A stretch of 30,461 nt of DNA, taken from Fonticula alba ATCC 38817 (taxonomy: Eukaryota > Protista > Nucleariida). The translations under genes and the position numbers were made by a program. Every line of letters begins with the position of its first letter. The first letter of the stretch is position 1. This document shows positions 1 through 30,461 of this stretch, piece by piece. The stretch lies in NCBI GenBank assembly GCA_000388065.2, contig KB932204.1. One strand, 5' to 3'. The notes beneath the pieces were generated by a model that saw only the letters and a list, made by a program, of their open reading frames with translations, was not told the DNA's origin and ran no database searches.

Positions 1-1212
1 CCCCCCTCCCCCCGGCCGGCCGAAAAGAAACCGAATGGCTTGGGCCGCTGGCCATTGTTGAGTCACACTCCGGCGCGCACGCGCCGGGGGGAGGGCCGAG
101 AGCCCACTCATGGGCGCACACTTCGAAAGAACAGCGCCAGTCACACACACACACACCGCCCTAGCCCGAGGCCTGCCGTGCGGTGGCCCCCGGCCCGGCC
201 GCCCCTCGGCACCCCCGGCGAGCAGAGGCGCCCGGCTGCCGGTGTGGGCAGGGCGCCCTCCGCGAACCCGGCCCCCCGCCCCTCCCCCCCCCGGAGAGAG
301 AGTTCGAGCCCCACGCACAGGGGGAGCACCTCCACCCGGGAAGGTACGACCTCGGACAAGGAGGTGACGAACCCTACCCTCGATCGAGTGGGGCACGGGA
401 TCCTATGCTGACCTTCGTGTCATGTGTGCCGGGAATGGTGTTGCTTCGTTCGTGTTAGTCCGATCCCACGCTATCCACTGTGACCAGGGGAACCCAGAGA
501 TGCCCTGGCCCACGGGAGGGCTCGGCCGGGCGGCGGCCACCGAAGGCGCCGGCGGAATACCAAAGGAACGGCCCATGGTGGGGTGGCCTCCCATGTGTGC
601 GAATAGCTGTGCTTGCGGAGAGGGGACCGCTACCCCCCGAGGTTCCCGGCCCATCGGGGCAGGTCCGCCAAGCCCCGCGCGAGGCCCGACCGCGGACAGG
701 GCTCCGGCCCCCCCCCCCCCCTGCCCCGGGCCTGTGGCGCGCTTGCCCGCCCGCCCCCCCCCCCCCGGCCGATCGGATCGCCCTCGATGGCGCAGCCGGC
801 CGGCACTCGTGCTTCACAAATAGACCCTCATTCTGGAGTCCCCAGAACAGAGCGTCCCTGGAGCGGGGATGCCACCTGGCAAGCGGCCAGGCCGGCGCGC
901 CCGTGAGGGCTGGGCCCTTGGCCGGGGCCAGCTCCAAAAGAGCGAGGGATGCCGCCCGGTGGTGTCCTGGCCCGGCTCGGGGCACCTGAGGCGGAGCGCG
1001 ACCGGGCACAGGAGAGGGTCCCCGGGGAGGGCGGGGAGGGCGGGGAGGGCGGGGAGCGGGGGGGGGAATGCGCCGGCCTGGGGGCCGTTCTTTTTCAGCC
1101 GCCCGGTCATTGCCTGGCACCTCGGGTGCGGAGATCCCCGCCCGACGGAAAGTAGTCCCTCACCCCTGCACTTCTCTCCGCCCATCTCGCGAGCGCGTCC
1201 GGCAGACACACC

Positions 1213-4164
1213 ATGTCCGACCAGACCCCCACCCGTGCGACCTCTCCCCCTCCCTGCTCCTGCTCCTGCCCCTGCCCCTGCCCCTCTCGTCGTCTCTCCC
1301 GTCTCGTGTCTCGGGATCGGCCTGCCTCTGCCGCGCCTGCCCCGTCCCGCTGCTCACCTCCCGCTGCTCACCTCCCGCTGCTCGCGCGCGCCCACACGCA
1401 CACCACACACATATACGCATGTGCCCTCCCTCCTGCCTGTAGCCACCTTCCATGTCTGCGCCAAGGCCGGCTCCGACACCAACGCCGGCACCGCCGAGGC
1501 CCCCTTCAAGACCGTCGAGCATGCGCTGACCCTGAGCCCCGTGCGTCGTCCGGCGCCCGTCCTCCCGACCGCCGCATTGCCGCCTTGCCCCCACCCCCCG
1601 GCCACCTTGCCCCTGGCACTCACCACACAACCCCCTCCCACCCCCCCCGCTGTTCCTCCTCCGCCCGACAGACCGCCGAGGTCATGGAGATGTCCGAGGA
1701 GGGCGAGTTCAAGAAGAGTGCGCCCTCCACCCGCTCCTCCCTCATGATGCTGCCCACGCCGTCCCTCCCATGCCCCTCCCCCCCCCCCGGCGAAGCAGCG
1801 CCAGGCCCTGACCGACATGTCCCCTGCCCCCCTGCCCGTGTCCCCCTCGGGCCCAGTCTCCTCCAAGACCCGCTCTCGTGTCCTGAAGAACATCGAGAAG
1901 CAGGAGAAGCAGCGCCAGGCCGATGAGCTCCGCGTGCGTGTGCTCTTTTTTTTTCTTGGCTACACCCGCGTGCCTGCCCGACCCCCGCCTTTTTTTTGTT
2001 CCTCCACCTGACACACACACACACACCCCTGCGATCCACAGGCCAAGCAGCTCCAGGAGCGCCTCGAGGCCTCCAAGCTGGTCCAGATCGAGCGCCCCTC
2101 CGCCGATGAGACCACCTATGTGCGTGGGCCATGCTTCGCCCCTTTCCCCCTTTCTCCTCTCTNNNNNNNNNNNNNNNNNNNNNNNNNNNNNNNNNNNNNN
2201 NNNNNNNNNNNNNNNNNNNNNNNNNNNNNNNNNNNNNNNNNNNNNNNNNNNNNNNNNNNNNNNNNNNNNNNNNNNNNNNNNNNNNNNNNNNNNNNNNNNN
2301 NNNNNNNNNNNNNNNNNNNNNNNNNNNNNNNNNNNNNNNNNNNNNNNNNNNNNNNNNNNNNNNNNNNNNNNNNNNNNNNNNNNNNNNNNNNNNNNNNNNN
2401 NNNNNNNNNCTCTTCCGCACAAAAAAAAACAGATCAAGATCCGCGACGTCTGCGAGGAGAAGCCCGTCCCCGAGGGGATTGTCCTGATCAAGGGCTGGGT
2501 CCACCGCATTCGCATCCAGAGCAAGAAGCTCATGTTCGTCGTCGTCCGCGACGGCACCGGCCTGATGCAGTGCGTCCTCAACGATCAGCTGGTACGCGCG
2601 CACGCCGGCCCCTCCCCCCCCCCTCCTGGCGGGGGATGCCTGGCCCGGCCCTTCTTGCATGCACACCTGCCCCCTCGCGTTCCCCTTTTTGCGCACACTG
2701 ACACCCGGTCCCCGGCTCCCGCCCGCATCGCCAGTGCGAGACCTATGACGCCCTCACCCTCACTCGTGAGTCCACCGTCGAGGTGTACGGCACCCTGAAC
2801 CAGGTCCCCAAGGGCAAGACCGTGCGTGAGCCCGCCCGATGCCCCGATCATGTGCCCGGGCCGCCGCTAGATGCGCCCCGCCCGACCGCCGCCGCCGCCC
2901 TCTGACACGCCCCCCCCCCCCCCCACCCCCCACCCCCTTGCCAGTCCCCCAACGGCTTCGAGCTCAAGGCCGTCTTCTTCAAGATCATCTCCGCCGCCCC
3001 GGGTGGCAAGGACAGCGCCGACAACATCTTCAACGACGATGCCAACCCCGAGGTCCTCCTGGACCAGCGCCACATGGTCCTCCGTGACCAGGGCCCCTCG
3101 GACATCATGCGCTTCCGGGCCTTTGTCCTGAACGCCTTCCGCACCCACTACAACGACAACAACTACTGCGAGGTCACCCCCCCGCTCATGGTCCAGACCC
3201 AGGTCGAGGGTGGCTCCACCCTCTTCAAGTTCGATTACTACGGTCAGGATGTGCGCACGCCACCGGGTGGCCATCTCGCGCCGCTGCTCCCCCGCGCCCG
3301 CCCCCACTGCCTGGTCTAACCATCCCCGCCTCCCCCTCTCCCTCACCACGCACGCACACCGTCACACACCGTCACACACACACACACACACAGGCCTACC
3401 TCACCCAGTCGTCGCAGCTCTACCTGGAGACTGTCCTCCCCTCGCTGGGCGATGTCTACTGCATTGCGCAGTCCTTCCGCGCCGAGAAGTCCCGCACCCG
3501 CCGCCACCTGTCGGAGTACACCCACGTCGAGGCCGAGTGCTCCTTCATCAGCTTCGAGGACCTGCTCAACCGCGTGGAGAAGCTGGTTTGCGATGTGTCC
3601 AACCACATCTGGAACCACCCGGTCGCCGGGAAGATCCTGCGCGAGGTGAACCCCTCCTTCACCCCGCCCGAGGCCCCCTTCCTCCGGATGTCCTACATCG
3701 AGGGCATTGAGTGGCTCAACGAGCATGGCCAGCTCAAGCCCGATGGCACCCCCTATGTGTTTGGCGACGACATCCCCGAGGCTCCCGAGCGCTACATGAC
3801 CGACTCCATCAACCGGCCCATCCTCTTCCACTCCTTCCCGGCCGAGGTCAAGTCCTTCTACATGCCTCGTCGCGAGGAGGACAACCGCCTGACCGAGTCC
3901 GTGGACCTGCTGATGCCGGGTGTCGGCGAGATCGTCGGCGGGTCCATGCGTATCTGGGACCTGGAGGAGCTCATGAAGGGCTACGAGCGCGAGGGCATCG
4001 ACCCGACCCCGTACTACTGGTTCACCGACCAGCGCCGCTATGGCTCCTGCCCGCATGGTGGCTATGGTCTGGGCCTGGAGCGCTTCCTCACCTGGATGCT
4101 CGGCCTGCACCACGTCCGTGATGTCTGCCTGTACCCCCGCTTCACCGGCCGCTGCCGTCCTTGA
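1213..4164 (+). CDS. NARS1: Cytosolic asparaginyl-tRNA synthetase, 9 exons, 547 aa
   Basis: Exons 1213-1234, 1443-1540, 1672-1717, 1857-1933, 2042-2119, 2433-2591, 2735-2821, 2945-3250, 3394-4164 (1644 nt; all GT-AG, phases consistent). Motifs: eukaryotic N-terminal extension (GTAEAPFKT), OB fold ([23 protein letters not shown]), motif 1 ([17 protein letters not shown]), [12 protein letters not shown], motif 2 ([21 protein letters not shown]), motif 3 ([15 protein letters not shown]), C-terminus [13 protein letters not shown]. Confidence 0.97.
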
Positions 4165-4708
4165 AAAGGAGGGCCATCGGCGCACATGCCGGCCGGCCGG
4201 CCGGTGGCCAGTAGCCACACGCGGGGCCACGTGCCGCCGATGTGTCTCTGACTGGCCCACGCCACTCGGTACCACCTCTCCACCTCCCTGCCTCCCCCGC
4301 CCGCCCCTTTGTGCTCTCCCTCGTTCTCTCCCTCTCCCTCTCTCTCTCTCTTTCTCTCGCCATGGTCGGGAGGAAGACGCGCTCGGGCGCGCAATCGGCA
4401 ACAATGATCCCCAGAGTGTCGGGAAGAGGAGAGCCGGAACACCGGCGAGAGCACGGGGGCCCCGCGGGGGATGGTTGGCTGGTGGCATTCGAAATACACA
4501 CAAATGTCCCTGCACATGCTGGCTTTTTTTTTTGCTTTTTTTCCGCCCGTTCCCCTGTGCCTCGTTCTCCTCCGGGGAAAGGGGAGGAGTATGGCGGTAT
4601 TTATTCCCAAACAAGCGAAGCGTCATCCGAGCGAGGGGGGCTGGCAGTGGGGCCACCGACCGCACGAGGGGCTCTCAAACAAGGGGGGAGGGGCAGAGTT
4701 GACTTGAC

Positions 4709-4996
4709 TCACGGCTGGATGCTGTTGCTGCTGCTGCTGGCGGTGGAAAAGTGCATGCTGTCCACCTCCAGCGTTGGCAGATTCAGGAGCGCAATCTGCC
4801 CTGTGGTGGCCAGGCCGGGGACCATGACGACGCGCACGGTGACCGCCGGCCGGTCGGGCAGCTTCTGGTTGAGGGTCACCACGCGCGAGGCAAAAGCCGG
4901 CTGGTTGCCAATGAAAAGGACGTGAGGCAGGCGCGTGTCGCTGGCCAGCAGGCGATCGCCATGCCAGAAGGGGAAGCAGGCTGCATGCAGCGAGAA

Positions 4997-5044
<48 letters not shown>

Positions 5045-5342
5045 AGCGGTGCGGGGGTCAGTACACTTAGATGGATCTCGAGCGGAATATGCGGCACAGC
5101 ACGCACGCAGGGTGTCAGGTGCGGTCGGAGACCAGTGACACGCCCGGAGGAGGAGCTCCGCCGCATGGAAACGAGCAGCCATGTCGGCCGGGCTGCCAGG
5201 CACAAGATCACCGCTGTCGGGCCGATCATCAGCCACCGGGATCCCAACCTGCCGCAGCACCTCGGCCGCCAGCGGGTACATATACCGGATGATGTCGTCC
5301 AGCGCCTGGCCCGAAATGCCGACCAGACTGGATGGCGAGACG

Positions 5343-5374
<32 letters not shown>

Positions 5375-7115
5375 CATGGTCAGGGACGCCAAGGGGGGTA
5401 GAGGGAGAGGCAGAGGGAGAAAGAAAGAAAGAAAAAGACGCAAGAGGCACGTACTCAACCCCATCCACAGAGAAGGCATAGGGGTTGGTGGTGGTGCTGA
5501 ACAGGGGCAGGCGGCGAGACCGGGGGAACACAAACCCGGGGAGGGGCTGCTGCGGATGCTGCATCGGTGTCGGGTCCCCATCGCCGGGCATCACATCCAC
5601 ATGCACACACTGGGCCAGCTGCGCGATGGCCAGGTCGGCCTGGGCCATCTGAGCGGCGGTGTGCTCCTCCTGCCGGCGAAGCTCCTCCCTCCGGCGCTGG
5701 TTCACGCGGCCGACATCCTGGTTGTCATAGTAGTCGGCCTGCTTGGAGAAGAGGTTGCCCGCAACAATCAGCCGGGTGATGTTCACCGGCGAGGGGACCC
5801 CAGGCTCCATGGGCCTCTTCGATGCCGAGGGGATCATTGACCCCAGCCCGCCCAGCTGATCCCCGGCCTCCTCGTCGGAGACCACTGCCTCCACGCGACC
5901 GGCCACCCAATCCACCAGCATGTCCAGCAGGGCCGCCGGCGTGCCGGCGGTCCCGGCCCCGAGGCTCCAATTGGAGGTGAGTGCCAGCAGGCTGTTGCCC
6001 GTATTCGAGGCCGACGGCAGGGGACGCTGTGGCGCCGGCAGCGGGAAGCAGATGTCCCGCACAAACAGCTCCCCGGGGATAAGCTGCACGCCGAGGATGG
6101 CGCAGACAACGCCTACACAGGGTGCCAGATGTGGGCATCCGCGCCCGGGGTGGAGTCAGCACCGGGAGGACGGGCAGAAATGCATGTGCATGCACATGTG
6201 TGCGCATGTGTGTATGGGAGGGAGAGAGAGAGAGAGAGAGGGGGGGGGGGGGGGGAGAAAATGTACGCCAGCTTGCCATCGGCAGAGGCCCACCACTCGC
6301 CACACCCAAAAGCCCAACGGGCACAGACAGGCACATGCACGCACCGGTAACCAGCATCTCTTGGAAGATCCGCGGGCCAGACAGGATCAGCCGTCCAGAC
6401 TCGTCCTCCAGCGCGAAGAAAGCCGGCCGCGGGGTAGCCCCCTTGGTGGGGGTCCCGAAGCTGGCCGGACGAGTGGCCGGATCCACGGGGCGGATATTTT
6501 GCTGGGAAACGAAAGAGGCGACCAGGCAAACGGTGTCAGGGCCCTGCACCACAGGGGGAGGCAAGTCGGTGACCATCCCACCGCGGGGGAGGAGAGGGCA
6601 GCGGCGACGGGGGGACATACCAAGCGCGACAGCTCATCAATGACATTCGGCTTGCCGGGCAGTTCGGCATAGATGACACCGCACACGACGGAGCGCTGTG
6701 CCGATGGGCGGTCGGTCGCGGTCAGGCCGAGCCAGGGGATCTTGCCCACCATGTGCTGGCTCGACTCCAGGGAGTTGTCGCCGAGCAGCGGCATATCCAG
6801 GACCTTGTCGACATGCTGGCTGGCCGGGATGTCGGGCCAGGCGGCCCGAGCGGCGGCCAACGCCCGCGGCTTCAGCCCCTCCAGCCGAGATTGGTAGATG
6901 CCGGAAAACTGGGCCGTGATGCCGTCAAGGCCGCTGCCACCGCCGGCCACCGCCGACGATGACGACGCCCGCTGCTTTGCCTCGGCATCCATGGCCATCA
7001 GCTCCGGCGACACCGGCTGGCCGAAAGAGGTGATGCGGAAGCCTTCGCCCAGGGCCGGGTCGAAGGTCACCTCCGGACGGGGCGTCCGGCCGCCGGGGCC
7101 GCAGGAGATGGTCAT
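4709..7115 (-). CDS. POLD2: DNA polymerase delta subunit 2 (Pol31/Cdc1/p50), 5 exons, about 614 aa
   Basis: Exons 7115-6621, 6543-6345, 6112-5455, 5327-5107, 4980-4709 (1845 nt). Motifs: QFSGIYQSRL, LEDESGRLIL, RLIVAGNL, VDVMPGDGDP..MQHPQQPL, TNPYAFSVDGVD|LVGISGQ, HWSPTAPDTL|PCFPF, PHVLFIGNQP. The start codon at 7115 is the most plausible one but is less certain than the internal exons. Confidence 0.93.
4997..5044. repeat. (GGCGAC)8 hexamer microsatellite in POLD2 intron 4
   Basis: Direct read of the sequence. Confidence 0.95.
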
Positions 7116-7409
7116 GCTTCGGGCAGGGAGGGGGGGGGGGGGCGCAGCCAGGGAGCGAGGGAAGAAGTGCGGCGAGAAAGCGAGCGAGGGGGGCGGAGAG
7201 GAGGAGGGCGGATGATATGGGAGGGGGGGGGGGTGAGGGAGCAAGGCTGAACGAGGGCCAACTGCCTTGGCTAGCTGAGAGAGGGGTGGCCAGTGGCCCG
7301 AACAGCGAACCCGAACATGGGGGGAAATAACTCCCTCGGCCCTCCTGATATGCCCGGCACCACCCCCGGACCATCCGGCGGGGGGCCCGTGGCGATCCCC
7401 GGCCGAGGG

Positions 7410-7554
7410 CTTGGCGCGCCGGTCCCAGGCTGCCCTCCGTTCAACTGGCAGGCGGCCTTCGCAGGGCCTGTCCCCCCGTGCCCCCCCCCCCCCCTGGGCC
7501 ATCCGGCGCTCGGGGTGGCGATCCCCCGCCGCCGGGCGTGGGGGCAATTTTGAA
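7410..7554. promoter_or_regulatory. Possible cell-cycle promoter elements upstream of POLD2: E2F-like CTTGGCGCGC (7410-7419) and CHR-like TTTGAA (7549-7554)
   Basis: Motif matches only, about 300-440 nt upstream of the POLD2 ATG. Short motifs can arise by chance in GC-rich DNA. Confidence 0.25.
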
Positions 7555-7868
7555 AATAACAGCCTCGCCAACTGCCAATGGTACAACAAGGTGCCGGTGA
7601 ATCGAGGACAATCTATTTCCCTCCCTGCGGGGGGAAGACAGGCCCCGCCAGGGGACGGGAGGGAGGGGGGGGNNNNNNNNNNNNNNNNNNNNNNNNNNNN
7701 NNTACAACTGCACAGGGACGTGTGCGCGCGCACACGCGCACGCATGCACACACGGGCACTGGGAGAGAAAGATGATTGGGTGCCCGGGAGGACAGGCGCC
7801 GCGCCGAAAGTTGCACACATCATGGGGGAGGAGCCCGCGAGAGGAGGGGACACGCCCATGGGGCCGGG

Positions 7869-10800
7869 CTAAGGGCCACCTTCGCCCGACTTGGGGTCCG
7901 AAGTCGGGTCACTGCCGCTGCCGCTGCCGCTGCCGCTGCCGCTGCTGGCGGCGGCGGCGGCGGCGGCCTCGCGCTTTTTGGATTTGCCGCGCCGCTTGGG
8001 CCGGGTGCGGGTTTCGGCCGAGAGCGGCCCCGTCCTGGTGCCTGATGGCAGGAGGCCGATATTCCGCAGCCCGGCGTCCAAGACCGACCGGTCGATGGAC
8101 CGGTCAGCCGTCGGGGCGCCCGGGGCCGGGGCCACGACCGGCGGGTCGGGCTGTCCAGATGGCACGGGGGGCTCTGGCGCCAGGGCCAAGCCGCTGGCCA
8201 TGGTCATATTCACGACATCCTGCTCCTCGGCCGCCTCCGGGCCTTCATCCGAGAGCGAGGACAGCGAGGTGAGATGCTGGTGCGTCGGGTTCTGGTGCTT
8301 TTCCCGCATCAGCGGGCGCTGCTGCGCCACCTCCCTGATGCTGTTCAAGAGCAGGTCCAAATTGGGCATCACATCCAGCAGGGGCGAACGGCCGGTTGGC
8401 ACGGCCCGATCCAGCACCCGAGGCTGGGCAACCTCCGGAGGGGCATCCTTCGGGCCCGGTCGGCTGGGCATGAACGAGGCAAAGGGCGAGATGGCGGACG
8501 GGGCAGACGCCGGGGACTTTGGCAGGCGCTGCGTCAAGGACTGAAGGGCATTCTGAGGAAGGGCACGTTGCAGTGGAGCGTCAAAGTAACGGCCGGAGGG
8601 GAAGGAGGAGGAGGAGGCGGCGGCGGGAGGGGAGGAGTAAAAGGAGAAGGAGCCGTCTGCCGGCGCGGCAGAGGGCGATCTTGACGGCGACCCCCCCAGC
8701 GGCGGGGGGGCAACCCCAGGCGCGCCCGGGCCGCCGCCGGCACCATCAAGCCCACGCCGGTCGGCGGGCAGCCCCCTCGGGGCATTGGGCACAAGGTCGG
8801 GAAGCGCCCATCGGGAAGTGATGAGGCGCTCATGGCCAGCCACCATCCCAGGCACCGAGGGCGCCAGGAGGGTGGACGTGGCCAGGGAAAAGAGGAGATC
8901 CTGCTCGCGAGAGGCGGCCAGGGTCGCCGGCGGTGGGGCAACATTGGCCGGGGCGTCCTTCGGCGGGAGCAGGTCTGGCGGAAGTTGCGGGAGCCGTGCT
9001 TGTGAAATGCTCGGCGGCTGCTTCTTGGCGAAGGGGATGGAAAGCTCGGAGTTCAGTGACCCGGGGTTCATCGGGGTCCCATGCAAGCGCGTCAGCTCGA
9101 GCGAGGCGATGGTGAAGAATCCCAGCTCGAAAGCGGTCCCCGGCCCGAAAGCCCGCATAATCGGCCGGGCATCGAAAGAGAAGGACTTGTAGTCGCCCGA
9201 GGAGGATTGCCGGCGCGGAACCCGGGCCAGGGTCATCCGTAGCTGAATCCGCCAACAGAGGGAGGAGGAGAGGGGGAAAGGGTCAGGCCGAATGGCAAAC
9301 ACCAGCAACCAGGCGGCAATACATCCATGCATCCATGCACGCATCCATGCACGCATCCATGCACGCATCCATGCACGCATCCATGCACGCATCCATGCAC
9401 ATACCTCTCCGGGATCGGGGGATGGTAGGAGCCCGCTTCGGTAGAGCTCATATGCGATCAGCCCTGGGTGGAGATAGAACACCCAGGGGGTGGGGAGAAG
9501 GGAGGGGGGGAGACAGGGCCGCCAAAGGTCAGTTGCTCGGCGCCCTCGAAGAAGATGGCGTTGCCACAGGGGGGGGGGGGGGCGGGGGAAGGTGCGTACG
9601 GGCAATCCTGTAGATCGTCTCATTCAAGGGATGCGTCGCCGGGACGGTGGCATAAATGGCTCGGGCATTTGCTGACAAGGGGGGTGAGCATGCCGAAGCG
9701 AGGGGGGTGAGCATGCCGAAGCCAGGGGGGTGGGCATGCCGAAGCCAGGGGGGTGAGCATGCCGAAGCGAGGGGGATGAGTGCCTAGCCAGGGCAGCCAA
9801 GCCAGACGCGAGGGCAAAGATGAACGCAGCGGGAGAAGGCAAGAAAAAAAGGCAGGCGCACAATAGTCCTTCGGAATGTGAGGGTCGATGAAGGAGTCGA
9901 CAGTCACGGCATCCAGATGGCCAAGCAGGATGTTGACCGAGTTGCCGCCACTTATTTGACGACTGAAGGCCATGAAGACGCCATCGAGGAGAGGCATGGG
10001 TCAGCAGGGGATTGGCCGGGCGGAGAGGCGGCGAGGGCAGGGCGGATGGACGAAAGCCCGAGGGGGGCGAGAGGAGGGAGGGGCGAAGGGGCGAAGGGGC
10101 GAAGGAGGGGAAAAAGAAAACATGACTCACATCACTGGCTCCAGCTGCCCCAGTGTCTCCAACGCCGCGTCCATGAACTCCGGCCCAAAAGACAGGCACA
10201 GGGACTCGGCCATGCGGATGATCAGCCTGTCGGCCGGGATCAGCATCTTCTGGTGAAACTTCTGCCCCGGCGGCCGGGGGGCGTCCCACCACCAAACAAA
10301 GCGCTCGGAGGACCTGAAGACCGAGGGGGTCCGCCGGAAGATTTGGTTGTTTTTCAGCTCCCGCCGGGCGGCCAGCTGCTGGAGCTCCATGGCCTTCGAC
10401 GAGTTGTCCATCGCATGGGGATGGGTGTGCTCCACATTCAGGAGCATGCGGTGGAAGCGCTCGAACAGGATGTTCAACGGGGGAGGCGGGGCCGCGCCGG
10501 GCGGCCGGGCCGGACTGTGAAGTGGCAGCGTCAGAGCATGGCTCATTGGAGTCCGCTGCTCGACGGCCATCACCTCTCGGGTGCGTAGTTGCCGCCGGAA
10601 GCCACTCAAGCTGACCGGCCCGGTCATTCGGCCCGGATAGGCCTCCAGCTCGGGCATGTCGCTGTCAGGATGCAAGTCCGAATCCGGGTCGTCCAAATCC
10701 TCGGAACTGCTCGCGCGCTCGAATTGCCGCGCCAGGTACTCCTCCTGAGCCGGATCATCCCCATCATGCCAGGGGAGGGGGACTTCCTGCCGGCCGGTCT

Positions 10801-11218
10801 CTCGCCAGAGACTCCGAGAGTCCAGGAAAGTGGCATCCACCATGGACCGGCCCGGGACACTCGGAGCAAGGATACGGGGGGGCGGTAGCGCCGCCGGGCC
10901 CAGGATGGAGGGATCCCGCAAGACGGCCGTCGCAAGGGCCGAGGCCAGGCTGTCAAGCTGATTGTTCGAGAGGAAGCCCTTCTGAGTGAGGAGGGAGTTC
11001 AGATTCGAGTCACATTCCGAGGGGGGAGTCGCTTTGTGGGGATCGTCACCATCATCGGCCTTGTCCTCGGTGGGGGCGTCCCCGGAGGCAGGGGCCCCGG
11101 CACAGGGTGTCGAGTCATCCGGACGACAGAGCGCCCGGCCAGCCAGCGGGCGGGACTCCTTCGAAAATGATCGCCGCCCAGGTCGGAGGATCGCGGAGGA
11201 GGCACGCCACTGGCGCAT
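7869..11218 (-). CDS. ASCC1/AKAP7-like 2H-phosphoesterase-fold protein with degenerate HxT motifs and a putative mitochondrial presequence, 5 exons, about 897 aa
   Basis: Exons 11218-10131, 9962-9862, 9671-9600, 9463-9405, 9242-7869 (2694 nt, phases consistent). Spliced segments align in order with the ASCC1 phosphoesterase domain as recalled: MSHALTLPL; LFERFHRMLL; IRQISGGNSVNILL; ARAIYATV; ELYRSGLL; FSFDARPIMRAF..FELGFFTIASLEL..SIPF. An in-frame stop lies just upstream (11272-11270). Confidence 0.75.
9323..9400. repeat. 12-bp tandem repeat (ATCCATGCACGC), 5 full copies plus partial copies, in intron 4 of the 2H-like gene
   Basis: Full units at 9331, 9343, 9355, 9367, 9379; partial units on both sides. 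Confidence 0.95.
9679..9790. repeat. 23-bp minisatellite GGGGGGTGAGCATGCCGAAGC(C/G)A, 4 copies plus 1 degenerate, in intron 2 of the 2H-like gene
   Basis: Units start at 9679, 9702, 9725, 9748, with a degenerate unit at 9771. There are no spacers, so this is not CRISPR. Confidence 0.93.
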
Positions 11219-12216
11219 GCTACTAGCAGCTGGAGTGCAGGCTGCCCTGCGACCCAGCTCGCAGCGAGGTCAGCCACCACAGGCCAAGTGGCTGGTGAGA
11301 AGTGGTCACTTCTGGGCGGGAGGTGAGACGGGCAGGGGAGGGGGCAGGGAACACCCTGCGGAAGGGGAGCAGCAAAGATGGGCGACAATAGGACGGGGGA
11401 GCAGGCAGCGCAGACAGGGTGCGGGGGGGGGNNNNNNNNNNNNNNNNNNNNNNNNNNNNNNNNNNNNNNNNNNNNNNNNNNNNNNNNNNNNNNNNNNNNN
11501 NNNNNNNNNNNNNNNNNNNNNNNNNNNNNNNNNNNNNNNNNNNNNNNNNNNNNNNNNNNNNNNNNNNNNNNNNNNNNNNNNNNNNNNNNNNNNNNNNNNN
11601 NNNNNNNNNNNNNNNNNNNNNNNNNNNNNNNNNNNNNNNNNNNNNNNNNNNNNNNNNNNNNNNNNNNNNNNNNNNNNNNNNNNNNNNNNNNNNNNNNNNN
11701 NNNNNNNNNNNNNNNNNNNNNNNNNNNNNNNNNNNNNNNNNNNNNNNNNNNNNNNNNNNNNNNNNNNNNNNNNNNNNNNNNNNNNNNNNNNNNNNNNNNN
11801 NNNNNNNNNNNNNNNNNNNNNNNNNNNNNNNNNNNNNNNNNNNNNNNNNNNNNNNNNNNNNNNNNNNNNNNNNNNNNNNNNNNNNNNNNNNNNNNNNNNN
11901 NNNNNNNNNNNNNNNNNNNNNNNNNNNNNNNNNNNNNNNNNNNNNNNNNNNNNNNNNNNNNNNNNNNNNNNNNNNNNNNNNNNNNNNNNNNNNNNNNNNN
12001 NNNNNNNNNNNNNNNNNNNNNNNNNNNNNNNNNNNNNNNNNNNNNNNNNNNNNNNNCCCCCCCCCTCTCCCCCTCCTCGGCAGCCGCAGGACCGGGCTTT
12101 TGACGAGGAGGCCTCCATCTCGCGAGCCGGGGCCGCCGGCATAGCGCACTCTCCCCGCCTCCTCCCTCTCGCGCACTTGGCTTTCCTGTCTTCGCTTCTC
12201 CGCAAATCCCGATACA

Positions 12217-13304
12217 ATGTTCGGCGCCCTCTGTCGGCAGTCGGCCGTGCTGGCAGCGCCCGGCCGGGCCGCTTCCCTTCGGGCTGTGCGCTCGGCCTTG
12301 GCCACGCGTGCGGCCAGCTCTGCGTCCAATGTCCCGCCACCGGACCCGGCCGATGAGGACACCCCACCCGCCGGGGGCCGATCCTCACTGTCCAGCATCG
12401 TCAATGGGATCTCCTTCTCGCCGGTCAACACCCGGACCTTCGATTATCGCCCGGTCGATGTGGACTACACCCAGGCTCGCGGGGCTTCCGAGGGCGAGGA
12501 GGACCCCGACGAGGTGATCCCCTCGGCCGAGGAGGACTTCCATGGGGCCGATGCGGCGGGCCACTTTTTCAACGAGAACTTCCACGAGTCCATGTTCACC
12601 GAGGGCGGCACCACCCCCGGAGCTGGGGGCGCATTGCAAACGGTCCGCCGCGGGCCCACCCGCATGGAACTTCTCCTCCGCCAGAGTGCCGAAGATGGCG
12701 AGGGCTACGACTCGGATGAGGACGATGAGTTTCAGATTGTCAACGCCATGGAGCTTGCCTTGTGCGCGTCCGCCCTGCCCTGCCCTGTCCTGCCTTGCCC
12801 TGCCCTGCCTCGCCCCCCTTCCCTCGCGAATGCACTTTCCACCCTCTTCTCCCTCCTTTCGTGCCACGCCCCACCCCCTCCTCCCCCCTCCCCGACATGC
12901 CCCTAACCCATGAGGATCCAGCAAATCCGGCGACCTTGCCTTTCGGACGCGCCAGCAGGAGGATGTCATTCGGGCGCGCGTCAACATCTTGAACTTCCTT
13001 GGTACCTCCCCTTCCCCCGCATGTCCCCCCGGCACTCTGCCTCTGTCTCTCCTCCTCCCTCTCTCTCTCTTTGCTCCCTGCTCCTCCGCCATTCTGCCTT
13101 TCCCTGAAGATGCCCATCATGCTGACACTGGCGGCGGGCCCGTGTCTCTGCATAACACCCGCGCCCACAGCCACCTTCGATGCCTTGGTTCGGGCAGTCC
13201 CGTCGGAGGCCGAGCGCCAACGTCTCCGGAAGAAGTACCACCACGATTTGTTGGCCTTCAACGATGCCCTCCTCCGGTTGCTACGCTACCGGATGAGCGA
13301 GTGA
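12217..13304 (+). CDS. Hypothetical protein with an N-terminal mitochondrial-type presequence, 3 exons, 252 aa
   Basis: Exons 12217-12761, 12922-13001, 13171-13304 (759 nt, GT-AG). A CTAAC branch motif lies at 12903 and CATAAC at 13151. The N-terminus is Arg/Ala/Ser-rich with no acidic residues (MFGALCRQSAVLAAPGRAASLRAVRSALATRAASS), followed by an acidic middle and a helical C-terminus. No family recognised. Confidence 0.75.
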
Positions 13305-13890
13305 CATATGCCTCCCCTTCGGGTGTCCGTGTGGCGAGGAGGGAAAAAGGTAAACCTCCGCCAAATAGATCCTTTACACGTATACACACACACACGCACA
13401 CGGCCACTGATGTCATGTTTGCCTTGCCCACGCACGCACCACTGGCACGAGACAAGCAGAAGGAGGGGGAGGGGAATGTATTTCGTGGAGTGCATGCACA
13501 CCTACATGTGACGGGGGGGGGGGGGGGGGGGGGGGGGGAAACGCAACGGGCACTTGCGTATTACCCGGTTTCACCCTCTCACGNNNNNNNNNNNNNNNNN
13601 NNNNNNNNNNNNNNNNNNNNNNNNNNNNNNNNNNNNNNNNNNNNNNNNNNNNNNNNNNNNNNNNNNNNNNNNNNNNNNNNNNNNNNNNNNNNNNNNNNNN
13701 NNNNNNNNNNNNNNNNNNNNNNNNNNNNNNNNNNNNNNNNNNNNNNNNNNNNNNNNNNNNNNNNNNNNNNNNNNNNNNNNNNNNNNNNNNNNNNNNNNNN
13801 NNNNNNNNNNNNNNNNNNNNNNNNNNNNNNNNNNNNNNNNCTCCCTCCTCCTTCGCCATGTCTCCATTCAGGGCGGGGGGGGGGAAGGAC

Positions 13891-16891
<3,001 letters not shown>

Positions 16892-17595
16892 CCGGGCGAT
16901 AGCGAGGACGACGGCGGGAGCGGAGGAGTGGATGCCGGGGAGGAGGGGGCTGGCGGGCGGAACGGGGAAGGGCGAGGGTGGGGCGAAATAACGGCAATCA
17001 AAGGACGAGATCGGGCAGGGGAGGAGGGGTGATGGCGGCGGGCAATGTGTCCGGCCCGGGAACTTGGAGTGCCCCACGAAAAAACGATCCGAAGACTCTC
17101 CCCCCCCCCCCCCCCCCGATCACCGGGGAGGGACCTGGACACACAGCCCCGGCGGCCGCGGGAGAAACGGCACCGCCTGCACCCTGTCCCAACATCCAGG
17201 CTCCAGGGGCGGGGGGAGGGGGGGGGGCAGGAGCGCTGGGGTGGAAAAGAGAAAAAAAAGGAAGGCCCGTCTCCTACGCGTGGGGAGGAAAAAAACAAGG
17301 ACGGGGAGGACGACCCCCGGGGAGCTTGTGTGCTGGCATGTGCGTGTGAGATGATTTGGTCATGTGTGTATAATACAAGCGCCGTTCGTTGGCAGTTTCT
17401 GGGCAAGGACAGGGGTGTGACTTTGGGAGGCGTAGGCCGCAGGGGGCGGGAGAGGCGGAGGGAAGAGTGGCGGACATCGCTGCCGGGAAGAGAGGGGGGG
17501 GGAACACCAAAAACAGCCCCATTCGGCCCGCCCTCCGATCCCGCGCTCCGCCCCCGGGGGAGGGGGGGGGCCTGGTTTTCTCCTGCTTCTACACC

Positions 17596-18704
17596 TTAGT
17601 TGCTGGCGGCCTTGGCCGCCTTCTTGGCAGCAGCAACAGCCTCGGCAGCGGCGGCAGCAGCGGCCTCGGAAGCGGCCTTGGCCGCGGCCTTCTTGGCGTA
17701 CTCCATCTTGTAGACGGCCGGGATCGGGGCAAGGCCGGCATCCAGGGCGGCGAGCTTCTTCTTGATCTGGTTGGCAGTCAGCTGGTAGACGTTGAGCTTC
17801 AGATCGCGGGCCATCTTGACGTAGTCGTCCTTGGACGAGTCGCCGACGATGCCGGACCCGTACTTCTGGCGGAACTTCAGCATGCGGTTGGCCTCGTTCT
17901 CAGTCAGGCGCTGGATGTGAACGGTGTCGGGCTTGGAGGCGCGCTCCTCAAACTCTGCAATGTAGCCAGGCGTATGGGGAGGGCGGGTGTGGGTGCGGGT
18001 GCGGGTGCGGGTGCGGGTGCGGGTGCGGGTGCGGGTGCGGGTGCGGGTGCGGGTGCGGGTGCGGGTGCGGGTGCGGGTGCGGGTGAGTATGTGCATGTGC
18101 ATGTGCATGTGCATGCGCATGTGCGTGTGCATGTGCATGTGCATGTGCATGTGCATATGCATGTGCATGTGTATCGATGCGGGCGCGTATGGGCGTCGAT
18201 GCAGGCGGGCATGTGCACGTGTGCATGGCAAAAGAGAGAAAGAGAGAGGGGGTGGGGAGGCGATATGCAAGGCAGCGGTGCGTACGCTCGAGGACGCTCG
18301 GGTCCTCAACAGGCTTGGCCAGGCCGAGGGAGTCGAGCGGGCGAAGGTAGTCCATGAAGGGCTTCTGCGCGAGGGGGGCGGCGGCATTCGGGTCCAGAGC
18401 CAGGCCGAGGCGCTCGAAGTTCTGCTTCAGAGTCAGGCGCTTGTCCCAGGCCTCACGGAGGGCGGGGTTCTCGATGTGGATCTACAGTGGCAGGGGGTGT
18501 AAGTAACGCGTGTGGGTGGTGGGGGGGGGTGGTGTGTTGCTGAGGGCGTTTGAACGGCCTGCTGTGCGGGGGCGGCCAACTGGACGGGAGGGCGGGGCAG
18601 GGGAGGGGAGGGGAGAGGCGCACATTCTTCTGGCGATCCGACACCCGACGAGTCACCTTGCGGTTGGGGTTCTTGGTCCGGCGGCGCTGGCGTGCGGTGG
18701 CCAT
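17596..18704 (-). CDS. NOP16: Nucleolar ribosome biogenesis protein NOP16, 3 exons, 211 aa
   Basis: Exons 18704-18624, 18481-18286, 17954-17596 (636 nt). Basic N-terminus (RQRRRTKNPNRKV), AWDKRLTLKQNFERLGL, and the C-terminal DDYVKMARDLKLNVYQLTANQIKKKL motif typical of Nop16. Confidence 0.9.
17991..18168. repeat. Compound hexamer microsatellite (GGGTGC)15 followed by imperfect (GTGCAT)n, about 13 units, in NOP16 intron 2
   Basis: (GGGTGC)15 spans 17991-18080; the GTGCAT-type array spans 18091-18168. Confidence 0.95.
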
Positions 18705-21182
18705 GATTACTGCTGGGGGGTGCGCGACAAAACGGGCAAAGAAGGATGGAAAAGAGGGGCGGGGGAGGGGAGGAGGGGAAGGGGCTGGCTAGGGTCGGCC
18801 ATCCGACCGAAGGCATTGATCTCGGTCTTCTTGACTCTGGGTGTGTGTCACTGGGGATGGATGACAGCGCCTTCCTCTGGCCCCAAACACGCCCCAAGGA
18901 GCGAGCGACAGGGAGAGAGAGAGAGACTCCGGGAGGAAGGTGGTGCCCCGCGGCGGGGACGCGCATGCACACGCGCACGCACACGGGCGCCCAGTTACCG
19001 GGGGTGGGGCATGTTACGGTGTCCAGATGGCACAGACCATGTTGTGTCGGTGTGATTTCCCGGGCGTCCGCGTGATGTGAGAACGTGTTCTTTCGAGTGG
19101 CATGCGCCCGCGGAGATGTGGCACATCCTTTTGTGCTATGTCTGGCCAAAAACCCATGGGGGACAGCGCAGGGCGAGCAAGGCCGGGACGTCCGCGCGCG
19201 CGAGGAGGATCCGCCGAGGGCCGGCGGCCGGGGGCCGGCGGCCGGGGGACACGCCTCCCTACAGTATAACCCAGAGGGAGGAAAGGTCGGCGCGCTCATG
19301 CAGGGGCCCGCGCACGGCGGAGCGCCCGCCGGCTGGGCCCCCCTTGGCCCCCCCCCCCCCCCCGGCCAGTGGCCAAAGGCGGGCGGAGAGGCGGGGGGAC
19401 AGTGCACTGTGCCGGTGTCGGGTTTGACCAGCGTTGATGACGCGGGAGGCGCGAGAGGCGGGCGCGAGAGGGCGGCCAGCCTGGTTTCTGCATGCCCCGA
19501 GTGAGGCGACGCCGGCCGGGCTGTTAATTGCGGGCGCCCCCGGGGGCGGCCGCCGGGGGGCGGCCGGGCTGTTCGGCCAGGCGCCCGGCCGGGGGGGGGG
19601 GGGGATGTCGCTCGGGCCGGTGGACCGCCGCGGCGGCGCATGCCGAGGAGGGTTTAACATTGGGTCTCGGCGGATTGGCCTGCATCTTCTGGAAGGGTGG
19701 GCTCCCGAAGGGGAAACGCCGGGCCGGAGGCTCGAAAGACCGCGGCCCGGCCAGCGCCGGAGGGGGATATTTGGCCAATATAATAGTGGCGGAAGGAGTG
19801 TTTTGTGGCATCATCTCCCCCCGTCTCAACCCCGACCGCGGTCCGTGTGGCCCCGTCTCCCCTCTGACGGCTTATCTAAGGACAGGCTCGAGCACGCCTG
19901 CCGGGCGGTGACAAGGGTTCCCCCTGCGGCGTTCGGGCGGACGGCCCGGGCGCGCGCTGCCCTTGTCTCCCGCCCGCCGCAGGGGGGGGGGGGCCCCATT
20001 CTAAACCGCCCTGTGCCTGGTCGCCGGAGAGGCAGGGTATATCTGTCGTGTGTGCCTGTGCCGGGCCGGCTCTCGGGCCTTCCTTTCGGCGATCTCCCGG
20101 GGACCGCGGAGACCGGGCGCGGGGCGGCGGCCCCCGAGAGAGCGAGGTCCGCTCCAGGGGCGTATCTTCTGGGAAGCTCCGAGCCCCTTACCCTGGTGGT
20201 GGGGGCGCCGGCGGCCGCGTCGTGCCTTGGCGTCGCGCGGCCTTGGGGGGGGGGGGCCTGGGGACCACGGAGTGAAATGCGGCTCACTGATGCGGCGGGG
20301 GGCCCTGCGTGCTTTTGTCCGGCCACGGTCCACCCCGCCGCTTGATTGCTCCTCTCCTCGCCTCGGGGGAGGGAGAGAGGGGCCGGCGGGTGGGCGACGC
20401 GTGGAGAGGGCGCCTGCGGGCGGGCGGGGGGGGGGGGGGGGCCATCGCGGGCGGCGCCGCACAACGCCCCGACCCTGGAGGTGTTGTGTCGTCGGGCCCG
20501 GCGACAAGCTTCTCGGTGTCTGCCCCCCGCGCGCCGGGGCGGCCGCGCGCAGCGCGCGGCTTCCCAGTTTGTGGGGCTGCATTCGTCGTGTCGGCCCGGC
20601 TCAAGGTCCATTATATTCCTGATCCTCCTGCCAGGGCTTTTTTCCGCGACCGGCGGGGCGCTGGCGCCGGAGCACGTCGGCGCCGTTGTCTGCGCGGGTC
20701 CCGGCCCGGCGCGCTTTTTTTTTTTTGCTGCTGGGAGCGCTGGCCTCCTGCCCCGCCCGCCCACCCGCCTAGAGTAGGCGGGGGCAGCCCCGGGTGGCCG
20801 GGGCGTACAGTGCCGAGGGGTGGTGCCTCCCCGCGTCAGGTGCGCGCGGGCGCGCGCCCCCGGCCGGGGGCGCGCCAGGGGAAGGGCCTCGCCCCCCGAC
20901 AGACTGCGTGTGTCCGGGGGGCGGGGGGGCGGGGGCGGCAGCGACAGGGCTCACGCGCGCGCGAACGCGGCATTCGCACAGGCACCCGGCCGGGTGTCGG
21001 GGATTAGGGTCGGACGCCCTATCGCTTCCTGCGCCGAAACCCGGCCGGTGCCGGCCGTGCTATCATCCCCTGGCAATACGGCGCCCGGCAGCGTGTGCGC
21101 CGTGGCCCCGGCCCCCCCCTCTCGCCCTGCATCCCGCTCTGGCACCTTCCCCCGCGCCCTCGCCCCGCCCCACGGCACCGGG

Positions 21183-21454
21183 GTACGTCCGGGCGCGCGT
21201 GTGTGTGTGTGTGTGTGTGCAAGCGTAAAAGGGACACCACGCTGGCAGCTGTCCACCGCAGACGAGAGCAGACTAGCACCCAAATCATCGCCTTTGGGAC
21301 TCGCTGGTTCGTCCCCCCCTCCCCCCCTCCCCTCGCACCATCTCTCTCTTGCTCCCTCCTCTCTGCCTCCTCTGCCGCCCCCCCGCCCGCCCGCCGCCCA
21401 TGACATCTCTGCGCACCGTCTGACGCCCCGCCCCCCGCTCCCCGCCCCCCGCAG
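21183..21454 (+). other. Putative 5'-UTR intron of eIF1/SUI1
   Basis: GTACGT donor at 21183 matches the local donor consensus. A CTGAC branch-like motif lies near 21419, followed by a C-rich tract and CAG acceptor at 21452-21454, 56 nt upstream of the ATG. Confidence 0.55.
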
Positions 21455-21510
21455 TTACATTTCCTCCCCTCCTCTTCTCGCGACCCGTCGCCCTCTCCGA
21501 TCCGTCTCGC

Positions 21511-22733
21511 ATGTCTGATATTGAAAACTTCAAGAAGTTCTACGACCCCTTTGCCGAGACCACTTCTGGCAACAGTGATGCTCTTGGTAACATTGTCCGT
21601 ATCCTTATTGTGCAGCCCTCCACCGCTGTTCGCGCGTGATGGCAGCATCCCCCTCCCCCCTCCCTCCCCCTTTGTCGGGTGACGATGCGCGTGCAAGTGT
21701 GTCGGTCCGGCCGTGGGTCTGTGTGTGTGCGTGTGTCTGCGCGCGTGAGTTGCCGGCAGTGTCGCGTGCGCATGCGTGTCTTTCGGGGCCTGTACACGTC
21801 CCGCCTCCCGCTGTGTGCCGTCTCCCCCCCCCTCGCCGTTCCTCGGTGCCACTTCTGCCGCTTGCCTGCGCGTCCCTGCCTACTTTGCAGGGGGGCCTGC
21901 CAGCGGACGGGGGTGGATCCGACGGAGTCGCCTCAGGGGGTGGTCTTCCCGCTCCAGTGTGGCAGCCGCGATGTGTCCCGTCCTTCGACATGCACACAGC
22001 CTTCTCTCGACCCCTTGCCTTCCCTCTCCTCTCGCCCGCCGCGCCGTGCTGCACAGCCACAGCCCCCCTCCCTTCCGCCTACATCTTCGCATCACCTTCC
22101 CGGCCCCCTCTTCCTTCCCTCCCCAGATGACGGGGGCTCGCAGCGTGTGTGTGTGTGTGTGTGCAAGCGTAGGCCGCTCTCCTTAGTGATGATAGCTTTG
22201 ATTCATTTCCTGAACCCAACTCCGTTTTGGAGCCCGGCACTCTTGGTTCCCGGCGCGCCCAGCGCGACGGTGCCAGTTTCGCCTTGAAGTTTTTTGTCAT
22301 AGTTACTCTGAATCATGAGCCCCTATGCTCTCCCACACACACACACCTTCCCCCCCTCTCTCTCTCTCCCCCCTCCCCCCTCTCCCACTCCCCCTCTCAT
22401 AACTACCGTGTTCTCCTTAACTTTCTTTCCCTTTTTTCTTTTTTTCTCTCTCCCCCCCTCCGCCACCCACCCACAGACATCCGACTCCAGCAGCGCAATG
22501 GACGCAAGACTCTGACCACTGTTCAGGGACTTAGCAGCTACCTTGACGAGGAGAAGATCTCCCGTCTGATTAAGATCTTCAAGCGTGACTTCTGTTGCAA
22601 CGGCACCGTTGTCACCCATGCCGAGTGGGGAAAGGTCATCCAGCTTCAGGGTGATCACCGCACCAAGATTTCCGAGATCCTCTCCAAGGAGAACCTGGTG
22701 CCCAAGGACCTGATCAAGGTTCACGGCTTCTAA
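21511..22733 (+). CDS. SUI1: Translation initiation factor eIF1/SUI1, 2 coding exons, 114 aa
   Basis: Exons 21511-21598 and 22477-22733. Sequence MSDIENFKKFYDPFAE..IVH|IRLQQRNGRKTLTTVQG..FKRDFCCNGTVV..WGKVIQLQGDHR..IKVHGF. Confidence 0.97.
22182..22316 (+). ncRNA. Intronic box C/D snoRNA, SNORD46(U46)/snR63-type guide for 2'-O-methylation of LSU rRNA helix 69 (yeast A2256 equivalent)
   Basis: C box GTGATGA 22186-22192, candidate D' CTGA 22210-22213, D box CTGA 22308-22311. The 12 nt directly upstream of D (GTCATAGTTACT, 22296-22307) are the exact reverse complement of the conserved LSU rRNA sequence AGUAACUAUGAC. The D+5 rule selects the second A of GUAAC. The element lies inside the unusually long (878 nt) eIF1 intron. 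End coordinates are approximate. Confidence 0.88.
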
Positions 22734-23604
22734 GCGAAAGGGCACACGCGGTGTCCTCCCTTGCCGGGCTCTTTCCTCCAACATCCCCCTCTTCCCCCTC
22801 TCCAGCACGCATCTGCGCCACTCTTCCGCACATCCCGCTGTGTGTGCACGGCAGCGCGCGCGCATCTATCCCCTCGCCCCCTCCTCCGCGCCCTTGGCGT
22901 GTGTGTGTGTGTGTGACTGTGTATGCGCCTTTCTCCCGTGTGCTTGTGCGTCGTGTGCTCTTTGTGACCGTGTGTGCTGCGTGTCTTTGCCGCGCGTGTG
23001 CGTGTTTCCCCCCGAGAAAGAGACAGGGTGTGCCAGTTGTCGCCACACTCTCGTTCTCCCCCTCTCCCGCTCGCGTGCCCACCCGGCGCTGTTCTATATT
23101 CCCTCTCCTTCCTTCTCTCCCTCTCTCTCTTCCCCTCCCCCGCGCCCGGCTTTCCCCCCTCGGCGTGTGTGTGTGTGTCTGAGAAAGACCGAGAGTGCGC
23201 GTGCCTCGCCTCCAGAGCCCCCCGCCTCCGCTCTTCCATCTCTCTCTCTCCCTCTCTCCTGCTCTGGCTGTCGCGCGCCGCGCCTCTGCATGCTGATGCA
23301 TTCCCTGGCCTGCTGCCAGCTGCCTCCTCCTCCCGGTGGTGACACCGTTGTAAATATATTGTAGCCATGTTTATGTTTTGTCGTGTTGTTTTATTGCGTG
23401 TGTGTGTGTGTGTGTGTATGCACGCATTTCTTGTGTTAGCCCAGCGGGAGTGGGAAGGAGCCGCGTGTGGGTCTCTCCGCGGGAAGGCTCGGGTTCTGAT
23501 GGGGGAGACAGGGGGGACATGAGCGAGTGTGTGGGAGACGGCACAGGCGAGGGACAAGAGAAGGAGGCGGGAGAGGAAGGGGGAGAGAGCGGGAGATAGG
23601 CAAG

Positions 23605-23621
23605 CAGGCAGGCAGGCAGGC

Positions 23622-23688
<67 letters not shown>
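23605..23688. repeat. Compound tetranucleotide microsatellite (CAGG)4(CAGA)17 between the converging SUI1 and Caskin-like genes
   Basis: Direct read of the sequence. Confidence 0.92.
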
Positions 23689-23689
<1 letters not shown>

Positions 23690-24374
23690 GTGCGGACGGG
23701 CAGACGGACAGAGGCAAGGAAAGACAGCGCTGTTTCTGTGAAAGGTGGCCACCGCCACGCCAGGGGATCCACACACTTGATGGGAAGGAAAAAAAAAAAG
23801 GAAAGACCGTGCCGGCTGCAATTCACTTCTCCTTCCAAGGGGAGCAGGAGTGCGCGCACCCGGGATGCCGGCGCGCACACATATCCGCCCTTTTGATCTG
23901 AGGCATGGCCATCCGCGGAGGGCGCGCCGTTGTGAATGAGATTGTGTCTTGTATTTTTGAGGGGAAAAGGGAGGGGGAGAAACAATGGAGAACAAAAGGA
24001 GGGGGGGGGGGAGGCAACCGGCACGCCGACCCGCGAGGCCCGCGCGGCCCACACGGCCTGCGCCTGCCCCCTCTCCATGCTGCCACACGAGCACATATGG
24101 ACAGACGCACGCATGCGCACAAGCGCGCGCAAAGCAAAGCGCAACATCATTCAACGGTGGAGACGGGCGGGCACGGAGAGAGAGCGCACTCCTCCACCCA
24201 TCTTTCGCATGCACACCCAAGGGAGGGGGGGGGGGGACACACGCGCATCCATGCGTATGTGAACACACATGTGGGGGGAACATGTATCACCATGTGTGCA
24301 GGATATAGATGCACGGGGGACGACGCGCGCGTGTCACTGCATGCGTGTGTGTGTGTGTGTATGTGTGGAGGCCT

Positions 24375-27364
24375 TTAGAAGGACTGGATGACATCATTCA
24401 GATCATTGAACAGATCCTGCATGTCGTCCGGCACGGCACCGCCGATCGGCGGGGGGAGATCGATCGGCGACGAGGGGACCGACGAGCTGGCCGGCCCAAG
24501 GGGCGCCGGGGGCTTCGGCAAAGTGATCCCATTGTTGGTGATGGTGCCGCTGGTGCCGCCGCTGCTGCAGGGGGCCGAGTTGGAGCCGGCGGCCGCCTCG
24601 GCAGCCGAGGCCGCCGAGAAGCTGGCCGACCCGAAGCCCGCCGGCATGCCGTAGATGGATACCTGCGGCTTGCGGGGCAGGGCCGCCGAGGGAAGGGCAT
24701 CCCCAGCCGGGACGGTGGTGGCCGCCACGTCGCCGTACTGCCGGCGCAGGGACTCCACCTCCTCGGCCAGGTTCGACCGGTGATGGGCCAGGGTAATCCC
24801 CGGGACCAGGCGCGCCAGATCGGCCGCCGAGCGAATGGACGACAGGACATCCGCCGGAGAGGTCAGCCCAGCCGCATGGAAGGCGCCCACATAGCACTCC
24901 CAGTGGATGTCAAAGAGCCACTTGTCCACCCAGGGCCGGCCGTCTGGGCCGACCGCCGGCGGGAGGTTGGACGGGACAGCAGCGGCACCCGGGCGGGGCC
25001 CCGGCGGCGGGGGCAGTGTCGTGGCGGCGACCGTGTTCACACGCACGCCCTGTGCACCGAACGGGTCGGCAGGCATGTCGATATCTGAATCGGACGAGTC
25101 GGACTCGCTGCCGGAGTAGTCCGAGTCGTACTCGCTGCTGCTGGAGTAATCGCTGCCGGAGGAGTCGCTATGGCGCGAGGGGGCCCGAGAGGGGGCGGCG
25201 GCGGCCGCGGCCGCCGCCACCGGCGCCGGGGCCGAGATCGGGGCCGGGATCGGAGCCGAAGCCGTGGCCGCAACCAGCCGACTGGCGGCCGAAGTGGAGG
25301 AAGCAGGCGCGCCGGCCGCCAGCGGCTGCGGCGGCACCAGGCCAGCCATGCTGAGAGTTGGCTTCGGCGGGGCGGCGGTCAGCGGGGCAATGGCGGCAGG
25401 AGCACCGGCAGCAGGCTCATCGGCGACCTGCTGCTCCGCCTCATCTTCCTCCTCGTCGCCCTCCTCATACTCCTCGGTCACGTCGACCAGGTTGCACTTG
25501 AACTCGCCCACCTGGCCGGTGCGCAGGAGCCGGCCAACCCAAAGGCCACTGGGCCGGAAGTCGTGGACTTCGAATTCGTCGCCCTCCTCGAAGGAGAGAG
25601 CCAGGGCGTCATAGATGGAGCCAATGTGGCTCATGCGGGCCACCGCACGGCCGAGGACCTTGGGCTGCTTGGTGGCAGCCGGGGCCGCGGCCGCGGCCGC
25701 AGGGCTCGGCGAGGCAGCCGACATGGCCGGCCCCGGCCCCGTGGCCAGGGCACCCTCCGTGCCACTGGCATCCGACTGCGAGGCAATGGAGGCCGTGTCG
25801 GACAGAACACCGGCCGCCCCCGGGCCGAGAGGTGACAGGACCGCCGCCGGCGGGTCGGCACTCCCGACAGGGCGCCCGGGAGTGGACGGCCCGCCGCCAT
25901 CGGCCGATTGGCCGAGGCTGCCCATGGACGCCAGGGAGACGGAGCTGCTGGCGCTGCCAAGAGGACCGCCAGGCGCGGCGGCGGTGGCAGCAGCGGCGGC
26001 GGCCCCCGCCGAAGAGGCGGCCACCGGCGAAACGACGGCCGCCCCGGGAACAGCCTCGGCCTCCGGGTCGCGGACAATCGGCACAACGGTCGGCGCCAGG
26101 GACACACCAGCAGCGGCCAGGGCCGCCTCCGGGTCGACACCGCGCGTGGCCGAGGACAGCAGAATGAACGACCGGTTCTCCTTCAGCCGGTTGGTTGTGG
26201 CACACAGAATCTGGATGGGGGTCAGCTGGCCGCGGTTCTTGGCATGGATGTCTGCCCCGCGAGACAGCAGCAGGGCCACGACCGCGTGCTTGCCGCGCTC
26301 GGTGGCATAGTGCAGGGCCGTGGACCCGATGTGGCTCATGGCATTGACATCGACCCCGCCATCGAGGAGGACCGCCACGCAGTCCGCATGCCCGCCACTG
26401 GCGGCCAGATGCAACGGCGACCGGGGCGGCGGCTGCGACGGGTTGGCATACACCTTGTCCAGGACCTCCTTGGTGGCCAGCAGCCGGAGGATGGCATCCT
26501 TGCCGTACTCGGCCGACAGGTCGAGCGGCGTCTGCCCGGCGCGATTCTGCAAGAGGGGGCTGGCCCCGGCGGCCATCAGCAGCTGGGCCGAGTCGGCCGA
26601 CCGGTTGAACTGGGCCGCCAGATGCAGCGGCGAGCACTGGTCATTGTTCAGCCCGTCCACGGGGACCCCGGCTTCCAGGAGAACGCGCACGCATTCCGGG
26701 TGGTTCCCCCACGCGGCGTAATGGAGAGCCGTGTTGCCTGTGGAGCCGTCAAGCAGGAGGGAGGCCAGGATGGGAGGGGGGGGGGGAGGGGGGCGGAATC
26801 GGGTCAGAGGGCGATCAGAGGAGGACGACACAGCCACACATGCGGGGGAGCCCAGGCGAGGGAAGGAGAGAGAGAGAGGGAAGTGGCGGAGAAACCGGCG
26901 CACCAGTGCGATCAACGATGTCCACACGCGCGCCAAGATCAATGGCTCGACGGAGGTACTCCGCATAGCCGGACGTGGCGGCCACATGCAAGATGGTCAT
27001 GCTGTCATCGTTGATGGTGTTGATGTCGACATCCCGGCGGAAGACCTTGGACAGGACGCCGGTCATTCGCCCGGCCGCACCGCCGGCCTTGGTCTTCGAC
27101 GAGTCATCCACCCGGCGCTCGGGGATCAGCTCATTCAGGAGAGACAGGTTGCCCTGCGAGGCGGAGCTGAAGAGCTCGTCATCCTTTTTCATCCGCTATG
27201 TGCATGCGCGTTGAGATGTGGGATGTGAGTGTGAGTGTGTGTGTGTGTGTGTGTGCGCGCGCGCGCGCGCGCGCAGAGGTGTGACATTGGGGAGGCAGGG
27301 ACACATGCAGGAGGAGGCATCGGCAGGGGGGTGGCCCTCGGACACGTACGGATCTCGAGGACAT
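24375..27364 (-). CDS. Caskin/ANKS1-like scaffold: six ankyrin repeats, SH3, one SAM and a Caskin-tail-like C-terminal helix, about 889 aa
   Basis: Exons 27364-27350 (MSSRS, preceded by an in-frame TAG), 27195-26904, 26737-24375 (2670 nt). Ankyrin repeats: ILHVAA, ALHYAAW, PLHLAAQ, TPLDLSAEYG, SPLHLAA, TALHYA. SH3 about 25660-25479; SAM about 24932-24745; C-terminus DDMQDLFNDLNDVIQSF. Confidence 0.85.
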
Positions 27365-27713
27365 TGTCGATATCTAGCGGCACACGTGTGCAGAGCCGAG
27401 CGCGAGAGCCTGGGCAGGGCGTCAGTGGGTGAGCCGGCATGTGTGTATGTGTGTGTGTGTGTGTGCGGAGCGGGAGCGGGGGCGACGAGGGTGGCAAAAG
27501 AGGAAGGGCTTACGCACGAATAAAAAAGAAGGGGAAGCGGGCCGAGGCGCGACAAGTGGTCGCGGTCTGTTGAAAGGGGGAGGGGGGCGACAAGGCGGAG
27601 GGGGGAGCCGGGGGAAGGGGGGGTGTGTGGTCAGTAGCAGCGCGGGCCCGGCGAACGGAGGCACATCGGAGTGTAAAACAGGGGGGGGGGGGGCGAAAAT
27701 CCCCGTCGCGTAC

Positions 27714-27817
27714 CGCGCAGGGAACGAGGGGCACGCCAGCCAAGTGCCGGATGGGGAAGAGGAGGAAGAGGAGGAGGAGAGGGGCAAGGGCCTGGGCAGA
27801 GTGCTCTTGGAGGTGAG
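27714..27817 (-). other. Putative non-coding 5'-UTR exon of the Caskin-like gene
   Basis: On the minus strand a CA-rich tract and TAG acceptor (27820-27818) precede a 104-nt ATG-free segment ending in a GTACGC donor (27713). The next acceptor CAG (27412-27410) opens the exon carrying the ATG at 27364. Confidence 0.45.
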
Positions 27818-30461
27818 CTAGCCAGGGGTGTGCGTGTGTGTGCGTGTGTGTGGCTTCCCCGGGGGCGCGCGCGATAGGGCGAGGTCGGAGGCGGGCGTCC
27901 GACGGAGGGTGTGAGGGGTGACGAGACGAGAGGGAGAGCGACGAGGGGGTAGAGGGGGGGGGGCCGAAAGTGGAGGGCAGGGGGGTGTGGGAGGGGAAGA
28001 AGATGGCGGCGCTGAGGGCGGCGATCTCCCGGCGGNNNNNNNNNNNNNNNNNNNNNNNNNNNNNNNNNNNNNNNNNNNNNNNNNNNNNNNNNNNNNNNNN
28101 NNNNNNNNNNNNNNNNNNNNNNNNNNNNNNNNNNNNNNNNNNNNNNNNNNNNNNNNNNNNNNNNNNNNNNNNNNNNNNNNNNNNNNNNNNNNNNNNNNNN
28201 NNNNNNNNNNNNNNNNNNNNNNNNNNNNNNNNNNNNNNNNNNNNNNNNNNNNNNNNNNNNNNNNNNNNNNNNNNCCCCCTCGCCCCCGGAGAGAGTCGGG
28301 TGCGCGGGGTGAGGGACGCATGTGCCCTCCACACCTGGGGGGGGCAATATTACACCAATCAAGGTCCCCGTGCAAACAGAGGCGGCCGACGCGTCTGCCC
28401 GGTGGTGGTGGTGGTGGTGGTGGTGGCGGCGGTGGTGATGGCCAGCCTCGCAGGCTCTTTTCTCGGCGCCTTCGCCCCGCCTCCCCCCTCGGAGCATGGG
28501 CATGCCCCCCTTGGGCGGGGCCACCGCGTCGGCCCGCAGCCGGGCTGGGCGAGCGCGGAGGGGCCGAGGGGCCTGGGGGGGGCTTTCAACCGCTCGAAGG
28601 GCCCGAGCCGGGCTTCACAGGAGCAGCCCCTCTCCCCCGTGCAATGTGCGGGGGCGCTCGCGCGGGGAGGTTCGGCCCAGCATGCATCAGCCGCGGCGCC
28701 CGGAGAATGCCCGATTTGATACCCCCTGCTGCGCGGCAAGAGCTTTGGGGCCCCCGAGGGAAAGGGGCTCGCCGGCGCCTTGCAAGATCTTTGCCCGGCG
28801 GCCCGCCCAACATGAGAGGGCGATGCCCTCTCGCAAGGTTGCCCGCGCGCGCGCGCGCGCGCGTGTGTGTATTTATCCCCGAGAGGTCTCCCCTCCACGG
28901 TCAGGGGAGCCAACGTGCCTTGGGGGGCGGGGGGGTTGCGTGCCGGCCGCCATCAACATCCCGGCACGCGGGGGCGCTCGGTCGGGCCGGGCGCCGTGTC
29001 CGCCGGCGCGACCGAGGGTGCCCCGATTCCGGGCCTCGAACATGCCCGCGGTGCCCCAGGGGCTTGTGCGTGCGCTGCCCGCTTCCTGCGTGTCTCTTTC
29101 TCCCTCTCTCCCTCTCTTGTGCCTCTCGCAAGGCATTCCTCCCCGGGGGCGGTGGGCGCCGTCCGCCCGCCCTCCCCCCCTCCCTTCTGGCCAGACCACC
29201 GAGGACCGTGTGCGTGTATCTTGGAGGCCTTGATCCCGAGGACGCCGGGGTCGTGGCTTTGTACTCGACCGCCTGGCCCCCCGCGCCCAGCCCCCTCCCC
29301 CCCCGGAGGACGGGATGCCTTCCGGCCCGCACACACAATGGCCCGTAGATGAGCCCCTTCGCGGGGGTGTGGGGAAAAAACCGGCAGACCATCAGCCCCC
29401 CCCCCCCGGGGCAGGGCAGCTGGCACATCTCACACAGCGTGCGCCGGTATCCCCCCCCCCCCTCCCGCCCGCCCACCGGTGCAGGCGCGTACCCGTGTAG
29501 CGCGCCGTTCGCGGCCCGGGGGCAGGGAGGCGGGTCTCTCAGGCTGGGGAGGGGGGCGGCGGCAGCGGGGCATTTTGCGCGGCGGTGGTGCGGGCGGAGG
29601 TGTTCTTTGTTTGTATCACAGCCTGCCGGCCAGTGCCCAGCTTTGGCGAGCTGGCCGTCTCGGCGCCCGGGCGTGCGCGCACCCCACATTGGCCCTCTCG
29701 CGCCGGCGGTGAAAACGCGTCATATCGCCAGTGAGCTCCCTGTCGATGGCTGGCGAAAGGCCCCCCCCCCCCCGGGTACCACCAGTGCGGCAGGCCTCCG
29801 GGAGCGTGGCCGGCTTTTCGGCCGCCCCGGTGCGTGTGAGCCCCCCCCCCCCCCCAACGGGGGGAGGTAGTGTGAGGGCCGTCTGATGCGCCGAGCGAAC
29901 GCCGAGGGTATGCTTGCGGCAGCGCCCGGCGCAGTCCGGCAATTTATGGCCCCCGCCCGTGTGCGCCAGACACATGTGCGGGCGGGGGCCGAGTCGCTGG
30001 GACGGCAGCGCCTCCCCGGCCGCCTCCCCCCCCCCCCCGGCCTCTCTCCGGCAGCCACCCCTGGGTGGGCATTTTTTCAGGTACCCCATCGGGTAAGGCC
30101 CTTGGCCTTTGGGGCGAACCTTCCCCTGCGAGCTGGGGAGGGTGCGGGGGCAGGCACGCGCAAGCACAGACCTGTCCCTCCCCCTGCCCCTCCGCCGGGG
30201 GGGGGGGGGAACGGCTAGCGGCTTCCCCCCCGCGCACCCACACAATAATAAACTTGAGGCCCTCACGCAACCCCCGAGGGCGCGTGTCTGTGTGTGCGCA
30301 TTCACCCCGCCGCGTCTGCGTCTCGGCCGTTCACCTTCTCGAGCGAGCAATGGACCGACGCGGTACATGGGGAGCCGAGGCCGTCAAACACCGGCGGGAG
30401 CCTGCGCAGTCGGTGGTCAAGCGCCGGCACGCCGCCCCGCCTACGGGGAGCGGGGGGGGGG

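What the first reader, a model, noticed from the sequence alone, without database searches (positions are those of the whole stretch)
9030..11218. Catalytically dead 2H-phosphoesterase (ASCC1/AKAP7 fold) apparently retargeted to mitochondria
Once spliced, the middle of this protein follows the ASCC1 phosphoesterase domain in order. Recalled human segments versus this protein: THFLAFFL ~ SHALTLPL; FLRFQEEVL ~ FERFHRMLL; INDISGG ~ IRQISGG; VDVLYAKV ~ ARAIYATV; FQASGLI ~ LYRSGLL; SFDGRNILKLF ~ SFDARPIMRAF. At the positions of the two catalytic HxT motifs it reads RLIIRMA (about 10228-10208; ASCC1 KLHLTIG) and ELRMTLA (across the 9405/9242 junction; ASCC1 KLHATVM), so both histidines are gone. No KH domain is evident. 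The N-terminus (MRQWRASSAILRPGRRSFS..RALCR) looks like a mitochondrial presequence, while the disordered C-terminus ends near an NLS-like cluster (RPKRRGKSKKR). This could be a pseudoenzyme RNA- or nucleotide-binding adaptor in the organelle, possibly dual-targeted. I do not know of a described equivalent.
Basis: partly seen in the sequence, partly recalled or inferred. Interest (0 to 1): 0.75.

Follow-up and report, generated by a model that had tools for sequence, protein, structure and literature searches.

The report
Histidine-less 2H-like orphan protein, Fonticula
This expressed gene of the amoeba Fonticula alba encodes a protein with no detectable sequence relatives, whose one folded part is predicted to look like an ASCC1/AKAP7-type RNA-end phosphodiesterase but lacks both catalytic histidines, so it is probably a non-enzymatic binding module, and its proposed mitochondrial address is plausible but untested.

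Summary
The gene is real. It has five GT..AG exons on the minus strand (11218..7869) and encodes an 897-aa protein that matches, piece by piece, the public record H696_02617 of Fonticula alba. An RNA-derived contig confirms introns 1 and 2.

No sequence method links it to anything. Pfam, PHROGs, NCBIfam, PDB sequences, the word search and HMMER against 1.84 billion representatives return only the protein itself.

The 2H-fold reading rests on one source, the ESM Atlas. Its model of residues about 206-500 matches ASCC1-like and AKAP7-like (PF10469) clusters. TM normalised by the target is 0.64-0.68 for the short, PDE-only clusters and 0.39-0.56 for the longer ones, over 196-236 aligned residues. 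My own AlphaFold run failed (pLDDT 34).

The loss of the catalytic dyad does not depend on any alignment. The domain has a single H-x-S/T, at its far C-terminal end. There is no KH domain.

The N-terminus looks like a presequence by simple measures, but no trained predictor or 5' reads were available.

Verdict: partly supported. It is a probable 2H pseudoenzyme and a new variant of a known kind, of modest interest. The scan had not noted this on other DNA.

The parts
10131..11218 (-). Exon 1 (residues 1-362 plus two bases of codon 363), starting at the first ATG after an in-frame stop 17 codons upstream
   Evidence: The exon 1/2 junction is seen in an RNA contig.
9862..9962 (-). Exon 2 (residues 363-397, in part)
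   Evidence: Both junctions are seen in the RNA contig of run X2.
9600..9671 (-). Exon 3 (residues 397-421, in part)
   Evidence: Its 5' junction is seen in RNA. Its 3' junction is supported only by GT..AG, by the frame (the intron is 136 nt, not a multiple of 3) and by the public annotation.
9405..9463 (-). Exon 4 (residues 421-440)
   Evidence: No read coverage.
7869..9242 (-). Exon 5 (residues 441-897 and stop TAG). Most of it is a Pro/Ser/Ala/Gly-rich tail with no detected domain.
   Evidence: RNA contigs cover 7759-8590.
11120..11218 (-). Presequence-like N-terminus (residues 1-33). The first 20 residues hold 6 basic and 0 acidic residues. Its amphipathic moment is high, and R-S-F|S at residues 16-19 fits the R-3 cleavage pattern.
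   Evidence: simple measures only
9072..10561 (-). Putative 2H (AKAP7/ASCC1-type) domain, residues about 220-497, interrupted by introns 1-4. It carries an insert of about 65 residues (263-325) between the first helix and the first motif strand.
   Evidence: ESM Atlas structure and feature hits. No sequence-profile support.
10184..10228 (-). Region of the first HxT-equivalent strand (residues 331-345). The register is either I333/R335 or S339/C341. There is no His in either.
9225..9242 (-). Second HxT-equivalent strand (L441-R-M-T-L-A446; E440 lies at 9405-9407 in exon 4). Arg442 sits where the catalytic His would be, and Thr444 is kept.
   Evidence: hhalign best local alignment to ThpR H125-I-T127 (not significant). 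His positions.
9075..9083 (-). The only H-x-S/T of the domain (H494-G-T496), at the domain's C-terminal end. It aligns with the non-catalytic Y-T-P tail of ThpR.
7971..8003 (-). Basic cluster at residues 854-864, resembling a nuclear localisation signal, followed by an Ala run and a Gly/Ser tail
11432..12056 (.). Assembly gap (run of N) between this gene's start and the divergent neighbour's start at 12217

Best explanation
An expressed nuclear gene of Fonticula alba encodes an 897-aa protein that is mostly disordered.

Its single folded module (about 220-497) most likely descends from the AKAP7/ASCC1 branch of the 2H phosphoesterase superfamily. It has diverged beyond detection by sequence and has lost both catalytic histidines. 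At the second motif an arginine takes the histidine's place and the threonine is kept. At the first motif the positions are Ile/Arg or Ser/Cys, depending on register.

Inferred mechanism: the V-shaped groove no longer hydrolyses cyclic or 2',5' phosphodiesters. It still binds a phosphate-bearing ligand (a nucleotide or an RNA end), and the long disordered arms tether partners. That would make it a pseudoenzyme adaptor.

The N-terminus has the composition, amphipathicity and cleavage pattern of a mitochondrial presequence. I put import into mitochondria at about even odds.

Shown: the gene model, expression and splicing of introns 1 and 2, the lack of any relative, and the lack of a two-HxT dyad. 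Inferred: the fold (one predicted model), ligand binding, and localisation.
For: - Gene model and identity.
- Spliced RNA contig.
- ESM Atlas, by structure: residues 206-500 match five PF10469 cluster sets. TM by query is 0.54-0.59 and TM by target reaches 0.66 over 196-213 aligned residues. With residues 60-500, TM by target reaches 0.68 over 203-236 aligned residues.
- ESM Atlas, by features: all ten best named hits are 2H families, at 0.87-0.89.
- Only one H-x-S/T lies in residues 205-500, at 494. There is no His in 323-377 or 411-493.
- The best hhalign local alignment to the E. coli ThpR family places R442-M-T444 on H125-I-T127. Fragment alignments of 300-395, 360-440 and 395-500 fall on ThpR 17-93, 47-123 and 92-170, broadly in order but disagreeing in register where they overlap.
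- His-to-Arg at the second motif abolishes activity in AKAP7 (H185R) and MHV ns2 (H126R) (PMC4161237).
- N-terminus: it is the only 20-residue window in the protein with at least 6 basic and 0 acidic residues (p about 0.002 from the protein's own composition). Its hydrophobic moment is in the 99.9th percentile of the protein. It carries an R-3 motif.
Against: - No sequence or profile method supports 2H membership: Pfam on the whole protein and on six sub-ranges, PHROGs, NCBIfam and PDB phmmer.
- hhalign, Smith-Waterman and semi-global alignments to ThpR are no better than shuffles.
- AlphaFold2 without an alignment gave pLDDT 34.
- The Atlas feature scores are below 0.9, which the tool itself calls a lead only. 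Its two searches count as one source.
- With no relative in any database, conservation and selection cannot be judged. The domain could be decaying.
- The GC-rich genome makes Arg/Ala/Ser-rich termini common, which inflates presequence-like scores.
- AKAP7 carries an N-terminal nuclear signal, and this protein has a basic cluster near its C-terminus.
Confidence: 0.55

Rival explanations
1. The fold and the loss of the histidines are as above, but the protein is nuclear or cytosolic. On this reading it is the fast-evolving Fonticula descendant of an ASCC1/AKAP7-like protein that lost its KH domain, and the basic N-terminus is not a presequence.
For: The closest structural matches are ASCC1-like and AKAP7-like clusters, including KH-less ones of 244-255 aa in plants and ascomycetes. 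Full-length AKAP7 is nuclear through an N-terminal signal. ASCC1 sits in nuclear foci. A basic cluster lies at residues 854-864.
Against: The N-terminal 20 residues are acid-free and amphipathic, and carry an R-3 pattern. They hold no classical K-K/R-x-K/R nuclear signal.
Confidence: 0.3
2. It is not a 2H domain at all. The Atlas model and feature hits are artefacts of a language model working on an orphan, compositionally biased sequence, and the protein has some other fold or no stable fold.
For: Every sequence-based test is negative. AlphaFold2 gave pLDDT 34. The Atlas model of the whole protein has pTM 0.36 and mean pLDDT 0.45. Feature scores below 0.9 occur with shuffled proteins.
Against: TM of 0.64-0.68 normalised by 244-255-aa targets, over about 200-215 aligned residues, to several distinct PF10469 clusters is hard to get by chance. 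The order of hydrophobic strands and helices, and the R-S-G ... x-M-T-L-A-R segment, run parallel to ThpR.
Confidence: 0.18
3. It is still an enzyme, using non-canonical groove residues (for example Arg, Ser, Cys or a relocated His) on an unknown substrate.
For: Eleven histidines lie in the domain and their positions in space are unknown. Canonical ASCC1 itself shows no activity on the standard substrates, so the chemistry of this branch is poorly understood.
Against: All characterised 2H enzymes need both histidines. H-to-R or H-to-A mutants are dead.
Confidence: 0.05

Closest known systems
ASCC1 (ASC-1 complex subunit p50), PDE domain; crystal structures reported in PMC11214414
   Same: The predicted fold of residues about 206-500 matches ASCC1-like clusters best (TM by target 0.66-0.68). 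The elements come in the same order: N-terminal strand, helix, motif strand, helix, two strands, helix, motif strand, C-terminal strands.
   Different: No KH domain and no HxT motifs. There is no detectable sequence similarity. It has an insert of about 65 residues, about 220 disordered residues before the domain and about 400 after it, and a presequence-like N-terminus.
AKAP7/AKAP18 central domain (2',5'-phosphodiesterase that also binds AMP/CMP; PF10469)
   Same: Structural matches at TM 0.54-0.56 by target. It is a stand-alone 2H domain flanked by targeting and scaffolding sequence.
   Different: AKAP7 keeps H93 and H185 and is an active 2',5'-PDE. It has a PKA-binding helix, which has no Pfam match here.
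KH-less 'AKAP7-like phosphoesterase domain' proteins of ascomycetes (Atlas cluster, 244 aa)
   Same: Same side of the eukaryote tree (Holomycota). No KH domain. TM by target 0.64-0.65.
   Different: Those proteins are recognised by Pfam PF10469 and are short. Whether they keep the histidines was not checked here.
Bacterial ThpR/LigT RNA 2',3'-cyclic phosphodiesterase
   Same: The best, though non-significant, local alignments are colinear. They match x-M-T-L-A-R to H-I-T-L-L-R and S-L-C-L-S-F-G to H-L-T-L-A-F-L-G.
   Different: ThpR is 176 aa with both HxT motifs intact. Alignment scores are no better than shuffles.

Membership tests
2H phosphoesterase superfamily, AKAP7_NLS/ASCC1 branch (PF10469) | Significant match to a family profile (PF10469, PF13563, PF02834 or PF07823) | tested here: not met
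   No 2H family at E <= 10 for the exons, the whole protein or six sub-ranges. PHROGs and NCBIfam also gave nothing.
2H phosphoesterase superfamily, AKAP7_NLS/ASCC1 branch (PF10469) | Two-lobed alpha+beta fold with a V-shaped groove | tested here: inconclusive
   The ESM Atlas model matches PF10469 clusters at TM 0.54-0.59 by query and up to 0.68 by target. This is one predicted model from one source. My own AlphaFold2 model was unusable.
2H phosphoesterase superfamily, AKAP7_NLS/ASCC1 branch (PF10469) | Two His-hydrophobic-Ser/Thr-hydrophobic motifs on adjacent strands | tested here: not met
   The only H-x-S/T in residues 205-500 is H494-G-T496 at the domain end. There is no His at either candidate strand.
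ASCC1 proper | N-terminal KH domain with GXXG, joined to the PDE domain | tested here: not met
   No KH hit in Pfam. Extending the Atlas query to residue 60 adds only 23 aligned residues against a KH+PDE cluster.
AKAP7 | C-terminal PKA RI/RII-binding helix (PF10470) | tested here: not met
   No Pfam hit.
2H phosphoesterase superfamily | Cyclic or 2',5' phosphodiesterase activity | not testable with these tools
   Needs recombinant protein and assays.
Mitochondrial matrix proteins with a cleavable presequence | Basic, acid-free, amphipathic N-terminal 15-40 residues with an R-2/R-3 cleavage pattern | tested here: met
   6 basic and 0 acidic residues in the first 20. Hydrophobic moment at the 99.9th percentile of the protein. 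R16-S-F|S19. These are simple measures, not a trained predictor.
Mitochondrial matrix proteins with a cleavable presequence | Verified start codon and demonstrated import | not testable with these tools
   No reads over 10200-11431. There is an in-frame stop 17 codons upstream of the ATG. An assembly gap lies at 11432-12056.

The most novel reading that the evidence does not exclude
A holomycotan amoeba imports into its mitochondria a histidine-less 2H-fold protein that reads phosphate-terminated RNA ends or nucleotides, with arginines replacing the catalytic residues. It would act as an adaptor in organellar RNA metabolism. I found no description of such a role for the 2H fold.
Probability: 0.12. 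Interest if true: 0.55.

Novelty: new variant of a known kind. Interest (0 to 1): 0.33.

Why it matters
If the fold call holds, this is a natural 2H-superfamily member with both histidines replaced. At the second motif it carries the same His-to-Arg change that is used in the laboratory to kill AKAP7 and coronavirus ns2. It would be a useful natural case for asking what the 2H groove does without chemistry. That bears on ASCC1, whose own substrate is still unknown.

It also shows how far a domain can drift. Nothing in 1.84 billion representative proteins resembles it, yet a language-model fold still recognises it.

The significance is limited. It is known from a single species, so conservation cannot be assessed, and neither function nor location has been tested.

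Tried and rejected
- Exon-by-exon Pfam scans gave nothing.
The public record P0001, which the exon pieces match exactly, was used in their place.
- Pfam on P0001 and on six sub-ranges, PHROGs, NCBIfam and PDB phmmer on two ranges gave no 2H hit.
- The word search with the domain at E <= 10 gave nothing (one search was a parameter slip). HMMER over 1.84 billion representatives found only the protein itself.
- AlphaFold2 on a single sequence gave pLDDT 34, so no fold search was run on that model. I did not use the second AlphaFold job with a ThpR alignment, because the result would have been circular.
- I fetched E. coli ThpR as a 2H seed available by reference. Its search returned only close enterobacterial relatives, which gives a shallow profile.
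- hmmsearch --max ranked the real domain 150th among 2000 shuffles. hhalign gave P 0.07-0.3. Smith-Waterman and semi-global alignments were no better than shuffles.
- An internal-duplication test of the N lobe against the C lobe was not significant.
- A direct comparison with human ASCC1 was left out, because no ASCC1 sequence was available by reference and I did not type one.
- RNA runs X10 and X11, listed under 'same species label', laid no reads at all and so give no test.
- A search for the locus tag in papers found nothing. Mazumder et al. 2002 is not held.
- A canonical ASCC1 elsewhere in the Fonticula genome could not be looked for with these collections. The scan's notes mention none.
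Full report
WHAT IS THERE

The region is GC-rich eukaryotic DNA. On the minus strand, an ATG at 11218 opens a 363-codon ORF. Four short introns follow, all GT..AG: 10130..9963, 9861..9672, 9599..9464 and 9404..9243. A long last exon ends at TAG 7871..7869.

I searched the exons one by one by reference and did not join them myself. The word search with the last-exon ORF returned one protein, P0001. It is 897 aa, 'hypothetical protein H696_02617 [Fonticula alba]'. Each exon translation is an exact, ordered substring of it, and the three split codons give its residues 363, 397 and 421. The contig is KB932204.1 of GCA_000388065.2. From there on I used P0001 as the reference for the spliced product.

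EXPRESSION

Two small 2012 runs hold perfect-match contigs over 7759-8590. One 167-nt contig joins 10162-10131 | 9962-9862 | 9671-9638, so introns 1 and 2 are removed exactly as modelled.

Introns 3 and 4 have no coverage. Intron 3 is 136 nt, so it must be spliced out to keep the frame. Intron 4 is 162 nt, in frame and free of stops, and is largely a 12-nt tandem repeat. The 5' end has no coverage.

In the contiguous sequence an in-frame stop lies 17 codons upstream of the ATG. A 625-N assembly gap (11432-12056) separates the gene from a divergent neighbour that starts at 12217.

All quoted segments exist at the stated positions. Whether they resemble ASCC1 more than chance would give could not be shown.

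- Pfam gives no 2H family at E <= 10 for the whole protein or for six sub-ranges.
- PHROGs, NCBIfam and PDB sequences give nothing relevant.
- The word search at E <= 10 gives nothing.
- HMMER against 1.84 billion representatives finds only the protein itself.

At the sequence level the protein is an orphan.

FOLD

AlphaFold2 without an alignment failed (mean pLDDT 34), so I ran no fold search on that model. The ESM Atlas holds this exact protein.

- Its model of residues 206-500 matches five different sets of clusters, all carrying PF10469 (AKAP7_NLS). These are plant KH+PDE proteins, plant ASCC1-like proteins of 255 aa, vertebrate AKAP7 and ascomycete AKAP7-like proteins of 244 aa.
- TM is 0.54-0.59 by query and up to 0.66 by target, over 196-213 aligned residues.
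- With residues 60-500 the same families return, with TM by target up to 0.68. Against the KH+PDE cluster only 23 more residues align, so no KH domain is present.
- The feature search gives only 2H families among its ten best named hits, at 0.87-0.89. The tool rates that level as a lead, not a finding.

This is one source of evidence, and the models on both sides are predictions. I put the 2H fold at roughly 0.8.

THE CATALYTIC SITE

This part needs no alignment. In residues 205-500 the only H-x-S/T is H494-G-T496, at the very end of the domain. There is no histidine in 323-377 or in 411-493. A canonical site of two H-x-T/S motifs on adjacent strands (PMC11214414) cannot exist here.

To place residues, I fetched E. 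coli ThpR by reference and its family.

- The alignments are not significant: hhalign P 0.07-0.3, and the real domain ranks 150th among shuffles with hmmsearch --max.
- The fragment alignments fall broadly in the same order along ThpR, but they disagree where they overlap: the strand at residues 373-379 is placed on ThpR 87-93 by one fragment and on about 47-53 by the next.
- Helix, R-S-G, loop and L-R-M-T-L-A-R fall on the ThpR helix, R-S-G, loop and P-H-I-T-L-L-R. That puts Arg442 at the second catalytic histidine, and Thr444 is kept.
- Either way there is no histidine.
- The H494-G-T segment aligns with the non-catalytic tail of ThpR.
- His-to-Arg at the second motif is the classical inactivating change in AKAP7 (H185R) and MHV ns2 (H126R) (PMC4161237).

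TARGETING

The first 20 residues hold six basic and no acidic residues. This is the only such window in the protein. Drawing residues from the protein's own composition gives this pattern with p about 0.002.

The 11-residue hydrophobic moment peaks at 0.81, the 99.9th percentile within the protein. R16-S-F|S19 fits the R-3 cleavage pattern. An acidic stretch follows from residue 34.

These are simple measures. No trained predictor was available, Arg/Ala-rich termini are common in this GC-rich genome, and the start codon has no read support. I put mitochondrial import at about even odds.

The basic cluster at 854-864 is real. Its role is unknown.

CONTEXT

The neighbours are ordinary housekeeping genes: Nop16, a MYST acetyltransferase, a 252-aa orphan, DNA polymerase delta subunit 2 and a class II aminoacyl-tRNA synthetase. 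They give no functional hint.

INTERPRETATION

Most likely this is a much-diverged AKAP7/ASCC1-type 2H domain that has lost its chemistry. It sits between about 220 disordered residues and about 400 disordered residues.

The inferred mechanism is non-catalytic binding of a phosphate-bearing ligand in the groove, with arginine(s) in place of the catalytic residues, and the disordered arms acting as a scaffold.

Canonical ASCC1 itself shows no activity on 2-5A, 2',3'-cGAMP, 2',3'-cAMP or 3',5'-cAMP. A binding role for this branch is therefore not far-fetched.

The rivals are:
- the same module in the nucleus or cytosol;
- no 2H fold at all;
- a non-canonical enzyme;
- a decaying domain in an expressed orphan gene, which cannot be excluded because no orthologue exists for a test of selection.

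NOVELTY AND SCORE

Pseudoenzymes occur in most enzyme superfamilies (one search lists reviews). I found no paper on a natural histidine-less 2H domain or on this locus. The library is partial, and the founding survey of the superfamily was not readable.

I rate it a new variant of a known kind, of modest interest.

It is unrelated to this branch, and I did not test it.

Noticed in passing
window 9329-9400 (intron 4): The intron is largely a perfect 12-nt tandem repeat, six copies. It is 162 nt long, in frame and free of stops, so if retained it would insert 54 residues just before the second motif strand. No reads cover it.
   Followed up: partly
window 9678-9780 (intron 2): A 23-nt tandem repeat, 4.5 copies at 93% match, fills most of intron 2. 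The RNA contig shows that this intron is spliced out.
   Followed up: partly
window 12217-12906 (+): The divergent neighbour is annotated as a 252-aa protein with no Pfam family. It opens with an Arg/Ala/Ser-rich, acid-free N-terminus that also looks like a mitochondrial presequence. Either the two genes share a promoter and perhaps a destination, or such termini are simply common in this genome.
   Followed up: no
window 11432-12056: An assembly gap of 625 N flanked by poly-C/poly-G runs lies in the shared upstream region. The true distance between the two genes, and any upstream exon, is unknown.
   Followed up: no
runs X10 and X11: Two large 2026 RNA runs, offered as 'same species label' but coded as a different organism, laid no reads at all on 3.7 kb of this gene. 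They probably do not contain this organism.
   Followed up: no
window 7912-7945: A perfect hexanucleotide repeat (5.7 copies) encodes the Gly/Ser run at the C-terminal tail of the protein.
   Followed up: no

What the first reader, a model, noticed from the sequence alone, without database searches (positions are those of the whole stretch)
24375..27364. Caskin-like synaptic-scaffold architecture in what appears to be a unicellular eukaryote
The ankyrin module matches human CASKIN/ANKS1 repeat by repeat as recalled: KDDELF ~ KEQELV, LHYAAW, PLHLAAQ, G.TPLDL..E.G, a spacer, SPLHLAA..GH, TALH.A...GK..VV.LLL. It is followed by SH3, a Pro/Ser-rich region and SAM. The C-terminus DDMQDLFNDLNDVIQSF mirrors the Caskin tail (DDIGSMFDDLADQLDAML). 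Caskins are usually described as animal neuronal scaffolds (CASK, LAR-RPTP, Nck/Dock binding). Only one SAM is present, versus tandem SAMs in animals, and I see no CASK-binding EEIWVLR-type motif. This may represent the pre-metazoan, pre-CASK state of the family. The host lineage is inferred, not known.
Basis: partly seen in the sequence, partly recalled or inferred. Interest (0 to 1): 0.75.

Follow-up and report, generated by a model that had tools for sequence, protein, structure and literature searches.

The report
Caskin-like scaffold gene in Fonticula alba
The slime-mould-like amoeba Fonticula alba, a relative of fungi, carries a real gene built like the animal scaffold protein Caskin, including a tail resembling the one that binds talin in human Caskin2, so this family probably predates animals and synapses.

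Summary
Window 24375-27364 (minus strand) is the three-exon coding sequence of Fonticula alba H696_02622, an 889-aa "hypothetical protein".

- **Ankyrin block.** It is specifically of the Caskin/ANKS1 type. Caskins give the best single-stretch scores (130-134 bits, next 89.5). Trout Caskin-2 finds this gene as its best Fonticula match (107.6 bits, next 48.2). A tree puts it with Caskin and ANKS1 against generic ankyrin proteins (94/88).
- **SH3 and SAM.** Both are real, but neither is Caskin-specific. The SH3 is closest to SASH1/SAMSN1 and Crk. The SAM belongs to the Eph/Caskin/ANKS1 group.
- **Absent.** There is no second SAM, no CASK-binding motif, and no L27 or PTB domain in the genome.
- **Tail.** It fails Pfam's Caskin-tail model but beats nearly all shuffles against Caskin tails.
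- **Relatives.** I found ANK-SH3-SAM-tail genes on metagenome contigs of about six unidentified eukaryotes. One tail matches 11 of 18 aligned residues of the Caskin-1 tail. Three lineages share an intron position and phase with Fonticula.

In human Caskin2 this tail is an LD motif that binds talin R8, and Fonticula has talin with an R7R8 module. Whether the family is nearer Caskin or ANKS1 is unresolved (AU p 0.21). I found no published report of Caskin outside animals.

The parts
24375..27364 (-). Whole coding region of Fonticula alba H696_02622 (889 aa), three exons
   Evidence: Exact match to P0001. Junctions with GT..AG reproduce the protein.
27350..27364 (-). Exon 1, a mini-exon coding MSSRS
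   Evidence: An in-frame ATG also opens exon 2, so the true start is not settled.
27196..27349 (-). Intron 1 (154 nt, GT..AG), containing a (CA)n run
26904..27195 (-). Exon 2: N-terminal cap (KKDDELF... motif) and the first ankyrin repeat
   Evidence: Pfam Ank_5/Ank_4. Aligns with the Caskin N-terminus and with the N-terminal exons of relatives.
26738..26903 (-). Intron 2 (166 nt), phase 1 inside the Gly codon of T-G-N-T. Same position and phase in relatives L002, L013 and L036.
26145..26737 (-). Ankyrin repeats 2-6 with the ten-residue spacer before repeat 5; Caskin/ANKS1-type block
   Evidence: Pfam Ank 106 bits. Best single-stretch scores to Caskins are 133.6 and 129.9 bits, next 89.5. Family HMM and tree.
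25659..26144 (-). Linker 1, Ala/Ser/Gly/Pro-rich and about 160 residues. Absent in Caskin, where SH3 follows the ankyrin block directly.
   Evidence: Composition. Alignment with Caskin.
25470..25658 (-). SH3 domain, atypical: the canonical second Tyr of ALYDY, and the Pro and Tyr of the canonical FPSNYV motif, are replaced
   Evidence: Pfam SH3_1 E 0.002. PDB matches: SAMSN1 E 6e-4, SASH1 E 1e-3, Caskin-2 E 0.17. Five-strand model with all top fold matches SH3. Family alignment.
24942..25469 (-). Linker 2: an acidic stretch, then an Ala/Pro/Ser-rich region with PxxP sites and a Ser/Asp run
24732..24941 (-). Single SAM domain of the Eph/Caskin/ANKS1 type
   Evidence: Pfam SAM_1 E 0.036. EphB2 E 0.005. 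Family profile against PDB: Caskin-1 SAM1 47.9 bits, EphA7 57.5 bits.
24435..24731 (-). Linker 3, Ala/Pro/Ser/Gly-rich with PxxP sites
24378..24434 (-). C-terminal acidic amphipathic motif (DDMQDLFNDLNDVIQSF), a candidate LD motif
   Evidence: Shuffle tests against Caskin tails. Predicted helix with block-mean pLDDT 68-75. Homologous tails in relatives. Function of the Caskin2 counterpart from PMC11166458.

Best explanation
This is an expressed-type, intron-bearing Fonticula alba gene for a non-enzymatic adaptor of the Caskin/ANKS1 superfamily. Its order is N-terminal cap, six ankyrin repeats, an atypical SH3, one Eph/Caskin-type SAM, proline-rich linkers, and a C-terminal acidic amphipathic helix homologous to the Caskin tail. 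It belongs to a family that also occurs in several uncultured eukaryotes. It most likely reflects the architecture from which animal Caskin (second SAM and CASK-binding motif added) and perhaps ANKS1 (SH3 lost, PTB gained) derive.

Likely mechanism, which is inferred and not shown: the ankyrin block and the SH3 dock partners, the SAM self-associates or binds other SAM domains, the PxxP linkers recruit SH3 proteins, and the C-terminal LD-type helix packs onto a talin rod bundle (R8). That would tie the scaffold to adhesion and the actin cytoskeleton of the amoeba. It does not work through CASK.
For: **Ankyrin block**
- Collinear 247-residue alignment with CASKIN1, E 3e-38.
- Among the 119 other proteins listed by the first search, the two Caskins have the best single-stretch scores: 133.6 and 129.9 bits, next 89.5.
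- A five-member family HMM scores Caskins 139-162 and ANKS1 115-150, against 105 or less for generic ankyrin proteins, over 322 proteins.
- Reciprocal search: trout Caskin-2 against the whole Fonticula genome hits this gene at 107.6 bits, next 48.2.
- The three nearest ESM Atlas clusters are caskin-2-like, scores 0.96, 0.94 and 0.94.
- Tree: Fonticula plus metagenome relatives 96/90. This clade together with Caskin and ANKS1 against generic proteins 94/88.

**SH3 and SAM**
- SH3 fold confirmed.
- SAM profile finds Caskin-1/2 and ANKS1B tandem SAMs and Eph SAMs.

**Tail**
- Fonticula against Caskin-1: 9 of 20000 shuffles reach the observed score.
- The tail of relative L036 is identical to the Caskin-1 tail at 11 of 18 aligned positions. 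It is the top hit to the Caskin-1 tail among 940,498 six-frame residues, scoring 52 against 37 for the best unrelated stretch.

**Relatives with the same architecture:** L002, L009/L018, L020/L036 and L001.

**Shared intron:** a phase-1 intron at the same Gly codon in Fonticula, L002, L013 and L036.

**Partner and absent parts**
- The human Caskin2 tail is an LD motif that binds talin R8, Kd about 2.7 uM, with a crystal structure (PMC11166458).
- Fonticula has talin (Talin_middle 130.7 bits) with an R7R8 module (139 bits to 2x0c/5fzt).
- No CID motif, no L27 and no PTB domain were found.
Against: - Pfam Caskin-tail (PF16632) finds nothing in the protein, the genome or the relatives' tails. A small HMM of family tails does not reach Caskin either.
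- The SH3 is nearer SASH1/SAMSN1 and Crk than Caskin: 50 and 44 bits against 18-21 bits with the family HMM, and the Caskin-1 SH3 ranks about 48th in PDB.
- On single-domain scores EphA7, SAMD5 and EphB1 SAMs equal or beat Caskin SAM1.
- There is only one SAM, and a linker of about 160 residues separates the ankyrin block from the SH3.
- Of the four Caskin2 residues that contact talin, Fonticula keeps F and L-to-I. The first is Pro and the last lies beyond its C-terminus.
- The exhaustive search with the C-terminal half found no Caskin at E 0.001 or better.
- No invertebrate or unicellular-holozoan Caskin was available for the tree, and the position relative to Caskin and ANKS1 is unresolved.
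- No binding, expression or localisation data exist for this protein.
Confidence: 0.72

Rival explanations
1. Convergent domain shuffling. A consensus-like six-repeat ankyrin block happened to be joined to an SH3 and a SAM, and the likeness to Caskin is what any near-consensus ankyrin protein would show.
For: By summed score, generic multi-repeat ankyrin proteins outrank Caskin. The SH3 and SAM are not Caskin-specific. Pfam's Caskin-specific models all fail.
Against: The single-stretch score gap. The reciprocal best hit. The shared spacer and N-terminal KE-EL motif. The tree. The tail at the same terminal position, strongly Caskin-like in relative L036. The embedding search.
Confidence: 0.08
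2. The SH3-SAM part is a SASH1/SLY-type cassette, so the protein is better seen as a relative of SASH1/SAMSN1 that carries an ankyrin block, or as a mosaic of two lineages.
For: The best natural SH3 matches are SAMSN1 and SASH1. The only significant database-wide hits of the C-terminal half, apart from family fragments and one six-SH3 protein, are SASH1-like SH3+SAM proteins P0123 and P0125, E 1e-5 and 8e-4. They share the G-x-F-K signature.
Against: The family SAM scores 3.4 bits or less on those proteins' SAMs, against 45 bits on Caskin-2 SAM1. In PDB, SASH1 SAMs score 37.5 and 25.7 bits, below Caskin and Eph. No SLY domain appeared in the Pfam scan. The ankyrin block and the tail have no counterpart in SASH1.
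Confidence: 0.1
3. The gene is the counterpart of ANKS1 (Odin/AIDA-1) rather than of Caskin.
For: The AU test does not reject family plus ANKS1-like as one clade (p 0.21). ANKS1B scores 150 bits with the family HMM, within the Caskin range. The Atlas structure search lists an ANKS1B cluster first.
Against: ANKS1 has no SH3 and no LD tail, and has tandem SAMs plus a PTB. This gene has an SH3 and the Caskin-like tail, and no PTB domain was found anywhere in the genome. For Fonticula itself, Caskins score 104-112 bits and ANKS1 60-76 bits.
Confidence: 0.08
4. Animal contamination or a recent transfer from an animal into the assembly.
For: None beyond the animal-like best named hits.
Against: The gene lies on a 3.07-Mb Fonticula scaffold. 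Its GC content, about 68-73%, is that of its surroundings. It is only 34-38% identical to animal proteins. It groups with non-identical relatives of other base compositions.
Confidence: 0.02

Closest known systems
Caskin-1 / Caskin-2 (animal CASK-interacting proteins; Drosophila Ckn)
   Same: An N-terminal K-E-x-E-L motif and six ankyrin repeats in the same register, with the same spacer before repeat 5. Then an atypical SH3, an Eph-type SAM, long proline-rich disordered regions, and an acidic amphipathic LD-type helix at the very C-terminus (domain description in PMC11166458 and PMC5020537).
   Different: One SAM instead of two. No CASK-interaction motif. About 160 residues between the ankyrin block and the SH3. 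An SH3 closer to SASH1/Crk. The tail is too short or divergent for Pfam PF16632. The host is not an animal and appears to lack CASK (no L27 domain found).
ANKS1A/ANKS1B (Odin, AIDA-1)
   Same: A paralogous six-repeat ankyrin block (115-150 bits with the family HMM) and a SAM of the same subgroup.
   Different: ANKS1 has tandem SAMs and a C-terminal PTB, with no SH3 and no LD tail. The Fonticula genome shows no PTB domain.
SASH1 / SAMSN1 / SASH3 (SLY family)
   Same: An SH3 followed by a SAM. The SH3 is the closest natural match and shares the G-x-F-K signature.
   Different: No ankyrin block, no Caskin-like tail, and SAM domains less similar than those of Caskin or Eph. No SLY domain here.
LD-motif talin ligands (DLC1, RIAM, KANK, paxillin)
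   Same: A short acidic amphipathic helix with spaced Leu/Phe/Ile residues. The relatives also carry an internal L-D-D-L-L-x-D-L type motif after the SAM.
   Different: Those proteins are otherwise unrelated. Binding of the Fonticula motif to anything is untested.

Membership tests
Caskin | N-terminal six-repeat ankyrin block of the Caskin/ANKS1 type | tested here: met
   Collinear alignment, E 3e-38. Best single-stretch scores. Reciprocal best hit in the genome. Tree 94/88 against generic ankyrins.
Caskin | Atypical SH3 following the ankyrin block | tested here: inconclusive
   An SH3 is present and atypical. It sits about 160 residues downstream and resembles SASH1/Crk SH3s more than Caskin's.
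Caskin | Tandem SAM domains (SAM1-SAM2) | tested here: not met
   One SAM only (Pfam; family SAM HMM gives a single hit at residues 702-768). Relatives also have one SAM, or none in L013.
Caskin | CASK-interaction domain (EEIWVLR motif; Caskin-1) | tested here: not met
   No motif by pattern search. PF16600 has no hit in this gene. No L27 domain in the genome.
Caskin | Long proline-rich region | tested here: inconclusive
   The linkers are Ala/Pro/Ser-rich with 16 PxxP sites and one PxxPxR. Composition alone is weak evidence, and Pfam Caskin-Pro-rich gave no hit.
Caskin | Conserved C-terminal domain with a talin-binding LD motif | tested here: inconclusive
   Pfam PF16632 is negative. Motif-level similarity is positive by shuffles and by position, and strongly so in relative L036. 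Binding is untested.
ANKS1A/B | Tandem SAM domains plus a C-terminal PTB (PID) domain | tested here: not met
   One SAM. No PID match in the protein or the genome, although the control genomes did not ring either.
SASH1/SLY | SLY domain preceding an SH3-SAM cassette; no ankyrin repeats | tested here: not met
   No SLY family in the Pfam scan at E up to 1. An ankyrin block is present. Only the SH3 is SASH1-like.

The most novel reading that the evidence does not exclude
An ANK-SH3-SAM-LD adaptor that binds talin through its C-terminal helix existed before the split of the animal and fungal lines, and possibly earlier. Caskin and ANKS1 are its animal descendants, so the Caskin-talin link is older than CASK binding and older than synapses. 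Fonticula and several uncultured amoeboid eukaryotes would still use it to couple adhesion to the cytoskeleton.
Probability: 0.4. Interest if true: 0.7.

Novelty: new variant of a known kind. Interest (0 to 1): 0.55.

Why it matters
Caskins are treated as animal neuronal scaffolds. A clear relative in Holomycota moves the origin of the family to at least the opisthokont ancestor, and sister genes exist in several unidentified microbial eukaryotes.

The conserved parts are the ankyrin block, one SAM and the LD tail. CASK binding and the second SAM then look like later animal additions. This gives a testable idea about the ancestral job: talin and cytoskeleton coupling, which fits the recent non-neuronal Caskin2 work.

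It also names a "hypothetical protein" and defines a previously unlabelled family in metagenomes.

Tried and rejected
1. Pfam's Caskin-tail, Caskin1-CID and Pro-rich models, run on the protein, its pieces, the six-frame genome and the relatives' tails, were all negative.
2. Word-based protein searches with exon 3 and with a family profile were swamped by multi-repeat ankyrin proteins. They gave no named full-length orthologue. I ranked by best single stretch instead.
3. The MAFFT alignment of exon pieces to the full protein misplaced the tails and SAM pieces, so those rows were dropped.
4. The AlphaFold model of SAM plus tail had mean pLDDT 48 and was not used for a fold search.
5. A small HMM of family tails did not reach Caskin, or even Fonticula when Fonticula was left out.
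6. The genome search with dingo Caskin-1 failed twice. Trout Caskin-2 worked.
7. Naming the organisms behind the relatives did not succeed. The cluster look-up carried no names. The thiocyanate-bioreactor samples are reported to hold a rotifer, a rhizarian and a Fonticula relative (PMC5880246), but I could not assign the contigs. The AT-rich ones could be from the rotifer, so the clade cannot be called purely protist.
8. A synteny check upstream of the gene found no Pfam domains.
9. An exact look-up of P0001 on other assemblies found nothing on record.
10. Abi (Abi_HHR) was not found in the genome, but the controls did not ring either.
11. Spliced models of the relatives were not joined. All searches used exon pieces by reference, and the Fonticula full length was taken from database entry P0001.
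Full report
**What is at the coordinates.**
The window is GC-rich (about 66-73% around the gene) and carries six N gaps. On the minus strand, 24375-27364 holds a three-exon coding sequence. The exons are 27364-27350, 27195-26904 and 26737-24375, with GT..AG introns of 154 and 166 nt. Joined, they reproduce a public protein letter for letter: P0001, "hypothetical protein H696_02622 [Fonticula alba]", 889 aa, on a 3.07-Mb scaffold. Fonticula alba is an opisthokont of the order Rotosphaerida, so it is not an animal.

**Domains.**
- Pfam finds strong ankyrin repeats (Ank 106 bits) in exon 3 and one more in exon 2.
- The SH3 is below Pfam's cut-off (18 bits, E 0.002). It is real all the same. It matches solved SH3 domains (SAMSN1 E 6e-4, SASH1 E 1e-3, Caskin-2 E 0.17). 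A single-sequence AlphaFold model (mean pLDDT 63) has five strands, and its 50 best fold matches are all SH3 domains.
- The SAM is weak alone (SAM_1 E 0.036; EphB2 E 0.005) but clear once relatives are added (see the section on SH3 and SAM below).
- There is one SAM only. There is no EEIWVLR-type motif, whereas both Caskins used for comparison have one. Pfam's Caskin1-CID, Caskin-tail and Pro-rich models give nothing in this gene.
- The linkers are Ala/Pro/Ser/Gly-rich with 16 PxxP sites.

**Is the ankyrin block specifically Caskin-like?**
By summed score any long ankyrin protein outranks Caskin, so I ranked by the best single stretch.
- Among the 119 other proteins listed by the first search, the two Caskins lead with 133.6 and 129.9 bits over the whole block. 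The next protein scores 89.5.
- BLASTP against dingo CASKIN1 is collinear over 247 residues with 34% identity, 8 gap positions and E 3e-38. The alignment includes the spacer before repeat 5.
- In reverse, trout Caskin-2 searched against the whole Fonticula genome hits this exon at 107.6 bits, with the next place at 48.2.
- The protein-language-model search independently lists three caskin-2-like clusters first, scores 0.96, 0.94 and 0.94.

**Relatives.**
An exhaustive HMMER search with the C-terminal half (SH3 to the end) found only five proteins, all through the SH3. They were two short fragments, two SASH1-like SH3+SAM proteins and one six-SH3 protein. No Caskin was among them.

The fragments led to eukaryotic metagenome contigs on which a prokaryotic gene caller had split one gene into its exons. 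L002 (GC 26%) carries an N-terminal cap, the ankyrin block, SH3, SAM and a last exon with an acidic tail. Further searches added more contigs:
- L013 (GC 28%; ANK, SH3 and tail, no SAM seen)
- L009/L018 (GC 66-69%; full architecture)
- L005 and L011 (GC 66-67%; the contigs end after the ankyrin block)
- L020/L036 (GC 54-55%; full architecture)
- L001 (GC 42%; SH3, SAM and tail)

The Fonticula block is 38-43% identical to theirs, with the same spacer. Fonticula, L002, L013 and L036 share an intron at the same place and phase, between the first and second base of the Gly codon before N-T/S-x-L-H.

I could not name these organisms. Contigs L012 and L015 carry a sample label (KANT15-1) that I take, without confirming it, to mean the thiocyanate-bioreactor study of Kantor et al. 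2015. Those samples are reported to contain a rotifer, a rhizarian and a Fonticula relative (PMC5880246). An animal origin of the AT-rich contigs is therefore not excluded. The spliced models of these relatives were not joined, and every search used exon pieces by reference.

**Placement.**
An HMM of five family ankyrin blocks scores family members 219-319 bits, Caskins 139-162, ANKS1 proteins 115-150, and generic ankyrin proteins 105 or less (322 proteins).

A maximum-likelihood tree of 37 blocks gives these branches:
- Fonticula plus the metagenome genes as one clade (96/90)
- vertebrate Caskins (100/100)
- an ANKS1-like clade (98/95)
- the three together against 16 generic outgroups (94/88)

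The free tree puts the family sister to Caskin plus ANKS1 (87/74). AU tests reject neither family plus Caskin nor family plus ANKS1 (both p 0.21). No invertebrate Caskin was available. So membership of the Caskin/ANKS1 superfamily is well supported, but the position inside it is open.

**SH3 and SAM are not Caskin-specific.**
- With a family SH3 profile, SASH1-like proteins score 50 and 44 bits and Caskins 18-21. In PDB the best are CrkL (50.4), SAMSN1 (46.0) and SASH1 (42.1), and the Caskin-1 SH3 scores 28.5.
- The family SH3 lacks the second Tyr of ALYDY and has Lys where canonical SH3s have the Pro of the FPSNYV motif. It is probably not a standard PxxP binder, as has been reported for Caskin SH3s (PMC5020537, PMC7830187). 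This point is an inference.
- The family SAM profile puts the Caskin-1 and Caskin-2 tandem SAMs on top by summed score (82.8 and 77.5 bits), then ANKS1B (66.7). On single domains, EphA7 (57.5), SAMD5 (50.8) and EphB1 (49.5) equal or beat Caskin SAM1 (47.9). It is a SAM of the Eph/Caskin/ANKS1 group and no more can be said.

**The tail.**
- Fonticula's last 25 residues, compared with the last 30 of Caskin-1, score 42 (BLOSUM62). Only 9 of 20000 shuffles reach that score, and 30 of 20000 for Caskin-2. In each protein the best position for the other's tail is the extreme C-terminus.
- The relatives' tails are clearly homologous to one another: 0 of 5000 shuffles reach their scores.
- The L036 tail is identical to the Caskin-1 tail at 11 of 18 aligned positions and ends at the same distance from the stop. 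Against 940,498 six-frame residues it is the top match to the Caskin-1 tail, scoring 52, while the best unrelated stretch scores 37. Eight of the nine best hits are the tail-bearing last exons of family genes.
- Pfam's 63-position Caskin-tail model still finds none of them, and a small tail HMM fails too. The link therefore rests on short-motif statistics and on position.
- The relatives also carry an internal L-D-D-L-L-x-D-L type motif after the SAM. I did not see it in Fonticula.

**Mechanism.**
In human Caskin2 the last 20 residues are an LD motif that binds talin R8. This was shown by a crystal structure, a Kd of about 2.7 uM, and loss of binding when L1183, F1190, L1197 and L1201 are replaced. 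The proline-rich region binds the Abi1 SH3 (PMC11166458).
- Fonticula keeps the Phe and has Ile for L1197. It has Pro at the first position, and the protein ends before the last. L036 has hydrophobic residues at all four positions.
- Fonticula has a talin gene (Talin_middle 130.7 bits in a 2415-residue open frame). Its rod aligns over the whole R7R8 module of solved talin-1 structures (139 bits, E 2e-39).
- Abi was not detected, but that search was uninformative.
- No L27 domain (the domain found in CASK and Veli) and no PTB domain were found in the genome.

My reading is a non-enzymatic adaptor that couples partners of its ankyrin block and SH3, through SAM-mediated assembly, to talin by way of the terminal helix. 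All of the binding steps are inferred.

**Known or new.**
The protein is public but unnamed. In the held literature no paper mentions Caskin together with Fonticula. The three papers that mention Caskin together with choanoflagellates do not appear to address its origin: I read the Caskin passages of only one of them, and a wider term search surfaced no paper that mentions Caskin.

I file it as a new variant of a known kind. It has the Caskin/ANKS1 ankyrin block and a Caskin-like tail, but a single SAM, no CASK-binding motif and an SH3 of another flavour, in a non-animal. Interest is moderate. It extends a supposedly animal scaffold family to the fungal side of the opisthokonts, and it suggests that talin coupling, not CASK binding, is the old function.

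Noticed in passing
L002:1980-4277; L013:706-3072; L018:1-2825; L036:3311-6363; L001:3-1395; L005:3605-4486; L011:2923-4024: A previously unlabelled eukaryotic gene family (ANK block, SH3, SAM, internal LD-like motif, proline-rich region, acidic C-terminal helix) on metagenome contigs with GC from 25% to 69%. A prokaryotic gene caller had split each gene into separate 'proteins'. The organisms are unknown.
   Followed up: partly
L013:2032-3072: The L013-type gene comes from the same samples as L002 and has similar base composition. It has the ankyrin block, SH3, LD-like motif and tail, but no SAM domain was found. It may be a paralogue in the same organism.
   Followed up: partly
L002:3957-4010; L013:2515-2570; L001:892-950; L036 about 5800-5850: An internal paxillin-like LD motif (of the type L-D-D-L-L-x-D-L) sits shortly after the SAM domain in the relatives. 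No clear counterpart was seen in Fonticula.
   Followed up: no
L005:1480-1890, L006:167-1821, L007:571-1107, L011:1004-2647: A ubiquitin hydrolase (UCH) gene lies upstream of the ankyrin gene and is transcribed divergently from it, in two GC-rich lineages. This is conserved gene order. No such domain was found upstream in the Fonticula window.
   Followed up: partly
P0072 residues 366-372: The trout protein named Caskin-2 carries an E-D-I-W-V-L-R motif of the CASK-binding type, although mammalian Caskin2 is described as lacking a CASK-interaction domain (PMC4994250).
   Followed up: no
G000:C5:913728-914216 (L096:4229-4717, open frame of about 2415 residues): Fonticula alba has a talin gene whose rod aligns with the whole R7R8 module of solved talin-1 structures.
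   Followed up: partly
window 27230-27290 and 23540-23650: A (CA)n/(GC)n run lies inside intron 1. A (CTGT)n-type microsatellite lies downstream of the gene, where the translated frames read repeated SVCL and DRQT.
   Followed up: no
window 25908-27014 (+), 25609-26637 (-), 24309-25088 (+): Long open frames of 259-368 codons overlap the gene in other frames and on the other strand. They have no family matches and are what a 70% GC coding region gives by chance.
   Followed up: partly
window 2163-2409, 7673-7702, 11432-12056, 13584-13840, 16409-16743, 28036-28274: Six assembly gaps (runs of N), one of them 670 bases upstream of the gene's start codon.
   Followed up: no
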